Part shown: positions 1 through 46,488 of the stretch, one piece after another | Layout of the letters: each line of letters begins with the position of its first letter | Position numbering within the stretch: the stretch's first letter is position 1 | IMG/VR virus record: IMGVR_UViG_3300032373_000024 | Span: 1 to 46,488 of that record | DNA length: 46,488 nucleotides | Source of the DNA: a virus | Lineage: Duplodnaviria > Caudoviricetes | Reading direction: 5' to 3' (one strand) | Notes under the pieces: generated by a model | What the model was told of the DNA's origin: nothing | Database searches by the model: none | What the model saw: the letters and a program-made list of their open reading frames with translations, nothing else | Translations under genes and position numbers: made by a program

Positions 1-127
1 TGCTGAAGTTGTTGTCGAACTAGCCACCCCAACTGCATAAAGAAATCCACCAGCAGTACACCTTAGCGATGTAGAAGTGGAGTTAAGTGCCGAACCGTTG
101 CTAAACGACACTTCAGACGCGCTTTCT
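1..127. repeat. 127-bp terminal direct repeat (identical to 46362-46488); circular-assembly overlap
   Basis: Exact match of window start and end; it lies inside an uninterrupted ORF, and 127 is a common assembler k-mer size. Confidence 0.95.
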
Positions 128-1506
128 ACCTCAATCGCCTTGTCACCAGCACCATCAAAGTTGGCATCATCAGCATTAACCTTAGACCGTCTAACAATCA
201 TTCCGCTAGAACCTGAACCTTGCGCGCTACCACCTCTAAATTCTAAATTTGAAGCTCTAGAAACATATACCGCCGATTCCTCGGAAGTTTTACAGCAGTC
301 GTCATATATACCGCTCCTAGCATTAACTCTTGAAGCTTGCTGCATCCTTAACCCTGAGCCGTTAGCGCCTGAAAAAATGGAAAGATATAAGTTAGCGTTG
401 CCATGTACCTCTGCGCCCCTATATCCAGCGTTAACAACACCGGAAAGCACACTAACAACTCCATCACTTTCTAGCATTTGCCAACCAGTGCCATGGAGGT
501 TATTCATATCAATTCGACAGTCCAGCCACGGAAACCGACAGTTAAAACCCATAAACAACGGTTTAAGTGTTTCAGTGCCGATTATTCCCGTTGGAACGGT
601 TGATGTGTCTACACCAACAAATCCAGCATCAAGTTTAACTGAGTAATATACTCTTACGTCATCGTTAAGTGTAGCGCCTGAATTTAATGTTATTGACGTT
701 GTGCTAGTTTCTGTAAATGCGTTACTTGGCGAGCCGTTTATAACTGTATAAACTTCATAGTTTCCAAGCGCATAAGCTTTGGCCAAGTTAAAAACAGTTT
801 GCCCGGCTGTTGCTACAAACGCTTCATAGTCAGCCGATGTTATTTTAAAATGGCTATAACTTCCACCGAATACACCTATTCCTCCTGTTAGCAAGTGTCC
901 AGACTCGATCTGCAACTCTATAACAAAATCATCTGAGCATGTCGCGCCCTGGTAAAAATCAACGGCTGATTGTAGTGTTGCAAAGTCTGTCGGTATTCTT
1001 ACAAGTATATTTTCTTTAAATACAGATGTTGGGGGCAGTTGAGATAGTGATCTAGTTGCATCACCTGTGACTATGTTTAATTCGTTTTCGGTTACTGTTG
1101 TAGCGTCTACTATTTCGACTCTACCACCACCGCCGTTTCCATAGGTTCTCTCTACAAAATCAACAAATTCACCAATTTTATAATGAATTATTCTAGTGGC
1201 TGATGTTATGTCTGACATTTGAGCTACTTTCAGCCTGCTTCCGTCATCAATTAAAACATTTTCAGTTCTTGTGCCACTTTCAATTATGTAATATCCAGGC
1301 AATATCCAAAACTCTAAAACCCCAGAAGTTGGATCAGTTGCAGCCCCAGGTTGTGCTATTGGAGTTACCCCCTCATCACTGTAAATTGTCGCGTAAGTGA
1401 CCCCATCGTGCGCGTTAAACACTTCGACAGATTGAGAGCCAATCACATTTATCCCCGTTGGATCTGTATCTTTTAACGCTGTGAATGAATAATTAACAAA
1501 ACCCAT
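1..1506 (-). CDS. Tail fibre/tailspike, N-terminal 502 codons (continues across the join into 46361-45891; 658 aa total)
   Basis: Missed by the ORF track. ATG at 1506 overlaps the upstream stop (TAATG). Manually translated open frame MGFVNYSFTALKDTDPTG...IPTDFATLQSAVD..., with G/S/A/N-rich beta-helix-like repeats; last gene of the tail operon. Confidence 0.85.
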   Translation of the reverse strand, partial: MGFVNYSFTALKDTDPTGINVIGSQSVEVFNAHDGVTYATIYSDEGVTPIAQPGAATDPTSGVLEFWILPGYYIIESGTRTENVLIDDGSRLKVAQMSDITSATRIIHYKIGEFVDFVERTYGNGGGGRVEIVDATTVTENELNIVTGDATRSLSQLPPTSVFKENILVRIPTDFATLQSAVDFYQGATCSDDFVIELQIESGHLLTGGIGVFGGSYSHFKITSADYEAFVATAGQTVFNLAKAYALGNYEVYTVINGSPSNAFTETSTTSITLNSGATLNDDVRVYYSVKLDAGFVGVDTSTVPTGIIGTETLKPLFMGFNCRFPWLDCRIDMNNLHGTGWQMLESDGVVSVLSGVVNAGYRGAEVHGNANLYLSIFSGANGSGLRMQQASRVNARSGIYDDCCKTSEESAVYVSRASNLEFRGGSAQGSGSSGMIVRRSKVNADDANFDGAGDKAIEVESASEVSFSNGSALNSTSTSLRCTAGGFLYAVGVASSTTTSA

Positions 1507-3809
1507 TAGACTACTGCTCCTAAAATTTGTAAGCTGTTATTGCCAGCCGTTATTGTAACAGTGTTACCGTTAGTTTTTATTGCCAATCCTGATGACCCAC
1601 CGCCAACTCCATCTCCATCAACTCCAAATGTGCCGCCATTTGATCCTGGCGCGCCTATCGATCCATTTTCACCTGTGACACCATCAACACCACCACCAGC
1701 GCCAGTGGCTAAGCCACCCACGCCTCCACCGCCGCCGACTAGTCCTTGACCTCCACCGCCGCCGTCTCCACCATTGCCAAAATAAACAGGGCCTGGTTCT
1801 TCTATACACTCTCCAAGCATACCTTCACCACCACCGCCGCCAGCATAGATAATTCCAAATCCGTTATCTATTATTGCATCAGTGGTTAAATTGATCGCAT
1901 CCCCACCAGATAAACCAGACCCTACGCCTGCGACAGCACAAGAAACCGTATCTGGCCCCGCATCTCCACCCGTTCCACCAGCACCACCCGCTCCGTATAT
2001 TTGACCCAAAATGACCAGTTTTAATGTTGCCCCTGCATTGGTAAATGCGCCTTGACTAAATCCGAAATTTGCCGTTGTGGATGATCCAAGCTGTACGCCA
2101 GCATTAATTACAACAACATATTCTCTTGCCTCTGTTGTGTCTGTTAGTTCGTCCGTTAATAGATAATCAGTTTTATCGGTTGTGATATATAAATCTGCAT
2201 TTGGTGGAGTGGATGCGATATAAGAAAGCCCAGTAACATTGTATTGACCATCTTTTGATGATGATTTCATAGATACGCATTGGCAAGTCGTTGTAACGTT
2301 ATTTAGTCCTCCGTCTTTTATTCTCGAAGTGTTAATAGTGAATATTGATCCTAGCCCCATGAAGCCACCAGCCACGTTGCCTATATACCGTTGGTCTAAA
2401 TCAAAACTAATTCTTTTAGGAGGTTGAGAAAATCGGTTTATTTGCCTTTGAGCAAACCCAGTGCCAATTTGATTATCTTCAACCGAGTTTCCTAGCCAAT
2501 CAGATACTAAAGGCTTTGGCTCTGATATGTTATCAATATCTGCTGGTGCTTCAACTATTCCGTCAATCGCTGTGAATCTTTTTCGATAGTTTTTCTTTTC
2601 TTTGCTTTCGGTTGCATCGAATTTATCCCACCAGATCGCTTGTCTAGTAACTTGTTTTTTGTAGTCATCAACAACTTTTACAGAGCCTTGCAATAAGTGC
2701 TCTCCCTCGACTAAATCAATCACTGGATTAGCAAAATCTGGAACGGCGATCAATTTAATCTCGTTGTTTATTACATCAACGTAAGACGATAACCCGGCTA
2801 TTTGTATTAATTCATTAAGTAGTTTTTTGACATCTTCCGGCTTAAATAAGTATCTAGTTAAATTGTAAGAGGATAAATCGCCAGCCTTTAACGTAGCCCA
2901 ATCAGCCGTTGGAATAAAAGAGGCTGGTATTCGAGTATGATCGGTTATCAATGTTGTGATTATATCGATTATGTTAACATTATCGAAAACTAAGCATTTT
3001 TGAATTGTTTCTAATGCGCTGTGAGCTTTTGCAGTAGTCCCTGCTTGCGCTCTGACAATGGTCATAGTGGTTGTGGTAGCGACCGTGTAGCTCATTATTT
3101 CTTTTTCTATAGCAATATGTCCAGTAGCAGATACAGCCCCGTATTCCTCGGCTACTGGTGTTGTAAATGATAATGTAGTGGCTACATCGGTTATTCCAGC
3201 AGAAAGCTCACCTTCGCTAACGGTTGGCGCTTTGGCTTTAACTTCTTCAGTCAATATAAGCTCGTCGATCATTTTGACAGACCATGATCCTTGCTCGCTT
3301 GGATAACTGATTGAGTCAATAACGTATGATTCTATTGTGCAATTAGCTTCAGAATAAGCATCTGGATTGAATCCTCGAATAACTCTTGCTCGTCTGTTTT
3401 TATAATGATTTCTTGCTAATAACTTTAATACGTGGCTTCCTTCTACTCTTCGATCAGCATAAGCGGATGTTAACTCGAATGTATCATTACTAATAAAGTC
3501 TTTTAATGTTGCGCTTGCTGTTGCTCTCATACCCATGGATTTACCTGGGTCAATCTTAGGCTCTGTGGTCGACACTTTTTCCAAAAAGGGAAAGTGATCT
3601 ACCCCGAAAATTTGCTGGTCAGCATAACGGTAAGTCCTAAAATCTACTCCGGTATAAGCGGTTATATCATCGGTAGTCTTAGGCGTTCCGTAGCTGTCCG
3701 GTTGCATTGCGTAAGTCGCATCATTAGCAGGATCGTTAATGTCTAGAATAATTTCCAATATCGTAAAAGCTTTGCGCTGGTTCGTTGCCTTTATTAGATC
3801 AAAACTCAT
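1506..3809 (-). CDS. Tail tip / baseplate hub-like protein with Gly-rich C-terminal domain
   Basis: 767 aa, second gene after the tape measure; C-terminal GGGGG-rich segment typical of tail-tip proteins. Confidence 0.7.
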   Translation of the reverse strand: MSFDLIKATNQRKAFTILEIILDINDPANDATYAMQPDSYGTPKTTDDITAYTGVDFRTYRYADQQIFGVDHFPFLEKVSTTEPKIDPGKSMGMRATASATLKDFISNDTFELTSAYADRRVEGSHVLKLLARNHYKNRRARVIRGFNPDAYSEANCTIESYVIDSISYPSEQGSWSVKMIDELILTEEVKAKAPTVSEGELSAGITDVATTLSFTTPVAEEYGAVSATGHIAIEKEIMSYTVATTTTMTIVRAQAGTTAKAHSALETIQKCLVFDNVNIIDIITTLITDHTRIPASFIPTADWATLKAGDLSSYNLTRYLFKPEDVKKLLNELIQIAGLSSYVDVINNEIKLIAVPDFANPVIDLVEGEHLLQGSVKVVDDYKKQVTRQAIWWDKFDATESKEKKNYRKRFTAIDGIVEAPADIDNISEPKPLVSDWLGNSVEDNQIGTGFAQRQINRFSQPPKRISFDLDQRYIGNVAGGFMGLGSIFTINTSRIKDGGLNNVTTTCQCVSMKSSSKDGQYNVTGLSYIASTPPNADLYITTDKTDYLLTDELTDTTEAREYVVVINAGVQLGSSTTANFGFSQGAFTNAGATLKLVILGQIYGAGGAGGTGGDAGPDTVSCAVAGVGSGLSGGDAINLTTDAIIDNGFGIIYAGGGGGEGMLGECIEEPGPVYFGNGGDGGGGGQGLVGGGGGVGGLATGAGGGVDGVTGENGSIGAPGSNGGTFGVDGDGVGGGSSGLAIKTNGNTVTITAGNNSLQILGAVV

Positions 3810-4570
3810 GCAACACCGTTTATCGTTAGACTAATCGAACTTAATAGCGAGCTTGTAAAAGTCGGTTTTGATGCTGTCCACGTCCCAAAAACTGCTTGTG
3901 TAGTGTTTGATTTGTCCCATAAGAAAAAAACAGGAATTCCCCGTGACGCATTCATAAAGTTTTTATAATCGGCTTCCATAAATGATGTGGGTACGTGATT
4001 AATTGTAAATGATTCGGTTGTCCCTCGCGCTCTAACAATTGAACCAGCGAATTGATTGGTCTCAGTTCTTCCAGTGGTTACTATGTCGTTACTTGTCCAT
4101 CTACCAGGCTGATATCCAACTGAAACATTTTTAGGAAATTGCATACTTTCACCAAAATATATTTCACCAACTTCAAGTGATGTGTTAGTACAAGTAAACT
4201 CAACTTTTAAGACTGTGTATGTTGCTTTAGTAAATACGAAAAAAACAGGTTGGTTATCTGACATTCCGCTAGCAGAAGCTAAAGTATTTCCGCCTGAATC
4301 TTTCACCGTAACCGTGCAAGCCGTTGAGCCAAAGTTTGCGCCTGAAATTGCTAAATAATCTGTATCTGTGAATGACCCATCGAATTGCACCCATGATGCA
4401 GAGTTTGCAGGCTTCCATCCCAATGTAGTCATACCATCGTGGACGCGATTAACATTAGCACTGTCATGGCTTGCTGTTACCGCCGCAGTGCTTGATAAGG
4501 TCGCATAAGCCAACCGAGGCTCTTTATCTACCGCCGCCGCTTCACCTGTTACTACAAATACTTGACTCAT
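3806..4570 (-). CDS. Distal tail (Dit-like) minor tail protein
   Basis: 254 aa, directly after the tape measure, beta-rich, ATGA-coupled. Confidence 0.6.
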   Translation of the reverse strand: MSQVFVVTGEAAAVDKEPRLAYATLSSTAAVTASHDSANVNRVHDGMTTLGWKPANSASWVQFDGSFTDTDYLAISGANFGSTACTVTVKDSGGNTLASASGMSDNQPVFFVFTKATYTVLKVEFTCTNTSLEVGEIYFGESMQFPKNVSVGYQPGRWTSNDIVTTGRTETNQFAGSIVRARGTTESFTINHVPTSFMEADYKNFMNASRGIPVFFLWDKSNTTQAVFGTWTASKPTFTSSLLSSISLTINGVA

Positions 4571-6834
4571 CCGCCCAACCTTTCATTCAATTCTATTGAT
4601 GCCATTATTCTTTGAGTGTATTCCGCAGGTAATGGCTCGTCTGGGTCTCTTTCTCTTATTGCTTCGGCTATCCCTTCAAGACCTCTAAATTCGATCACTT
4701 CCCTCGATTGTATAGGCTCTTGACGTTGTGGCTGTGACTCTTGTGCTCCTGCAAAGCTGATATTTCCACCTCCGCCACTTCCGCCGCCACCTCCTCCGCT
4801 GGTGATGCTTTTTATTAATCCGCCTGTTTTAATTAAGCTAGCGGTGGTATATGCAGCAGCAACTAAGGGAGCGTAAGGGCCACCAGTTGACATACCAGAA
4901 GCCCATGCAGCGACCGCCGCCTCCTTGCCTTTGATTACAGCGCTAGTTACCGCTAATGCTTTTTGTGCTTTGCTTGCTTTTTTACCAAAATTAGATAGCC
5001 CACTAATCGCATCACTAAAGGCTTGATCTCTGAATTGTTTTTTTAATTCCTCATGGTATCTTGTTATTTCAGCACTTTCTATCGCTGCCTCTCTTTCTAT
5101 ATTTAGCCTTTCTTCCTCAAGAATTCTTTTGTTTTCTATTTCAATAAGATCAAATTCTTTTAAAGTCTGTATCTTTTCAAATCTTCTAGCAAATGCAGCA
5201 TTATTAGCATCTATTTGCAGTTGTTCGAAGTCTTGATCTGGCGTTGTTCCGGTTGTTGTTGCTGATTCTCCTTCGCCTTCGTCAATCAATGATACTGATG
5301 TGGTTAGCAGCTCCTTTTGCTTGAACAATTCTGCTAGCTCTTTCCGTAAAGCTCTAGCCTCATTGGTTATTTTTGATACTCCTAACCCTCTGCCGCTTAC
5401 ATTTTTTAATGCTTCCTCGGCTTTCCTGTCTAGGATTATTATATTTTTAGTCATCTCTAAAATGTCACCATTTAGATCGGATAACTCTTTTTCTCTTAAT
5501 TCCTTTTGAGTTTTTCCCAAATTCATTAAAGCTGTTCTTTGTGCGTTAACCTGCTCTGTTAATTGCTTAGTTCTCTTTTCAGCCTCAGTTTCAGCTTTAG
5601 AATAAGACAGTATAGCTACTGTCGCTAGGACGGCAACACCTACAGGCCCACCTAATAACGCAAGTCCACCCCTTAACGCGCCAGATGCTCTACCTGCTAT
5701 TGTTGCGCTTGCTGCATAGGCTTTGTTTGCTGCTGTGGCTCTTAGTGTTGATGCGGCTAAAGTGTTGTTTGCCACGGTCAATCTATCTCTAGCTATTTTA
5801 GATTTTACAATTCCACCGGATGCGTTAAACGTAGATGCTGCAAGTGCCTGCTCTGCTTTTGCCGCAGTTAAAGCGGATGCGGCGTTTGCGTGTTCTGTTC
5901 TTACTAATGCTATACTTGCCGATGTAGATGATATTTTTGCCGCCGTTGCAGCTACAAGCCCACTTAGTAATCTAGCACCATAAATGCTTGCTGTTGTTGC
6001 CGCTGCAATTACCAATAAGTCTAAGTTTTCAGAAAGAGCCACAACCGCATCACCGGCGAACGTCATAGTCCTGGATATATCTTCATTGGTGCCAACAAAT
6101 TTAATCGCATTGTTTCTAGCTAAAGTTAGGCTGCTAGCAAGTGTAACAGTTGCTTTTGCAAATCTTTTATCAATAATGTCAGCGCCTTTCAAAGCTGCTT
6201 CAAAAAATTCTTTGGATGTGACCGTACCCTTTCTAACTTCTTCTCTAAGCTTATTTACCGAACCTTTAAATCTATCAGACCCTTTTGAAACGGCTTCAAG
6301 AAGTGGTCTTGCACCATCGATTAATGAGTTGAATTCCTGAGCTTGTATGACCGAGCCGCCAATTGCTTGCCTTAGCTGCAATAATGACCCAGCCGCTTCT
6401 GCCGTGCTTGATCCTTGTACGGTGATGGCTTTAGATGCCAACTCGGTAAACTTTGCTATATCGTTCTGAGATGCGCCTAGATCTGTTGAAGCGGCTGAAA
6501 TTCCTCCATATAGCTTTGCTACTTGCTCAAGTGGTGATCTTGCTTCTTGAGCTATTCTAACTACGTCTGACTGCGCTTTGAATAGGCTTTGAGTTGATGT
6601 TATAGAAGTTGCTAAGGAATTATTTACGCCTTTCCATGCGTCAGAATAAGCGGCTATTTGACCTATCTGTAAGGCGGCTGCAACAGCGATCACAGTGCCT
6701 TTAAGTTTACCAAATGATTTATCTGTGTTGTCTGCCGATTCACCAAGACCTTTCATCTTGCGATCTAAACTTCCAACTCGGCTTTCAGCTTTCCGGCTAT
6801 CGATTTTAATTCTTATTGTCTTTTCGATAGCCAT
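4567..6834 (-). CDS. Tape measure protein (~755 aa; probable start 6834)
   Basis: Ala-rich helical protein with tape-measure N-terminal motif (LLQLRQAIGGSVIQAQEFNSLIDGA); ATG at 6834 overlaps the upstream stop (TAATG). Confidence 0.92.
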   Translation of the reverse strand: MAIEKTIRIKIDSRKAESRVGSLDRKMKGLGESADNTDKSFGKLKGTVIAVAAALQIGQIAAYSDAWKGVNNSLATSITSTQSLFKAQSDVVRIAQEARSPLEQVAKLYGGISAASTDLGASQNDIAKFTELASKAITVQGSSTAEAAGSLLQLRQAIGGSVIQAQEFNSLIDGARPLLEAVSKGSDRFKGSVNKLREEVRKGTVTSKEFFEAALKGADIIDKRFAKATVTLASSLTLARNNAIKFVGTNEDISRTMTFAGDAVVALSENLDLLVIAAATTASIYGARLLSGLVAATAAKISSTSASIALVRTEHANAASALTAAKAEQALAASTFNASGGIVKSKIARDRLTVANNTLAASTLRATAANKAYAASATIAGRASGALRGGLALLGGPVGVAVLATVAILSYSKAETEAEKRTKQLTEQVNAQRTALMNLGKTQKELREKELSDLNGDILEMTKNIIILDRKAEEALKNVSGRGLGVSKITNEARALRKELAELFKQKELLTTSVSLIDEGEGESATTTGTTPDQDFEQLQIDANNAAFARRFEKIQTLKEFDLIEIENKRILEEERLNIEREAAIESAEITRYHEELKKQFRDQAFSDAISGLSNFGKKASKAQKALAVTSAVIKGKEAAVAAWASGMSTGGPYAPLVAAAYTTASLIKTGGLIKSITSGGGGGGSGGGGNISFAGAQESQPQRQEPIQSREVIEFRGLEGIAEAIRERDPDEPLPAEYTQRIMASIELNERLGG

Positions 6835-7133
6835 TATTTTTTCATTCGCCTTTTCATTTTTTCTGATTCTTTTCCAAGCCAATAAGAATCAACGTTTTCA
6901 ACAATTTCAAGACATTTGTCTATATTTGCTATCCCTTCAATCTCGTCAAGTATATCATTTTTTTGTAATGGTCGGTATTCTACCCTTCGCCTGTTGAGTT
7001 TTGAGAATGCGGAAAATATAACCCTGCTTCTATCGTTTAGTTTTGGGCTTTCTTTTTCGTAGTCCATCCCTAGCGCTTTACACTGTATGCGAGCAGTACG
7101 ATCATCCTTAAACTCGTCGTACCACTCTAGGGC
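6834..7133 (-). CDS. Tail assembly chaperone frameshift extension (gpT-like)
   Basis: The -1 frame is open from the slippery site at 7133 through ORF 6834..7067. Confidence 0.8.
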   Translation of the reverse strand, partial: ALEWYDEFKDDRTARIQCKALGMDYEKESPKLNDRSRVIFSAFSKLNRRRVEYRPLQKNDILDEIEGIANIDKCLEIVENVDSYWLGKESEKMKRRMKK

Positions 7134-7537
7134 TTTTTTATTTCTTCTCCGTCTTTATACGCCTCATCTGATAAGTAGTTTTCGTAGTTTGCGGCGTGTG
7201 TTATCAGTACAGTATTCAGGCTCATCCAGTACGACTCATTTAGAAATAGCTGTCTGGAAAATGCAGGTGTAAATTCCATTTCTTCGCCGTTCTCATCATC
7301 GGTGACGTTTTCCCAGTTCACTACGCCATAGTAAGCAAGCCAGTTCGCTATGATTTCATGCTCGTTCACTTCGGACGGCTTGGGGAATATACCGTAAAGT
7401 TTTTCCCTGATTTCTGCCATTTCGCCAATAGCTTTTTTAGTCCCGCACCTGGCAACATAAAAAGTCATCTGTGCAACATAACAAGGCGATCCGATTTCCT
7501 GCTTTTCTAAATCTTCACGGTATAGATCTAGGCTCAT
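7127..7537 (-). CDS. Tail assembly chaperone (gpG-like)
   Basis: 136 aa upstream of the tape measure; ends ATA AAA AAG CCC TAG. Confidence 0.82.
   Translation of the reverse strand: MSLDLYREDLEKQEIGSPCYVAQMTFYVARCGTKKAIGEMAEIREKLYGIFPKPSEVNEHEIIANWLAYYGVVNWENVTDDENGEEMEFTPAFSRQLFLNESYWMSLNTVLITHAANYENYLSDEAYKDGEEIKKP
7133..7139 (-). promoter_or_regulatory. -1 ribosomal frameshift slippery heptamer A AAA AAG
   Basis: X XXY YYZ heptamer just before the stop; the -1 frame joins the downstream ORF, as in lambda G/GT. Confidence 0.85.
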
Positions 7538-8157
7538 TAGTTGATTACCCAGTTGTTCAATGAGTTAAAAACTATAAGGTTTATCAATCCGTCTTTAAAA
7601 TATTTCAAACTAACCTCTTTAATGTGGCTTGATTTAGCCGTCAAATACGCTTTACCAGCTTCCTCGGGTGAATCGAATCGACCAATATTGCACTCTTTGT
7701 TATTTTTCTTTAATCTAGCTTTATAGTTGGCGTTTCTCTTACAAAAAGATACACCAACTGGAAGATCGTTTACTCTTGGCATTAAAATTAAATTGTTTAT
7801 TTCGGTCGGAACGAATGAGCAAAACTTCTCACAGTATTCCTTGTTACCTTTCTTTATTATATCTTTATCAAGACTCATGCCCTGCCAATTTTGTTTTTCC
7901 ATCCAAAGTTTAAATGCTGAAAAAACCAACCATTCTTTGCACGTAAAGCACCCTTTATATGACGGGCTTTTTGCTTGATACTTTCTTCCGTAACACCTTT
8001 TAAGCATATCAACCCACCTTAAATAATAAGGGCAAGCATATTTTACCTTTCCGTCTACTCTAAACTTGACTTTATATGGTGCATCGTTAATCCCGACACC
8101 ATAAACTGGCTTTCTTCTATTTATTGAGTGGCAATTTGCCTTTATTTCTTCAAACAT
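7537..8157 (-). CDS. HNH-type homing endonuclease with AP2-like C-terminal domain
   Basis: W..M..RC, Y.GC..C.EW..FS.F..W, LDKD...GNK.Y....C.FVP..IN motifs, plus LPVGVSF...IGRF.SPEEA..AY; inserted between tail tube and chaperone. Confidence 0.8.
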   Translation of the reverse strand: MFEEIKANCHSINRRKPVYGVGINDAPYKVKFRVDGKVKYACPYYLRWVDMLKRCYGRKYQAKSPSYKGCFTCKEWLVFSAFKLWMEKQNWQGMSLDKDIIKKGNKEYCEKFCSFVPTEINNLILMPRVNDLPVGVSFCKRNANYKARLKKNNKECNIGRFDSPEEAGKAYLTAKSSHIKEVSLKYFKDGLINLIVFNSLNNWVIN

Positions 8158-8164
8158 ATAAATA

Positions 8165-8254
8165 CCTCGTTAGTATCTTCGTGAATTAATTATTGCGCCA
8201 ACCTGCACGATTCAGGCTTTCGGTAATGAGCCTAGACGCAACATCTACATTATA
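8165..8254 (-). promoter_or_regulatory. Putative promoter (-10 TATAAT, 8249-8254) and structured 5' leader of the HNH gene
   Basis: Stem TTGCGTC/GGCGCAA enclosing inner hairpins; SD-like ACGAGG at 8165-8170. Confidence 0.45.
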
Positions 8255-9419
8255 CCCAATTACGGTATATTACGCATGTATATCCTCTGCCATCCTCTTC
8301 TGCACTGTAAGACATCTCAGCATTAGCCACCGCGTTTGACCCGTCAGCTATTTCATGTTCAGTAATGACCGCTTGTGGTATTTCAACAATAGTATAATCA
8401 CCGCCACCGTGATCCATCTCAATAGCTATTGCCACGTTAGTTCCTACGTTGTATCTGTCACGCCATACTAGCGGGGCATCAATTGGAAGCCTTGCAGCCA
8501 GTGCGCCTGATAGAGTCATATCCCCATTTGCGAATTGTTCACCATCGCAACCAGCCGCGCGATCAGATTGAAGATTATTTGAAAACTCGAATCCTGCTGA
8601 TTTAGCAGTACAATTTGAGTCTACGCCATCAATCCAAATTCTGACTACGTTATTAATATTCGATAGTATTTCACTAGCGTCTAAAGTGTTATCGGTTTGA
8701 CCAGATATCAAAGCAGTGCCAGCCGTTAAAGACTCAGCCATCATCGCGAATGAGCCGGTCATAACTCCGGTCTCGCCGACCTCGAAAGATGAAGTATTAA
8801 ATTGACCATCGAAGAAGGTTTGATAATCGATTGAACCTGCTTTGGATGTGTCAACGGTGCGCGTCTGGATAGCATAGTAAGGGATGGTTGATCCAGAAGT
8901 TGATCTGTTTGATGCAACTGTAACAGTTGCCCCAGCCGCCTCGACAGCCGCCGGTGCGGGCGATGTTTCAATGTCTTGATTGCTGTTATAAGTGGTGATC
9001 TTATAGTTTCTGTTCAATGTTGCATCTGCAAAACCGCTGACAAAAATATAATCACCTACTGCCATGCCTGTGAAGGGCGTGCCAACTGCATCGACAAAGC
9101 CGTTAGCATCTGCACCGATGGTTGATAGCGTTGCGGTACTCGTTACTTCTACCGCTTGTATCGCGTCAATCATATAACCAAACGTTTGCTTTGATACTTC
9201 AAAACTTAATTCGGCGGCATAGCTTTTTGAGTCTTCGACATTAGAGCGAGCTTGTCGGTTAGATTTGACCTCTGTTGATTGCACATAAGATGTATTTTCG
9301 CGCGCCTTGCCTTCCGTTCTTCTGAATTGATCAAAGGCTGGCGTAGCATCAATAGCCCCCTTTGCGGTCTGTTTCGATAGGTGTACTGAAAAGTCGTTAC
9401 CTGATAATAAACGTGCCAT
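8250..9419 (-). CDS. Major tail tube protein with central inserted beta domain
   Basis: 389 aa between tail terminator and chaperones; SxEVxSNRQ and FSNNL motifs. Confidence 0.85.
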   Translation of the reverse strand: MARLLSGNDFSVHLSKQTAKGAIDATPAFDQFRRTEGKARENTSYVQSTEVKSNRQARSNVEDSKSYAAELSFEVSKQTFGYMIDAIQAVEVTSTATLSTIGADANGFVDAVGTPFTGMAVGDYIFVSGFADATLNRNYKITTYNSNQDIETSPAPAAVEAAGATVTVASNRSTSGSTIPYYAIQTRTVDTSKAGSIDYQTFFDGQFNTSSFEVGETGVMTGSFAMMAESLTAGTALISGQTDNTLDASEILSNINNVVRIWIDGVDSNCTAKSAGFEFSNNLQSDRAAGCDGEQFANGDMTLSGALAARLPIDAPLVWRDRYNVGTNVAIAIEMDHGGGDYTIVEIPQAVITEHEIADGSNAVANAEMSYSAEEDGRGYTCVIYRNWV

Positions 9420-9421
9420 TT

Positions 9422-9553
9422 TTAAGACTCCTGGTTAGATTTAGATTTCTTTGGCTTCTTTACAGAGTAACCAACTTTTTCAAACTGTTTTCTATTCTCA
9501 ATCGGAATAGTAACGCTGACTTTGTTTTGATACATTTTAATTAATTCACTCAC
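9422..9553 (-). CDS. Small basic protein (43 aa)
   Basis: Manual translation MSELIKMYQNKVSVTIPIENRKQFEKVGYSVKKPKKSKSNQES; fills the gap between genes. Confidence 0.55.
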   Translation of the reverse strand: MSELIKMYQNKVSVTIPIENRKQFEKVGYSVKKPKKSKSNQES

Positions 9554-9961
9554 TTAAACGCCCTCATAATAGAAGTCTACGTTGATTTGCACATTATACC
9601 ATGAACCGTCCTCGTTATTATCCTGGATCAAAGCCTCGTGGCAATTAACCCCGCCGAATCTAAGATTTTGGTATAACGCTGCTATTTCTTCGGCTTCCAA
9701 TAATTGCTCAATAACATTTGAATCAAGCGGATAAAATAAGTCGATAACAAATAAGCCGTCTGAGCGTTTCCAACCACCACCAGCCTGTACGTTGTTAGTA
9801 TCTTGATTGATAACCGTAGCTCTCAACCATTTAGAATTGTTTGGCGTTGTAAAAGACTTATTTGGCAGTTTTACATTGCTTGTACTGTAACCGGTAGGCA
9901 AATTGTCCATTAGCTTTTGGATTAAAACTAGATGAGCATTGGCTGTAGACGGATTAGCCAT
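9554..9961 (-). CDS. Tail terminator / tail completion protein
   Basis: 135 aa; PN..F.P....WLR and G...IDLFYP motifs; synteny. Confidence 0.75.
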   Translation of the reverse strand: MANPSTANAHLVLIQKLMDNLPTGYSTSNVKLPNKSFTTPNNSKWLRATVINQDTNNVQAGGGWKRSDGLFVIDLFYPLDSNVIEQLLEAEEIAALYQNLRFGGVNCHEALIQDNNEDGSWYNVQINVDFYYEGV

Positions 9962-10323
9962 TATCTTTGAGCCAATTTAAGAGCAGTTTCTACAAACTTT
10001 TTAGGTGCTTGCTTGCTGTGACCATTATTTAATGGCACGATGTAAGGTAAATTATTCGACACCCAAAATACTGGATATGGACTGCTTTTAAGTATAGTGC
10101 TTGATGCTAGGTTAATTGTAGCACCGCCGCCCTTGTCATTAACTGCAAGTTTGGATCTCTCTGGTCTATCTTCTGAGGCTTGCCAATTCGCCCTTGCTCG
10201 ACCGGTATCGACAGGCGTAGCTAGCACAACATTTCTGACAAACTTTAAAGCAGTCGTCCTAGTTTCGTTTGTTATTTCAACTGCCATCTCGCCAGCAATC
10301 GATAAATCATCTTTAAAACTCAT
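9961..10323 (-). CDS. HK97 gp10-like neck / tail completion protein
   Basis: TPVDTGRARANW and NNLPYI..LNNGHSKQAP motifs. Confidence 0.85.
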   Translation of the reverse strand: MSFKDDLSIAGEMAVEITNETRTTALKFVRNVVLATPVDTGRARANWQASEDRPERSKLAVNDKGGGATINLASSTILKSSPYPVFWVSNNLPYIVPLNNGHSKQAPKKFVETALKLAQR

Positions 10324-10688
10324 GCGCGCCTCACAGTCAAAAAATAGGCTGCATCGGCTGGATCTTTTTCTACGTTAATAATCTTATGGATAACCCCATC
10401 AAAATTTAGATCAACATTGCCAACATTTGGATCGGTATTCCACACACTCACATTAGTAAATAGCAAAAAATCGCCTATTTCGATCATAGTGTTATCAAAC
10501 ATAGAAAAATCTAAAGTGAGAGGTATTGCAAAGTTATTACCAGCAACTGGATCAAGTGTCCATTCAGGGGGATTACCAAACGGTACATCGACAGCCGTTC
10601 GCATAACGAGCGACTTTTTAAAATCGCTAAAAGTATCATTCATGAACTTGTTTGCTAAAGTAGTGAACTTACTTTTTAAGACAGCCAT
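10320..10688 (-). CDS. Head closure (stopper) protein
   Basis: 122 aa; C-terminal I.NVEKDPADA.Y pattern; synteny. Confidence 0.65.
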   Translation of the reverse strand: MAVLKSKFTTLANKFMNDTFSDFKKSLVMRTAVDVPFGNPPEWTLDPVAGNNFAIPLTLDFSMFDNTMIEIGDFLLFTNVSVWNTDPNVGNVDLNFDGVIHKIINVEKDPADAAYFLTVRRA

Positions 10689-11204
10689 CTAACATCTCAC
10701 AGTGCGCGAGAAATTACCTAATAACCCGCCCACGGTAAAACCCTTTAACCAGTTGTCAGCAAGAGGGATAGAGCGAATTGTTCGTGAACTATTTTCGGTA
10801 TATTCGATCTCTTCTTCAAGCGTTCCAAGTTTAGACATCTCAACCTTTATTTCGCCTTTTAACGATGGCTCTGGTGAAATAGTAGAAACGATTTGAGCGC
10901 TTGCATATTCGCATATCGCGTTTTGTAGTCTTGCAGGAACTTCGTTGCTTTCTATATATCTTAATTCATCATCCCATACATCATAGCGGGGCCAGTCTAA
11001 AGGCTGAGCATCGTCAACTATACACCCTTTCCATCGATTCATTAAATCAACATATTGAGTGACGATAACTAAAGCCGCCTCAATAACTGGATCAGTTTCA
11101 GCGACTGTAACGCCTCTATCTAACCAATAAGCCTTGTAATAAGCCACGGTTGTATAAGAAGTAGCACCAGCCACTATTGTTCCATCTTCAACGAGAAAAG
11201 CCAT
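10689..11204 (-). CDS. Head-tail adaptor (DnaT-like family)
   Basis: VEDGT.VAGA.SY.TV and Q.LDWPR motifs; follows the capsid genes. Confidence 0.8.
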   Translation of the reverse strand: MAFLVEDGTIVAGATSYTTVAYYKAYWLDRGVTVAETDPVIEAALVIVTQYVDLMNRWKGCIVDDAQPLDWPRYDVWDDELRYIESNEVPARLQNAICEYASAQIVSTISPEPSLKGEIKVEMSKLGTLEEEIEYTENSSRTIRSIPLADNWLKGFTVGGLLGNFSRTVRC

Positions 11205-11353
11205 CAGTCAGCCTTTTTGCTCGCTTTCTTTGGCTCTTTCTTTGCGGGTTTTTCTTCATACAATAGATGTTCTTTTTCGTCAAAGTCTGACTTATTGATA
11301 ATGCAATAACCTTGCTTTGTATCCGCTTCAATCTTAACCGTTTCGCATAACAT
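11204..11353 (-). CDS. Small protein after major capsid (49 aa)
   Basis: Manual translation MLCETVKIEADTKQGYCIINKSDFDEKEHLLYEE...; stop overlaps the next start (TGATG). Confidence 0.65.
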   Translation of the reverse strand: MLCETVKIEADTKQGYCIINKSDFDEKEHLLYEEKPAKKEPKKASKKAD

Positions 11354-11365
11354 AAAATATACCTA

Positions 11366-11391
11366 TAATTAAGCGGGTTTTTACGCCCGCC
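11366..11391 (-). terminator. Weak intrinsic terminator/attenuator after capsid gene
   Basis: GCGGG/CCCGC stem followed by TTAATTAT. Confidence 0.5.
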
Positions 11392-11398
11392 ATTAGAA

Positions 11399-12565
11399 TT
11401 AACCTAGATTAGTCACAACGTGCTCAGGCTTGATGCCTTTAACACCCCAAGCCAATGCGACCTCATAACGTACCTTACGCTGACCAGCCCATACAGATAC
11501 CTCAAACGCTAGCCCTGACATTGGATCTTGAATAACCGTAGAATCAATACGTGCATCACCCTCTTCTGGCATTGCAGGGGCGCGAGTCACTAACTGAATA
11601 GCGCCTTTGTCGAATGCGGAGTTGGCAACAAATGCAGCACTACCAGTAACAGCCTCAGTACCAGCCGTTGCGATAAGTAAGCCAGGTGCAGCTATGATCA
11701 CATCGCCAGTAGTTGACGCGCCGATAGTTACATCAGCAGCAATTACATACTTATTAGTATCACCAGCGAAGACAATAAAATCACCTTTCAGAGCGGTTAA
11801 ACTAGATGCCGCTGCGGTAGTGATATTGATAGTAGTTGCACCGATAGCGTTTGCGCCTGTTACTGTTACAGTGCCAACAATTGCATTACCTGTTAAGTTT
11901 GCAGAGTTGCCAGATTCGCGCAAAGACATTCCATTTAAAGGTCTAGCGCCAATCATGCCTTGACGTAACAAACCTTCATCACCAGCTTCGTTAACATTGG
12001 TTAATTGAGTTAACTTGTAAAGCGCTGCACCCGCTGAAGTATCCATAACATATTGCAAGTCGCCCATTGGCGCGCCGTTGTCTTTTAGGATCTTCTTAAC
12101 TTCTGCGATATCGTCCAAAGTTGACGCGAATGGAGTTGTACCAGCTACACCATAAGCCCTTGATGCTGTTCGAGCCGTTTCTAGGGCTGTATCAACTTCG
12201 ACCTCATTAACAAGCGTTCGCATGGCTTGAGCCATCATATTAGCTTGTACGCTAAGATAACCAGCGCCGTTATTAAGTCCGCGCTGCTCTTCTCCTGTGT
12301 AAGCGAATGGCACAGAACGAGACTTAGTAATAGCTACACTTACTGGAGCGATTATCTGATCGGCTGGCTCTGTTAATACCATTGCCGGTGTGATATCTGC
12401 TGCCGCTGCTGTTGGCGCAACGTGAACAGTTATATTTTCGTTTAATGCGGCTTGAGTTCCAGAAAGATCATGTGATACTGCTGGGATGTAGCCTGTTAAT
12501 TCTCTAGACACCTTGTCAAGTGCCGCGTATAAGTCTGGGATCAAACCAGTTAGGGTATTAGCCAT
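11399..12565 (-). CDS. Major capsid protein (P22 coat-like family)
   Basis: MANTLTGLIPDLYAALD.VSREL.G.IPAV and DPMSGLAFEVS.....RKVRYEV.LAWGVK motifs. Confidence 0.9.
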   Translation of the reverse strand: MANTLTGLIPDLYAALDKVSRELTGYIPAVSHDLSGTQAALNENITVHVAPTAAAADITPAMVLTEPADQIIAPVSVAITKSRSVPFAYTGEEQRGLNNGAGYLSVQANMMAQAMRTLVNEVEVDTALETARTASRAYGVAGTTPFASTLDDIAEVKKILKDNGAPMGDLQYVMDTSAGAALYKLTQLTNVNEAGDEGLLRQGMIGARPLNGMSLRESGNSANLTGNAIVGTVTVTGANAIGATTINITTAAASSLTALKGDFIVFAGDTNKYVIAADVTIGASTTGDVIIAAPGLLIATAGTEAVTGSAAFVANSAFDKGAIQLVTRAPAMPEEGDARIDSTVIQDPMSGLAFEVSVWAGQRKVRYEVALAWGVKGIKPEHVVTNLG

Positions 12566-12579
12566 TTTTTGTTACCTCG

Positions 12580-13335
12580 TTAGTCAATGATTTTTACTCC
12601 CGATTTCATGAGGCTGGCTTTTTCATTTGGTGATTTTGATTCAAAAGCTTTTCGAGAGATTGTTTTTCCCTCTACATGCTTTGAACCACCATCACCACCT
12701 AGACCGCCATTACTACCGGGAAATTGTGCAAAGTGTTTCAATACAGGATCACTTTTTAAAACTTCATGTATCCTGTCCATTTCACCATTCACTGCATCAC
12801 CACTGGCGTTCACAAAAAATGATTTTCCGTCCGCATTTCTGATATAGTCATCAACTAGCAACTTGCTAAATGCTGGCGCTATTTCAGGCGGTACGAATGA
12901 GTTAGCTATTTCATTAGCTAAGCTCATTTTGTCTTTCTCTACTAGAGAATTTTGTAATCCTTCATACTTAACTTGTAAATCTTCAAAATTTGTTTCCAAT
13001 GATGAATATTTATCCTGATACTGCTGCATTTCCAGCTTGTGTATTTCAGAATGCTTTCCATCATCTTTTAATTTTGCCATTTTTTCGGCGTATTCGGCAT
13101 CGCGTTCGGCTTTCGCCTTTTCGACTGCCGCTTGTTCATTAGCTGATATTTTGCTTTTGAACTGGTCAAAGTCGGTGGTTAATTTAGTCACCTGCCCTTG
13201 GTGGCGATAAGCGGTTTTTTTGCTTTCTGCCAAATCCTTATGCATCCAAATCTGCTTGCCGTCTTCTTCAAACTCTACTACACTTTCTGCTAGTTCCACT
13301 GGAACATCATCTTTACTTTCAAATTGTAATTGCAT
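12580..13335 (-). CDS. Capsid scaffolding protein
   Basis: Coiled-coil with Gly-rich linker and short C-terminal tail, directly upstream of the capsid gene. Confidence 0.75.
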   Translation of the reverse strand: MQLQFESKDDVPVELAESVVEFEEDGKQIWMHKDLAESKKTAYRHQGQVTKLTTDFDQFKSKISANEQAAVEKAKAERDAEYAEKMAKLKDDGKHSEIHKLEMQQYQDKYSSLETNFEDLQVKYEGLQNSLVEKDKMSLANEIANSFVPPEIAPAFSKLLVDDYIRNADGKSFFVNASGDAVNGEMDRIHEVLKSDPVLKHFAQFPGSNGGLGGDGGSKHVEGKTISRKAFESKSPNEKASLMKSGVKIID

Positions 13336-13412
13336 GTTAGACCCTAACTTTAATTGCTAATTTTTAAACTCACAATAATTATATCAAACTCGCTAAGATT
13401 TAGCTAATATGA

Positions 13413-14867
13413 CTAACTATCACCATTTTCTATTGATTCTCTCAATAATTCTTCCGCTGTGTCGGTTGTTATACCTCCCTCATACAGTTGTCTTAATCCT
13501 TCCTCTCTTGAGTAAATGCTCATGATCACATTATCTCTAATTTCTTTTTGCTCTTGGGTGGTCAATTTAACTTTATCAAATTCAGTGTTAAGCGTTAACG
13601 TGTATTCTGGAATCTCTGCATTGTTCGACATGAATTTATAACACCAATCGAGTAGGCGTTTATATGACTTCTGGATAGATGACTGAATGTTAATTAACGA
13701 GCTTAACTCTTCTGAACTTCTTATCTTGGCAACTCCGACCGCTTCATCTTTAGCGTCTGATGTATCAAACCTTGCGCCTAAAGCCTTAGCCTCTTTTTGA
13801 TTATTCTCTAAGTATTTGAACATAGCATCACTATCAGCATTCCATTGAAGATATTCAATAGTCGCATCTTTAGGTAGCGGCACATGACCGCCTATACAAA
13901 TTTTATCTTGTCCGGTCATTTCTTTGTATTGCTCAAACGCTTGAGTAGTCCATCCAGTAGATGCGACCGTGGGTATCGCGTATCGATGTAAGGACTCATT
14001 TAAGTCAGCACTTACCTGATACCTGGAAAAAGCCTTTAGAGATATTGGATAGATAATACCAAAACCTGTAGGTAGTTCTTGAGTGTCTGATTCTTGATCA
14101 ATGACAAACTCAAAAGGGATTGAATCTAAATTTCCATCGCGATTAGTTGGATAATGTTTTTCTGTTAGGTCATCAGTGCCATCTTTGTTTTTTGATACCA
14201 TTCTTTGGTAATACCCAGTTTCGTCTAAACCTAGTATTAATTGACTTTCTTCACTCTCTTTTTTGTATGTCTCATGATTAACTGATACTTTATTTTGAGA
14301 CAATTTAACATAGGATAATTTTCTATCACCATTGATTACAGAAAAATCCCAGTCTACGATTGACTCTCTAGGATAATGTTTAATCATAGCCATCAAGCCT
14401 AGCTCTTTAGCTCTCAATAATGTTAGGGGCTGTCCGTCATCTTCAAATGGTGTAAAAGTGGCAAGTAATCCATGATATTTAACTTCTAACATGTTTGACT
14501 GGGTTATTTTCATAGACTCAAACAATGACAATCCATCACCATCTGAGTTTTCAAGCATATATTCAATATCTGATGGCATATCCTCAACAACTGGTGGAAC
14601 TGAATTTAAAGCGCCTAGATAACCATTTTCGGTTCGACTAGGGAACGCATCATATTCCGCGCGCTCTTTGTAAGCTTTGTATTTGTTACCAATCTCGTAT
14701 TTGCTGGCAATATTTGAATCATTATCGAAAGGGTTGGGTAAGTATACTGTAGCCCTTTCACCATTCTTGACAGCGTTAGAGCCTTTTATTGAATCACGGA
14801 TTTTTAATATTTCATCGACAGACGAATCATAATCGCTATGTGTGATATCCATAATTGATTCTGTCAT
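13413..14867 (-). CDS. Portal protein (DUF4055-like)
   Basis: 484 aa; YLP.P....Y..YK.RA.Y, DGDG.SL, Y..ESI.DW and Y..SAD motifs. Confidence 0.85.
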   Translation of the reverse strand: MTESIMDITHSDYDSSVDEILKIRDSIKGSNAVKNGERATVYLPNPFDNDSNIASKYEIGNKYKAYKERAEYDAFPSRTENGYLGALNSVPPVVEDMPSDIEYMLENSDGDGLSLFESMKITQSNMLEVKYHGLLATFTPFEDDGQPLTLLRAKELGLMAMIKHYPRESIVDWDFSVINGDRKLSYVKLSQNKVSVNHETYKKESEESQLILGLDETGYYQRMVSKNKDGTDDLTEKHYPTNRDGNLDSIPFEFVIDQESDTQELPTGFGIIYPISLKAFSRYQVSADLNESLHRYAIPTVASTGWTTQAFEQYKEMTGQDKICIGGHVPLPKDATIEYLQWNADSDAMFKYLENNQKEAKALGARFDTSDAKDEAVGVAKIRSSEELSSLINIQSSIQKSYKRLLDWCYKFMSNNAEIPEYTLTLNTEFDKVKLTTQEQKEIRDNVIMSIYSREEGLRQLYEGGITTDTAEELLRESIENGDS

Positions 14868-15907
14868 GTGCCTAAAATCTCTTTTAATGTCATTGGTACA
14901 AAATTCGCATCACTGAACCGGTCAATTGAAAATCCTTTATCTAAAAACAATTCGGCTTTACCTACGCCTAATGTATCCTCTACAAATGAGCGAGGCTGCG
15001 TTTTAAGCCAATCGCCTATCGATAGATTAGCATCGACTTGCTGACCGCCTTCCGCACCTTTGCTTGCTCTTTGACCAGGAAACAATTCCTCGCCTTTTAG
15101 TTTAAACACGTAAACTGAACGCTCATTAAAATGAAATGGTAGTCTAGGATATTTGTTATCCTTGATACCCCATTCTTTTAAATGTCTGGCTATGCAGATA
15201 TCCGACGTTCTGCTGTCAAATGTAGCAAAAAGCACTCTTGAATCTATTATATCACTGTTTGATAGTATTAAGCTATCGCGCGCAACTGAGGAATAATGAG
15301 ACGTTCCGGTTCTAACTAAAGCCTTTGCTTTGTTTATTTGGTTGCTGTTTAGCACTCCACCGACATACTTCTTTGTTGCTCGGTCATATTTTCCTCGCAA
15401 TTGGCTAACTAATTCCTGATTAGTAAAACCGCCTTGCCATCCTAATTTTACTAGCCCATCGACTAACTTGAGCGTATCGTCAACATTTCGTTTTATGAAG
15501 GTTTCCCATAAACCCGCTTGAGTTACGTTTCCGGTGCTTAGCGTTAATATGTTTAACCTTATTGACCTAGCTATGACATCAGCCGCAGGTATTGATAACG
15601 CTGATTCTGCAATTGCTCCGTATATCCTTGACGTGCTTGCCGCTTCACCTATCGCAAACTCAGATAGTTGACCATTAACATCATCCCACATGCTAAACCA
15701 TTTAGCGTTGATCTCAGTTTTAATGAGTGCCGATAGTTGACGCATCTCTCCCATATTCATATCGGTAAAATCATAGTCTGAAATTATTCTAGGGATTGAG
15801 CGGCTAGCTGATTGGAATGACGGCTCTATAATGTCACGGATTAAATGATTAGAAAATCGCTCTCTAAATATAATCCGTCTTTGCTCGGCTGTGATTAGGT
15901 CGGTCAT
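14864..15907 (-). CDS. Minor head morphogenesis protein (SPP1 gp7 / Mu gpF-like)
   Basis: A.ALVRT, ATFDSRTS.IC, P.LPFHFNERS and WLKTQP..F....LG motifs. Confidence 0.85.
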   Translation of the reverse strand: MTDLITAEQRRIIFRERFSNHLIRDIIEPSFQSASRSIPRIISDYDFTDMNMGEMRQLSALIKTEINAKWFSMWDDVNGQLSEFAIGEAASTSRIYGAIAESALSIPAADVIARSIRLNILTLSTGNVTQAGLWETFIKRNVDDTLKLVDGLVKLGWQGGFTNQELVSQLRGKYDRATKKYVGGVLNSNQINKAKALVRTGTSHYSSVARDSLILSNSDIIDSRVLFATFDSRTSDICIARHLKEWGIKDNKYPRLPFHFNERSVYVFKLKGEELFPGQRASKGAEGGQQVDANLSIGDWLKTQPRSFVEDTLGVGKAELFLDKGFSIDRFSDANFVPMTLKEILGT

Positions 15908-17163
15908 AGCATTCTTATTTTTGGCATGATTTGAGGCTTTATTATTGGCATTATGTAAGCTATTGGGTAAGTAGTTGCATCGTTTTGATGGTCAAATCCG
16001 TTCTTTTTATCTGGTGAGCCATTGTCATTATAAACTTGTGCTTCTAGACATTTTACAGTATTAGGGCAATTTTTAACATTTATTTTAACTAGCCCTTTTT
16101 CAAACGCTGCATTGGTTGCGTTTATCCTGTCTTTAACTGCTGGGTTAGCATCATTATATCTACACTCAAAGTCATAAGGCGCGCTTTCCAGAATATTAAT
16201 ATCTGACTCACTAACAGAGCCTTTTGCCGATGTGCTTCTGTTTTTTCCAGAACTGTCGGGATAAATTATCACTTTACAGCCTTTGTCCGAGTACCTTTCT
16301 TTTAATAGAGTGGCTACGCTTTCAGTGTTGTACTCTTCTGATATTTCATCAACAGCATGATAAACTCCTTTTCTATTCACATAGATAGTTGCTGCCATGT
16401 GGTCAATGTTAAAGTCCATGCCAACCGTTAGAGGCTCACCGTTTTTATGTTCTTCAGTTGATGAGCATGACTCTCTATTGAACGCACGGTAAACCGAACC
16501 GCTGGCAAGATTAACAAATCTACCTTTGATATACGCTTGAGCAAGATGTGATGGGTATGTTTCATAGAGCGTGTCAATGTAATCAGGCGGTAAGTATTTT
16601 TCATTCTCATAACTCGAAGCTTGCACCATTGAATAGCTTTTAGTCGGGCTATCTGCAAATTTATCATAAACAAACTTAAAACCTTCTGGCGTTGTTGTGA
16701 CTCCAATACTGTTAACCACACCAGGTAAAACTAATCTCATTCTAGCGGATATTTTATTCCATGCGTTATTGGCTTTATCTTTGTTAAGGGTGTCTAGTTC
16801 GTCAACGAGCGCCCTTGCAATCTTAAATCCGATGATTGAGTTAGGGTTATCCATTGAACGACAAATGATAGTGCCGTAATAATAACCGCCTCTATGCAAT
16901 GATACCTCTTTGTTAGCATATGCAAAGTGAGCAGTAAATCCCATCATGTTTGCAGCTTCTTCTATCGCTGGGTAAAAGGTATCTCTAATTGCTGGATAGG
17001 ATGGTGCAAAATATCCTTGAACTGTGTTGGGATGCGTTCCAGCGAAGGTTAATAAATCAAGGCATCCAACGAAAGTTTTGCCGCTACCAAACCCACCCAC
17101 AAACCCCCTGTACTTAGTCTTAAGATTGTTTATGAATATGTTTTGTGGCGCGCTTATTTCCAA
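15904..17163 (-). CDS. terL: Terminase large subunit
   Basis: Walker A GGFGSGKT, Walker B ALVDE, TTTPEG, nuclease motifs GMDFN and DH.NDA. Confidence 0.95.
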   Translation of the reverse strand: MEISAPQNIFINNLKTKYRGFVGGFGSGKTFVGCLDLLTFAGTHPNTVQGYFAPSYPAIRDTFYPAIEEAANMMGFTAHFAYANKEVSLHRGGYYYGTIICRSMDNPNSIIGFKIARALVDELDTLNKDKANNAWNKISARMRLVLPGVVNSIGVTTTPEGFKFVYDKFADSPTKSYSMVQASSYENEKYLPPDYIDTLYETYPSHLAQAYIKGRFVNLASGSVYRAFNRESCSSTEEHKNGEPLTVGMDFNIDHMAATIYVNRKGVYHAVDEISEEYNTESVATLLKERYSDKGCKVIIYPDSSGKNRSTSAKGSVSESDINILESAPYDFECRYNDANPAVKDRINATNAAFEKGLVKINVKNCPNTVKCLEAQVYNDNGSPDKKNGFDHQNDATTYPIAYIMPIIKPQIMPKIRML

Positions 17164-17631
17164 CTACTCACCTTTGGTAACTACGACTTCTTGCTTTGCG
17201 TCTGCCACTGCGAAAGTTATGTTTAGATCTGGTGCTGCTCTATTTGGGTCATCGTCTTGCGCTTCACTCTTCCAACCCATGTTCTTTAGGGCAAATATTG
17301 AGCCTGTGCAACTTTGATTAGTTAGGTTAGATTCATAATAATCTTCTATGAAAAGCCTTGCTCTTTTAATTGTGTAAGAAAAACCGACTCTGTTTTCATA
17401 GTCATAGAACGACTGTCTAGACTCGAACCCTAGTTGATAAGCTAATCCCGATATTGTTAGATATGGTCGTTCATACGTTCCGCTATCAGTTGTGATTGTC
17501 TTTGTAGGAGGTGATTTTATGTATTTGTCTATTGCTTCTTGTAAGAGTTCTGGCGTTTGAAATAGTGCATGTGCTCTTAGTTTACAATCTTCTTCTATTG
17601 ATGTTTTTGTTTGATCGGACGGTTGCGGCAT
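17164..17631 (-). CDS. terS: Terminase small subunit (DNA-packaging gp3-like)
   Basis: TISGLAY.LGF.SRQSFYDYE and G.IFALKN.GW motifs; abuts terL. Confidence 0.85.
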   Translation of the reverse strand: MPQPSDQTKTSIEEDCKLRAHALFQTPELLQEAIDKYIKSPPTKTITTDSGTYERPYLTISGLAYQLGFESRQSFYDYENRVGFSYTIKRARLFIEDYYESNLTNQSCTGSIFALKNMGWKSEAQDDDPNRAAPDLNITFAVADAKQEVVVTKGE

Positions 17632-17677
17632 TATATGAACCTCATAGTTAGCCTGTCAAAACTTGACTTATACTATG

Positions 17678-17700
17678 ATTGTACCATATCTATAGTTTTT
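17678..17700 (-). promoter_or_regulatory. Putative late promoter (extended -10 TGGTACAAT)
   Basis: AAAAACTATAGATATGGTACAAT; near copy at 24970-24993. Confidence 0.5.
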
Positions 17701-17706
17701 TTCTAT

Positions 17707-18177
17707 TTAATATTTTGGCATTTTTAGTATTGGTGCTGCCCTATGTAAAGGATCTGACTCAGTAAATTTGAAGTTTGCAACATATTTAGTTTTTTGAGAT
17801 GACGAGTCAATTAATTTTTGCATTTCATCTACGATTTTTTTAACTCTATCCCTTAGTGATCCTTTGCCATTTCTAGTATCTAGCAACGCAGAATTCAAAT
17901 ATAGTGCTATTTCATTGAAAGCGTCACGCCTATACTCTTTATCATCACCAAGTTTCCACATTTGGATAATTTCTTGTTGCCTTTCGTATCTCTTTTTCCA
18001 TTCTGATTCATGCTTTCCATTCAGTAAATTTTCGGCAAACTCTATCCTTAAATTTACCTCTTCACTAGCATGAGCCGTTGGCAAATCGAATGCCTCTCTG
18101 GTTGATAGCCTCTCAATCCCTTGTCTTAACCTTTCAATTTCTTGATTAAGATTATCTATTTCTTCTTGAGTGCTCAT
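17707..18177 (-). CDS. Hypothetical coiled-coil protein
   Basis: 156-aa ORF with AAGGA RBS. Confidence 0.6.
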   Translation of the reverse strand: MSTQEEIDNLNQEIERLRQGIERLSTREAFDLPTAHASEEVNLRIEFAENLLNGKHESEWKKRYERQQEIIQMWKLGDDKEYRRDAFNEIALYLNSALLDTRNGKGSLRDRVKKIVDEMQKLIDSSSQKTKYVANFKFTESDPLHRAAPILKMPKY

Positions 18178-18223
18178 TGCTTGTTATCCTTATCGTATAT
18201 TTTAAGTATGTAAACATTGTCAT

Positions 18224-18457
18224 TCATAGCGCCTGACCGAAACCAGTCCTCCCGCCAGCGCCGCGTAATTTATTTTTTAAACAGTCAATTCTTTCTATTT
18301 CCAGCCTTTCAGTTTCAAGCCTAACCCCTTCCTTTATGCCTAAATCGAACGCTTCGGACAGCTTTTTTTTAACTATCTCTGATACCTGCTCACGTTGTAA
18401 ATTTTCAATGAAATCTAACTCACAATCTTCAACTTTTAGCCTTCTTGTTACTTTCAT
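18224..18457 (-). CDS. Hypothetical protein
   Basis: Coupled ORF, 77 aa. Confidence 0.55.
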   Translation of the reverse strand: MKVTRRLKVEDCELDFIENLQREQVSEIVKKKLSEAFDLGIKEGVRLETERLEIERIDCLKNKLRGAGGRTGFGQAL

Positions 18458-18690
18458 AAATCACCTTTCAAGTCATTCGTTAAAAACTGCATTAATTTAT
18501 AATCCGCTACTTTCGATTGATATTGCTTATTACTTAGCTTTGTTACGTGCCATGATTGGCACGACTGGCAAAAATAAGTTTCGTTTAATGTATATTTTCT
18601 ATACTTAACTTTTTTGCTTTTCTTGATTGCTTTCTTAGCAAATCGCTTAGTGCTGAATTTCCTTTTTTTGCATTGTTTGTGGTATGGCAT
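18454..18690 (-). CDS. Small basic Zn-finger-like protein
   Basis: C..K.F...A and Y.C..C..WH.T pattern. Confidence 0.6.
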   Translation of the reverse strand: MPYHKQCKKRKFSTKRFAKKAIKKSKKVKYRKYTLNETYFCQSCQSWHVTKLSNKQYQSKVADYKLMQFLTNDLKGDL

Positions 18691-18706
18691 TGGCTACATC
18701 TTTTAG

Positions 18707-18958
18707 TTATTCGTAATCGTCATCAAGTTCAACTATAGCAATTGGAAACTCTACCAACACAACCGGCGGCTCAGATAATTTATATTCACCACATCCTTCG
18801 CATGGTGGATGCCATTTTAATTTAGCACAAGAGGGGACAGCCTTTCTTGGTAATGGCTTATTATCAAAATGTTGAGGGTAAAAATCATCATATAATTGAG
18901 CTATATTGCGCTTTCCACATCCAGGGCATTCCCATTCGACATCTGTTACCATTCCCAT
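18707..18958 (-). CDS. Zinc-ribbon protein
   Basis: CPGCG...CEGCG. Confidence 0.6.
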   Translation of the reverse strand: MGMVTDVEWECPGCGKRNIAQLYDDFYPQHFDNKPLPRKAVPSCAKLKWHPPCEGCGEYKLSEPPVVLVEFPIAIVELDDDYE

Positions 18959-18979
18959 TTTACTTTCCTTTGGTTGTTG

Positions 18980-19312
18980 TTAAATTCTAACTTTCTGCCT
19001 AACTTCTTTCTGATACTCGTTAGCCACTCTTTTAACTATCTGATTTTTTGGGTTTCCGTGAAGACTTATTTTAATGTCTCCAACGCTTGCCGAGTAATCA
19101 ACGTGCTTGCATTTTTCAATGACTATACCGTTTAATCCAAGCCATTTTATATCGCAATCAATACCCCAGCCGTCTTCAAGCATATCAAGAGTGATGTATG
19201 ATTTAAGATCTTGTATCTTGTCGTCTAGTTCAGATTTTAGCTTTAAAGCCTCCATCATTTTTATTACAGCAGTTTCAACTCTGTTATTTTCAATCATAAT
19301 TTTACCCTTCAT
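18980..19312 (-). CDS. Hypothetical protein
   Basis: 110-aa ORF in the minus-strand block. Confidence 0.55.
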   Translation of the reverse strand: MKGKIMIENNRVETAVIKMMEALKLKSELDDKIQDLKSYITLDMLEDGWGIDCDIKWLGLNGIVIEKCKHVDYSASVGDIKISLHGNPKNQIVKRVANEYQKEVRQKVRI

Positions 19313-19521
19313 TTAACATTTGGTAATTCGTCTAACCGTTTTGACAAAGCCGCTATATTTTCTAGAGCGATATCTGGAGGTAATTGTAGATTTCCACTAA
19401 GTTCATCCAGTATCATTTTTCCTCTATTCATCGTATCTAGACATAAATCCTTTCTATAAAACTTAGCATAGCTTGAGTCTATCCACTTTAGGCGCTTGTT
19501 TCTCTTTACTGGCTTAATCAT
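19309..19521 (-). CDS. Hypothetical protein
   Basis: 70-aa coupled ORF. Confidence 0.5.
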   Translation of the reverse strand: MIKPVKRNKRLKWIDSSYAKFYRKDLCLDTMNRGKMILDELSGNLQLPPDIALENIAALSKRLDELPNVK

Positions 19522-19636
19522 TTTATCCCCAGTATTTTCCTGAACTTTTCGGCAAATTCCTTACCAAGCTCTTTGTCTTGAAATTCTTTGCCGCCTTTGA
19601 TTAGCTGCTCACGATAGTTTAAAGCTATTGATTTTT

Positions 19637-19858
19637 TCATTCCTCGCCTTCCTTTGTTTTTCGCTTAAGATCGTCTTTTTTGTTATCAGAAATACAGCTT
19701 AACTCTGTTTTTATATGATCTTTAGTTTTTCCGTTTCCCGCGTTGTAAGATATTGAGGCTGACATAGCACTTAACAATATTAAAAACCCTAGGATAATTA
19801 GTGACGAGGCAACCGATAAAACGAAAATTTCACCAATCGATAGATTATTTTTAATCAT
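19637..19858 (-). CDS. Small membrane protein
   Basis: One N-terminal hydrophobic helix. Confidence 0.55.
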   Translation of the reverse strand: MIKNNLSIGEIFVLSVASSLIILGFLILLSAMSASISYNAGNGKTKDHIKTELSCISDNKKDDLKRKTKEGEE

Positions 19859-20112
19859 TATTCATCACCTTTAAAAAGATAATCGGTTAGGCTCTTATTG
19901 ATTAATATATTGGCTAAAACTCCTCGATTAATAAGTTCAAGGTTAAAATCTTGGTGTCGCTTTTTTACAATACACCCAGCGACAATCACAGCGAATTTTG
20001 ATGGGTTGTGTTTGTGGGTATACCTGAGTGATTCTGTTTTGGTGTTGCAAATATCAGCCATTTCCTGAAAGGTTTTAAATCCGGCTGATTTTGCTAATTG
20101 GGATAGAGACAT
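19858..20112 (-). CDS. Small HTH-like regulator
   Basis: S..AK.AG.K...E.A......E.L pattern; first gene after a promoter. Confidence 0.55.
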   Translation of the reverse strand: MSLSQLAKSAGFKTFQEMADICNTKTESLRYTHKHNPSKFAVIVAGCIVKKRHQDFNLELINRGVLANILINKSLTDYLFKGDE

Positions 20113-20142
20113 TTAATTGACCTTTTCATATAATATGCGAAT

Positions 20143-20171
20143 AGTTTAGCATTTACATTGAAAGTAGTCAA
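20143..20171 (-). promoter_or_regulatory. Sigma70-like promoter
   Basis: TTGACT-17 bp-TAAACT. Confidence 0.7.
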
Positions 20172-20185
20172 CTATTTATGGATGA

Positions 20186-20542
20186 TTAAGCAATAGTCCC
20201 TTTCTCGAAGTCGATTATCTCTTTGAAAGTCTGTCGTTTACCGGATAGGTCAATAGTTAATATCTCTACTACCATCTTTGTATAGTTAGTGTCAGCGATG
20301 ACCTGTGCTGCGGCTGTCTGTGCAGAAGTGAATTCTAGTATCAATATGCCATTAGGCCAATCTGCGCCCACTGCCGCGCTGTCTTGAGTTGTTGATGCGA
20401 TATATACGATTGATTTGTCTTCACTTATTAAAGAGCATTTTATTGTTGCTAAAGCGTCAACGGCGAAAACAGCATCATTTTTGGTCAACGGAATTGGGAT
20501 CGCTACATCGTCACCGCTGATTATTCCTCTTACTACTGACAT
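20186..20542 (-). CDS. Putative virion protein (Ig / BppU N-terminal-like beta sandwich)
   Basis: GD....I.L..., D..NG.....FT..QT pattern. Confidence 0.45.
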   Translation of the reverse strand: MSVVRGIISGDDVAIPIPLTKNDAVFAVDALATIKCSLISEDKSIVYIASTTQDSAAVGADWPNGILILEFTSAQTAAAQVIADTNYTKMVVEILTIDLSGKRQTFKEIIDFEKGTIA

Positions 20543-20790
20543 ATTTTAGCCCCTTTGGTTATTGTAACTTTAGCGTCAAACTCTTCTTCGCTTACCGCTT
20601 TTAAATTATGGCTTACACTTGCTGTTAAATTGGTATCGATTTTTGCTTCTAGCCTTAGGTCGATAGATGCAGATCTGTCGCCGCCTATCACTATAGTGCC
20701 ATCTCCTAAGCTGTTTAAGTGATCCCATAAGTTAGTGCCAGATTGAACTGGCAAGCTACTGCTGGTCGTTATTAAGTCCCAAACGTTCAC
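20533..20790 (-). CDS. Hypothetical protein of the second structural cluster
   Basis: 85 aa, overlapping both neighbours. Confidence 0.55.
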   Translation of the reverse strand: MNVWDLITTSSSLPVQSGTNLWDHLNSLGDGTIVIGGDRSASIDLRLEAKIDTNLTASVSHNLKAVSEEEFDAKVTITKGAKICQ

Positions 20791-22166
20791 GGATAGGCCT
20801 CAGTTCCTAATATCTCAAGCGCGACTCTGTTTGATGTAGTTGTGACTGTTACAGTGCATCCTACGCCAGAATTATCAATTACTTGGACATCACCACTTAT
20901 TATTACTGAACCGCCTGTACATGTTGCGTCGATTGTGATTTTCCCAGTGTCAAAAATAAAGCTGAAACTTTCCGAGCCTGTTTTGTTTCTTAGATTCCAT
21001 TCGCCGCGCATTCCGTCACCATCAATTATCGCGCCTGCGGTTGATGCGTCAATAAATACCGACCCTCCGCCGATTGGTCTTACTGCGCTAACATCAGTAA
21101 ATGAGGTTTTACCGTTGTTTCCAATTGCACCTGGCGTTATTCCTGTGTCAATACCGCATTCTTTTATTATTCCAGTACTGCCTACAAGGTTAACTAAAAC
21201 ACAGTTTATCATAGTCATATTGCCGTCGACCGTGCCAGTTATTATCTGATTTAGCATGGTTGCGCCTGTCATTATCGCGCCAGCGTTTACGACTGTTATC
21301 GATGTTAAATAACCTGCTCCGACAAAAATCTCTGCATCCGAATGATCTTCTGTCAATATGTTAACGCCCTCCATGTAGAATTTTCTAACATATCTTATAT
21401 TTGATATTTCTTCAGCATAAAAATCATTGATAACAGGGTTTGCGTGAGTCCCAACTAGACCCTCAGAGCTTGCAATCCCTCTTGTTGCATTAACGACTAT
21501 ACCGTCGAAGAATAACGAAGCCTCTAGCTGTGTTTGGCTGGATAGAGTGGCTGAACTTGAAGAAGTTAATATAACTTGTGTGAAAGCTGTTGGTAAAATC
21601 GGTTCTATTGTTATTTGAGACTCGTCAACCGCTGTTAAATTACCGCCTACTGCTTTAACTTGCGTTACGTTAAAAACCTGGTAAACGTCTGTTACATCGT
21701 AAGTATTCCCGATCCCATTAACTAGTGTTTTTGTGGTTAATTGGGTTTCTGAATCAACTGAAATAACATCGGCAATGCTCTGATCGGTGAAGTTTATAAC
21801 TAATGAGCCTCTTGCAACATTGGCGGTTTGAAATAAAGCAGTAGTGTCTTGGATTATTTGCCTACCTGCGACTGGTGATGCTGGCGAGCCTGTTACTGTG
21901 CCTGTTTCGGCGGGAGTTCTTCTAGCCTCGAAAGCGAGCAAAGTGTTTTGACTGGCAACGGTGATCCCTACCGACGTGCCTCCTCCTAGATCCTCTTTGC
22001 CAGACGCATTTACTAGTTTGGGGAATCCCATTCCTTGAAAAGAATCTTCATGCTTTCGTAAAGTATCTACAACGTCTTGCATGACCACTTCGACCGATGG
22101 GGCGGCTATTTCAGCTACCCTTGGGCTAGTATTGTACTCGACTGAAAAGTCATTTCTGGTAGTCAC
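20787..22166 (-). CDS. Putative virion fibre/appendage protein
   Basis: 459 aa, T/G/V-rich, C-terminal beta-solenoid-like region. Confidence 0.55.
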   Translation of the reverse strand: MTTRNDFSVEYNTSPRVAEIAAPSVEVVMQDVVDTLRKHEDSFQGMGFPKLVNASGKEDLGGGTSVGITVASQNTLLAFEARRTPAETGTVTGSPASPVAGRQIIQDTTALFQTANVARGSLVINFTDQSIADVISVDSETQLTTKTLVNGIGNTYDVTDVYQVFNVTQVKAVGGNLTAVDESQITIEPILPTAFTQVILTSSSSATLSSQTQLEASLFFDGIVVNATRGIASSEGLVGTHANPVINDFYAEEISNIRYVRKFYMEGVNILTEDHSDAEIFVGAGYLTSITVVNAGAIMTGATMLNQIITGTVDGNMTMINCVLVNLVGSTGIIKECGIDTGITPGAIGNNGKTSFTDVSAVRPIGGGSVFIDASTAGAIIDGDGMRGEWNLRNKTGSESFSFIFDTGKITIDATCTGGSVIISGDVQVIDNSGVGCTVTVTTTSNRVALEILGTEAYP

Positions 22167-22696
22167 TGACCTTTTATCCCAAAGGGTTTTAATTCCTCAT
22201 CCCTTTTTTTACAGACGGTTAATAGATCTCTTAATTCAGCTATGCTTTTATGTTCTGAATCAATAACACCATCTGATCTAATTATAGCTTCTTTGCATTG
22301 AACTATCTGCTGTTTCATTGACTCGACGTTATAAGGGGGAAATTTTAATTTAAGATCTGCAATTTTTGTCATATCGGTAGTTTTTGCGATCTCTTTATCT
22401 CTATAATCGCATAAGCTGATATGTCCGGTATATTCATCAATCATTTTTTGTTGCTGTTCTTTTAATGCTCTGATCTTTTTTATTGTATCCTCACACTCTT
22501 TGATAGCGCCCTTAACCCAGTCAACGGTTTGTTTAGGATATTTAGCAATAATATTCCCTAATTTGTTCCGTTTTATGGAAGCATCGACCTCTGGCATTTG
22601 TTGCTTAGTTATTGCGCTTTCTGCTATCGGCAGGTTATCAATCTTCATCCCGCCTATGCGAATAGACTCTAAGCCTGTTTGACCTATATTTGACAT
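22163..22696 (-). CDS. Coiled-coil protein, unknown function
   Basis: 177 aa, K/E/I heptad-like pattern; AGGGG RBS. Confidence 0.6.
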   Translation of the reverse strand: MSNIGQTGLESIRIGGMKIDNLPIAESAITKQQMPEVDASIKRNKLGNIIAKYPKQTVDWVKGAIKECEDTIKKIRALKEQQQKMIDEYTGHISLCDYRDKEIAKTTDMTKIADLKLKFPPYNVESMKQQIVQCKEAIIRSDGVIDSEHKSIAELRDLLTVCKKRDEELKPFGIKGQ

Positions 22697-22707
22697 TTTA
22701 AACCCCC

Positions 22708-23199
22708 TTAAACAGCAATGGTATCAGGTGTTCTAACAGTTGTTACTGTCGTGTCCCCATCACCTTGGACTTGATTTTGTTCAAAAGGAAGGATGCTTTT
22801 GCCCTGTCGAACTTGAACAACTGTTCCAAAGTTTGCTGCTGGTGTTTTAACGAAAGTGTTTGAGATAGTCCCTGGCGATCCATCTGTTCCGGTATCTTCT
22901 TCAGCATCAATGACATAATCAGCGATATTGTCAGTTACTGCGTAAAGTTGAATGGTCTCATTAATAGTATAAGCATCTGTAGAAACAAATGTATGACCTG
23001 TTCCGTGTACCGCCTGTATAACAAGCGTGTTTAAGTCAGTAACAGATACTACCTCGAACGTAAACCCGGCAGTTGTGTTTTGCACCAACATTCCAACCGT
23101 AACCCCCTCAGTAACAAAGTCGGCTGTTGAATCAGATAATTGTGTGGTTGAAGTACCCGCAGTGGCTGTGCTAGCGGTAATGTCAATTAAATTAAACAC
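22708..23199 (-). CDS. Putative virion protein, possibly the C-terminal fragment of a longer gene
   Basis: Thr-rich, 163 aa; its frame stays open upstream into the end of the 308-aa ORF. Confidence 0.55.
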   Translation of the reverse strand: MFNLIDITASTATAGTSTTQLSDSTADFVTEGVTVGMLVQNTTAGFTFEVVSVTDLNTLVIQAVHGTGHTFVSTDAYTINETIQLYAVTDNIADYVIDAEEDTGTDGSPGTISNTFVKTPAANFGTVVQVRQGKSILPFEQNQVQGDGDTTVTTVRTPDTIAV

Positions 23200-23236
23200 G
23201 CCACTTGCTCCTGTTACTCTAGAAGCGTATTCATAT

Positions 23237-24163
23237 TTATGTTCCTGCTGTACCAGTCACTATATAATCTGCTCTAGTGTCTTCAGTTGTTATACTCCCT
23301 TCGCTTATTATCAATGCTCCGTCATTGACAATTGTTGATGCGTTTTGAATGTCTACCTTAACCCCAAATAGTCCGGCTGAGTGATAACCATCAGGGAAAG
23401 TAACCACCGATGTTGAATCATCGAATTCTGTTGCTGTTGCGCTCCCTATCGTCGCAATACCTCTAAATATAACATTATCCCCTGATCCTAAAGCTGCGCC
23501 CCATCTTGCCGTTTTAACATTTTGATCTGCCGCCACAAAATCAGTATATTTTCCGGCTGGATCAGCTCCTGTTCCGGCTGTTAATGTTAAACCTGTTCCG
23601 TAATCTATTGCATCTAGAGCGACATTTTCAGTTTTTGCAGTACCGTTTATAAATTGAGCGCCTACCGCATACCACGTTATAGCTGTTTGATCAGTTGTTC
23701 CGCCTGAATCTGCAACTTCTGCCCATGCGTCAATTGTTGGATCAAGGCAAGTTATTAAATAACCGCCCTGTGCGGGGTATTGATTGTAAACCGACCGATT
23801 AGCACCGCTTCCTGCAATATTGTATTGATGAAAATTAGAGGTGTCAGCGCTTCCCATCGCAACCTCTACACCCCAAGTTGCGTTAAGATCAAAAGAGTCG
23901 GATATGTAGACTTTGCAGTACCATAAACGGTTAGCCGCTGCTGTGTAATCTACCGCTGTTCCGTTATAATCTACTCCTTGCCTTGCTGCTGAACTGTTAA
24001 TTTTCTTATTTACTGCGCCTGTCGTTGTTCCTGATGTTACCTGATAAGCCAGCGGAAATTCAGAAGCTGGCGCGCCGCCGCCTATAACATAGTTCCCCCA
24101 TCCGGTGTTAGCGTCTGAATCGTTTAGTCTTGTGCCGTTAAATGCGATTGATAAAACTGTCAT
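23237..24163 (-). CDS. Putative virion protein, possibly truncated
   Basis: 308 aa, G/T/A/D-rich beta protein. Confidence 0.6.
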   Translation of the reverse strand: MTVLSIAFNGTRLNDSDANTGWGNYVIGGGAPASEFPLAYQVTSGTTTGAVNKKINSSAARQGVDYNGTAVDYTAAANRLWYCKVYISDSFDLNATWGVEVAMGSADTSNFHQYNIAGSGANRSVYNQYPAQGGYLITCLDPTIDAWAEVADSGGTTDQTAITWYAVGAQFINGTAKTENVALDAIDYGTGLTLTAGTGADPAGKYTDFVAADQNVKTARWGAALGSGDNVIFRGIATIGSATATEFDDSTSVVTFPDGYHSAGLFGVKVDIQNASTIVNDGALIISEGSITTEDTRADYIVTGTAGT

Positions 24164-24939
24164 TAGGGCAAAATAGTCACTGTGTAGTTTGGCGGGTATC
24201 TAGATAAAATGTCGTTCTCGATGAGCGCATCAGCATCTAGCTGTGTAGCCGCTTCCACATCTTGCACTTCAACTCTATTATCTACGCTCACATTGTAAAT
24301 TGGCGCAAAAGTGATCAGGATATTAGACCAATCTCTAGCTTCTACACCAGTCATCCTAGCCCTTGTACTTTCTGCTGCTGAAGTTATTTTATAGATCTCC
24401 TGCAATGTGATGTTTGAATCATCAGCGCCACCAGTAGTACCTACCCTTTGACCTAGCAAATAACTTAGCGATGGTGTTCCTATCGTGTCAGTAGATGGGC
24501 CTTCAGAAGCCATGCATCCAGCCAAATATTCGTCGGCAAATCCAGTAAGTTGCAGCGCTCCAGTAGTTGGCGTAGTCGAATTTGCATTAGAATTAGTAAT
24601 CAATAAGTCTCTCTTTCTTACACCAGATACCTGTGTTGCAAACATAACTTTAGCTGTTGGAGCGGTAGTATTCCAAGTTGCAACAAGATCATTAGTTGCA
24701 GTGGCGTTATTCCTGAACATTGTATAAACAGCCAACCCAACGCCGTTCGCTTGCTGAACATCTTTGAAAACCAACTCCCTAGTACCCCATTTCATTGAGT
24801 TTGGCTTACCATTCCCCTGATCAAAAGCTATACAAACCTCAAGTGTACTATATTGTGCTACTTGCAGTGTCGCTATTGTTAGGGTTAGCGCGCCTGTTTT
24901 GTCGGAAGCCGTACCTTTCGCTGTGCGTATTATAGCCAT
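24163..24939 (-). CDS. Putative virion protein (beta sandwich)
   Basis: 258 aa, T/A-rich; GGAGA RBS. Confidence 0.6.
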   Translation of the reverse strand: MAIIRTAKGTASDKTGALTLTIATLQVAQYSTLEVCIAFDQGNGKPNSMKWGTRELVFKDVQQANGVGLAVYTMFRNNATATNDLVATWNTTAPTAKVMFATQVSGVRKRDLLITNSNANSTTPTTGALQLTGFADEYLAGCMASEGPSTDTIGTPSLSYLLGQRVGTTGGADDSNITLQEIYKITSAAESTRARMTGVEARDWSNILITFAPIYNVSVDNRVEVQDVEAATQLDADALIENDILSRYPPNYTVTILP

Positions 24940-24969
24940 GATAAAATCTCTCCGATATTAGATAGATAG

Positions 24970-24993
24970 ATTTTACCATTATCTATTGTTTTT
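24970..24993 (-). promoter_or_regulatory. Putative late promoter (extended -10 TGGTAAAAT)
   Basis: AAAAACAATAGATAATGGTAAAAT; resembles 17678-17700. Confidence 0.5.
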
Positions 24994-25017
24994 TACTATG
25001 ATTGGATTGGGGGATAT

Positions 25018-25040
25018 AAAAAAGCCCCAAACATCGGGGC
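25018..25040 (-). terminator. Rho-independent terminator after the lysis cassette
   Basis: GCCCC/GGGGC stem followed by TTTTTT. Confidence 0.8.
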
Positions 25041-25060
25041 AAAGTACTACTAGTGGGATA

Positions 25061-25342
25061 TTATTTCTCTTCGTGATTTTTATTATGTCGTTTGATTGCT
25101 TCGCATTGAGATTTAATCCTGACTTTGTGTGCGATTATGTGAGCTTCCACTTTATCAAAGACTACATCTGACATTGAATCAATTTCTTCCATGCTCATCC
25201 GTTCTGTTAACTTCATAAGTGGTCTATTGATGCACTTTAACGGGTCGTGGGCTATTACTAAGGTTTCACAGCCTACTAGCGCGATCATGCCTAGACATAT
25301 TACGATGCTTTTGTAAGTCAGTTTCAATTTCTTGCTCCTCAT
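25061..25342 (-). CDS. Outer-membrane spanin (Rz1-like lipoprotein)
   Basis: Basic N-terminus, hydrophobic stretch and lipobox LVGC; overlaps the upstream gene in another frame. Confidence 0.65.
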   Translation of the reverse strand: MRSKKLKLTYKSIVICLGMIALVGCETLVIAHDPLKCINRPLMKLTERMSMEEIDSMSDVVFDKVEAHIIAHKVRIKSQCEAIKRHNKNHEEK

Positions 25343-25505
25343 TGCCCAGTATTTCGATTTCGTCAGCTTCTTGCTTTTCGTGATTCTCTTTGACTATGTC
25401 CTTTATCTTGATTTCCCTTTCGAGTTTTTCGTTTTTACCTAAGAGATATTTAATTAATAGTGCACCAAATGCAATAATCGCTGCACCGTATACCTTCAAC
25501 TTCAT
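25266..25505 (-). CDS. Inner-membrane spanin (Rz-like)
   Basis: N-terminal TM helix followed by coiled coil. Confidence 0.65.
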   Translation of the reverse strand: MKLKVYGAAIIAFGALLIKYLLGKNEKLEREIKIKDIVKENHEKQEADEIEILGNEEQEIETDLQKHRNMSRHDRASRL

Positions 25506-25957
25506 CGCTTATTACCTTTCAAGAATTTTCCTTTTTTGATGTCGTAAGTGTGGACTTTACCGCCTGAATAAATATCTCTTGTCATTGCATATTCGACCGC
25601 CTTTTCCGCTGTCAACCCTAAATCTACAGCAGCCTGCGCGTACCATCCGCCACTACCAAAACCTTCATTTGATGACATTTTATCAATCTTATAAACCCCA
25701 TCTACATTACACGCCTTGTACGGTACGCCGTTTCTAACGAGCAGTCCGCTGCAATCCATGTTTTTGGGAGACTCGTCATTGTGCTTGAATGTACTTGTAA
25801 ATAAATCAACATCAGACTTACTTCCGCATAAAAACCATAACTTATCGCCATCCTCTTTATACTTAATGCTTTCGTCCGTAACTACACATCCTCCTGCGGT
25901 CTCCCTGCTATCACAGGCTATTTGTTTGTTTTTATGGTCGTATGCAATCGTTGTCAT
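25502..25957 (-). CDS. Ntn-hydrolase (HslV / proteasome beta-like) family protein
   Basis: N-terminal MTTIAYD...A.DSR, GSGG..A and RD.YSGG motifs. Confidence 0.75.
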   Translation of the reverse strand: MTTIAYDHKNKQIACDSRETAGGCVVTDESIKYKEDGDKLWFLCGSKSDVDLFTSTFKHNDESPKNMDCSGLLVRNGVPYKACNVDGVYKIDKMSSNEGFGSGGWYAQAAVDLGLTAEKAVEYAMTRDIYSGGKVHTYDIKKGKFLKGNKR

Positions 25958-26158
25958 TTATTTTTCATCCAGTGGCTTTCGAGTGGATTCTCTGGTTTGC
26001 CATGCCAAAAATGCAAAGAACATAAACACATATTGATAATTGCCGTCTAGAATCTCTTTTAACTGAACTGAGTACATTGTCATAAATGCTAGGACGCTAG
26101 GGGCTATTGATGTTAGCCAGATAGTTTTAGATTTAAGTCTTTTCTTTAACCATTTCAT
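25958..26158 (-). CDS. Holin-like two-TM protein
   Basis: Basic N-terminus, KS.T.W, two hydrophobic segments, T.KPL..K end. Confidence 0.55.
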   Translation of the reverse strand: MKWLKKRLKSKTIWLTSIAPSVLAFMTMYSVQLKEILDGNYQYVFMFFAFLAWQTRESTRKPLDEK

Positions 26159-26159
26159 A

Positions 26160-26351
26160 TTAACACCTTACTGAACATTTTTTACAACTACAAGATATGC
26201 TGACCGCTTGATCTGGCTTAAATCCGTCATGCAAGCACTTTATTTCTGAAAATTCCTTGGCTGTTAATGGTGGGATGTCTTCAAACATACTGTCTATTTG
26301 AGTTTTTGGTAAAGTGTTAGTAGTTATTAATATCATATTAACCCTTTCCAC
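26160..26351 (-). CDS. Small Cys-rich protein
   Basis: CLHD...ISCSC.KC. Confidence 0.5.
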   Translation of the reverse strand: MERVNMILITTNTLPKTQIDSMFEDIPPLTAKEFSEIKCLHDGFKPDQAVSISCSCKKCSVRC

Positions 26352-26700
26352 CGCCTTCTATTCCATCACCGTGACCGTGAGCTAGCTTTCCAAGAGCTTT
26401 TAACTGTCTCTTAAACCATTCTTGTTTTATCAAAACATTTACGTTTACGTGCATAACTCCCGCCCCATGATATCTTATTAATGCCGGCTCAAGTAATTTC
26501 ATTTATCCTTCCTCGGTTGAATTCATTATAAACCTCTAAGTTAGCTTTAAGTACCATTTGAATATCTTAATACAAGGTATCCAATCTATATGTCTGTGAC
26601 CTTGGCATAGTGAGTAATAACTATATGATCCAGATGTCATTACGTGATCTGCGAATTCGTTTATAAAGTGCTTATGGATATAGTGGGTTGGTTTTAACAC

Positions 26701-27105
26701 CTATAAGCCTCTCATTATTTTGGCTAGCCTTTGCGCTCGTTCTGGCGTTTGCCTAGCCCATTTTGAATCAAGCATTTCCGTGTAAGCTCTACCGTAATCT
26801 CTATTATCAAGCGCTTCAATAAACTTCTTAAAGCCGCTAAAGCCACCTAAACCAAGCTGGAACATCATGTTTATAATGACACCTCTTCGCTCTGAATTTA
26901 GGCTTCCGTAGAATGAGAACTTAACAGCTTGTTTAACTATTCGTTTTAAATCGTTATCTAGTAGGTAATCGGCTTCTTTCTTGGTCAGCGGGTTATCGTC
27001 TAGGTTTCGACCATATCCAATAGTATTTTTACCCTCTGTGCATTGGTACACATTGCCCCTAAACCCTTCGTCAAATTTGATTTGATCTTTTGCGCTTATC
27101 TTCAT
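26701..27105 (-). CDS. Endolysin, T4-lysozyme-like (GH24)
   Basis: EG.R..VY.CT.G..TIGYGRNL and EMLDS.WA.QTP.RA.RL motifs. Confidence 0.92.
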   Translation of the reverse strand: MKISAKDQIKFDEGFRGNVYQCTEGKNTIGYGRNLDDNPLTKKEADYLLDNDLKRIVKQAVKFSFYGSLNSERRGVIINMMFQLGLGGFSGFKKFIEALDNRDYGRAYTEMLDSKWARQTPERAQRLAKIMRGL

Positions 27106-27362
27106 TTGATTTTTGACTCAATGCGTTCAATTCTTTTTTGATGATATTCTTGATTAAGTTTGAATCGTATATCGTTTTCTTTCATGTTTACGATTGTTTG
27201 ATTTTGTTTTTTTAATTCAACGACCACTTCGGTTAGTGATTTGTTAAAGTTCTTCATCTCGCTGGTCAGTGTTCCATAGGTTACGCCAAAAATAGCAATA
27301 TTCGTTACCGTGAATAGTACCACTGGTATAGACCAAGCGATCTTACCCTCACTAACTGCCAT
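27102..27362 (-). CDS. Single-TM protein with coiled coil (holin/antiholin candidate)
   Basis: Adjacent to the endolysin; N-terminal TM helix. Confidence 0.5.
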   Translation of the reverse strand: MAVSEGKIAWSIPVVLFTVTNIAIFGVTYGTLTSEMKNFNKSLTEVVVELKKQNQTIVNMKENDIRFKLNQEYHQKRIERIESKIK

Positions 27363-27561
27363 CAGTTAATTCGCTTAACAGGCTGTTGACTAGTTTCACA
27401 TAGTTTTCTTGGGCTAGTATAAGTGCGCCCGCTAGTGCGTTTTCAGAATCTTTGCTAGAGTTGTTGGTTTTAAAGATATCATCAATCAGTATCTCTGGCA
27501 TTTTTGATATGGTCTGTGCTTCTTGACCACAAAGTAGTAATTTACAGCGAATCGCGCTCAT
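27352..27561 (-). CDS. Hypothetical protein
   Basis: 69 aa, overlapping both neighbours. Confidence 0.5.
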   Translation of the reverse strand: MSAIRCKLLLCGQEAQTISKMPEILIDDIFKTNNSSKDSENALAGALILAQENYVKLVNSLLSELTDGS

Positions 27562-27838
27562 AGTTTTTGGCTTCCAATTTGTCAGGATTAGTCGGTCCGG
27601 TGGTTGAATCTCCGGGGCGCTTAATTCCTGCTCTGATTAAAATGGCGTTTTGGTCTTGTACGTGCATTTGAAGTATTCTTACTTCTGTCTTTGTTTCCTT
27701 GAACGTATCACTCAATGAGTTTATGTTCACTATTAAATACATTACCGCCATGATTATAGCCATTAAGAGAGTCACAAGCGTTACAAATGGGACTCTATGG
27801 CTATCATCTATGCGTATAGTTGTCCTTCTTTCTTCCAC
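27542..27838 (-). CDS. Single-TM membrane protein (holin/antiholin candidate)
   Basis: Strongly hydrophobic helix followed by coiled coil. Confidence 0.5.
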   Translation of the reverse strand: MEERRTTIRIDDSHRVPFVTLVTLLMAIIMAVMYLIVNINSLSDTFKETKTEVRILQMHVQDQNAILIRAGIKRPGDSTTGPTNPDKLEAKNYERDSL

Positions 27839-28040
27839 ATTATTTACGCCGCTCTATTTATTTCTTTATATTCAGACAATATCAGACCGTGAACCCTAGC
27901 AACTGCTAAAGCTTCGGCTGGTGAATTAAATCCGGAAAGAACGACTTTGCCGCCTTTGCAGATGTTCCACCGATTTTTGATTTCGGTGATCTTGTACATT
28001 GTCTTTGATTCATTGTTAAACCTGTTTTGGTTAAGGGGTT

Positions 28041-28069
28041 ATTATAAGCTATTTGTGTTTTTATCGCAA
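28041..28069 (-). promoter_or_regulatory. Sigma70-like promoter upstream of the lysis block
   Basis: TTGCGA-17 bp-TATAAT. Confidence 0.65.
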
Positions 28070-28075
28070 TTTACA

Positions 28076-28276
28076 CTATTCTGCCTCAATTATTTCATAG
28101 TTTGTTATTTTTCTAATCTTGCGGATTTTAGCAATTCTAAGTTGAGCCGAGCGAATTGATTTAAATCTCTGTGCTGCAGCCTTAATACTGGTTCTTGATT
28201 CTGTCGAATTAGAAAAGGAAAACGGGGCTATAAACGCACCCTCCCATAAAATTAAGTATTCTTTAAATTCACTCAT
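28076..28276 (-). CDS. Hypothetical protein
   Basis: 66 aa with GAGG RBS. Confidence 0.55.
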   Translation of the reverse strand: MSEFKEYLILWEGAFIAPFSFSNSTESRTSIKAAAQRFKSIRSAQLRIAKIRKIRKITNYEIIEAE

Positions 28277-28309
28277 TCTAACCTCTATTTGTTGTTTTAC
28301 TGTTATTTA
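28274..28309. repeat. 36-bp intergenic direct repeat, copy 1
   Basis: 33/36 identical to 28667-28702. Confidence 0.9.
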
Positions 28310-28669
28310 GTATGATTTTCCGTTTTTTTCACTTCTTTCAGATCGCTTGTGATCATTTCTGTTTTTGTTGTAATCCATTTTTTCTTTGATAGCTCCACCA
28401 AGATCATATCCAAGCATTCCAGCTAGATCGGCTATTCGTATCATCGCGTCTGCAAGCTCCACTTCCAGCATTTTTCTATGTGGCAAATGTTCATCCATTA
28501 GGTTTTTTCTATGCCCCTCCATTGCTTCGCTTATTTCGCTGTGAATTAAACAAAGTTTAGTAGGAACTACATTGATATCGTTTATATCTACACCTTCCCA
28601 CCATCCAGCCTTTAAAGCGTCTGTGTGAGCATAGTGTACAAAATTATTTAAATGCAATCTAATCATCAT
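28307..28669 (-). CDS. MazG-like all-alpha NTP pyrophosphohydrolase
   Basis: KLCLIHSEISEAME..RK...EVELADAMIRI.DL and KM.YN..R motifs. Confidence 0.85.
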   Translation of the reverse strand: MMIRLHLNNFVHYAHTDALKAGWWEGVDINDINVVPTKLCLIHSEISEAMEGHRKNLMDEHLPHRKMLEVELADAMIRIADLAGMLGYDLGGAIKEKMDYNKNRNDHKRSERSEKNGKSY

Positions 28670-28702
28670 TCTGACCTCTATTTGTTGTTTTGCTGTGATT
28701 TA
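28667..28702. repeat. 36-bp intergenic direct repeat, copy 2
   Basis: 33/36 identical to 28274-28309. Confidence 0.9.
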
Positions 28703-28870
28703 AACCTTCTCACCAATTCTGTTTAATATTGAATTCTGCTTATCCGACAACTCATAGCCCTCGCCTTTCTCATCAAGTGATTCAATGAAGTCGCATTCCC
28801 ACGAAGACAGTTTATCGTCATTTTTTAATGCTCGCTCGATAGTTTTTTCTTGAAAAGTATTCATCATCAT
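28700..28870 (-). CDS. Small hypothetical protein (56 aa)
   Basis: Manual translation ...LSSWECDFIESL...LSDKQNSILNRI...; GAGG RBS. Confidence 0.55.
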   Translation of the reverse strand: MMMNTFQEKTIERALKNDDKLSSWECDFIESLDEKGEGYELSDKQNSILNRIGEKV

Positions 28871-28882
28871 TCCTCTTTGTTG

Positions 28883-29200
28883 TTAAAAATGCTCTTCGGT
28901 GTCATCTCCGCCAGTTGGCGGCTTTGGGAGTAAGTTTCTAATTTTTTGCAACCTTTCAGCTATTTTCAGATCACCTTTATATCTTAATGTATGATAAAAC
29001 GTTGGATCTAGGTTTTTTGGTAATTCTTCTGGTGATTCTTTTGGCGCGAAACTTAAAATAAACCTAACCTCTTCCTCGCTTATCCACTCAGTTTGTTTAT
29101 AGCCAAGCTCATTCAAGATAAGCTGGCTAGCTATTTCATCCATAGTCATTAGTTTGCCGTTTTTCAGTATTTCTCCGTTGTGTACGTGAAATTCACTCAC
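28883..29200 (-). CDS. Hypothetical protein
   Basis: 105-aa coupled ORF. Confidence 0.55.
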   Translation of the reverse strand: MSEFHVHNGEILKNGKLMTMDEIASQLILNELGYKQTEWISEEEVRFILSFAPKESPEELPKNLDPTFYHTLRYKGDLKIAERLQKIRNLLPKPPTGGDDTEEHF

Positions 29201-29391
29201 TTAACACGCTCCTGTAGCTTTTCATAAGTTTCTATCATTGATTTAAGTGTCTTGTTTTCTGCTTCGAGTAGAAGTTTTTCACCTTCAAGAAACGACTTTC
29301 TATTCAAACCGGCTACGATATCATGATCAAACATTACGTGACCGTCCTGGGTTATTCCTTTTCGTGTTGTTTTGTATTTAGCGAAGCTCAT
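29197..29391 (-). CDS. Hypothetical protein
   Basis: 64 aa with RBS. Confidence 0.55.
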   Translation of the reverse strand: MSFAKYKTTRKGITQDGHVMFDHDIVAGLNRKSFLEGEKLLLEAENKTLKSMIETYEKLQERVK

Positions 29392-29394
29392 AAT

Positions 29395-29649
29395 CTATTT
29401 ATCCTTTGAATCAATTATTAGAACCATTCCATCTTCAGGATGCCCGTGAATTAAAAGTTTGCCTCCTGGTGATAAGCTATAAAGAGGCGTTCCGTCACAA
29501 TCTCTGGTTAATTCACCAACAAACAAACGCGCACCGTTATCTAACCCCACTAAATCGCCTACTTTAAAAGTGTGCCCTTTAGCATTATTGATTTCTCGAT
29601 AAGTTTTGCCGTTGCCACTATCTAAATCTGCTGCATTTATAAAATTCAT
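29395..29649 (-). CDS. Hypothetical protein (small SH3-like beta fold candidate)
   Basis: H.FKVGDLV....G.RLFV....RDCDGTPLYSL pattern. Confidence 0.55.
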   Translation of the reverse strand: MNFINAADLDSGNGKTYREINNAKGHTFKVGDLVGLDNGARLFVGELTRDCDGTPLYSLSPGGKLLIHGHPEDGMVLIIDSKDK

Positions 29650-29664
29650 TCTATTTATCCTTTG

Positions 29665-29895
29665 TTATTTAACTTGTTTATAATTTACCGGTATAGGCGC
29701 GCTATCTCTTCTAACTCCATGTCCTCCGCACTCTTGACAACCACACCCATCACAGCCAGAGCACTCGTGTGTGAACTTTCCATCAACACATACCAACCCA
29801 TTCCACATAAAATAATTTTTTCTTCCGTCAAGCTTAATCTCGGCTAACTTTTCAGCCTGTTTATGTTCAAGGTATTCTAAAGACACTCTATTCAC
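29665..29895 (-). CDS. Cys-rich DnaJ-zinc-finger-like small protein
   Basis: CSGC.G.GC.ECGG.G. Confidence 0.55.
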   Translation of the reverse strand: MNRVSLEYLEHKQAEKLAEIKLDGRKNYFMWNGLVCVDGKFTHECSGCDGCGCQECGGHGVRRDSAPIPVNYKQVK

Positions 29896-30505
29896 CTTTT
29901 GTTAGTTGTTTAATCTCTAAATTAAATTGTTTTCTCATGTCGAATAGTTCTTGACCTGTCCATTTTTTTACCTTGTCAGATTCGCAATATTTAATTATTT
30001 TGTTAGCTTTTTCCTTTCCGAACCTTAGCTCAAGCCCTTTTAGATAGCCTGCTGAGTTCTTATTTCCACCTATGTTTCCGCTCAATCCCATGTTGCAATA
30101 TCGATTACACTGTAGATAAGTATTCATTTCGTCGTATCTAAGCGACCCTTGAGAGCCTACGGTCTTAAAATGACCACAGCACCAATCCGTGCTGGTCTTA
30201 CCGCAACTTATGCAATAAGGCTCTAGCCCTCTGTCTGAGAACCATTTAAACTCTTGTAATCTTCTTAGCTTGTTAAACACTGCTTGAGTTAACTTGTGTT
30301 GATGCCTTACATCGTTAATTTGGAAAACCTTTTTTCTTAAAACGTGATCTTTCTTTTCCTTAGTTTTAATCTTCTTTCCACCTTCCCTTATTGCGTACTC
30401 AATAATGCAGTCTTGCGAGTGGAAGTTGCCAGCCGGTAGAGGTGTCATTTGATCTCTTGGGAATCTATCCTTGCAATTTGTGCATTTTAAAGTAGCTGTT
30501 GCCAT
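29888..30505 (-). CDS. ninG: NinG (Rap)-family recombination endonuclease
   Basis: CISCG.....CGHFKTVG....LRYD..N..LQCN..CN..LSGNI. Confidence 0.88.
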   Translation of the reverse strand: MATATLKCTNCKDRFPRDQMTPLPAGNFHSQDCIIEYAIREGGKKIKTKEKKDHVLRKKVFQINDVRHQHKLTQAVFNKLRRLQEFKWFSDRGLEPYCISCGKTSTDWCCGHFKTVGSQGSLRYDEMNTYLQCNRYCNMGLSGNIGGNKNSAGYLKGLELRFGKEKANKIIKYCESDKVKKWTGQELFDMRKQFNLEIKQLTKGE

Positions 30506-30691
30506 TATTTACTTACCCTTTAATCAGTTTAGATATAATCTTATGCGTCTTAGTGTTTGCGTTTATAATTGCCGTGCTTAGCGTTATGTCGTCCCTGATT
30601 ATTAATCCACCGTAAAATAATATGATCATATTATCGGCGTTAGTGAAGTCTTTTTTTTCAAAGTAATTTATATTTCTTATGTTATCCATTG

Positions 30692-30898
30692 TTATTTACT
30701 CCGCTGTCTTTCTGAATATGATGCGCCCCAATAACCTAGTATTTCTTTTGTTTGCTGCAATGTTGCTCCTTGATGCCTGATACCTATAGCCGCGTCAAAC
30801 ATATTTACCGAGCCGGACTTCCTTAAATCATCAAGATAATCAAGATGCTCGTCAGTTACAAATGATGGTCTTATTACTTTGTTCATGTATTTACCCAA
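30692..30898 (-). CDS. Hypothetical protein
   Basis: YLD.LR.SG.VNMF.A pattern. Confidence 0.55.
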   Translation of the reverse strand: MGKYMNKVIRPSFVTDEHLDYLDDLRKSGSVNMFDAAIGIRHQGATLQQTKEILGYWGASYSERQRSK

Positions 30899-31086
30899 TC
30901 AACACACAAACTTACACTGTCGTGCATCTTTTCCATTTGTTTATTCGTTAGGCTGCCAAAATCAGAAGGGGAGCCGTCACAAAAATTAATTTCTATAATG
31001 TGTTTGGCGAACTCTTCCATCAACTTAACACTGCCGATTGTTGGTTCTTCGTTAATTCTTTTGTTGTAAAACTCTCTTGCTTGCAT
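30883..31086 (-). CDS. Hypothetical protein
   Basis: 67 aa with AAGGA RBS. Confidence 0.5.
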   Translation of the reverse strand: MQAREFYNKRINEEPTIGSVKLMEEFAKHIIEINFCDGSPSDFGSLTNKQMEKMHDSVSLCVDWVNT

Positions 31087-31091
31087 TTTGT

Positions 31092-31508
31092 TTATTCCTT
31101 ATAGTTTTTTTCTGGTAATCGTTTGTCGCTAAAATGATTGATTATTTCGTTGATGTATCTAGCGCCTTGGTCTGGGCTTAAGCGGCTTGTTACGTCCATC
31201 AAGTCCATTGATAGTAGTTGATCTTCATAACTCACTGATAGCATCATTGTGCGCCACCTGGTAGCTGATTCTGGATCACCTTCAAACAATATTTGTAATC
31301 CAAAAGTAAATTTACAATAACGCCTATATTCAACGGCTGTCATATCACCTTGTTTTTCTAACATTTCGTAAGCTTTGTAAATCCAAGCGTTCTGCTTAAG
31401 TGTTCGAGTGCCAGTGCTTATTTTAACATTCAACCATTTATGTTTTTCAAACGATCCATCTAATTCTATGTGGGCATCAAGTAATGATTGATTGCTATTT
31501 ATTATCAT
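31092..31508 (-). CDS. NinB-like protein (paralogue 1)
   Basis: RTLKQNA...Y, CK..FG and VTS.L...Q...Y pattern. Confidence 0.55.
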   Translation of the reverse strand: MIINSNQSLLDAHIELDGSFEKHKWLNVKISTGTRTLKQNAWIYKAYEMLEKQGDMTAVEYRRYCKFTFGLQILFEGDPESATRWRTMMLSVSYEDQLLSMDLMDVTSRLSPDQGARYINEIINHFSDKRLPEKNYKE

Positions 31509-32040
31509 TTAAAAGCTCTGGATGCTGGTGAATATTTCCGATTACTTCAAAATACATTGATCTATCTTCGCTTTTCCACTCGTGGCGAGTTAAGTGATTT
31601 TTGGCATAGCAGTCTTTAACCATTAGCACTTGTGTATTATTTTCATCAAAATACCCATAATCCAGATTTTTGAACTCTTCGCTCAATGTATTCGACATTG
31701 GGTATTGATTGTAACCTTCACTTACCCACATTAATTTTTGAAAAACTAACTTAATTCCTAGATCACCGTAAGTGACTTTATAAATACAGTCGTGATAGTT
31801 CTCGCCATTATTTGATGTATAAAATACATTTATTAGATCGTCTTGATAAATCTCAACGCCGTTCTTATCTTTTAGTCCTGTGTATTGCATTAAAGGATAA
31901 TCTTGTTTGTGCGACTCAAATTCAGAAAGTGTAAATATATGTCCACCTGATAACTCAAAATCACAATAACCACCTTTACCCATAAACAACATTCTTTCCC
32001 CGTCCCAAGCTCTAAATTTTATTTCTCTCATTCTATCCAC
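31495..32040 (-). CDS. YopX-family protein
   Basis: REIKFRAWD, MQYTGLKDKNG.EIY..D and EVIGNIHQHPELL motifs. Confidence 0.9.
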   Translation of the reverse strand: MDRMREIKFRAWDGERMLFMGKGGYCDFELSGGHIFTLSEFESHKQDYPLMQYTGLKDKNGVEIYQDDLINVFYTSNNGENYHDCIYKVTYGDLGIKLVFQKLMWVSEGYNQYPMSNTLSEEFKNLDYGYFDENNTQVLMVKDCYAKNHLTRHEWKSEDRSMYFEVIGNIHQHPELLNDNK

Positions 32041-32356
32041 CTATTGCCCTACTGCTTGCGCCTAAAAACTTATTGAATAAGGAACATTTTCCGTCTTGGA
32101 TTTCAGGAACTTTTTTGGTTTTTCTACTTTCTCTATCCCTTTCAGACTGAGTTACAATCGAACCGCGCTTGTAGTTTAATGCTGCATCCTTACTTTTTTT
32201 TATGTCAGACTCTAGCCATAAAAATTCTACTTGAAAATGAGTTCCCACCTGCTGAGTTTTGTGACTTGGTATAATGCCTTTTTCAACTCTGCATCTAAAA
32301 ACGCCAACAGTTATTCCGATGTATTTTGCAGCTTCTTTAATTGTTAAATATTCCAT
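32033..32356 (-). CDS. Excisionase-like HTH DNA-binding protein
   Basis: YLTIKEAAKYIGIT.......KGIIP. Confidence 0.7.
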   Translation of the reverse strand: MEYLTIKEAAKYIGITVGVFRCRVEKGIIPSHKTQQVGTHFQVEFLWLESDIKKSKDAALNYKRGSIVTQSERDRESRKTKKVPEIQDGKCSLFNKFLGASSRAIGG

Positions 32357-32368
32357 AAGTCACCTTGT

Positions 32369-32782
32369 TTATTCCTTATAGTTTCGACCGTCATAGTTAG
32401 GGAAATTAAAGCTTACGCCGTGGTTTTCTCCCATGTGTCGGTTAATTACTTCGTAAACCTTGCTGACTTGCTCGGTATTGAGTTTTGTTGTCGAGTTGGT
32501 ATCGAACATCGTTTTTTGTATTGGCTTCCACACAAGCGATTTAATTAGCTCTTGAGTCCACGGTATAGATGCGTCTTGCTTCAATGTTGTCATTATGTCT
32601 TTACCGGAATCGCTTAATTTCTTAGCCAGCATATTACAATAAACCTCGATAGCCTTCCTTTGTTGGTCGGTTCGCTTCGGCTTTTCGATTAACACTGTAA
32701 TTTTATTACCAGCAATGTAGGCATTCCTTATTTTTTCATCAATATCTTCATAGTCGTGTATGCTGGTGATTTCGTGTTTCAT
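32369..32782 (-). CDS. NinB-like protein (paralogue 2)
   Basis: KRT.QQ.KA..VYC..LA and STTKL.T.Q...VY motifs. Confidence 0.6.
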   Translation of the reverse strand: MKHEITSIHDYEDIDEKIRNAYIAGNKITVLIEKPKRTDQQRKAIEVYCNMLAKKLSDSGKDIMTTLKQDASIPWTQELIKSLVWKPIQKTMFDTNSTTKLNTEQVSKVYEVINRHMGENHGVSFNFPNYDGRNYKE

Positions 32783-32799
32783 TCTATCCGCCTATTTCC

Positions 32800-33264
32800 T
32801 CAGAAAGGTATATCGTCGTCAAACGAGTTACCAAAATCACCACTTGGCTGTTGTGCTTTGTTTGCATCATTTTGATATTGTACGCTTCCTCTAGATTCGC
32901 TTTGCTGTTGCTGCCCCTCTTGCTTGCTGCCTAGCATTTGCATCACGCCGTTAAAACTATCAACGATAACTTTTGTTGAATACTTATCAACTCCAGTGGT
33001 CTTATCTTGGTATTTTTCAACTGCAAATTTTCCAGCTATGTAAATTTTATCGCCTTTTTTTATGTATTTTTGCGCAATATCTGCCAGATTTCCGAATATA
33101 GTTACCGGTATCCATGTGCATTTTTCTTGCTTTTGCCCTTGCTTATCCTTCCACGACTCGTTACACGCGATAGATAGACTTGTTATTGCCTTTCCTGTCG
33201 GTGTAAATCTAGTTTCAATCGTTCCAACATTACCGATAAATTCACATCTATTTAAATCATTCAT
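32800..33264 (-). CDS. ssb: Single-stranded DNA-binding protein
   Basis: OB-fold SSB motifs and C-terminal FDDDIPF. Confidence 0.95.
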   Translation of the reverse strand: MNDLNRCEFIGNVGTIETRFTPTGKAITSLSIACNESWKDKQGQKQEKCTWIPVTIFGNLADIAQKYIKKGDKIYIAGKFAVEKYQDKTTGVDKYSTKVIVDSFNGVMQMLGSKQEGQQQQSESRGSVQYQNDANKAQQPSGDFGNSFDDDIPF

Positions 33265-33394
33265 TGCTTTGCTACCTTTTTTAATACATCTCTAAATAGT
33301 TTGTTTTTTTTGTCATCATTATATCTATCTTGGCGATGTCTATAATTTGGTCTGCTTTTTTCTTGTTGATTGGTGCTCATTGTTTATTCCTTAT

Positions 33395-34468
33395 TTATTT
33401 GTCAATATCATCAAAAATAGATCTTGACCCATCCTCATTAAGAAGTGTCATCGGCTGATATATACTGATTATATTAAAAAGCTCTTGCGCTGCTTCTTTT
33501 GGCAGTTTGTAACTACTGCAAAACTCCTCAAGATCATCTATTAAGCAACGCTTATTTGCTTTAGGCTCTTCTAAGGATTGCTCAACTGGCAGATCATCAG
33601 CTTCTTCCTGCTTTGTTTTTTCTTCCATCCCAGTATCGATAACTTTTTTATTCGCTTCCCATTCCTGATCTTCTTTTATCGCGCTATCCCAGATAGATAG
33701 AAATTTTAATTTTTCTTCATCTTCTTTTTTCTGAGCATCAATTGCATCTTGCTTCGCTTGAAGTTCTTTTTCTTTTTCTTGCTGCTTAAGTTTTATTTCT
33801 AAATTATCAGCATCAATTTTCGCTTGACGTGCTTCAAGCTTTTCTCGTTCTTTTTCTAATCGATCACTTTCGACCCTTCGCGCTTCGTCCTGCTTAGCCT
33901 GCTCCTTAGCGCCGTGCAACGCTGACTCAATCATAAACCTTGAGGCCGATAACGATCCTTTTGCTTCGATCTCGAACTCTTCAAGTGAGTCGTCTATGAT
34001 GATGCTGTTTAATGAATTTAATTTATTTTCGATTGCTTCTATAGTTTCACCAAATAAAACATTCCCAAGATTAGCTATTTCGGATAGTGTTTTTTTATGA
34101 TTTGTGATGCGTTCAAGCTCAACTCGTTCCTTTTCGGCTTTTTCTTCAGCTTTTTTCTTTTCCCAAGCCTTAACCGTTTCTTGCAATGGAGTTTCGATTT
34201 TAACGACAAGAGCAGTTAAGCGAGCAGCTTCTTCTTTATTTAAAGCGATAGCGTCTTTAAATGGCTTAACACCCGCTTTAAATGCTTTATCAATACTAGT
34301 ACGCATTGAAACCGTGTGTGTGCGAGCAGCTTTGCATGATTCAAAAGTCTTGTTGTCACCAATTACCAAACCTTTGTACTTTTTCGCAACAGCGGCTATT
34401 TCTTTGTCGTTTGTCCCAAGCGCTACAAGTTCAGTTTTCTTTTGCTTGATTATTTTTTTTGCTGTCAT
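33395..34468 (-). CDS. Long coiled-coil protein of the recombination module (DUF1351/Gam-like)
   Basis: 357 aa, K/E-rich; lies between recT and ssb. Confidence 0.55.
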   Translation of the reverse strand: MTAKKIIKQKKTELVALGTNDKEIAAVAKKYKGLVIGDNKTFESCKAARTHTVSMRTSIDKAFKAGVKPFKDAIALNKEEAARLTALVVKIETPLQETVKAWEKKKAEEKAEKERVELERITNHKKTLSEIANLGNVLFGETIEAIENKLNSLNSIIIDDSLEEFEIEAKGSLSASRFMIESALHGAKEQAKQDEARRVESDRLEKEREKLEARQAKIDADNLEIKLKQQEKEKELQAKQDAIDAQKKEDEEKLKFLSIWDSAIKEDQEWEANKKVIDTGMEEKTKQEEADDLPVEQSLEEPKANKRCLIDDLEEFCSSYKLPKEAAQELFNIISIYQPMTLLNEDGSRSIFDDIDK

Positions 34469-34470
34469 TG

Positions 34471-35289
34471 CTATTCTCCTTGGATTGGCTCTACTGTCTT
34501 ATTTAGCGATCGACCTTTTGCGTTATACGCATTCATTAGATTTTTGCGCTCTTCACCTTCAGGCACTTGGGCTAAAGTAGCGCTCAATTCAACTAGTTCC
34601 TCAACTGATTGACAAGCCTCTATTTGTTCAAAATAACCTCTTTCTTCCTTCTCATTGACTGGCTCTTTTGCAGGTGAGTTTTTTATAAAATCTGATACCT
34701 TGTTGGTTTTTGCTGTTGCCTCTGGCGCTGCGTTGACCTGCTTTATTGATTGATAGTCTTGGACTTCTTCGGCAACTCCCATGCCCTTTAACGCTTCTGG
34801 AAAAAGGTCGCGTAAACAAAAAGATCTCGCTCTCATTTGTAGCATTCTTTTTGGGTATTGCTTCCATGGTCCCTGTTTAGTCCAAAGATTGGCTGTGATA
34901 GCGTCATCTTTTGAAAAGCGAACTGAATATGGTTCGTTGTTATCTTTGCGCTTAGCGGTACATGTCGCAGTCATTGTTTCTTGATCGAACGACTCGTGTA
35001 CGAACTCACACATGTGGTAAGATCGTGCGATAGCGATTAAGGCATCGCCCCAGATAGTAGGTCGCCCGTTAATCACTGCAATGTTTTGCAGTGCTTGCAT
35101 GGGCTTCAATCCAACCTCTTGACCCATCTGTACGCAAACCATGATGTTTCCTGGTTTCCTTTTGTAGTCACTTGGTACCAAGTCTGACTCAGACATCATT
35201 TCAGCCATTTTCATATTAGCGACCATATCGCCACCAGAAAACGAAAATATGTCTTTTTCTTGCTCTACTTCTGTTAGATCTTTGTTCAT
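34471..35289 (-). CDS. recT: RecT-like ssDNA-annealing protein
   Basis: G.E.GL.PMQALQNIAVINGRP..WGD and W..YPKRMLQMRAR.F.LRD.FP motifs. Confidence 0.85.
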   Translation of the reverse strand: MNKDLTEVEQEKDIFSFSGGDMVANMKMAEMMSESDLVPSDYKRKPGNIMVCVQMGQEVGLKPMQALQNIAVINGRPTIWGDALIAIARSYHMCEFVHESFDQETMTATCTAKRKDNNEPYSVRFSKDDAITANLWTKQGPWKQYPKRMLQMRARSFCLRDLFPEALKGMGVAEEVQDYQSIKQVNAAPEATAKTNKVSDFIKNSPAKEPVNEKEERGYFEQIEACQSVEELVELSATLAQVPEGEERKNLMNAYNAKGRSLNKTVEPIQGE

Positions 35290-36132
35290 TTATATCTCCT
35301 TAGCCATAACCCAGCTTGGTAATGATATTTCAGTTATTTTGTCACGGTTGTGACCCTTGTAAATTCCTGAATCTACCGATTTTTTGATATTTTTCAAAGC
35401 TTCTCTATATTCCCGATAACCGATATCAAGCGCATCTTCTGACAAAGTGTATATCGCTGTTAAATATGGGGCTGATGATTCAACGCAAATGAAGATAAAA
35501 TCATCCATCGGTTGACCTATAGCCCTCATCCCGTCTAAATACATAGCGGCACTAATGTGATAACCGAACTTATAAATCGTTTTTTGGAACTCTGCCCGTG
35601 ATGCGTCTTTTGTGCTTTTTAAGTCTGCAATAAATAAACCCTCTCTCCAAATATCAGGCCTTACCCTCAGATCAAGCCCTGTTTCTTCATCAGTCCAAAA
35701 GACACTGCTTTCTACTATTGAATGCTCGAGCAATGACTTTGCGTTAAAGTTGTAATCTAAAGCCCTTTTCATGTTTAATACTTTTCTTTCGGTATCGATA
35801 GATATAATATTTTTATTTGCTGCTTCATCCAAAAAGATCTGATAATCAGCTTTTCCTTGTTTTGTTCTTTTGTCAATTTTTGGCTCAGTTATAAATTCAC
35901 TTTCAAATAATTCTGGTTCCATCCAAGCCGTGTGAATTGCAGTACCCAATCCCATTGCAGCGCTTTCAACTCTTGGTAATGCTTTGTCTATATGCTTAGC
36001 TCTAAAAAATGCCATTGGATGATTATATTCGACTGCATCCTTTATCTGGCTAGATGAGAAAGACGGCAAGTTATGATAATCTTCATTACTTAAATCTTTA
36101 ATTATTTCAAATTTTTTCGTTTCAGTTTTCAT
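35290..36132 (-). CDS. recE: RecE/exonuclease VIII-like PD-(D/E)XK nuclease (DUF3799-like)
   Basis: N.DYH, GTA.H...EP, E.S.FW.D, RPD...DLKST and YH..AA.Y motifs. Confidence 0.88.
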   Translation of the reverse strand: MKTETKKFEIIKDLSNEDYHNLPSFSSSQIKDAVEYNHPMAFFRAKHIDKALPRVESAAMGLGTAIHTAWMEPELFESEFITEPKIDKRTKQGKADYQIFLDEAANKNIISIDTERKVLNMKRALDYNFNAKSLLEHSIVESSVFWTDEETGLDLRVRPDIWREGLFIADLKSTKDASRAEFQKTIYKFGYHISAAMYLDGMRAIGQPMDDFIFICVESSAPYLTAIYTLSEDALDIGYREYREALKNIKKSVDSGIYKGHNRDKITEISLPSWVMAKEI

Positions 36133-36206
36133 ATCTCAGCCCCCATAAGTGCGATTATTAATATTACTATGCACCAAGTTGATTAACATTGATTTAGTTG
36201 TTGGTT

Positions 36207-36443
36207 TCACACCGAATTCCTCTCTATTAATATTTGGTCGAGTTCAGCTTCTTCAAAGTCGTCAACCATAACACCGCTACACTTAAATATTGGGTTTCTT
36301 GGATAGTGGACTTCTACGCTTGGCGGAATATCCCAAGAGCCTCTATCACGTTCTATGCGATAACTAATGTCTAATTCATCGACATGAGTCTCTACCCATT
36401 TATCACCAACGCATACTTGAATTTGTTTGTTCATTATATTCAC
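36207..36443 (-). CDS. Hypothetical protein
   Basis: 78 aa, first gene after the leftward promoter. Confidence 0.5.
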   Translation of the reverse strand: MNIMNKQIQVCVGDKWVETHVDELDISYRIERDRGSWDIPPSVEVHYPRNPIFKCSGVMVDDFEEAELDQILIERNSV

Positions 36444-36461
36444 CTGATTAGTTTTAAATGC

Positions 36462-36511
36462 TTAACTTTTTTCGATGTGTGTAGTATAATGCTTGCTAAT
36501 CAATAACGCAA
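36462..36511. promoter_or_regulatory. Overlapping divergent sigma70-like promoters
   Basis: Minus: TTGCGT-17-TATACT (36511-36483). Plus: TTAACT-17-TATAAT (36462-36490). Confidence 0.6.
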
Positions 36512-36529
36512 TACATATTTAAGGAATTT

Positions 36530-36727
36530 ATGAAAAAGATTAATATTTTAAAACTAGCGCTAAATAAAGCTAATATAAGTCAGATAGATGCGGCTAAGCA
36601 TTTCGGTGTTAATCCGAATACGGTCAACCAGCAATGCAATTCTAATGACTTGAAATTATCAACAATTTTAAAGTATGCTGAATTGTGCAAAATGCAGGTT
36701 TCTGAGTTAATAGCTCTTAGTGAGTGA
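36530..36727 (+). CDS. Cro/CI-type (XRE) HTH regulator; the only credible plus-strand gene
   Basis: ISQ.DAAK.FGV.PNTV.Q helix-turn-helix; AAGGA RBS. Confidence 0.85.
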   Translation: MKKINILKLALNKANISQIDAAKHFGVNPNTVNQQCNSNDLKLSTILKYAELCKMQVSELIALSE

Positions 36728-37345
36728 TTAACCCCACTGATTAGCCATTCCTTGCGCTATACCTTTAAACGTAGTTGACCTTATTTTCCATCGGTATTTT
36801 GATGGCGGCAAGTGAAAAATCCTCTCTCTGACGTTTTTTGGTAGTTCCATCATTTCATCATAGACATTGTTTTCTTCAATAAGCGGCTTGAGGTTATGCA
36901 AATGAAGACCTGTTTTCTTTTGTTCTAAGTGTCCGAATTGATACGGTTGCACATAGTTAGCTTTTGGAATACCCCCTAACCTGTGAAGAACTCCAACAGG
37001 ATTCTCAAAACAAACTCTCTCAGCTTTAGACTTGCATAACTCCCAAAACTCCATTGTCCATTTAACAGCGTCAAGTCTTTCCTGGTACCTTGGCATTCCT
37101 TCGCCATAGTGTCTATTCCCAGATACACATAACTTAGTACATTCTGGATGAGCGATAATTAAATCAAAATATCCTGATTCGGTTTTGTTTAGGTATTCGA
37201 TGATATCTCCTTGGTGGTGCCTGCCTGGTGAATCAGTTGGCAGTAAGTCGCAACTAACAGAATCATGCCCTTTATTTTTAAAAGCGTCTCTAACGACTCC
37301 GCTGTACTCGCAAGCAACTAGGACATTTTTCTTTAATACATTCAT
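36728..37345 (-). CDS. Short DNA cytosine methyltransferase-like protein
   Basis: VLVACEYSG.VRDAF, DLIIAHPECT, ENPVG, QP.QFGH...K.T.L and RS.TF.GIA..MA.QWG motifs. Confidence 0.75.
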   Translation of the reverse strand: MNVLKKNVLVACEYSGVVRDAFKNKGHDSVSCDLLPTDSPGRHHQGDIIEYLNKTESGYFDLIIAHPECTKLCVSGNRHYGEGMPRYQERLDAVKWTMEFWELCKSKAERVCFENPVGVLHRLGGIPKANYVQPYQFGHLEQKKTGLHLHNLKPLIEENNVYDEMMELPKNVRERIFHLPPSKYRWKIRSTTFKGIAQGMANQWG

Positions 37346-37398
37346 ATAAACTTACACCATCGGTTAAGCAGTTCTATCATTATTTAACCCTCTTTGGT

Positions 37399-38160
37399 TT
37401 ATCCACAAAATCCAGAATCACAGCCAAACATGTCATCTTGCAATGGTGAGTATGACCCGCCGCCATGATCGGCCCTTTCTTTTACCTCGCGTATTCCGCA
37501 AGCCCCGCCCATTCGATGCGGTCTAAACATGTATTTTGGCTTTCCACTTCTTTCTCCTACACCAAGATCATCCTCAAGCGTTATAACCTTAATAATGTCG
37601 CGCTCATCTAAATTTTGAATATCTTTAAGCGTGGCATTAATGCACGGTGAACACTCTTTTGAGCGATAAGGCAAAACATCAAAGCCAGCTTTATTTAATA
37701 AATCATCCCTTTGCCCAATTGTAAATTTTGCGAGTGGACACAATAAAGTCCTGCCGCCGTGGTTCGGAGAGTTTTTTGTTTTTTCTGGATAATTCTTCCT
37801 GTTTTCTGATTCGATGCGCATAATACCCGTGTAACAAGTCGCTTTTTTTTCGGGATCAACAATATCAAGCCAGTTAAGCGCTGGAAGTATTTTTAACTCG
37901 TAAGTACAAAAACCCATACCGTTTGCCGGAAATGCTTTTTTTCTCTTCGCTAGCGCTGACATGCCCTCGCTTGATATCTCATGAAACGTGCCGCCCGCTT
38001 TCTCTACAAAGCCTTTAACTTCTTCTACCCTTGCAGGCCATTCTTTAGATGCCCACTGAGTGTTAGAGTAAGCAACAACTAAATCATCTAAATTATTATC
38101 AATAGCCCACTGAATAAGTGCTACAGAGTCGTTTCCGCAGCTGGAGAATATTATATTCAT
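37399..38160 (-). CDS. PAPS-reductase-family (PP-loop) protein
   Basis: SCGNDS PP-loop, CT.ELKI.P, G..R.ES..R, EC.PC and C-terminal GCDSGFCG motifs. Confidence 0.8.
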   Translation of the reverse strand: MNIIFSSCGNDSVALIQWAIDNNLDDLVVAYSNTQWASKEWPARVEEVKGFVEKAGGTFHEISSEGMSALAKRKKAFPANGMGFCTYELKILPALNWLDIVDPEKKATCYTGIMRIESENRKNYPEKTKNSPNHGGRTLLCPLAKFTIGQRDDLLNKAGFDVLPYRSKECSPCINATLKDIQNLDERDIIKVITLEDDLGVGERSGKPKYMFRPHRMGGACGIREVKERADHGGGSYSPLQDDMFGCDSGFCG

Positions 38161-38539
38161 TTATTGTTCCTCTTTGGTTTATGATATGCGCCGTGGTATT
38201 TGCAATATAAAACCTCAGCGATTACTTTGTATTCAAGTACCCCACAAGCTGCTTTGCGCTCGTAGTGGATGACTATCTGATTTATGATTAGCGGTATCAC
38301 TATAAATAACATCATGGTTATAAATAGCTTTTCTATGCCACCTAGTTTCATTTTCACTTTAATATCTTTTTGTTAATTCTTTCATCTTCGTCAAGATTGT
38401 TAGCAAATATCATAATATATACACCTATAGCGTCCCACCCATCCTCTAAAAACCATATAATTAATATCCCAACAATGAACACAGCTAACTGCCATATACC
38501 TTTAGAATCAAAAGCCTCTTTAAATGTTAATTTACTCAC
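38157..38539 (-). CDS. Two small membrane proteins (38157-38357, 38354-38539)
   Basis: Hydrophobic helices; ATGA coupling. Confidence 0.5.
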
Positions 38540-38554
38540 GTTACTCTCCCGTTC

Positions 38555-40341
38555 TTAATGTGGCTTTAGTTGGTAAACAATTGGCGATGGCTCGGTATTA
38601 TTTAAAGCAGCTTCCACAAATTCTTTAGTATATTCAGCGCCTTTATTCGCGATCATTGTTGTTAATGTGAGGGCGCATACTTGTTGGATGTATTCACCAT
38701 ACTCATCATTTTTCATATTTTGCACATTTTTATCATTAAATGTTTTTTCCAAAGCTTTCGACTGTTTTTTAGTTAACTTCACGTTACTCTCCTATGTTAA
38801 TAAAATCTAAATCGTTAGCGCCTAGTTTCCATTTTTCAGTGTAAAAACTAACCACCTGATCTATATTAAAGCCTTGGCATACATGACCGTAAAACCAATC
38901 AATTAACTCTCCAAACCCTAAACATTCTTCACCATCGCAATCGCTAACTACTATATTTGATATTTTGTAACATCTTAAGCACTGTTTATATGATGCTGGC
39001 TCGTCCCATACGCCGCTTGAATATTGATATTTTTCGCCCTTGTTTATTGTTTCTTTACATTCAACGCAAATGTGATCTTTTCTTGCTTTGCGCTGGATTG
39101 ATTGAAACGCTTTTGGGTAGTCGCACATATTAATCTCCTTATTTGTTAAAAACCCTGGAATTCATGCAGACTGTTAAGTTTCTTTTCAGTCATCAATGAA
39201 TTACTTATTAAATAATCATCAGGATTGTCACATTCAGATAAAAACTGTTTAACGTTATCTTTAGTGTCATAAAATCCACCTTTCTTACCGTCTTCTTTTA
39301 GCGTTACTCTTTGATATTTTGTAATCGTCATTGTTATTTACTCCCTAAGCTGCTTGGTTTATATCTGTTTGTCGGATAACTTAAGGCTCTTACATCGCCG
39401 CCATACAGCGCGCATTTTGCTCTACCTCTAATCCATTTAAGCCTTTTTGTTTGTATGCTTGCTTGGTTTGTGACGTTTATTATCCTTTGAAGAGCGTTTT
39501 TTAATTCTTTTATTTCTCTTTCATCCTTATCGAGTTTTCGGTCTTTAAATATATTTACAATTCTCTGTATCATTATTTATTTACTCCTTAGTTTTTACGT
39601 TTAACGCTTCTAAAGCCCTACTTTCAAGCTGTTTAGATATTTCCTCGAAAGCCCAGTTAGCGCCATCTAAAAACGACCCCTCTCTTGGTGGTGAGTGGAT
39701 GACTATTGAAAGCCTTTCTTGTTCAATAGCTTCTGATTTTATTTTGTTGATATCCATCTTATTCTCCATTTGCGTTAAATTTTTTAACCTCGAATAAAGG
39801 CTTGATTTCTGGTTATCTTTCCGTTTTTCTTGGCGTTTCTTTTTATCTTTTTTAGCTCTGTCTGGACTTCTTGTAGTGTTTTTTCTCCAGAATGAACCTG
39901 TTCCATTAAAGCTGTTCTAACTTCCATACTGTCAGCAATAACGCCTTGCTCTTCACAGTCTTTTACGTTTTTTAGTTTGTCATGCCTTGCTTCAACCCTA
40001 CTTCTAGTCATCTTACTTTCCTCTAGTTGTTAAAATTCATTGTTTATATCATTTTCATAAATATGTGCAGTTTTCAAATCTTTTCGCCTTACTAGTTTTT
40101 TTGTTAAAATATAACCAAAATACACAGCCTGAGGATTAAGCCTACTTTCCCAAAATCCGCTCTCAGACCATTTAACCTTTGTAACTTCAATCGATTTTGA
40201 CGAGTCAGAAACTATGTCACCAACTTTATATTCAGCATTATCTAAAACGGTTTTTGATATAATCCTATCAATTTCAATTTTGTGTCTTTTTTTTAGATCC
40301 TCTACGGTTTTTGTTAATTTGTTTAGCGTTTCAAGTTTCAT
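38555..40341 (-). CDS. Run of seven small hypothetical genes (38555-38782, 38784-39128 Cys-rich, 39146-39331, 39334-39573, 39581-39769, 39784-40011, 40030-40341)
   Basis: Tightly packed co-oriented ORFs, most with a purine-rich RBS. Confidence 0.6.
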
Positions 40342-40342
40342 T

Positions 40343-40927
40343 CTATTTCACCTTTGTTGAGTTTCGTTTTTTAAGTTGTAGGAGTAAATCGCTAGCCACT
40401 CCACCTTTTGCGTTTCGTTGATTTTCTAATTCTGCGATACCCGGTAGGCTTTCAGGCAACATCTCAACTGGTGTATTTTCCAATGCTCGATAGTTCGCGA
40501 TAAACTCTTGACGCTTAAAAGCCAGTTTATCTCTATCGGTTGCACATAGCTGTTGCCAGCTTCCAATTGCTTTGACTGCCATCATTGCTTGCTTATCTTC
40601 AAGCTTAAGCGTTCCATAAGAGCCTACGGACGCGATAGCAGCCTCAACAGCCATCCATGCTACCAATGCCCTATCTTCTTTAGATATACTAGCGCCGTTG
40701 ATATTTCTTACTATGTCTGCTGGTTTTGGGAAGTACTGACCGCTCTTTGGATCTAATCTGTGTTTTCTCAATGACTCAGATACTTGTTCGATTGTGAATG
40801 ATTTTAGATCATCGAAGTACATAGCCATTAATGTTTTGGTTAAGGTTTTATTGTAGATTTCGCCAGTAGCTAGCATAATTTCTGAAAATTCTTTTTTGCT
40901 AGAATCATTCATTGATCCAATCTCCAA
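40343..40927 (-). CDS. DUF6475-like replication protein (helicase loader/inhibitor candidate)
   Basis: Y...L..F....V...L..H......Y.PKPADI and AW..V..AI..VG.Y motifs; follows the initiator-like gene. Confidence 0.7.
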   Translation of the reverse strand: MEIGSMNDSSKKEFSEIMLATGEIYNKTLTKTLMAMYFDDLKSFTIEQVSESLRKHRLDPKSGQYFPKPADIVRNINGASISKEDRALVAWMAVEAAIASVGSYGTLKLEDKQAMMAVKAIGSWQQLCATDRDKLAFKRQEFIANYRALENTPVEMLPESLPGIAELENQRNAKGGVASDLLLQLKKRNSTKVK

Positions 40928-41339
40928 GCGTGTTTATGTTTTGTCGTGTGGTTTCTGAATATTGAACAGGTTCAGAGTTTTTAGGTTTTGAATTCTTTTC
41001 CCAAGTTCTAATGCAAGCTTTCCAATCCTTGATTTTGTTTTTACCTCTCATCCATCCGTTAGCCTCATAGTGGTCAATAAATGATTGAGGATCGACTTTG
41101 TTATTTCGCTCATGGCAATACTGAGCAACTTCGTAGCTTAATGGAGGGATGAATTTAACTGATTTTTTTTTTGGTTCGGAAATTAATGCTTTTGTTACGC
41201 TAGCACCGGTACATAATTTATCAGCTAGAAATAAATCAAGCCAGTCAGAGTCCTTTCTGTTTTCTGATAATGCTCTTTTGTGCACTTCTAATCTTACTGA
41301 CTTTCTAAGGTTGTAAGTCTTTGGCTTCTTTGCATCCAT
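40905..41339 (-). CDS. Replication initiator-like protein
   Basis: C-terminal F.PP...EV..YC.ER...VD...F.D.Y..NGW..G..K.KDWKA..RTWE domain. Confidence 0.65.
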   Translation of the reverse strand: MDAKKPKTYNLRKSVRLEVHKRALSENRKDSDWLDLFLADKLCTGASVTKALISEPKKKSVKFIPPLSYEVAQYCHERNNKVDPQSFIDHYEANGWMRGKNKIKDWKACIRTWEKNSKPKNSEPVQYSETTRQNINTLGDWINE

Positions 41340-41370
41340 TGAATTTACTCTCTTTGTGAATTGTTATGAA

Positions 41371-41399
41371 AGTTTAATAACATTTAATGGATAAGTCAA
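41371..41399 (-). promoter_or_regulatory. Sigma70-like promoter of the replication block
   Basis: TTGACT-17 bp-TAAACT, same hexamers as 20143-20171. Confidence 0.7.
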
Positions 41400-41426
41400 G
41401 CCACATAGGGGTTATTGTTTCAATCA

Positions 41427-41657
41427 TTAGTTGATTTCAACCTTTTCACCATTAAATTTTATTCCATCATCGCAACATCCATGCGACCTTTTCGTTGTCC
41501 AGGCATTATATTTGAATAATTCGTAGGTATGATGATCGTCTCTATCTGCTAAAGATAGCAAAGCAACCTCTTTTATCCCGTCATCCTTACATCCCCCAAT
41601 CCACATAACCCCATGATTATAAATCCCAACTTTTTCGATGTAATAAATATCTAGCAT
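41427..41657 (-). CDS. Hypothetical protein
   Basis: 76 aa, GAGG RBS. Confidence 0.55.
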   Translation of the reverse strand: MLDIYYIEKVGIYNHGVMWIGGCKDDGIKEVALLSLADRDDHHTYELFKYNAWTTKRSHGCCDDGIKFNGEKVEIN

Positions 41658-41681
41658 TTGTTTATCCTCTCTTTAGTTTGT

Positions 41682-41933
41682 TTAAGTTAAGTTGCTTGCT
41701 GCGTACTCCATAGCCTCATCGATATCACAAAAAACATTTTCATCAATAGTAAATATATTATCCGTGTATGATTTAATTATTGAATTGCAGTCTATTTCTT
41801 CCATTGCAAAACCATAAAACGTTTGCAGTAGATTGGCTTTTCGATTATAAATATCTCTTTGCATTATGCTTAGCTGAAGTTCGAGAGACTCTATACCACC
41901 GATCCTTTTTGATGCTTCATTTTGATCAATCAC
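41682..41933 (-). CDS. Hypothetical protein; first ORF after the ncRNA region
   Basis: 83 aa, AAGGAG RBS. Confidence 0.6.
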   Translation of the reverse strand: MIDQNEASKRIGGIESLELQLSIMQRDIYNRKANLLQTFYGFAMEEIDCNSIIKSYTDNIFTIDENVFCDIDEAMEYAASNLT

Positions 41934-42147
41934 TATATTCTCCTTATTTAAGTTAATACGGTCACTTGACCTTTAGTTGATATACAACAAAGTTTATCTA
42001 TATTCTTATCACTCGCAGTATGCAGAACAGTTTTTAGAGTTGTCGCTCCGATATCCAACTTATGATAGTTGGCACATCAACGTCACCTGCTTTATCCACG
42101 GTCTAAATGTTGTAATGATAAGTAGAACTATCTAATCTAATTTTGGT

Positions 42148-42287
42148 AAGTGTTTATATGAAGGGGAGCTAACGGAGGTTTTAAACCCTGATAAGTGCCA
42201 CTCTAACGATGCACCCCTCTCTCCTTGCAATGAGCTTATCCGCATCTTTCGCGAGCAAGATATTAACTCCACCACATATAAACACTT
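42148..42287 (-). ncRNA. Structured ncRNA candidate, twin unit A (140 nt)
   Basis: Perfect 13-bp closing stem, UGGU/CCUU internal loop, GGAGUUAAU/GUUAGCUCC stem, multibranch interior. Confidence 0.65.
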
Positions 42288-42364
42288 TACTGCATTTAAA
42301 GCCTGCATGGCATTCGGATTCAATTTTTGCGGAATGGGGTTCAATTCTGGTATAAGAACCATTG

Positions 42365-42504
42365 AGTTTATATATGAAGGGGAGCTAACACCCCTTGCCA
42401 CGAGGATTTTACGTTTAACTCACTGTCTACACAAAGATTTCTCTTTTTAGGAGTAGCGCCCATTTAAATAGGCTATCTAATCAACTCCACCACATATATA
42501 AACT
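42365..42504 (-). ncRNA. Structured ncRNA candidate, twin unit B (140 nt)
   Basis: Perfect 12-bp closing stem, same internal loop and inner stem as unit A, different interior. Confidence 0.65.
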
Positions 42505-42514
42505 TTAAGTTAGT

Positions 42515-42686
42515 TGGTGCGCTTGGAAGGAGTCGAACCTTCAAAGGAGAAACTTTCGCCGTAGATAGGTAATTAACCTATCCCGCTACTTCGTTTCAGC
42601 TATTAACACTACTAAGTACTTTTCGTGCTTTTGCTAATTTCCCTAGCCAATTTGTGACCTGCGTGTACCTATTCCGCCACAAGCGC
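42515..42686 (-). ncRNA. tRNA-Leu-like RNA (172 nt) with degenerate anticodon arm and very large variable domain
   Basis: Acceptor GCGCTTG/CAAGCGC plus A-CCA; Leu-type D arm GCG-GAATAGGTACA-CGC; T arm GAAGG-TTCGACT-CCTTC. Confidence 0.8.
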
Positions 42687-42699
42687 TTTTAACTAACTT

Positions 42700-42864
42700 T
42701 GTGAAAGCCGTAAATTTCAGGCATAAAAAAAGGTCGAACTGTTCTGACCTCTTGACAATCAAGGGCGGAATAAGACATAAGTGGAAGGGATTAACCCACG
42801 AATATCAAAAAACCAGAACACTTCAACCTTAACTATCTCATTCCTAAAAAACACGACTTCCACA
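42700..42864 (-). promoter_or_regulatory. Long leader hairpin / attenuator candidate
   Basis: Outer TGTGGAAGTCGT/ACGGCTTTCACA stem; inner 17-nt arms followed by a U-tract. Confidence 0.55.
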
Positions 42865-42874
42865 CCGCAAAACT

Positions 42875-42903
42875 ATTATCTTACTTTTTTCCTTAATGGT
42901 CAA
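42875..42903 (-). promoter_or_regulatory. Sigma70-like promoter of the ncRNA region
   Basis: TTGACC-17 bp-GATAAT. Confidence 0.7.
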
Positions 42904-42906
42904 ACT

Positions 42907-43068
42907 TTATTTAATAACAATTCTAAAATCAGTCTCACTAGGCGCTTTCCCCAAGTTTTTCCTAGCCTCAGATCTACAAGTTGGACAAGTTGATTGGTCG
43001 CCAGCATGAAACATATATACCACGTATGGTTTGCCGCATATACCGCATTTTATTGTTCGTTCACTCAC
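42907..43068 (-). CDS. Small zinc-finger protein (53 aa)
   Basis: Manual translation MSERTIKCGICGKPY...CPTCR...; GAGGAGG RBS. Confidence 0.6.
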   Translation of the reverse strand: MSERTIKCGICGKPYVVYMFHAGDQSTCPTCRSEARKNLGKAPSETDFRIVIK

Positions 43069-43126
43069 TTTTCCACCTCCTCTAGTTTACATTTTAAATA
43101 TCAGTTTACAAAATCACTGATTAGCA

Positions 43127-44081
43127 TTATTTACGCAAGCTCTTTGCGGCAGATTCAAGATCTCTAGCTACTGCTATACGGTCTTTTTTTGCGTCTTGAA
43201 TTCCGAAAACATTAAATACCAATCCATTTTGGTCATGCGTAAATTCTACAGAGTATTTGACAGGGTTAATTTTTAACCTTTCTTTACCAAGGCTGATTAT
43301 GTTATTTTTCATACTCATCTCACCCACCTATTTTAAGTTTGTTAAGCGCGTCCAGGGTGCCAGGGATGACCTCTGGGGTTTCTGGTTTTATTAGGTCTTT
43401 TACTTTGTTCACCATTTCCAATCTAGGATATTCATATTTAGCGCATTTTTCTAAATCTTCAATCAACTCTTTAATCTTAATAACTAATGATCCTCTGTCA
43501 ACCTGAAAGTGCTTGGCGATTTCTTTTGCGTCTTGCTCATAAATACAGCCAATATTTAAGGCGTTTGGCGAATATTCACTCTTTACGCAAAGATGTATTG
43601 TTTTGTCGTTCTCGTCGACATGGATTAGACTTATGTCTCTATCACTCCATTTATGTTCTTCTATGCTCATGATTTAGCATTTATTATGCATTCTTTCCAC
43701 AGACTTTCGTGAATTGCGTTTTTATTAATCGCGCTTAAATATAAATCAACTGCCCTACTTGCCTCTAAAGGCGTTTCCAGAATAACTCTATCTCGCTCTT
43801 TTAATTGAGCGATTAAGGTATCTTTGCTTTCGTCTTCGTATATCATTATCTTATCCTTTGTGGTCTCGAGTCATTGCTTGATACCAGTGGTTAGTTGTGC
43901 TCAGCTCCCTGCTCATTTCTTCAAGTTCGCCGGAAATACCTATTCCAAATACAGGCACAAACATTTCCTTTGTTGACTTAGAATGAATACCTCCTTGCGG
44001 TATCCAGCCTTTCTTTATATTAAGATTAGTAATCGACTCTAGCGTCCTTAAGTGCGCCGCGTTAACTACTTTGTATTCCAT
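43127..44081 (-). CDS. Early small hypothetical genes (43127-43327, 43320-43670, 43851-44081)
   Basis: Co-oriented ORFs; 43851-44081 has a GW.PQGG...YQAM pattern (DUF1737-like). Confidence 0.55.
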
Positions 44082-44107
44082 TTTACTTTCCTTTATTGGT
44101 TAAATTG

Positions 44108-44260
44108 TTATAGGTGGTGGGGATAGTAGTAAGCCGGTTTCCACGGATTTGTCTCAGAGTATCGGCACTGGTTAAACCAGCATTTAGTTAATCTTTAAAT
44201 CAACCTCACCTTAAAGCAATGTTTCGCTTACTGTCTACCCCACCATCCACACCCCTATAA
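44108..44260 (-). ncRNA. Structured ncRNA candidate (~150 nt)
   Basis: Long closing stem TGGTGGGG-TAG-ACAGTAAGC / GCTTACT-ACTAT-CCCCACCA, with internal hairpins; intergenic. Confidence 0.55.
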
Positions 44261-44267
44261 TCACTCT

Positions 44268-44302
44268 AAAAAGGGCACCACCAAGAGGATCAAGGTGATG
44301 CC
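44268..44302 (-). terminator. Intrinsic terminator candidate
   Basis: GGCATCACC/GGTGGTGCC stem followed by CTTTTT. Confidence 0.6.
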
Positions 44303-45346
44303 AATTGTTCGCTGGTTGTTTCAGAGTGTGCCAGCGAATTCTTTTCGTGCTTAGCATTTATTTCATGCTGCATGTAACAGCCTAAACCGCATACCTCAAG
44401 CTTATTGTCATACGTCCGGCAACATTCACCGGTTAGCATGTCATAATCGCATACGGGGCATTTCTCGGCTTTGTCTGGCATGTTCGTCACCTTAAAATAA
44501 GCTATACATCAGCGATACAAACGAAAACAGATAGTAACCCGCAAAATAGACCGCTGTTAACGCTAAAACAAATTCTATGAGTTTTGCTATTAGCCAGAAT
44601 TTAAAGCTCTTTCTTGCGCTTTCAAGACTAGTATTCATAACCCTACCCTCTTTAAACGTTCGTTTATTCTCTGTTGATATTCTTTTAAGTGAGGCTTTTT
44701 CTCTAAATACTCAGCTAAAAGCTTCTTGAATTTTTTTAATGTCGGATTTCATTTTAACGTCATTGATTTAATATAAGCGTTAGCACATTTTCGAGTAGCA
44801 AAACCTTTGTATTCATACGTTGCGTTTGATGTTGTTTCAAACACGCTCCAACTTTCACCGACTTGTTTTGTTTTATATTTGCTCATGATGCCATATCCTG
44901 CAAAATTGGTATTCCATTTGTTTCAATTTTGATCTGGTCTGAAAGCCTGCGCCCAAAGCCTGATCGCTCTTGATGTTCTCGATTGGCTTCTTTTTCCATT
45001 AGAGATTTCATCTTCTTAACGATAACTTGCAAGTTATTGACTGATACCATGGTGTCGTTAGATTTAAACCGCTCAAAGCCATTCTTGTTGATTGTTAATT
45101 CATCAAGTTGATTGATGAGATAATTTAAGTCGTTAATCATTGTAATTCGCTCCTTGTGCATCCTAGCTTTCTTGATAATTTAAAGTCTGATATTTTTCGC
45201 ATTATTTCAATGTGATCTGAATTATTCTTTTTTGCGATTTTATCGTTTTCACGCCTAATCTGTTCTTCATTCTTTTCTTTGACTTCCCAGTATCTGCCGT
45301 ATTTTTGCTCTTGAGTGCTCATCACATCACCTCGTAAATTGTCCAC
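44290..45346 (-). CDS. Early small hypothetical genes (44290-44490 Cys-rich, 44883-45161, 45137-45346, plus shorter ORFs)
   Basis: Co-oriented short ORFs. Confidence 0.45.
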
Positions 45347-45559
45347 GCTATTATAAAAACTAAAAACGCAACTCTTAAAACTATCTGGCTTTTAGTTGCC
45401 TTGATGTATTCGTGTTTCATGATCTTCAACCTTAATTGACTCACAATTATTTTTCAAACTGTCTATCTTGGTTTCAATACTGCATGAATTGAGCAATACG
45501 ACAAAAACCATGAGATACAACCCTGTTCTATCCGTTTCTTTGTTTTTACAAGTCATCAT

Positions 45560-45763
45560 CTACCCCGTTGTATCATAATCGAGTTTGTCAATCTTCTCTT
45601 GGACAAGTTTATCTATAGACACCCCGTAAGGCGTTCCAATCTTGTTCCTTTCCGCGTCTAACCATCTTTTAGTCGAAGGGGAAACCTTAGTCCTTAAATC
45701 AGGTCTTAATTGCCCTGGTGGCTTGGTTGGTGCTCCACGCTTCTTTTTGAATTTCTCTGTCAT
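45560..45763 (-). CDS. Ribbon-helix-helix-like small regulator
   Basis: KRGAP.KP basic arm, then strand-helix-helix pattern; first gene after a promoter. Confidence 0.55.
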   Translation of the reverse strand: MTEKFKKKRGAPTKPPGQLRPDLRTKVSPSTKRWLDAERNKIGTPYGVSIDKLVQEKIDKLDYDTTG

Positions 45764-45792
45764 GCTTTCCCTTGATTCGTTTCGATGAGTTA

Positions 45793-45821
45793 ACTATACG
45801 CGCATCCTTTTAATAATGCAA
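45793..45821 (-). promoter_or_regulatory. Sigma70-like early promoter
   Basis: TTGCAT-17 bp-TATAGT. Confidence 0.65.
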
Positions 45822-45846
45822 CAATTAATTTAACTTTATTTTAGGC

Positions 45847-45873
45847 AAAAAAAAGCCCCAGTCAAGAGGCTTT
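45847..45873 (-). terminator. Rho-independent terminator ending the tail operon
   Basis: AAAGCCTC/GGGGCTTT stem followed by a T8 tract. Confidence 0.85.
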
Positions 45874-45890
45874 AGGTATTGCAGGATAGT

Positions 45891-46361
45891 TTAAATACTT
45901 ACCCAGCTTTGCGAATTGAACGCCGTATATTTTATGCTTGCGCCAGCAGCAAGGCTTGCTGCTATGTTGATTGCTAGCGCGTCTAGCTTGTCATTAGATG
46001 CTGGAAACACATCACAAGCATTAGCACCGTTATTTATAACAATTACACTGTTGCCCGCCCTCGCAAAAGGTAATGTAACCGCGTCACCAATGTTTGCACA
46101 GATACTTATTTCATTAACAGCCGAGTTAAGCTGACCCCCGCCTTGGACGCTAGACACGTCTGCGGTTATTCCTGCTGTGGTTGTCTTAAGTGGTATGTTG
46201 TCTTGCGTAGCCCCGACATAAAAAAGCATTCCTTGGTTATCAAAACAGTTTAAGCAATCAACATTAGACTCTGTAACTGCTTGAGATTCACCGCTTGATC
46301 CTTCTATTACATTAGAACCCGCAATTACAATAGTAGAGCCGCCGTCGACGTCTATATTTAA
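45891..46361 (-). CDS. Tail fibre/tailspike, C-terminal part (continuation of 1-1506)
   Basis: In frame across the join (GCA|TTA); C-terminal GDAVTLP...AG....IN.GA beta module. Confidence 0.85.
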   Translation of the reverse strand, partial: LNIDVDGGSTIVIAGSNVIEGSSGESQAVTESNVDCLNCFDNQGMLFYVGATQDNIPLKTTTAGITADVSSVQGGGQLNSAVNEISICANIGDAVTLPFARAGNSVIVINNGANACDVFPASNDKLDALAINIAASLAAGASIKYTAFNSQSWVSI

Positions 46362-46488
46362 TGCTGAAGTTGTTGTCGAACTAGCCACCCCAACTGCATA
46401 AAGAAATCCACCAGCAGTACACCTTAGCGATGTAGAAGTGGAGTTAAGTGCCGAACCGTTGCTAAACGACACTTCAGACGCGCTTTCT
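46362..46488. repeat. 127-bp terminal repeat (copy of 1-127)
   Basis: Exact match. Confidence 0.95.

What the first reader, a model, noticed from the sequence alone, without database searches (positions are those of the whole stretch)
41985..42903. Top candidate: a phage polycistronic structured-RNA operon
Seen: about 0.9 kb with no credible CDS in an otherwise densely coding genome. Downstream of TTGACC-17-GATAAT lie, nearly end to end, a 165-nt leader hairpin, a 172-nt tRNA-like RNA, two 140-nt twin RNAs and a weaker fourth unit. Each is closed by its own long stem; the tRNA-like one has an extra flanking AAGUUAGUU/AACUAACUU stem. G-U pairs favour the minus strand in all but the fourth unit. 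Established precedent: T4 and T5 tRNA clusters include stable non-tRNA species cut from precursors. Inference: one transcript is processed by RNase III/P into several RNAs acting as decoys, sponges or guides against host translation or defence. I cannot assign it to a known family.
Basis: partly seen in the sequence, partly recalled or inferred. Interest (0 to 1): 0.85.

Follow-up and report, generated by a model that had tools for sequence, protein, structure and literature searches.

The report
Phage small-RNA cassettes with swappable cores
A bacterial virus carries a row of five non-coding RNA modules, two of which share a fixed paired frame around unrelated inserts with 24 other virus sequences; a host enzyme (RNase III) is predicted to cut these inserts out as small RNAs that likely act as decoys against host defences.

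Summary
The array is real. On the minus strand a sigma-70-type promoter precedes a 165-nt terminator-like leader hairpin, a 172-nt tRNA-Leu-shaped RNA with an expanded middle, two 140-nt units and a 130-nt fifth module. Rfam and ARAGORN find nothing. The twins share only their closing helix. I found 28 copies of it on 25 contigs, with covarying outer and inner pairs, a nearly invariant mismatched core and interiors unrelated to each other (378 pairs). The helix fits E. coli RNase III rules: a distal-box AG on each strand, 22 bp apart (27 and 23 of 28). The same 12-nt register gives the annotated 5' ends of T5 RNAIII, RNAIV and RNA2H (3 of 3). So this works like the T5 stable-RNA region, as swappable cassettes in small phages. 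Cutting, expression and function are not shown; the interiors are no more folded than shuffles. The fifth unit is real: it moves as a module and shows a compensatory pair. Read-through must pass the leader's terminator. This scan noted similar stem-framed cassettes before on other phage DNA. New variant of a known kind.

The parts
42875..42903 (-). sigma-70-type promoter (predicted)
   Evidence: 10 of 12 consensus match (chance level in that scan). A similar site precedes the leader in 7 of 10 arrays, by a pattern written after seeing them.
42700..42864 (-). Unit 1: leader. A 99-nt terminator-like hairpin (42829-42731) followed by a U tract to 42725; a 5' segment (42844-42834) can pair 11 bp with the hairpin loop (42777-42767); the 5' part can also pair with the stretch after the U tract
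   Evidence: folds; same plan in 9 other arrays; own 5' segment versus own loop -10.3 against -5.8 kcal/mol for foreign loops, 0 of 20000 permutations, own best in 5 of 10 rows
42515..42686 (-). Unit 2: tRNA-Leu-shaped RNA (acceptor stem, D arm, T arm, A73-CCA) whose anticodon and variable region is replaced by about 110 nt; 9-bp flanking stem 42699-42691 with 42515-42507
   Evidence: near-identical frame with other middles in L144 (127 nt) and L148 (118 nt); 47 of 119 loci of a D-arm/T-arm scan have the same plan
42365..42504 (-). Unit 3 (twin A): about 25-bp closing helix with RNase III-type boxes around a unique interior; predicted released RNA 42492-42375, 118 nt
42288..42364 (-). 77-nt spacer, weakly folded; part of it lies just before unit 5 in genomes without twin B
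   Evidence: z +0.4; contig joint 42130-42292 in run X1; shared stretch upstream of unit 5 in L143, seen by eye
42148..42287 (-). Unit 4 (twin B): same helix, unrelated interior; predicted released RNA 42274-42159, 116 nt
   Evidence: a contig in run X2 joins 42158 to 42277 without this interior
41996..42125 (-). Unit 5: 130-nt conserved module with a short closing helix and an inner hairpin; structure otherwise uncertain
   Evidence: 88% over 181 nt in L143; found alone with foreign flanks in runs X5-X7, one study; C-G to U-A at 42071/42056; U.G to C-G at 42115 and A-U to G.U at 42116

Best explanation
This is an array of swappable small-RNA cassettes: a conserved paired frame around variable inserts, likely transcribed early by host RNA polymerase through a terminator-like leader, predicted to be cut out by host RNase III (twins) and tRNA-maturing enzymes (unit 2), and likely serving as decoy RNAs against host RNA-targeting defence. 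Shown by sequence comparison: the units, the covarying helix, the exchange of interiors and of whole cassettes, and the fit to RNase III boxes. Inferred steps: (1) pairing of the leader's 5' segment with its loop would let polymerase read past the terminator (about 0.5); (2) RNase III would cut each twin helix in the middle, leaving 118- and 116-nt RNAs with a 2-nt 3' overhang (about 0.75); (3) RNase P and 3' trimming would mature unit 2, which may be leucylated because it keeps A73, CCA and a Leu-type D arm (recalled identity rules; about 0.5); (4) the invariant mismatched end of the released RNA would be bound by a protein or tune the cut, and the variable inserts would soak up host nucleases or RNA sensors that differ between hosts (about 0.35).
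For: 28 copies on 25 contigs (scans; tally). In 13 aligned copies 89.9% of cells pair, 8 of 26 pairs change on both sides, 0 of 500 shuffles reach the score, and slid registers give 38-55%. U.G alternates with C-G and G-C with G.U, as expected for RNA on this strand. Outer half-site: AG 12 nt before the predicted cut in 27 of 28, A/U pair at proximal-box position 2 in 28 of 28, U at position 3 in 28 of 28, A/U at position 4 in 27 of 28; a second AG in the symmetric place on the other strand in 23 of 28. The span is 22 bp, the idealised RNase III substrate length (PMC3867540; boxes from PMC1540722). In scans that did not ask for these letters, outer AG stood in 18 of 18 extended helices against 12 of 84 chance matches and inner AG in 13 of 18 against 6 of 84; in a scan made after the idea, 4 of 5 and 4 of 5 against 2 of 15. 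The same register gives the annotated 5' end of T5 RNAIII, RNAIV and RNA2H (3 of 3), of 0 of 5 other T5 stable RNAs and 2 of 25 T5 tRNAs. Interiors are unrelated even where up to 44 flanking bases are identical; 3 of 23 carry a tRNA T loop against 0.07 expected. Neighbouring slots hold true tRNAs in L134, L139, L261. RNase III takes part in T4 tRNA maturation (PMC4810235).
Against: No transcript, end or cut has been observed. Interiors are no more stable than shuffles (mean z -0.09 in 13; -0.15 in 15), whereas the five T5 interiors scored -0.4 to -2.1. The outer proximal box lacks the preferred C at position 1 in all 28 copies, and the inner one carries a G-C at position 2, which weakens E. 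coli RNase III binding (PMC1540722), so a clean double cut is not assured. The distal box is said not to be conserved among substrates (PMC3867540), so the fixed AG may partly reflect common descent. I set the register after seeing the AG. Several copies stand alone between genes (L135, L137, L247, L282), which needs no RNA cargo. The decoy step has no direct support: no target or partner was found, and no window protein is shared by all 11 carrier records compared.
Confidence: 0.5

Rival explanations
1. Only the helix matters. It is a portable RNase III site, like those of T7, that nicks or cuts early transcripts to set their stability, or binds RNase III without efficient cutting and ties it up; the interior is filler.
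For: Interiors unrelated and not more folded than shuffles; stand-alone copies between genes and two dispersed copies in single contigs (L260/L261, L247/L248); invariant non-consensus inner proximal box with U.U, G.U, G-C and U.C, and such pairs can uncouple binding from cutting (PMC1540722).
Against: T7 R1.1 closes with a 4-nt loop, whereas every copy here keeps 58-111 nt inside; two copies sit side by side in a gene-free array; interiors are replaced whole between identical flanks; some are tRNA-shaped.
Confidence: 0.25
2. The interiors are base-pairing guides or antisense RNAs (against host transcripts or against the leader switches of competing phages), held by a protein that reads the invariant helix end.
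For: Constant frame with hypervariable, weakly folded interior; leader loops carry phage-specific pairing segments.
Against: No interior matches the phage genomes held above chance (14 hits against 18.9 for shuffles); no antisense excess to the E. coli rRNA operon (8.7 against 8.7 nt); no shared phage protein; not the plan of viral sgRNAs (10.64898/2026.06.01.729453). The true host's transcriptome could not be tested.
Confidence: 0.15
3. The inverted repeats act as DNA: ends of a miniature mobile element or single-strand hairpins used for cassette recombination, with no RNA role.
For: Cassettes are gained, lost and swapped; the phage encodes RecE/RecT-type proteins.
Against: Flanks covary as inverted, not direct, repeats; G.U wobble exchanges occur on one strand; RNase III box geometry on both strands; neighbours are tRNAs; no tyrosine integrase in the genome.
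Confidence: 0.07

Closest known systems
Phage T5 stable RNAs RNAIII, RNAIV, RNA2H (NC_005859, annotated 'stable RNA with unknown functions')
   Same: 103-172 nt, long closing helix around a branched interior, inside an RNA array; annotated 5' end lies 12 nt after an AG in the flank, the register predicted for the twins.
   Different: No shared core sequence (0 hits in 22 kb of T5); T5 interiors fold better than shuffles; here one fixed helix end recurs in unrelated small phages with a new interior each time.
T5 RNA1 and RNA2 (annotated tRNA-like stable RNAs) and T4 species 1 RNA (rnaC)
   Same: Acceptor stem and T arm (plus D arm in T5) around an expanded middle; T5 RNA1 has the same T-stem sequence as unit 2.
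   Different: Unit 2 is longer (172 against 125-144 nt), encodes A73-CCA, has its own flanking stem and an unrelated middle.
T7 RNase III sites (R1.1) and rRNA processing stalks
   Same: Helix with distal and proximal boxes in the same register.
   Different: T7 R1.1 has a tetraloop and processes mRNA; rRNA stalks enclose one constant RNA. Here the enclosed 72-125-nt RNA varies, and the inner half-site is invariant and non-consensus.
P4 CI / P1 C4 RNA immunity leaders (recalled) and Rfam C4 families
   Same: Leader with a terminator and competing short pairings, beside a tRNA-shaped RNA.
   Different: No Rfam match; the pairing between unit 1's loop and unit 2's D arm is not significant (28 of 500 shuffles) and not seen in L144 or L148; no integrase found.
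Y RNAs (recalled) and viral sgRNAs (10.64898/2026.06.01.729453)
   Same: Y RNAs: conserved end-to-end helix with a variable interior. vsgRNAs: small phage RNAs that decoy a defence protein.
   Different: No Rfam Y RNA match; vsgRNAs have a 5' guide, a tracrRNA tail and a terminator, none of which the twins have.

Membership tests
E. coli-type RNase III substrate | About 22-bp helix from distal box to distal box | tested here: met
   positions -9 to +12 pair in 21-23 of 23 copies apart from the two core mismatches; length from PMC3867540
E. coli-type RNase III substrate | Distal box U-A, U.G and A/U-rich proximal box on at least one side | tested here: met
   outer half: AG 27 of 28, positions 2-4 met in 28, 28 and 27 of 28; position 1 C in 0 of 28
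E. coli-type RNase III substrate | No inhibitory G-C at proximal-box position 2 on the second side | tested here: not met
   G-C in 23 of 23, fixed by the search pattern; one box set suffices for a cut (PMC1540722)
E. coli-type RNase III substrate | Cleavage by the enzyme | not testable with these tools
   needs an in vitro or rnc-mutant test
T5/T4 stable non-tRNA RNAs | Helix-closed or tRNA-shaped non-coding unit within a phage RNA array | tested here: met
T5/T4 stable non-tRNA RNAs | Sequence homology to a T5 or T4 species | tested here: not met
   no T4 or T5 hit in blastn of the array; core absent from the T5 and T4 regions fetched
T5/T4 stable non-tRNA RNAs | Accumulation as a stable RNA in infected cells | not testable with these tools
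   no infection RNA data at hand
tRNA (RF00005), unit 2 | Acceptor stem, D arm, T arm, CCA | tested here: met
tRNA (RF00005), unit 2 | Anticodon arm with 7-nt loop and normal length; score above 29 bits | tested here: not met
   16.6 bits; ARAGORN none; predicted loop of 5 nt, 172 nt in all
Any Rfam 15 family, units 1 and 3-5 | Covariance-model score above the gathering cut-off | tested here: not met
   0 in the window; only far-below-threshold miRNA and snoRNA hits; in 20 homologous loci only tRNA and one unrelated int-alpA hit
P4 CI / P1 C4 immunity RNA | Conserved pairing of a tRNA-shaped RNA with leader targets | tested here: inconclusive
   28 of 500 shuffles reach the window's score; not evident in L144 or L148
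Viral sgRNA | 5' guide, repeat-antirepeat stem, tracrRNA tail with terminator | tested here: not met
   compared by plan; the twins vary in the middle and have no U tail

The most novel reading that the evidence does not exclude
Phages share a programmable small-RNA cassette system: a host-RNase-III-excised frame whose invariant mismatched end docks on a specific protein, carrying hypervariable inserts that are exchanged between unrelated phages and set which host defence or transcript is hit. It would be an RNA-only counter-defence library, and would also explain the long-orphan T5 stable RNAs.
Probability: 0.15. Interest if true: 0.88.

Novelty: new variant of a known kind. Interest (0 to 1): 0.62.

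Why it matters
T4 and T5 stable non-tRNA RNAs have been annotated as of unknown function for decades. This family separates frame from insert across 28 natural copies and gives single-nucleotide predictions for the cut, which also fit three T5 RNAs in a laboratory phage. That makes two questions directly testable: are these RNAs RNase III products, and does function lie in the helix or in the insert? If inserts are decoys or guides, small phages carry an overlooked, swappable RNA counter-defence toolkit; the frame could also serve to release chosen RNAs in bacteria.

Tried and rejected
Rfam and ARAGORN: nothing in the window; relaxed ARAGORN with introns gave 77 low-quality calls, ignored. Cultured phages: no homologous array by blastn of the whole region, of each twin arm, of unit 5 or of L144 (short queries, weak sensitivity); core absent from the nearest capsid relative MW805362 and from the MG592596 replication region. 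Bacterial genomes: 0 hits in two scans, both with the stricter GAG form of the core. Expression: no RNA holder listed. Loci dropped before counts: L002, L142 and 8 of the 11 loci (chance matches); 84 of 102 loci and 14 of 20 (no extended helix); L145 (fully paired core, no array); L175 (weak helix); L257 (identical to L199); repeats of the same contig; L136 and L122 (the window itself). L296 (10 of 14 pairs) was kept by eye. Leader specificity by RNAduplex energy was weak (own best in 4 of 10 rows, 2 of 10 columns); only the contiguous-helix test was clear. Unit 1 loop against unit 2 D arm: not significant. A hairpin that looked shared between unit 2 and the L189 interior did not reach E 0.05. 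Reading the twin helix as an acceptor stem with a CCA-like end gave three different registers among copies with T loops, by eye: rejected. Integron attC, retron and Y RNA readings were compared by eye with recalled features and did not fit. The 89-aa ORF: rejected. The L128 row of alignment A2 was not homologous and was ignored. One search returned nothing; its parts were redone. Literature searches listed no description of this family; the library lacks most subscription and older papers. In PMC10690425, 6 supplementary files held no core motif, but 3 files, which may hold the models, could not be searched, so prior listing among its 10,006 candidates is not excluded.

Full report
Setting. 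The window is a complete 46,488-base virus record with direct terminal repeats. It has siphovirus-type head and tail genes, RecE/RecT and NinG (37 ORFs scanned) and no tyrosine integrase. Its capsid and replication proteins are nearest to phages of Paraglaciecola, Vibrio and Aeromonas among cultured records, so a gammaproteobacterial host is likely but not shown. The array lies on the coding strand about 0.65 kb upstream of the replication genes.

Observation. On the minus strand a promoter-like site (42903-42875) precedes five units. Unit 1 folds as a 165-nt hairpin (z -8.4); unit 2 as a 172-nt tRNA shape with a long middle; units 3 and 4 as 140-nt helix-closed domains (z -4.2); unit 5 is weak (z -0.5). 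Rfam gives nothing at threshold and only a 16.6-bit tRNA score below it; ARAGORN gives nothing.

The twin family. Pattern scans of viral and metagenome contigs gave 28 distinct copies on 25 contigs, the window's two included (dropped loci are listed under Tried and rejected). In 13 copies found with the stricter patterns, 89.9% of cells pair over 26 positions and 8 pairs change on both sides; 0 of 500 shuffles reach this and slid registers fall to 38-55% (the central pairs were demanded by the patterns and say nothing). When the mismatch positions were freed, G.U and U.C stayed in 8 of 9 loci and U.U became A-U once; the ninth, L145, is fully paired and was set aside. When the inner and outer helices were freed, 18 of 102 and 5 of 20 loci had at least 11 of 14 free positions paired, well apart from a chance bulk centred on 6. 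The invariant part is thus about 9 bp, AUGUGGUGG with CCCCUUCAU. Interiors span 58-111 nt and are unrelated: the best of 378 pairwise scores is 22, within the 20-27 of shuffled sets, even where 32-44 flanking bases are identical. They are not more stable than shuffles. Three of 23 hold a tRNA T loop, against 0.07 expected. Carriers include phages with few or no proteins in common with the window, and no window protein hits all 11 records compared.

Cassette behaviour. Eight arrays read in full (L001, L128, L131, L134, L138, L139, L143, L144) and L148 show a leader hairpin followed by units each closed by its own inverted repeat. The same slot holds a twin-type unit in one phage, a tRNA-like RNA or true tRNAs in another. 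Contigs from public DNA runs show the same at close range: one joins 42130 to 42292 without twin B, others join 42158 to 42277 and 42374 to 42695 with other or unknown letters between (joints at 80% likeness in metagenomes may come from related phages, which is how I read them; X1 may be the window's own source). Some copies stand alone between genes.

Why RNase III. PMC1540722 (passages) defines a 2-bp distal box (U-A, U.G) and a 4-bp proximal box within 11 bp of the cut; its numbering, laid on the T7 R1.1 hairpin, puts the cut 12 nt after the A of the distal AG on the same strand (that natural R1.1 is cut there is recalled). PMC3867540 (passages) gives 22 bp from box to box. In the family an AG opens the outer helix in 27 of 28 copies; with it as register, proximal positions 2, 3 and 4 obey the rules in 28, 28 and 27 of 28 and position 1 in 0 of 28; a second AG lies in the exactly symmetric place on the other strand in 23 of 28. 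Chance matches to the same patterns carry these AGs in 12 and 6 of 84. An independent check: the annotated 5' ends of the three helix-closed T5 RNAs lie 12 nt after an AG (3 of 3), against 0 of 5 other T5 stable RNAs and 2 of 25 tRNAs; I could not check how those ends were annotated. Against: the review says the distal box is not conserved among substrates; PMC5371410 (passages) found no perfect consensus match among new E. coli sites; Aquifex RNase III ignores the distal box (PMC3074117, passages); and the inner proximal box is invariant yet unfavourable. That invariance is the unexplained core of the finding: it would become the end of the released RNA.

Unit 2. It keeps a Leu-type D arm, T arm and A73-CCA. 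L144 and L148 carry nearly the same frame with other, shorter middles. Charging by leucyl-tRNA synthetase is an inference from recalled identity rules.

Unit 1. All 10 arrays examined begin with an 80-104-nt hairpin and a U tract. The segment just upstream pairs with the own loop better than with foreign loops (-10.3 against -5.8 kcal/mol, 0 of 20000 permutations; own best in 5 of 10 rows; a first, looser test was weak). It suggests an attenuator that gates the array and the replication genes behind it.

Unit 5. It is 88% identical over 181 nt in L143, appears alone between foreign flanks at 42125-41996 in three runs of one study, and shows one compensatory and two pair-keeping changes. It is real; its fold is only partly fixed.

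Function. I commit to processed decoy RNAs, since inserts are long, replaced whole, sometimes tRNA-shaped and placed among tRNAs, and phage tRNAs are known to neutralise PARIS (PMC11464382, search listing only). This step is inference. Guide tests were negative within what I could search. A helix-only role remains a serious rival.

Novelty. T5 and T4 supply the kind, with RNase III known in T4 tRNA maturation (PMC4810235, passages). Ten literature searches listed no description of this family; PMC10690425 (passages; 6 of 9 supplementary files searched) may hold it among its candidates. The vsgRNA preprint (first of 9 parts and passages) describes another plan. This scan's earlier notes report stem-framed cassettes in other phages; they are unchecked and not counted as support. 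Verdict: new variant of a known kind, interest 0.62.

Noticed in passing
L171 (T5) 2285-2390, 3809-3980, 4839-4941: The annotated 5' ends of T5 RNAIII, RNA2H and RNAIV lie exactly 12 nt after an AG in a long flanking helix, suggesting that they are RNase III products; testable in a laboratory phage.
   Followed up: partly
L003-L121: tRNA-Leu-shaped RNAs with 100-130-nt expanded middles are common in viral contigs (47 of 119 loci, 35 distinct middles); most escape ARAGORN-type calling and some escape Rfam.
   Followed up: partly
L128:2604-2752, L148:2780-2922, L148:2375-2491, L143:2608-2726, L144:2779-2918, L137:2407-2485: Further helix-closed cassette types with other frames sit in the same arrays; one is nearly identical in L143 and L148. 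Several outer stems also start with AG and an A/U-rich run.
   Followed up: no
window 42777-42764 and 42678-42668: The leader loop can pair 11 bp with the D arm of unit 2; 28 of 500 shuffles do as well, and it is not evident in L144 or L148.
   Followed up: yes
L145:2501-2584: A fully Watson-Crick version of the core helix without array context; relative or coincidence unclear.
   Followed up: no
window 1-1505: 1.5 kb at the start of the record without a minus-strand ORF of 50 aa or more; it holds one 189-aa plus-strand ORF (77-646). Not examined.
   Followed up: no
window 41930-41975: A 46-nt stretch between unit 5 and the next gene is 87% identical in L128's record and similar in L143: a possible shared module boundary.
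   Followed up: no
L023:2230-2464: Rfam match to permuted tmRNA directly upstream of an expanded tRNA-like unit.
   Followed up: no
window 36728-38160: A DNA methyltransferase-like gene beside a PAPS-reductase-like gene, a possible DNA-modification pair.
   Followed up: no

Follow-up and report, generated by a model that had tools for sequence, protein, structure and literature searches.

An IMG/VR virus record (IMGVR_UViG_3300032373_000024, 46,488 nucleotides, hereafter the window) is complete at 46.5 kb, has direct terminal repeats and carries twin structured units whose paired arms very probably form a handle for RNase III, with cutting predicted from half-site geometry and from a pair-frequency matrix. 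We found 32 distinct complete elements of this kind on phage-like contigs, mostly one per contig. Taking all lines of evidence together, we lean towards the reading that these elements would be small RNAs released by RNase III from an early stable-RNA operon, and that they probably act as decoys.

The window encodes a P22-like coat protein (best relative in a Paraglaciecola phage, 56%), a terminase, a tape measure protein, RecT and SSB, and no integrase was seen among its ORFs scanned. Nearly all genes lie on the minus strand, and a small helix-turn-helix gene at 36530-36727 (+) is the sole clear gene on the plus strand. A 37-nt direct repeat (92%) at 28273-28309 and 28666-28702 stands on either side of a 120-codon gene, an arrangement that suggests a cassette-like insertion. 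Both units lie inside a gap of ~950 nt without convincing genes, and upstream of them are a promoter, a leader hairpin and a tRNA-Leu-like RNA (Table 1). The promoter is the likely start of a non-coding RNA operon, as judged from a consensus match (4 such sites in all, with 3.0 expected from shuffles). The leader that follows is also conserved in a relative (locus L295; relatives are named by locus below), in which a homologue of the hairpin lies upstream of the element (z 27.7); the hairpin is possibly an attenuator or antitermination site. An analogous leader stem occurs in most relatives, and several of those stems contain an RNase III-like half-site. The tRNA-Leu-like RNA has a multi-hairpin insert of ~100 nt and an odd anticodon arm, and lies within an AU-rich stem of 9 bp (42691-42699 with 42507-42515) that has AG at its start. 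It was missed by default ARAGORN on the window; a relaxed run, which returned mostly noise, served only for its coordinates. Homologues are present in L162 (z 12) and L338 (z 8.9), each within an AG-N4-UAUA stem, with both ends kept and inserts that differ. The spacer between the units is conserved as a module, with a homologue in L308 (z 23.7), and the module after unit B has no Rfam match.

Table 1 Features of the non-coding region, in window coordinates
Feature	Position	Strand	Basis or remark
Sigma70-like promoter	42875..42903	-	10/12 consensus bases, 17-nt spacer
Long leader hairpin, U-run at end	42725..42830	-	Attenuator- or terminator-like, read from sequence
tRNA-Leu-like RNA	42515..42686	-	Fold: 7-bp acceptor, class II D arm, T arm, ACCA end
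Unit A	42365..42504	-	Handle and 93-nt interior between motifs
Unit A outer stem, 12 bp	42493-42504/42365-42376	-	Fully paired
Unit A internal loop	UGGU 42489-42492/CCUU 42377-42380	-
Unit A inner stem, 9 bp	42480-42488/42381-42389	-
Predicted RNase III product of unit A, 118 nt	42375..42492	-	Cuts between 42493 and 42492 and between 42375 and 42374; half-site geometry and matrix
Spacer between units, 77 nt	42288..42364	-	Unstructured, fold z +0.4
Unit B	42148..42287	-	Handle and 91-nt interior between motifs
Unit B outer stem, 13 bp	42275-42287/42148-42160	-	Fully paired
Unit B internal loop	UGGU 42271-42274/CCUU 42161-42164	-
Unit B inner stem, 9 bp	42262-42270/42165-42173	-
Predicted RNase III product of unit B, 116 nt	42159..42274	-	Cuts between 42275 and 42274 and between 42159 and 42158; half-site geometry and matrix
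16-nt 5' motif	42483-42498 (unit A), 42265-42280 (unit B)	-
19-nt 3' motif	42371-42389 (unit A), 42155-42173 (unit B)	-
Conserved non-coding module after unit B	41990..42132	-	Near-identical 132-nt alignment to L159, z 48

An initial annotation of this DNA had described two units sharing an identical 16-nt and an identical 19-nt motif. Both units are present where it placed them, on the minus strand, and their outer stems differ in sequence yet pair fully around UGGU/CCUU over 12 bp in A and 13 bp in B, as it had also reported. Exact matches of each half-motif occur in the window at just those two places. A chance repeat of one 19-mer is expected ~0.015 times in a genome of this size, and here there are two repeats that pair with each other. 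The folding z score of the whole unit is -3.9 for A and -4.5 for B, none of 200 shuffles reached that stability, and the plus strand folds more weakly, with the G-U pairs lost. The two interiors are unrelated (local p 0.71, global p 0.34) and hence are not decayed duplicates, in line with the annotation. Hairpins do form in both, as it claimed, but their stability does not exceed that of dinucleotide shuffles (z +0.04 and +0.71). An 89-codon frame (42132-42401) overlaps the units antisense, and the interiors of relatives are unrelated; small peptides behind the GGAG of the 5' arm never have, on inspection, a consistent start or frame.

The annotation had proposed a database search for the motif pair. 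Its gapped pattern returned 1 viral locus, and wider patterns brought the set to 32 distinct elements, which accrued as 23 + 6 + 3 over successive scans. With the 5' 16-mer alone we obtained 28 viral matches, 12 of them complete elements, and 121 loci in the genome collection (51 of 64 parts scanned), 1 of which is an element. This sole genome-collection element sits on a 3.6-kb contig of a Thalassotalea metagenome-assembled genome (MAG), the one genome matched among 201 candidate host-family genomes. The 16-mer with three extra bases gave 27 matches in metagenomes (13 complete, by script), and a 3'-anchored scan gave 23 matches and 12 elements, with the 5' motif identical in 10 and carrying one change in 2. 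Scans free of the inner stem added six new elements with inner stems of other sequence; UGGU and (C)CUU persist in elements whose inner stem changed. The constant scaffold of the annotation describes most of the family but not these six relatives. In one scan, 28 of 32 matches were dropped for want of a stem. Identical duplicates (L303, which equals the window's two units, L288, L296, L297 and L302) were merged before counting, and we left out L299 and L306, which are truncated by contig ends, and L384, which matches by chance within a gene. A search of 12 six-kb loci turned up no second complete copy, so the twin arrangement of the window is unusual. Copies of the handle or of payloads were not seen in cultured phages and plasmids.

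All elements are oriented as the neighbouring genes and tRNAs. The flanking genes are those of unlike phages, with DNA polymerase or O-like replication genes, and the only recurring neighbour families are HNH endonucleases and a sigma-like gene, each beside a minority of elements. A sigma-factor-like gene is close to the element in L135, L142 and L144 (PHROGs match), with a similar frame in L287, and two long structured-looking non-coding stretches without an Rfam match lie near the element of L001 (2330-2580 (+) and 1680-1900 (+)). Rfam gave no match at gathering score in the window, only chance-level or unrelated matches in 41900-43000, and only tRNA-clan matches in 20 relative loci. The family is absent from Rfam 15, and it is nowhere described in the full texts searched, a set that excluded most subscription literature and most old work on phage tRNA processing.

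Pairing of the arms is maintained by compensatory change. Across 23 aligned elements 92.5% of cells are paired, against 38-51% in controls with slid partners, and there are 50 double changes against 19 in shuffles, although element counts are not independent because members share ancestry. Relative to the predicted 5' cut, AG stands at -12/-11 in 31 of 32 elements and G at -11 in 32 of 32, with the 5' 16-mer having formed part of the search pattern for 24 of the 32. The AG was also present in 19 of the 20 elements found without AG in the pattern. At the predicted 3'-arm cut, -12/-11 is AG in 27 elements, GG in 2 and an AG shifted by a 1-nt bulge in 3, and the six relatives whose inner stem lay outside the pattern keep the 3' AG in 5 cases and the G in 6. 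The four bases after AG are variable on both arms, with compensation. From AG to AG the span is 22 positions (alignment columns 5-26), with the two cuts staggered by 2 nt, and the outer stem of 12-13 bp and inner stem of 9 bp plus a 4-nt loop compare with ~11 bp per RNase III half-site. The E. coli rules place the distal box ~11 bp away from two cuts with a 2-nt stagger. The T7 early sites carry AG at the same offset in 3 of 5 cases and GG in the other 2.

According to PMC3867540, RNase III sites measure 22 positions from distal box to distal box, and the distal box is without conserved sequence among substrates. The E. coli 16S trailer is cut at +33 (PMC8708148) and has AG at the same offset. 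We mapped box positions from the text and tables of the papers. The inner UA/UG pairs match the optimal distal box of PMC1540722, which also describes C-G at proximal-box position 2 as a binding antideterminant and cites a bulge-helix-bulge motif to which RNase III binds without cleavage. At proximal-box position 2 the E. coli rules ask for A-U or U-A, and the outer half-site has A-U there in 23 of 23 elements; the inner half-site falls in the loop, with C-G possible at that position.

For scoring we used the in vivo E. coli RNase III pair-frequency matrix of PMC6212723 (Table S4), with row orientation taken from its G counts and cut-offs of -25.5 and -33.8 from its Table S5, the former read as the stricter random-sequence control. 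Unit A scores -23.8 and unit B -23.0, each the best of 15 registers. Across the family 31 of 32 elements score at or above -25.5 and all 32 above -33.8. The predicted register is the best of 15 in 25 of 32 elements, in scoring that took the better of two loop alignments and with an outer-half register test whose outcome stem length partly dictates. Compared with random perfect AU-rich stems, the outer half-sites of A and B rank above 99.6%; the inner half-site is weak (-13 to -15.5 versus about -9 for the outer). RNase III is encoded in 5 of 5 candidate host genomes. Together with a handle that is fixed across the family around diverse interiors, this geometry and score support the earlier proposal of a processing handle presenting interchangeable payloads.

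The same half-site, AG-N4-(U/C)WUA, encloses tRNA-Arg/tRNA-Ser pairs and tRNA-like RNAs in the neighbourhood of elements (L145, L149, L148, L162, L308 and L338). Of 206 long-range stems around elements it opens 62 (roughly half of these 62 being the elements themselves), compared with 22 of 120 on the opposite strand. Upstream of the element in L143, L144, L145, L148, L236, L338 and L385 there is another recurrent type of handle, which has this half-site geometry and encloses T-arm-bearing or unknown RNAs; one RNA in it has a weak tRNA-Sec score (27.5 bits). The outer stem around the Leu-like RNA differs between L162 and L338, which argues that arms and payloads are swapped. Likewise, since the leader, spacer and downstream module of the window recur separately in L295, L308 and L159, respectively, the region is a mosaic of exchangeable modules.

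The interiors range from 44 to 149 nt, and clear homology is seen in only 1 of 253 pairs (L295 and L307); L295 was left out of payload folding and T-arm counts as the homologue of L307. Hairpins of the tRNA T-arm type are present in 4 of 28 payloads, versus 0.04 expected. The L301 element comes close to a tRNA whose acceptor is the inner stem (26.1 bits, under the 29-bit cut-off), and the 3' arm of both L154 and L301 equals the last 11 bases of host tRNA-Ala. These sequences suggest that the inner stem descends from an acceptor stem. CCA is missing in 29 of 32 elements. The T-arm payloads of L301 (718-788 (+)) and of the L304 element give a 13-bp acceptor-plus-T helix, a feature also of tRNA-Sec, and in L301 the loop resembling that of an anticodon contains a GUG triplet and one more G-C pair may form, as it does in tRNA-His.

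The payload of L137 mimics the L11-binding domain of 23S rRNA (z 7.0; E 1.4e-7 with a model not built from L137). A stand-alone 58-nt copy of this domain (L304, 922-979 (-)) lies among tRNA-like genes beside the L304 element and mimics it in full (E 5e-8), three of its pairs having changed in a compensatory way under the pairing scheme of the domain. The GTPase-associated centre (23S nt 1051-1108) is thus rebuilt in the L137 payload and in the cassette neighbouring the L304 element, and not in units A and B. A 23S profile from 17 sequences gave two matches in 24 kb, and a viral scan with a narrow exact pattern returned 0 further L11-domain mimics. General rRNA mimicry of all payloads was considered and rejected: 21 of 23 payloads have a 23S z below 2, leaving L137 and, weakly, L307 (z 3.5), and the L307 and L295 interiors have a weak likeness to 23S nt 241-281. 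As a group the payloads have a mean folding z of only -0.38 +/- 0.15, and GNRA loops number 8 versus 4.6 (p 0.10). Payloads A and B matched none of the rRNA, tRNA or Rfam families, and the units have no ARAGORN or Rfam tRNA call, no T arm, no cloverleaf and no match to the L11-binding-domain model. The aptamer-like role that the annotation had imagined accordingly finds its evidence in relatives, through T arms and the L11-domain mimic, and not in the window's own two payloads.

From these data we propose the following course of events. An early transcript from the promoter at 42903 would run from the leader and the Leu-like RNA through unit A, the spacer and unit B into the downstream module. 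RNase III of the host would cut after UAUAUG of the 5' arm, at the strong half-site, and, with a stagger and probably more slowly, after CA of the 3' arm, where the inner half-site spans the loop. Cutting should be sure at the strong outer half-site and is probable on both strands, which would yield RNAs of 118 and 116 nt with paired ends, and the closed 9-bp end would protect the product. Phages would exchange the cassettes via the shared arms. The inner stem probably came from a tRNA acceptor with a tRNA-Ala-like 3' end, and CCA was lost in most members, so most products could not be charged. Any tRNAs in such cassettes would be finished by the usual trimming enzymes. The released RNAs would likely be swappable decoys of host translation RNAs, a role that we infer because payloads are diverse and some of those in relatives contain parts of tRNA or rRNA. 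That the payload is a selected decoy is the weakest step, and we rate it at even chances or slightly under. A wider version is possible but clearly more speculative: marine phages might hold a modular decoy library in which the RNase III handle displays exchangeable imitations of translation RNAs. Equally tentatively, the imitations might comprise elbows of tRNAs, uncharged acceptors, the L11 site of the ribosome and further types still to be recognised, payloads A and B included. Such payloads could conceivably bind and deplete ribosomal proteins or the nucleases of host defence, with an arms race driving their diversification, an idea that we hold as loosely.

The main competitor, which we rate as rather unlikely, is that the sites work as in T7, cutting or stabilising the surrounding transcript, with the interior a drifting remnant that is often a decayed tRNA. 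It draws on the half-site shared with T7 early sites, on interiors that are hardly better folded than shuffles and clearly homologous in just the one pair, and on the ribosome-binding site and start codon found within 45 nt downstream of 10 of 32 elements (11 of 32 have a T arm within 400 nt, and 1 has both). However, T7 stems close on short loops and the predicted products here span 66-171 nt, with 17 of 32 at 82-94 nt; T arms and the L11-domain mimic are retained in some payloads, and the window units stand among other non-coding modules, not before a gene. We think it improbable that the cassettes instead titrate RNase III, with a loop that permits binding but slows or blocks cutting and an interior that is only a spacer. 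Such a sponge would account for UGGU and (C)CUU being kept despite the change of inner stem, and the loop can be folded as a bulge, a 2-bp helix and a bulge, a motif bound without cleavage according to PMC1540722. Yet the outer half-site is near-optimal for cutting, tRNAs that need release are enclosed by the same half-site, and the loop is fully paired in 3 of 32 members. Trapping of acceptors is equally improbable. Here the cut 5' end would base-pair with a separate molecule, at the 3' end of a tRNA-Ala or tmRNA of the host, blocking charging or shielding CCA: in candidate hosts the complement of the 5' arm forms the end of tRNA-Ala genes and of 4 of 5 tmRNAs, the 11-nt tRNA-Ala end is the 3' arm in L154 and L301, the 5' arm of L332 is a perfect complement, and the predicted gain on co-folding is highest for tRNA-Ala among 8 tRNA types. 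The co-folding, however, ignores tRNA tertiary structure and modifications and has a small control set, the inner stems of six relatives lose the match, descent from an acceptor stem explains it, and a block of tRNA-Ala would hurt the phage too.

The shared arms of ~25 bp flanking unrelated interiors, and the mosaic of neighbouring modules between phages, might also mark DNA-level cassette ends of MITE-like or attC-like type that insert or exchange captured segments, the RNA fold being a by-product. This is very improbable, with one strand favoured by the G-U pairs, all elements facing the direction of neighbouring genes and tRNAs, mostly a single copy per contig, no integrase or transposase among the ORFs scanned, and attC core motifs missing at the ends. 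Least credible are guide RNAs of a programmable system, the reading that the annotation had offered on the strength of a constant handle, a variable interior and two copies in one genome. No targets were found: the longest interior match in the window genome is 12-13 nt, the same as in shuffles, the 201 candidate host-family genomes gave weak matches only (6 of 7 inspected within open frames of ~300 aa or longer), and the best 20 of 206 phage-record matches gave no interior match. Neither Pfam on 38 window ORFs nor PHROGs on 148 neighbouring ORFs revealed an effector gene, most small ORFs being without a family, and beside elements only the HNH endonucleases and the sigma-like gene recur, in a minority. 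Interior lengths of 44-149 nt also speak against guides, and a host enzyme accounts for the handle.

Released decoys, the reading that we prefer, can be set beside known systems. As in the rRNA leader-trailer helices and T7 R0.3-R1.3, two half-sites extend over 22 positions with an AG distal box, and as in rRNA and T7 RNase III stems there are an AU-rich proximal box and an internal loop adjoining the cut. Like those of rRNA stems, the arms surround a payload; T7 stems, by contrast, close on a short loop and punctuate mRNA, and rRNA stems enclose one fixed RNA, whereas this handle encloses many unrelated interiors of 44-149 nt and is itself probably exchanged between phages. Bacterial Y RNAs have a terminal bulged stem with a tRNA-like domain; neither an Rfam match nor a Ro60 gene among the ORFs scanned was found. 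Integron attC core R-box motifs are absent at the ends on inspection, and no ORF cassette lies between the units. A fixed handle with a variable interior also resembles CRISPR and TIGR arrays, but no targets were found, there is no array and no effector was seen among the ORFs scanned, in agreement with the annotation. By these membership tests the elements are outside the tRNA, Y RNA, CRISPR, TIGR and attC families.

The closest analogues are other RNAs of phage tRNA regions. T4 rnaC and rnaD (species 1 and 2 RNAs) are described in PMC3014915 and PMC12685909 as stable RNAs of ~120-140 nt from the phage tRNA region with roles unknown. Like them, the units are small predicted RNAs in a phage tRNA region, adjoining a tRNA-Leu-like RNA; unlike them, they have a handle and an enclosing outer stem that are not apparent on inspection of the printed T4 sequences, and the T4 pair is fixed whereas the payloads here are hypervariable. 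No T4 record was among the best 20 of 206 phage-record matches. Phage tRNAs counter tRNA-cleaving defences by replacing cleaved tRNAs in translation (PMC10264068). The elements share with these tRNAs that they are phage-made and tRNA-like, would take part in a contest with RNA-cutting defences of the host, and have real tRNAs in the same clusters, but most products are without CCA and units A and B without a cloverleaf, so the products could act only as decoys.

What the small stable RNAs of phage tRNA regions do has been a question since T4 rnaC and rnaD. In the present family the product ends are predicted to the nucleotide, the host enzyme is a known one, and a single handle comes with about 30 natural payload variants. 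Should the payloads prove to be decoys, they would represent an RNA-only route of counter-defence and would point to the host factors that are titrated. If they are not, the family would still be an unusually clear natural design of an RNase III site, and possibly a compact cassette for the release of small RNAs.

Follow-up and report, generated by a model that had tools for sequence, protein, structure and literature searches.

The locus described here raises the question of why a phage should carry an RNA gene that has the shape of a tRNA and no anticodon that could be used in translation. The window, by which we mean the whole 46,488 bases analysed, is a complete phage record with direct terminal repeats and with nearly all of its genes on the minus strand. 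Comparison of 45 window proteins with PHROGs revealed head, tail and terminase families together with RecE/RecT-like, NinB, NinG and SSB proteins, and no tyrosine integrase was found in the window. The tRNA-shaped element is read from the minus strand (42686 to 42515, 172 nt) and lies in a non-coding stretch of approximately 950 bases among small genes, ahead of the replication genes. The plus strand of the element was discarded, its fold being no better than that of shuffled sequences (53 of 200). ARAGORN with default settings found no ordinary tRNA gene in the whole window, and neither this program nor Rfam at the gathering score reported anything in it. Two further features of the record may be mentioned: a tail-fibre-like gene crosses the record ends (window 1-1506 plus 45891-46488), which fits a circularly permuted or terminally repeated genome, and at 36728-38160 a DNA methyltransferase gene adjoins a PAPS-reductase-like gene, possibly as a DNA modification pair.

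The element (42515-42686) consists of a leucine-type tRNA shell and an insert of 118 nt between the D arm and the T arm, and the preliminary description of a tRNA-shaped RNA without a usable anticodon is confirmed. The 5' half of the shell (42661-42686) holds one acceptor strand and a D arm of leucine type with A14, A15, G18, G19 and A20a, while the 3' half (42515-42542) holds the T arm, the other acceptor strand and the encoded A73-C-C-A. As had been stated, the acceptor stem is perfect, with seven Watson-Crick pairs (pair probability 0.92-1.0), the T arm is canonical in both its 5-bp stem and its loop (0.88-0.90), and a U is found directly 5' of the T stem. At the anticodon position there is a non-canonical hairpin of five pairs, two of them G-U, with a 5-nt loop that lacks U33 (42645-42659; probability 0.69-0.81), and with no usable anticodon the RNA is indeed non-decoding. 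The stability of the whole folded RNA is modest, since 9 of 200 shuffled sequences fold equally well.

Compared with a bacterial class II tRNA-Leu (RF00005) the element has the 7-bp acceptor, the D arm with its leucine-type loop, the T arm, A73-CCA and the LeuRS identity set, whereas it lacks the 7-nt anticodon loop with U33 and a purine at position 37 (its loop has 5 nt), has a variable region of 102 nt, and resembles a tRNA-Arg in its acceptor and T stems. Rfam RF00005 scored the window shell at 16.6 bits versus the 29 required, and on the 3' part only; the shorter shell of the sister phage G047 passes the Rfam tRNA threshold with 39.9 bits. In E. coli the leucine identity set comprises A73, A15:U48, G18G19, A20a, G18:U55, G19:C56 and U54:A58, and a tRNA-Leu devoid of the anticodon and variable arms stays chargeable, according to the available text of PMC9976931. 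Every one of these elements is present in the sequence of the shell, together with C2-G71, so that the LeuRS basis proposed earlier holds for the elements in that text, with the reservation that the host is not E. coli. From sequence, leucylation of the shell is plausible.

The region between the hairpin and the T stem is a variable domain of 102 nt (42543-42644), ending in U48 and predicted to form a three-way junction. A large domain had been reported at this place and is present, its size being 102 nt when counted from hairpin to T stem and 118 nt from D arm to T arm. The GAUAGGU/ACCUAUC hairpin is likewise there and extends from seven to eight pairs (pair probability 0.84-1.0). Of the remaining helices that had been put forward, the AGGGAAA/UUUCUCCU closure and UUAGCA/UGUUAA could form, but they compete with a better register (-42.4 kcal/mol at best, against -47.7 kcal/mol for the minimum free energy fold). 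In both sub-arms of the predicted junction, AGUA stands opposite GAA beside a G-C pair, a pattern which we take to be the bulged-G (sarcin-ricin or loop E) motif. The first sub-arm (42598-42635) would have it with GAA at 42624-42622 and AGUA at 42613-42610, and the second (42549-42597) with AGUA at 42590-42587 and GAA at 42557-42555, in an arm that also includes the 8-bp hairpin (42583-42563). Two nested motifs of this kind were found in 13 of 3000 shuffles, in a test that was defined after the motifs had been seen, and imposing their extra small pairs costs energy (-45.1 versus -47.7 kcal/mol). Folded alone, the insert was equalled in stability by 29 of 500 shuffles.

Relatives of the phage separate the shell from the insert. 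Among 46 records searched, which were the longer ones of 82 capsid relatives and many of them fragments, the region was matched in two and the shell in one (G010), which makes the shell rare among capsid relatives. A scan of viral sequences with the 3' end of the shell gave 13 loci, including G010 again and G047. These phages are well diverged from the window, the capsid protein of G010 being 53% identical and the terminase of G047 42% identical. Even so, both shells share 23 of 26 bases with the window shell in the 5' half and 28 of 29 in the 3' half, with the A-C-C-A end encoded in all three sister shells (window, G010 and G047) and every LeuRS element also kept; common to G010 and G047 is an A-A mismatch in the acceptor stem. 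The inserts are 73 nt (G010) and 64 nt (G047) long and related to each other, with no detectable kinship to the insert of the window. When the 16 predicted pairs of the two insert stems were read by hand from these two sequences only, both partners differed in 2 pairs and a single partner in 1, and no pair was broken. As judged from the sequences, the shell is constant and the cargo is exchanged, and the predicted cargo fold is kept in the one comparable pair, G010 and G047. Conservation of the insert is lacking, since this shell houses an unrelated one in G010 and G047 and the matches listed include 32 insert types, and the idea of a fixed extra domain must therefore be abandoned. A normal tRNA, the other finding that would have changed the picture, was not present at this place in the relatives. 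In L003, where the neighbour protein is 67% identical, no such array precedes the same gene.

A wider family of leucine-type shells was obtained from viral contigs with a pattern consisting of this D arm, a base other than U at position 33 and a T loop 100 to 130 nt later; acceptor closure was left out of the pattern. The scan yielded at least 119 loci, and 77 of the 119 listed close into shells of at least 150 nt. Looking at acceptor pairing alone, closure involves the far T arm in 80 of these 119 loci and only a nearer T arm in 18, while 21 do not close, compared with 4.6% closure in a control where 5' and 3' acceptor strands from different loci were cross-paired. The matches listed represent 58 distinct sequences in 32 insert clusters, a number slightly inflated by a few entries, L052 and L122 among them, which look like a shell plus another tRNA. 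In the same set all 32 of 32 clusters have the U before the T stem and 25 of 32 have A73; 2 of 58 sequences encode A-C-C-A, and a CCA end is present in 3 of 58 shells versus 35 of 126 ARAGORN tRNAs from the same loci. The bulged-G motif is mildly enriched (6 of 32 listed clusters versus 3.2), and the median z of insert stability is -0.8 among the matches listed. Also noted were Leu shells with a second T-arm-like hairpin in the insert, giving a tRNA-like unit nested in the shell (L029, L076 and L033), and tRNA shells of 83-124 nt in which the middle is likewise non-canonical and the D arm in some cases not of leucine type (L254, L265, L278, L044, L094 and L108).

No clear homologue of the window insert was found in this family, the best of 58 listed being a weak match to L098 (z 3.7). 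A scan with the D arm plus GGCUAGGG gave five loci, four of them of the L059/L098 type and none close to the window insert, and a pattern combining the bulged-G motif and the T arm gave 100 loci with one extra Leu shell (L312) and no insert homologue. Among cultured phages the insert was unmatched, and the G010 and G047 queries recovered only tRNA arms among the matches listed. Because no homologue of the insert turned up, its fold is without support from covariation. Resemblances to riboswitch, ribozyme or rRNA pieces, noticed by eye, were unconfirmed and were dropped; Rfam reported only tRNA on 20 family loci.

The shell is also part of an array. It is enclosed by a 9-bp A/U-rich inverted repeat (42699-42691 with 42515-42507; 42507-42699 overall) that 1 of 500 shuffles matched in pairing, and the A/U-rich frames around the G010 and G047 shells were equalled by none of 500 shuffles each; in the wider family only 2 of 58 members among the matches listed are framed. 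Upstream on the same strand lies a leader RNA (42725-42868) consisting of a long hairpin followed by seven U, a predicted terminator or attenuator whose fold none of 200 shuffles equalled, though a simple terminator scan did not call it. The predicted start of the array transcript is a sigma-70-like promoter at 42875-42903 with 10 of 12 consensus positions, a match that is weak by itself (5 sites versus 3.4 expected). Downstream of the tRNA shell, sequence comparison identified modules A (42365-42504) and B (42148-42287), both on the minus strand, which share a conserved, mismatched closing stem around unrelated interiors of 96 and 94 nt and so represent a second kind of shell. Module C (41960-42135, minus strand) is a further non-coding element with approximately 85-95% identity, over partial matches, in contigs of three other marine runs. 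An attC reading of modules A and B was rejected by eye, as the core-like sites are in the wrong order.

Five copies of the second shell are known from four phages (window, L001, G010 and G047), with interiors of 96, 94, 95, 72 and 78 nt, and they always adjoin a tRNA-shaped gene or a sibling module. Outside the window they are located at L001 2490-2632, L313 1260-1377 and L331 approximately 1475-1345 (minus strand), with no Rfam match. The slot ahead of the stem module in L001 (2410-2483) contains a tRNA of 77 nt that has AAU in its anticodon loop and a T loop of 8 nt; ARAGORN missed this tRNA, and Rfam accepts it with 46.5 bits. G010 has the stem module in its first frame and the tRNA shell in its second, while G047 has the opposite order within the same two frames and with the same short spacer; the two module kinds have traded places between these phages. 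A leader hairpin with a U run starts all four arrays, the leader of the window being unlike the other three in sequence. Further searches for the stem module returned L001 only in viral contigs (interiors below 80 nt fell outside the permitted gap), one Streptomyces match and then none in genomes, and only the record of the window itself in metagenomes, while its half-sites in 50 shell-bearing records gave no exact match and one with a single mismatch. One contig from another sample links 42374 with 42695, and other contigs bridge the interior of module B, the sequence between not being given; at low stringency and with short sides, these joins hint that modules vary within the population. Contigs of run X2 leave 42500-42582 uncovered, which carries no weight on the absence of a module. 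Among the sequencing runs listed with this sequence none was of RNA, a result that has no bearing on expression.

Several known RNAs come close to this arrangement. The nearest is RNA1 of phage T5 (AY543070 30501-30644), annotated as 'tRNA-like stable RNA with unknown functions' and compared here by its GenBank annotation and sequence. It has a leucine-type D loop, a U before an identical 5-bp T stem, a replaced anticodon loop and two arms between the D and T arms in a shell of approximately 134 nt, and the window element has the features of such a shell in its closed acceptor, leucine-type D loop, U48, T arm and non-canonical insert. T5 RNA1 differs in having 6 of 7 acceptor pairs, U73, no CCA and a place in a tRNA cluster, whereas the window has a perfect acceptor, A73-CCA, a longer unrelated insert, a framed module array and no true tRNA in the phage. 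Phage T4 encodes two stable, expressed RNAs in its tRNA region, species 1 and 2 (rnaC and rnaD), and the available texts of PMC3014915 and PMC9697503 give their role as unknown. An acceptor-like stem and a T arm around a folded insert make rnaC similar, but it has no leucine-type D arm, and rnaD has no T arm in its predicted fold; no sequence match of either to the window element was reported. Rfam has no family for the T5 RNA1 and T4 rnaC kind. Engineered tRNA scaffolds used for expression receive an RNA cargo at their anticodon region, to the benefit of its processing and stability; the window element differs in being natural and phage-encoded and in having its cargo at the anticodon and variable positions. 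Bacterial Y RNA, for which a Ro60 gene is expected nearby, received no Rfam match, and no Ro60-type family occurred in the general comparison of the 45 window proteins with PHROGs. Allo-tRNA, with its 8/4 or 9/3 acceptor/T-stem build (available text of PMC5389517), was ruled out by the 7/5 build of the window shell. We found no description of the Leu-shell family or of the array in a literature search that covered subscription and older papers thinly, and in which the 10,006 candidate viral RNAs of PMC10690425, partly searchable, may include the family. The kind of RNA is already known from T5 RNA1 and T4 rnaC, and what is new is the exchange of cargo within one shell lineage and the slot array with a second scaffold.

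The explanation we favour, with slightly better than even confidence, is that the shell serves as a frame for processing and stability, a natural tRNA scaffold, and that the insert is its exchangeable payload. The array would be transcribed from the promoter at 42903, reading through the leader hairpin, and the modules would be released from this early transcript at the A/U-rich frames, our guess for the enzyme being RNase III or another RNase specific for double strands. RNase P, which cuts phage regulatory RNAs according to the available text of PMC4919922, may then generate the 5' end while the 3' end is trimmed to CCA, and the host tRNA-processing enzymes would leave a stable 172-nt RNA that displays the folded cargo. 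Recombination between the conserved flanks could exchange the modules in a phage that encodes RecE/RecT-like, NinB and NinG proteins, and leucine charging might be a side property. A host protein is the probable target of the cargo, which would be its ligand or decoy, and this is the least supported step; a protein ligand is favoured over an antisense role because the insert has no significant complement in its leader or in the genome and shows motifs of the tertiary-structure type. Against the scaffold, all LeuRS elements and the exact CCA are retained in all three sister copies, perhaps beyond what a processing frame needs.

Alternatively, the shell itself could be the working part, a leucylated non-decoding mimic that sequesters LeuRS, EF-Tu or a defence protein able to sense tRNA, and the insert would be no more than bulk that is tolerated. 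The complete leucine set with C2-G71, the chargeability of the armless E. coli tRNA-Leu (in the available text of PMC9976931), the A-C-C-A of the three sister shells and the U48 of all 32 listed family clusters speak for such a mimic. We nevertheless think it unlikely: aminoacylation as the point of the RNA is weakened by the A-A mismatch in the sister acceptors and by T5 RNA1, which lacks A73-CCA; covariation is seen in the cargo stems of G010 and G047, and variable cargo is also found in the same array inside a shell that is no tRNA; the 5-nt loop is no mimic of an anticodon loop; and CCA is scarcer in the listed family shells than in ARAGORN tRNAs, a mild objection since CCA can be added later. 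The more specific roles suggested before, a decoy for anticodon nucleases or the targeting of EF-Tu or the ribosome, gained no support. A quite different function would be antisense immunity of the C4/CI type, with the insert pairing to the terminator in its own operon's leader and thereby gating the downstream replication genes. The P1/P7 C4 and P4 CI RNAs are host-processed small RNAs from an early leader region ahead of replication genes, and the window element lies behind a leader hairpin with its U run, ahead of such genes, with a fast-changing insert; it differs in its full tRNA shell, in the absence of a significant leader complement and in having no Rfam match to C4. In each of three phages the own leader was the best or tied best of four leaders, but no pairing beat shuffles (p=0.67 for the window, 0.19 and 0.11) and the longest perfect complement of the insert in the genome, 11 nt, equals the shuffle mode, these tests being blind to short loop-loop contacts of 6-7 nt. 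The P1/P7 C4 precursor is a substrate of RNase P (available text of PMC4919922), which would suit the idea, and the window has no integrase, which would not; overall we regard an antisense role as quite improbable.

The unusual 3' half invites a view of the element as a decayed or chimeric relic, in which a leucine-type 5' half was joined to the captured 3' end of a host tRNA-Arg, a former attachment site, around a neutral middle. All of the last 28 nt are identical to the 3' end of an Oleispira tRNA-Arg(ACG), and 53 loci with this end, selected by the pattern, comprised 28 tRNA-Arg and one tRNA-Leu; in addition, the contig joining 42374 to 42695 may be without the shell module, and G010 has a weak tyrosine-recombinase match approximately 8.5 kb away. 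The tRNA-Arg type of these stems is a hint of a chimeric origin and of a host among the marine gammaproteobacteria, short of a host assignment. However, an arginine origin of the 3' half is compatible with a living RNA, neither the window nor the complete G047 has an integrase, and across three diverged phages the two shell halves remain paired and almost the same in sequence around a changing insert, with framing repeats on both sides and covarying acceptors in a large family. The earlier argument against simple decay is borne out by these observations, and we consider a relic very unlikely. Least probable by far, in our estimate, is an intron-containing tRNA that is spliced to a normal product of approximately 86 nt. 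The intron mode of ARAGORN does call a tRNA-Asp(atc) interrupted by an intron of 86 nt, but after shuffling of the insert this mode still finds a tRNA in 199 of 200 shells, and it does so in 37 of 58 family members among the matches listed; the spliced anticodon stem would have G-G and A-C mismatches, no single deletion gives a canonical anticodon arm, Rfam has no intron family here, and the sister inserts differ in size and sequence. Splicing to a canonical tRNA, which had been named as a finding that would overturn the first reading, was accordingly not obtained. Two further candidates were rejected. A tmRNA is marked by G3-U70, the lack of a D stem and a tag frame; the element has G3-C70 and a D stem, and ARAGORN made no tmRNA call at the default or a lowered threshold. 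A tRNA-Ile(aat) called from the 3' 95 nt at the lowered threshold had a poor acceptor.

Returning to the scaffold with its exchangeable payload, a larger scheme can be put forward tentatively, although we think it more probably wrong than right: the arrays could constitute an RNA cassette system, where slots framed by inverted repeats in an early operon hold interchangeable RNAs on two scaffolds, the cargos bind different host defence or translation proteins, and recombination swaps both cargos and slots. Such a system, if true, would amount to an RNA-only counter-defence library with a turnover like that of anti-CRISPR gene arrays. The tRNA-like RNAs of T4 and T5 and their role have been a puzzle for decades (available texts of PMC3014915 and PMC9697503, and the T5 annotation). 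The present arrays provide a natural experiment, with one shell around two unrelated cargos in related phages, a second shell around five cargos, and swapped slots, so that shell and cargo become separable and the old T4 and T5 question testable. If the cargos are protein ligands, phages would possess a large and uncatalogued stock of natural aptamers, overlooked by tRNA finders and by Rfam, and if the shell is charged, it would be a natural aminoacylated RNA that does not decode.

Some minor observations concern the other parts of the arrays. Module C has matches over short stretches to Pseudoalteromonas phage HS5 and Vibrio phage 1.074.O, and its bases 42023-42032 are a 10-nt perfect complement of the 3' arm of the leader hairpin (42737-42746), in a module that was not significant when tested as a whole. 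In module A, bases 42417-42436 of the interior could pair over 20 nt (70% Watson-Crick and more with G-U) with 42697-42716 behind the U run of the leader. Further conserved-looking non-coding RNAs occur in the arrays at L001 2260-2390 and 2880-3080, L313 1760-1915 and L331 approximately 1170-1025 (minus strand), with no Rfam match, and the extra RNA of L313 and L331 is approximately 85% identical over 200 nt including the start of the next gene. Finally, L331 has a third module at approximately 1765-1645 (minus strand), ahead of the tRNA shell, in which a variant of the closing stem encloses an interior of approximately 95 nt.
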